This document shows positions 1-7,212 of a stretch of DNA of 7,212 nucleotides, piece after piece; the first letter of the stretch is position 1, and each line of letters begins with the position of its first letter. This DNA is from Zygophlyctis sp. KS116 (Eukaryota > Fungi > Chytridiomycota). The position numbers and the translations under genes are program-made. The notes below the pieces were generated by a model. That model had not been told where the DNA came from. It saw nothing but the letters and a program-made list of their open reading frames with translations, and made no database searches. The DNA lies in NCBI GenBank assembly GCA_054661495.1, contig BAAFSQ010000413.1:1-7212 (forward strand). Direction: 5' to 3'.

Positions 1-89
1 GAAAGGGTGATATTAATATCGCTGAAGGAACAGTAATTGAATGAGTGATACTCAGCATTTTCTTAGTACTTGAGAGCAACCTTATCAAT

Positions 90-900
90 AAGGATGAAGT
101 GGAATTGAAATCTTGGATTTAAAAAAAGTTGGCAAAAGGCCTGATAAGACCATCTAAATCTCCTGCTGCAGCTCCTATTTTCTTTGTCCCAAAGAAAGAC
201 GGTGGTCTAAGGCCCTGTATAGACTATAGACAGTTGAACTTGAACACTGTGAAGGATCAATTTCCCCTTCCTCTGATCTGAGATGTGCTGAATAAGTTTA
301 AAGATGCTAAGATATTTACTAAACTAGATTTAAAAGGCGCTTATAATTTAGTCAGAGTTAAGGAAAATGATGAATGGAAGATGGCATTTAGATGTAAATT
401 TGGTCATTATGAACCTTTGGTTGTGCAATTTGGGCTTACGAATGCTCCAGCGGTTTTCCAAAGATTCGTTAACCATATTTTTCAAGATCTCATTGATTGT
501 TAGGTCTATAGTACCAATATTTCAGATCATAGAATCATGTTAAAGAAGTTTTGAAGCGTATTCTAGCTAATAATTTGGTCTTAAAGTCAGAAAAATGCAT
601 TTTTCATGCGAAGGAAGTTACATTTTTAGGATTTGTGATTTCTGATACAGGTATTAAGATGAAAAAAGAAAATAATGAAGTTATTCTACGTGTTGAACCT
701 CCTAGCTCTGTGAAACAAGTCACATGTTTCCTTGGGATGATTAATTTTTATAGAAAATTCATTTCTAAATTTTCTGAAATCGCCACCCCTCTTACTCGAT
801 TGACGAAGAAGGATGTTGATTTTCGATGGACTGAAAATTGTCAAAAAGCTTTTGATACTTTAAAGGATAAGATAAATCAGGATGTTATTCTTAGACATCC
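90..900 (+). pseudogene. pol: Gypsy reverse transcriptase and connection domain (pseudogenised)
   Basis: Translated motifs [104 protein letters not shown]. Stops at 120-122, 279-281 and 501-503. The YxDD motif expected at ~500 is missing (DLIDC*VYS). Confidence 0.93.
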
Positions 901-1262
901 TGATCATCTGCCAAGTTTAATGTAGCCCTCGGTGGAATTTTAGCTCAAGCTGATTCAAGCGGAATGATTAGACCTGTTGAATTTTATTCGAGGAAGTTTA
1001 TCGACGCTGAACTCAATTATGCTGTTTATGACAAGGAGCTTTTGGCGATAGTCGATTGTCTAAAACAGTGGAGACATCGTTTGATTCATTCAGAACATCA
1101 GATATCGGTTCTATCTGATCATAATAATCTTCGATTTTTTTCTTCTGCTAATCTTATGAAACCCCGCCATGCAAGATAGTCAGAATTCCTCTCACAATTT
1201 AATTTCAAGATTGAACATATAGAAGGAAAATCTAATGTGGTGGCTGATTTTCTTAGTCGCTC
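901..1262 (+). pseudogene. pol: Gypsy RNase H domain (pseudogenised)
   Basis: NVALGGILAQ...RPVEFYSRKF...NYAVYDKELLAIV..L..WRH.L...SDHNNL.FF...HAR*SEFLSQFNFKIEHIEGKSNVVADFLSR. The TDAS motif is absent at ~915. TAG replaces a conserved Trp at 1177-1179. Confidence 0.92.
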
Positions 1263-1730
1263 CTATAATGGGAACCAGATTTCTAATCCATTACAACTTC
1301 TAAAGAAAAGTGCTGATAATTCATTTGTTTTATCCTCAAATCCCTTCATTAATGCTTTGGAGACTCAGAACATTGATAATCATGATTACCCTGAAGCTAT
1401 TGCTAGGTACATCCACTCTGAAGATAATTCTTTGACTTATCTTTTTAAAGCTATTTAAGGGCATATTAAAGACTTTAAAGTCATTGGAAGCAAATTATAT
1501 TTTGTGGAAAGTGGATGGCTTAGATTATATATTCCTCAAAGTCAAAGAATTAATGCTTTGGAAAGATACCATGATCAATTAGGCCATCTAGGATTTTAAG
1601 CTATAATCGAGTTATTTAGAAGAAGAGTCTATTGGCCGAGCCTAGAATCAGATCTAAAGGATCATATAAGATCTTGTACTAAGTGTCAATTATCTAAATC
1701 TAGTTCCCAACCTTTATCTACTGTTCCGAT

Positions 1731-1775
1731 AAAACCAATCCCTCCAGCGTCTGAGACGCTGGAGGGATTGGTTTT
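1731..1775. repeat. Perfect 22-bp inverted repeat with 1-nt spacer (45-bp palindrome) inside integrase
   Basis: AAAACCAATCCCTCCAGCGTCT (1731-1752), G, AGACGCTGGAGGGATTGGTTTT (1754-1775): exact reverse complements. Confidence 0.97.
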
Positions 1776-2680
1776 GAGCGGATTGGTATTGATTTCTTAC
1801 AGAATCTTCCCAAAACTAAGAATGGAAATCGGCATGTTATTACTTGCATAGATTACTGTACAAGATTTGTGTTGGGTAAAGCAGTCACTAAAATGGATTC
1901 AAACAATCTGCTAAAATTTCTTTATGATGATATATTGATCAAGTTTGGATGCCCCTATGAAGTAATTTCAGATCAAGGTTCAGCATTTCTCTCCGAATCA
2001 GTGATAAAATTCTTTGATTTTCATTATATCAAACATCTACCTTCTTCTCCTTATCATCCCCAGACAAACGGGATGGTCGAACGAATGCACCGGGTTCTCA
2101 ATAACTCAATAGCTACCTTGATTAATACTAACACTCATAGATAGGATGAAGTTCTCAATGATTGTGTATTAGCTTTAAATGTTAGAAAACACAGTGTAAC
2201 CGGATTTTCAGCTTTTAGATTACTCTATGGTATTGATCCTCGCCTGCCGCAGGAGTTTTGTGTGCCTCGGCAAGTGACGGCGCCTCTAGATGACGTAGAG
2301 AAAAGAAATCTGATTTTGGACAGAAATGCTCAAGAACTGGACTCTATCGGTCAGAATAGAGCTGCTGCTTATCAGCGTTCTCTAAAACAGGCTTCTAAGT
2401 GGACTGATGGTCAGAAAGAGCATAATTTTAGATTTGAAATTGGACAAATGGTGAAGAGAAAAAGATTCAATGCTCAAAAGTTTGAGAATAATTGGACTGG
2501 AGTATGAATTTCCCTTTACCTATTGGCTTCAAACTCCGGATGGAAGAAGATTAGAATCTACAGTGAATAATCACATCTTGCTCCTTGGATAGAGAGAAAT
2601 TACTCTAATGCAGAAGTTCAAAACACTGATGGTTTATTTGGTAATAATGATACTAATGTCGCTGATTCGTCATCAGCGGT

Positions 2681-2692
2681 AGAGGAGGGGGA
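2681..2692 (+). other. Polypurine tract (plus-strand primer) of the Gypsy element
   Basis: AGAGGAGGGGGA, 3 nt before the TG that starts the LTR. Confidence 0.9.
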
Positions 2693-2695
2693 TAT

Positions 2696-2979
2696 TGTGA
2701 ATTTAAGTTTGTTGGGTCTGGATGAAGGCTAATGCCTAGGAGCCATGTACTAACCTTTTTACTCCCTGTAGCAGGGTTTTTACGGGTGGTACTTAACGTG
2801 GCGTGATTTACCTCTTTTCAGAGGTTTATCTTAAGAAATCTAATCTTTTTATAAATCTCATTGAATTACTCAATTAAATTGAATTTAAATCTATTTTTTA
2901 AGCTTAATTTAATTCATATTGGACGTTGACAAATTGCTATTTTAAATTTAAATAAAAATGCGATTTTCCAATCCTCACA
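2696..2979 (+). repeat. 3' LTR of the Gypsy element (284 bp)
   Basis: Starts TGTGA just after the PPT and ends TCACA (5-bp terminal inverted repeat, TG...CA). Contains TATAAA (2850-2855) and AATAAA (2951-2956). The 5' LTR is not in the window, so the right boundary rests on the terminal IR only. Confidence 0.8.
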
Positions 2980-2985
2980 GCTTAG

Positions 2986-3067
2986 GTCAGTTTGTCCGAG
3001 TGGTTAAGGAGATAGACTAGAAATCTATTGGGCTTCGCCCGCGCAGGTTCAAGTCCTGCAGCTGACG
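2986..3067 (+). tRNA. tRNA-Ser(AGA): tRNA-Ser, anticodon AGA (IGA), intronless, 82 nt, CCA not encoded
   Basis: Acceptor GTCAGTT/AGCTGAC with discriminator G; D arm TCC/GGA; anticodon stem ATAGA/TCTAT with loop CTAGAAA (AGA at 3019-3021); long variable arm GGGC-TTC-GCCC; T arm GCAGG-TTCAAGT-CCTGC; A box 2993-3003 and B box 3046-3056. Confidence 0.97.
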
Positions 3068-3089
3068 AAACCTCTCACTAAGGTATAAA

Positions 3090-3096
3090 TTTTTTT
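3090..3096 (+). terminator. RNA polymerase III terminator (T7 run)
   Basis: TTTTTTT starting 23 nt downstream of the tRNA 3' end. Confidence 0.75.
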
Positions 3097-3109
3097 ATTT
3101 TCTCCGGTC

Positions 3110-3641
3110 TGGTTAAAACACACTTTTTGTCAATCAGTGATTCAGAGCTAATATTTGCTTCTAGACGGATAGAACTTGATTTATCGTGATAGCCAGCATG
3201 GCCTGGAAACAGCTCTCAGTTTGATCATTTTTCGCTCTACTGAAAAGATCAGATCCTGGTTTGTTACCATATCTGATCTGTAATGAAGAGGGTATAACAT
3301 ATGCATCCGACCATTTAAAATTAAATGGTCGAGGGGTGTTCAAATATTTGGTTCCCACTTTAAATAGTGCGCTCAATGACTCAGAAGCATTTTAAATCAC
3401 TTACTGATTATGATTTATTTATGAAGAATAACGTAGCAGTTACAATCATCAATAACATTCATTTGAGCTGTTCAAGAAATTAAATATTGTCAGAATCCAA
3501 AACCTATAATTTCCATATTTGCTGATCTTTGGGAAGAATCAGATCAATCTGTTTGGAATAAGTTACCATTGACTATCCGGGGAAATTTCAATAGGGAAAC
3601 CCTCCTAAAAATGACAGAAAAAATATCGAGAGTAATTTCAT
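3110..3641 (-). pseudogene. Possible decayed secreted trypsin-like (S1) peptidase remnant
   Basis: ATG at 3641 gives signal-peptide-like MKLLSIFFLSFLGG. After a 1-nt shift the frame reads VSLLKFPR|IVNG (RIVNG at 3579-3565). Later fragments in different frames: AHYL (3372-3361), PSSLQIRYG, HAGYHDK...IRLEANI (from 3200). No GDSGGP seen. Confidence 0.25.
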
Positions 3642-4307
3642 GGCTAATACTAATTTTTAGGTTCTCACTATTCTTAAGTGGAAGGGTAAGGGCTAGTTTT
3701 CAGATATAAGAAAATGACTTCCCTGCCTAAAAGCATCACATGAAACCTGTGCTAGGTTGTAGAGAAGCGTTATGTCTGAGCTGAAAGAATATAGCATCGA
3801 TGCATCAGCAGGACCCATCTTTCATCTTCTTTAGCAGCCTGCTTACTTTTCAATGTAGATTCTTTTTTCTAACTAAACCTAGCCGTATTGGTACTTTTGG
3901 TTAAGTACTGCGTCTTGAAGTGCGGCCTCTTCTGCCAATATGACCCAAAGTGCTATTTTCTTTCGTAGTCATTCGAATAGAAGGGCTCGATATTCATAAA
4001 TTGATTTTGATCAAATTCGACTTGTTGCATATCTTCTGTCTGAACTCCTCGATCAACTAATTGTGCAATACGCTCTTTTCCCTATTCTTTCATTTGTTTT
4101 TTGGAGATTCTATGGAACACTCGCGAGCGAATCGCTTCAAAATCTGAGGATATAGCCCCTGTTTTGCGGCTGACTCTATACAAGGGGTATGGTTTCACTT
4201 TGGGCATTGAGCAGCAAAACACTTAAAATCTGATGTGTCAGTTTTTTTTAATCAACTAGGACACATCAGTGTGGCGCATGCCTTTATACTAATGAAAAAG
4301 TCTAAAT

Positions 4308-4769
4308 TTAACTCTCCCCCTGACTTTGGACTCCATATAATCCAAATCCTTTCATCATGGTACGTAGCTTATGACCAGGAACACATTTGGTGAATATATC
4401 GGCCAATTGATTTGCCGTAGGACAATAGATGAATTCAATCACATTTTGATCAACATAATCAATGTGTTTTGTCCTTTTTATGATCCTCTGGATTCTTAGT
4501 AAGAGCAATGCAAGCCTGATTATCTTTATAAAGTTTGATTTTTCCTTGAGATTTTCCAAGAACTTGTGATAACTGCTTTAACCATAAATCTCCATTTGAA
4601 GCAGAGACGGCGGCATAATATTCTGATTCTGCATCCGACTGTGCAATAACAGACTGTTTCTGAGATAACCAAGATACTAAAGAATTTCCAACTAAAAATC
4701 CAAATTCACTTCTAGACTTATATCCACCTTCATTGTCATATGAAGCATCAACATAAACAATCAATTATA
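4308..4769 (-). pseudogene. pol: Copia RNase H domain, frameshifted
   Basis: YVDASY, KSRS, SWLSQKQ, AESEY, DNQACI, H.RTKHID, CPTANQLADIFTK across ORFs 4459-4764 and 4308-4559. Confidence 0.93.
4312..4321 (-). other. Polypurine tract of Copia element A; the 3' LTR probably begins ~4313 with a mutated TG
   Basis: - strand AGGGGGAGAG followed by TTAAA at the end of RNase H. The usual pattern is GGGGGAG-TGTT; here it reads GGGGGAG-AGTT. The far LTR boundary could not be located. Confidence 0.7.
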
Positions 4770-5690
4770 ATCCATTTCTGACTTATAGATCAGTTTTACA
4801 TCAAAGTTATTTGACAAATATTGCAAGGTCTAATATGAGTTGGCTTGGGATTTTCAAGATACTGACTAACAACAGATAATGCACATGCCAAATCAGGTCG
4901 AGTTGCAAGCATAGCATACATAAGACTACCAACAATACTGCGATATGGAAACTTTTCATCTGATATTTCTTCGTTCTCTGCATCTTGTAGTAGTTTCTAA
5001 TAATTATGAGGTAAATGACTTGATTTCCTTTCATTTCCGATATATTCTTTGCATTTCTTCTCTAGACAGACCTTTTGATCCAGAGTAATATTTCCATCAT
5101 CAAGTTGATTGAACGCTATTCCAAGATACCATTCCAATAGGCCACCTTCTGTAATCCCAAATTCTGTTCGAAGATTCTCTCTAAATCTATTAGTATAACG
5201 AGGCTTTCCAACAGTCACTATATCATCGACATAAATTCCTAAATAAATTTTTTCTGAAAATTCCTCATTTGCATTTACTTAGATACATGGATCGGCTTTT
5301 GAAAGATAGTTGTGCAGCACAAGATACTATTCTCGCGGATATTGTTTCAACCCATATAAAGTCTTCTGTAGAAAACATAATTCACTTGAGCTTGAACTTT
5401 CGAATCCCTGCGTCTGAGACATCCAAACTCTCTCCTTTAAGTCCCCTTTAAAAATGCCGTCGGTACATCATCCTGATAAGCTTTTAATTTGAGTTTCGCT
5501 GCTAATGAACCCTAATGCCGCTAAGATGCGAATAGATTTAAACTTTGCTACAGGTGCAATTGTTTCTTTATAGTCTATCCCCTTTCTTTGACTATATGTT
5601 GCTAAAATCCATTTATCTTTCTCTGGCGAAGCCATAGCTTCTGCATAATTCTTGGGCAATCTTGGAAAATAGATACACTGAAGCATCTAA
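4770..5690 (-). pseudogene. pol: Copia reverse transcriptase (RVT_2-type), pseudogenised
   Basis: Motifs as listed for element A, spread across several frames. In-frame deletion between KDKWILA and TYSQRKG removes the KWV and KARLV motifs. Confidence 0.92.
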
Positions 5691-6201
5691 AGAATTCAGG
5701 GTTTTTGACATCAACTATTGGTAAATTGATCATTCTAGATAGGTTCACCAGATCTAATAGAAATGTCAACATTTTCAGATCCTCTGTTTACGACAATGTG
5801 ACCGTTATCGATTGCTTTGTCAACACTATCTGTTAAACCAGTAGTACGAGAATTGGACTACGTTCCTTTTCAAAATAATCACCATCATCAGAATATTCTT
5901 CATTTTCACTATTATAACTTGGTTCTTGATGTTCATCATATGAATATAGTTTCCCATATAAAGATTCATACCACTCGTCATAAGCTTTATTCATTGTTCC
6001 ATTCAATGGCTCCATAATTTCTTCCTCTAAGAAAACAACGACTGGAGAGTACACTATTTTATGATCACATTCTCTTAGAAGCTTAAATCCTTGCCGTTGT
6101 TTTACAAATGATTCAACCCTCTACAACACGACCAGTTATTCTTTCCTTTTCCTTTTCTAATTAGTCTATTAAGAGTGTAATCGTAATAGGAAGGAGGTTC
6201 T

Positions 6202-6420
6202 GTGTTGTCACAGATGTTGTCCTATAGGTACAAGGGTCAGGGCGTAGAAGTCCATTGTGACGAAGTCATTCATCTGATGAATGAGCTTTCTGATAAGGGT
6301 ATGACTCTTGCATCTGAACTATCTGTTTGCATCCTTCTCTACTCGCTGCCCGCGGAACTCTCGAAGTTTGAAAGTTCTATCTCTGGGTAGCACAACTCAA
6401 AATCTTTAGCAGATGTATTG
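6202..6420 (+). pseudogene. gag: Copia gag (UBN2/Retrotran_gag_2-like) fragment
   Basis: Pattern V..H......L...L...G..L......ILL.SLP....F..SI, typical of the Copia gag core; recognised by eye. Confidence 0.7.
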
Positions 6421-6432
6421 GGTACCAATTCA

Positions 6433-6456
6433 TCCGCTGGTAATTCCGCTGGTAAT
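6433..6456 (+). repeat. 12-bp perfect tandem duplication
   Basis: TCCGCTGGTAAT x2 (6433-6444, 6445-6456). Confidence 0.95.
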
Positions 6457-6749
6457 GTAAATCGTCAAAGTGACGCTGCAATTAGTTCTGAAATTGAAGA
6501 TAATTTAGAACTAAGTACTAACGGTAGTACGGATGAATTTGAGGATGCTCAATCATCATTTGCATTCAGTTACCAGAGTTCTGAATTAGATCAAGCAAGT
6601 AGTCAAAGAGACTACCTTGGTAGTAAGTTTGTGATTCAAAGTGTTGACATCTCACCACCAAAGGACATTAACGGTCCACCACAGTATAGTAAGTCAAGAT
6701 CTCACTATCGACCTGTGGATGATGAATCAGTAGAAAGCTTACTATTGAT

Positions 6750-7212
6750 TTTAGGTGAACCAGAAATTTACAAAGTAGCCATGGAATCGGTTCATTAGGA
6801 TCAATGGTTCGAGGCCATGAAATCTGAGATGCAATCCATGTATGAAAACCAACCGTGGGAGTTGGTTTAATTGCCTCAAGGGAGGAAGATTGTTGATTGT
6901 AAATGGGTTTACAAAATAAAACAATGTGATCAGGGCAGACCACGGGGTGGATTTTGATGAAACATATGCACCGGTAGTAAAGTTTTCATCCATGCGAGTA
7001 TTTCTGATAAAAGCCATATTGATGAAAATGACAATCCATTTGATGGATGTAGTCACAGCATTTCTGAATGCACCGCTTGATGAAGAAATCTTCATGAGAC
7101 AAGCACTTAAAGCTGAAAATAATTGAACGATTTAATGTAGCAGTACCTGCGGATATGGTCAAGGCTAAGGGGAAGATCAAAAAGCTCAAACTCCGACTGA
7201 ATATTAAAGAGT
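6750..7212 (+). pseudogene. pol: Copia reverse transcriptase fragments (element B)
   Basis: N-terminal RVT_2 motifs are present. KARLV, LYGLKQ and YVDD are missing; the sequence jumps to KIIERFN at ~7115. Confidence 0.88.

Follow-up and report, generated by a model that had tools for sequence, protein, structure and literature searches.

A gypsy LTR beside a tRNA-Ser gene in the chytrid Zygophlyctis sp. KS116: probable integration of retrotransposons without a chromodomain at Pol III start sites

Targeting of Pol III start sites by gypsy retrotransposons is textbook 'safe-harbour' integration. To our knowledge, start-site targeting has so far been documented in ascomycete yeasts and in Dictyostelium. 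In the genome of the chytrid Zygophlyctis sp. KS116, we found a gypsy long terminal repeat (LTR) that stops 6 nt before an intact tRNA-Ser gene. This locus raises the question of whether the LTR was placed there by integration directed to tRNA genes or whether the two sequences came together in some other way.

Our analysis favors the first answer. With a probability of about 85%, the locus contains an old, degenerate gypsy copy from a clade that has no chromodomain and inserts just ahead of tRNA genes, within a few base pairs and at or beside the Pol III start. Such Ty3/Tj1-like targeting of Pol III start sites is seemingly unreported for chytrids. It would add a chytrid, together with a broader clade of uncultured freshwater relatives, to the known cases, and this clade lends itself naturally to comparisons of how intasomes recognize the Pol III machinery.

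The gypsy copy in the window and its tRNA-Ser neighbor

The window, that is, the whole stretch of DNA analyzed, comprises the first 7212 bases of contig C413 in an assembly of 12.7 Mb and 1175 contigs. Pfam matches, a frame map, tblastn and homology to other copies located a degenerate Ty3/gypsy pol on the plus strand (77 to 2680), apparently truncated at its 5' end. Its Pfam domains, all on the plus strand, follow the order reverse transcriptase (RT, 282–500), RNase H (904–1176), integrase zinc domain (1600–1848) and integrase core (1755–2141), and a GPY/F-type C-terminal domain with a short tail occupies 2145–2680. According to the frame map, the pieces are scattered over three frames and in-frame stops are present. 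They are 31–43% identical (tblastn) to the polyprotein of a complete element on contig C167.

The plus-strand primer site, a polypurine tract directly 5' of the 3' LTR (2681–2695, plus strand), ends with ...GAGGAGGGGGATAT. Both the tract and the LTR start (TGTGAATTT) are identical in a copy on contig C781, and the LTR of a copy on contig C97 begins at the same base as the window LTR. The 3' LTR (2696–2979, plus strand, 284 bp) belongs to a family that we call A and has the terminal inverted repeat TGTGA...TCACA. Its end, ..CCTCACA, aligns with ..GTTACA of the 5' LTRs on contigs C698 and C652, where the LTR end is followed by a leader and then the gag ATG, with no tRNA. Thus, the LTR truly stops at 2979, the tRNA lies outside it, and both LTR ends are fixed by copies elsewhere. 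Besides the window copy, the family A LTR has eight further matches in the assembly, and the window LTR is 87–89% identical to its closest relatives. On this evidence, the window copy looks old and incomplete.

A 6-nt spacer, GCTTAG (2980–2985, plus strand), separates the LTR from an intact tRNA-Ser(AGA) gene (2986–3067, plus strand), the probable integration target. The first four bases of the spacer, GCTT, are the expected target-site duplication, given the 4-bp duplications in related copies. The gene was recognized by ARAGORN and matches the Rfam model RF00005 over its full length with 55.9 bits, against a gathering score of 29 for this model. A run of seven T (3090–3096, plus strand) is its likely Pol III terminator; T-runs stand 3' of nearly all sampled tRNA genes. 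An earlier reading of the sequence without any search, hereafter the sequence-only reading, had described the polypurine tract, an LTR ending at 2979, GCTTAG and a tRNA-Ser(AGA) from 2986 on the same strand; ARAGORN, Rfam and the LTR copies elsewhere all agree with this arrangement.

The 5' part of the element was also searched for. Homology of the window to the C652 and C698 copies begins at about 77. Searches of the assembly with window positions 1–110 and 1–2695 gave neither a 5' LTR of the window copy nor an adjoining contig. Positions 1–76 are unrelated to the element downstream and have no second match in the assembly. The junction near 77 corresponds to the k-mer of the assembler and may be either the true truncation point or a graph artefact. 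The copy on C652 (L075, 1–3020, minus strand) is a deleted family A derivative, in which the 5' LTR is succeeded by leader, gag, protease and the first part of RT, which runs straight into a partial LTR; between its RT portion and the window element the identity is 92%.

Beyond the tRNA-Ser gene, some 2 kb farther downstream, the minus strand carries the remnant of a Ty1/copia-type reverse transcriptase (5000–5278; Pfam RVT_2, E 2e-7), so a second, unrelated element flanks the same gene. Throughout 3100–7212 the reading frames are broken, and small repeats are held in common with contigs C133, C320 and C340.

Zygophlyctis sp. KS116 is present in several freshwater metagenomes among public runs. 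Logan contigs from four freshwater or source runs were aligned to window positions 1800–4800, and no empty-site allele was found among them. Two candidates were rejected: a loose end at 2986 stems from a paralogous tRNA-Ser gene whose downstream flank differs, and a 151-nt contig (2969–3119) that might have read through the junction reaches just 11 nt into the LTR, too short a stretch to count.

LTR ends near tRNA genes in the genome and in related elements

To obtain an unbiased sample, we searched the assembly with the Rfam tRNA model, obtained at least 62 matches, fetched up to 700 nt upstream of each gene and read the flanks. After exclusion of three likely mitochondrial genes on contig C172 and of matches without a usable flank, 56 nuclear tRNA genes could be evaluated. 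Because LTRs are collapsed in the assembly and the tRNA list is a sample, all copy numbers given here are lower bounds. On C172 (L013, L014; 8086–8410), tRNA-Trp, tRNA-Pro and tRNA-Asp are tightly packed and have AT-rich stems, and the contig is probably mitochondrial.

We found that 15 of the 56 nuclear tRNA genes (27%) have a block ending in ..ACA, mostly ..TAACA, 4–13 nt upstream of the mature 5' end. If the window and contig C233 are included, the offsets are 4, 5, 6, 6, 6, 7, 7, 8, 8, 8, 9, 9, 9, 10, 11, 11 and 13 nt, with a median of 8. These 17 genes represent 12 anticodons, and about ten LTR families are found beside them in both orientations. A sharp peak of LTR-end-to-tRNA distances over several isoacceptors had been named as support for targeting, and the sampled genes show such clustering. 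With an insertion at about a quarter of the sampled tRNA genes, these elements mold the tRNA gene landscape of their host.

Family A itself was found at two further genes: on C233 its LTR stops 6 nt before tRNA-Pro(AGG), and on C309 it stops 13 nt before tRNA-Asp(GTC), in both cases on the same strand as the gene. Many tRNA-bearing contigs end 77 nt into the upstream block, which is the k of the assembler, and have an exact 77-nt overlap with gypsy pol contigs; tRNA-adjacent elements therefore also break the assembly at tRNA genes. Elsewhere, identical block ends precede a leader and gag ATG, a primer-binding site (TGGTAGCTTGG) or a reverse-complemented polypurine tract. At the second tRNA-Asp gene of C309, an integrase C-terminus, a polypurine tract, an LTR and the tRNA stand together on one contig. 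From the contig overlaps and from these leader, primer-site and polypurine contexts, it follows that the tRNA-adjacent blocks are gypsy LTRs.

The LTR 3' end points toward the tRNA in 10 of the 17 LTR-flanked genes, and the 5' end does so in five (C167, C349 and families G, H and I); the remaining two belong to family C. The same-strand placement in the window is therefore no rule, since the opposite orientation occurs in 5 of 17 cases. Four 5S genes and one U6 gene have no adjoining LTR; at a rate of 27% about one would be expected among them, and five genes are too few to decide either way on targeting of all Pol III genes.

The two tRNA-Asp(GTC) genes of C309 (L076; 495–704 and 4158–4367) lie 3.7 kb apart and share 210 nt at 98% identity, made up of the gene, 129 nt downstream and 7 nt upstream. 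Their LTRs come from two families and stop at offsets of 13 and 9 nt. To judge from the sequence, they look like independent hits on paralogous targets.

The length of the target-site duplication can be read from two copies. A complete element on C167 has two 100% identical LTRs of 212 bp, is bounded by TGAT on both sides and lies 11 nt from a tRNA-Asn gene. On C43, a solo LTR before tRNA-Lys has AACA on both sides, and if the LTR and one AACA are taken out, the upstream motif comes back to its usual distance from the gene. Both cases indicate a duplication of 4 bp, so that GCTT is expected at the window. The sequence-only reading had left GCTTA and GCTT as candidates; in view of the 4-bp duplications in family members, GCTT is the likely one. 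The 5' LTR on C698 and the LTR with tRNA-Pro on C233 were considered as two ends of one element and rejected, since their flanks (ACATAT and AAATAT) contain no clean 4-bp duplication; the 81-nt overlap of the two contigs is a reflection of LTR identity.

Moreover, an LTR end is followed by exactly 4 nt and then by the next LTR start on contigs C1002, C927, C503 and C476 and on the metagenome contigs L110 and L114. Such stacked junctions would be expected from successive elements that cut at one and the same 4-bp site.

The same arrangement was found outside this genome. The C167 polyprotein has thousands of relatives, of which the nearest (42–61% identity) are unnamed proteins on element-sized metagenome contigs. 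We fetched ten such contigs, whose polyproteins are 42–43% identical, and in three of them, those with a flank long enough to show a tRNA gene, such a gene lies 8–11 nt from an LTR end. On L114 the LTR end is 8 nt before tRNA-Gly(GCC), on L118 it is 11 nt before tRNA-Pro(AGG), and on L119 the LTR start is 9–11 nt from the 5' end of a tRNA in the opposite orientation. By this sequence comparison, tRNA-adjacent insertion is a property of the clade and not of a single genome.

These results bear on three other explanations of the adjacency. The first is that integration is random or loosely targeted and that purifying selection in a compact genome spares only the copies next to tRNA genes. The genome is indeed small (12.7 Mb), most random insertions would strike genes, and the copies examined are all fixed and mostly old. 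However, selection cannot yield a window 10 nt wide or the reuse of the same 4-bp site, other intergenic DNA would be equally safe, and the C167 element lies in the same window even though its identical LTRs mark it as recent. We consider this explanation improbable.

The second is that the adjacency arose by chance or by a later deletion and that integration is blind to tRNA genes. The window copy is old and truncated, and on C97 one family-A-like LTR sits amid debris of other elements with no neighboring tRNA. Against this, an LTR end lies at most 13 nt away in 15 of the 56 sampled tRNA genes, the probability that an LTR end placed at random lands in such a window is about 1e-4, and sites are reused to the base, with the same arrangement in related elements from other samples; chance is thus a very unlikely cause. 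A permissive Rfam scan found no tRNA remnants beside the tRNA-less LTR copies on C97, C446, C173, C476, C781 and C652.

The third, that the tRNA is carried by the element as cargo or belongs to a segmental duplication, which would make LTR and tRNA travel together, could draw on the 210 nt shared by the tRNA-Asp pair, but it is hardly credible when 5' LTR copies end at the same base and continue into leader and gag, 12 anticodons occur with unrelated downstream flanks, and the paralogous tRNA-Asp genes bear LTRs of different families at different offsets. The many isoacceptors with unrelated flanks thus uphold the proposal of a tRNA-targeted gypsy group over chance, a deletion artefact and cargo.

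For the preferred reading, integration just upstream of tRNA genes, the most likely mechanism is suggested by analogy with Ty3 and Tj1. TFIIIB, the Pol III initiation complex bound upstream of the tRNA gene, would hold the intasome in place, and a 4-bp staggered cut would leave the LTR end 4–13 nt from the mature tRNA 5' end in either orientation.

Host tRNA promoters and their likeness to LTR ends

Upstream of 40 LTR-free tRNA genes a shared pattern is seen: a TATA-like element lies roughly 30 nt from the mature end and is followed by GTGC and then by ATTTTCC..RAA..TTA. This native motif ends 1–5 nt before the mature 5' end (loci L017–L066; for example L022, L042 and L043). The pattern suggests that Zygophlyctis sp. 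KS116 has TATA-dependent Pol III promoters and very short leaders. The four 5S genes have a conserved upstream region of their own, with a TATA element 27 nt before the first base, which is the transcription start. If the TATA spacing is equal at 5S and tRNA genes, tRNA transcription should start at about −3, and the 4-bp duplications would then lie just upstream of it; this start near −3 is what we infer from TATA spacing alone. The short distance between LTR and tRNA would be due to the very short predicted pre-tRNA leader. For comparison, the Ty3 duplication lies at −6 to −2 relative to the start (doi 10.1101/2021.07.27.453949).

We compared this native motif with the LTR ends. A 38-nt profile was built from the 5' flanks of LTR-free native tRNA genes, and 51,000 control windows served as the null; a stricter profile used 18 genes whose motif sits too close to the gene for an LTR origin. 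Native flanks had a leave-one-out median of 13.2 bits, and the 99.9th percentile of the controls was 5.8 bits. Family A LTR ends scored 9.4–21 bits on the native-flank profiles, a level reached by at most 2e-4 of the controls (10–21 bits and at most 1e-4 on the 38-nt profile of LTR-free genes), and family A 5' LTRs away from any tRNA also scored on the native-flank profile. The window LTR end reached 13.0 bits on the 38-nt profile (null fraction 2e-5) and 12.0 bits on the 18-gene profile. In the window, this promoter look-alike occupies 2939–2976 (plus strand) and consists of a TATA-like element followed by TGCGATTTTCC, stopping 3 nt short of the LTR terminus. In general, the match stops 2–3 nt before the terminus, which is the usual distance between native motif and tRNA. 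Families B and D, whose sequences are unrelated to that of family A, scored 10–14 bits. The look-alike is absent, on the native-flank profiles, from families B', C, E and F and from the C167 element.

It is possible, with odds somewhat below even, that the LTRs of families A, B and D end in a portable upstream promoter for Pol III, some 38 nt long and made up of a TATA-like element and a GTGCGATTTTCC-type motif. In that case, the LTR terminus would be laid out like position −1 of a tRNA flank. Insertion would take place between the host upstream element and the gene, the LTR would supply a replacement promoter, and the target tRNA gene would stay alive, with transcription starting within the last LTR bases. 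The native promoter would be moved away by about 5 kb with a full insertion and by about 0.3 kb with a solo LTR. A rebuilt TFIIIB landing site at the LTR end might also draw the next insertion and so produce the stacks of LTRs separated by 4 nt.

The competing explanation, which we place just short of even odds, is that the likeness between LTR ends and tRNA flanks has nothing to do with tRNA expression: either it reflects signals of the element, for example a poly(A) signal or U5, or the native promoters are themselves relics of ancient LTRs. The window LTR has AATAAA inside the look-alike, which could thus serve RNA processing of the element itself. The look-alike block is not extra conserved; its mean pairwise identity is 0.72, compared with 0.71–0.72 in neighboring blocks of the LTR. 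Half of the families are without the look-alike and still adjoin tRNA genes, and in some 'native' genes the motif lies 3–9 nt farther upstream than the mode. On the other hand, the match extends over 38 nt and keeps its register with the LTR terminus across two or three unrelated families. An origin of native promoters from LTRs is opposed by two observations: native flanks are LTR-like only within about 40 nt, with no further LTR homology in BLAST, and the native motif ends 1–3 nt from the tRNA, too near to leave room for an LTR end and a 4-bp duplication. The look-alike end faces the tRNA in six of six adjacent copies, a number too small for significance.

In yeast, where tRNA genes do without an upstream TATA, an inserting Ty3 displaces no promoter element. 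The host of Tj1 is without tRNA TATA boxes (PMC4600332), and Guo and colleagues considered a tRNA promoter likely to be disrupted by an insertion that separates the TATA box from the start (PMC4600332). Unlike the host of Tj1, Zygophlyctis sp. KS116 appears to have the upstream element, the elements insert between it and the gene, and some LTRs seem to carry a copy of it. If the promoter reading is true, it would be an adaptation of a retrotransposon to TATA-dependent Pol III promoters; the Tj1 literature names this problem and reports no solution (PMC4600332). If the LTR copy is functional, an element could split a promoter from its gene without killing the gene, and a share of the tRNA genes would now be driven by retrotransposon sequence.

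Integrases, primer sites and known tRNA-targeted elements

The C167 element encodes gag, protease, RT, RNase H and integrase in a single frame of 1318 residues. No Pfam match to the chromodomain (PF00385) was found in this polyprotein or in its nearest relatives; the domain turns up only among relatives at 34–38% identity. The family A frame is intact on C781 and ends about 45 low-complexity residues past the GPY/F-type domain, and throughout the clade the integrase of relatives stops 2–50 residues past that domain. These short lengths exclude a chromodomain. The elements thereby differ from chromoviruses, whose integrase has a C-terminal chromodomain (PF00385).

Ty3 of Saccharomyces cerevisiae belongs to the same superfamily, and among solved structures its RT and RNase H were the best matches (7q5b and 4ol8; E 1e-94 and 2e-78). 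Its insertions lie within a few base pairs of where Pol III begins transcription at tRNA genes, in both orientations, and solo LTRs are left there (PMC5006619, PMC5911963, doi 10.1101/2021.07.27.453949). In Ty3, the duplication measures 5 bp and about 15 bp separate the LTR from the mature tRNA end, whereas the elements described here have 4 bp and 4–13 nt. Ty3 had been described beforehand as lacking a chromodomain, which is incorrect: its integrase has a vestigial chromodomain that binds Brf1, and its C-terminal domain touches TBP (doi 10.1101/2021.07.27.453949). The integrases of the present clade are without the chromodomain that Ty3 uses for Brf1, so any tether to TFIIIB must be a different one. 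Since the duplication is 4 bp rather than 5 and there is no chromodomain, contacts with TFIIIB would differ in detail from those of Ty3.

Tj1 of Schizosaccharomyces japonicus, also a Ty3/gypsy element, is closer in its offsets. In S. pombe it inserts 5–11 nt from mature tRNA ends, 1–10 bp upstream of starts predicted from TATA boxes (PMC4600332). These offsets match those found here, but Tj1 has a 5-bp duplication and a single orientation, in contrast to 4 bp and both orientations. The 6-bp offset in the window, which the sequence-only reading had called unusually short, is ordinary beside Tj1 (5–11 nt; PMC4600332) and a non-LTR element of Dictyostelium (2–6 bp; PMC5006619).

DGLT-A of Dictyostelium resembles the present elements in being a Ty3/gypsy element without a chromodomain that lies upstream of tRNA genes (PMC5006619). 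Its distance from the mature end is 13–33 bp with a mean of 15 (PMC5006619), compared with 4–13 nt and a median of 8 here. Beta/Tca8 of Candida albicans and Tyl3, Ylt1 and Tyl6 of Yarrowia lipolytica are Ty3/gypsy elements found 5–30 bp upstream of tRNA genes or of their starts (PMC5911963); their hosts are all Ascomycota, whereas the present host is a chytrid. In the literature we found tRNA-targeted gypsy elements for Saccharomyces, Schizosaccharomyces, Candida, Yarrowia and Dictyostelium, and none for chytrids or other early-diverging fungi. As read from the sequences, the variant features of the present elements are the 4-bp duplication, the absence of a chromodomain and, in some LTR ends, a resemblance to the host tRNA promoter.

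Primer-binding sites also differ. DGLT-A has a canonical TGG primer-binding site (PMC5006619), and family A has none after its 5' LTR. The same absence of a TGG site after the 5' LTR was seen in families D and E (C698/L002 403–440 for family A; also L079 on C521, L089 on C609, L087 on C476 and L092 on C512). In family A, the 5' LTR is followed by AAGTATAAACC.., a run of A and the ATG, and in families D and E it is followed by GTTTGAAAAGACC.. or GTTTAAACAGACC... Families B' and F and the C349 element carry the canonical primer-binding site TGGTAGCTTGG.
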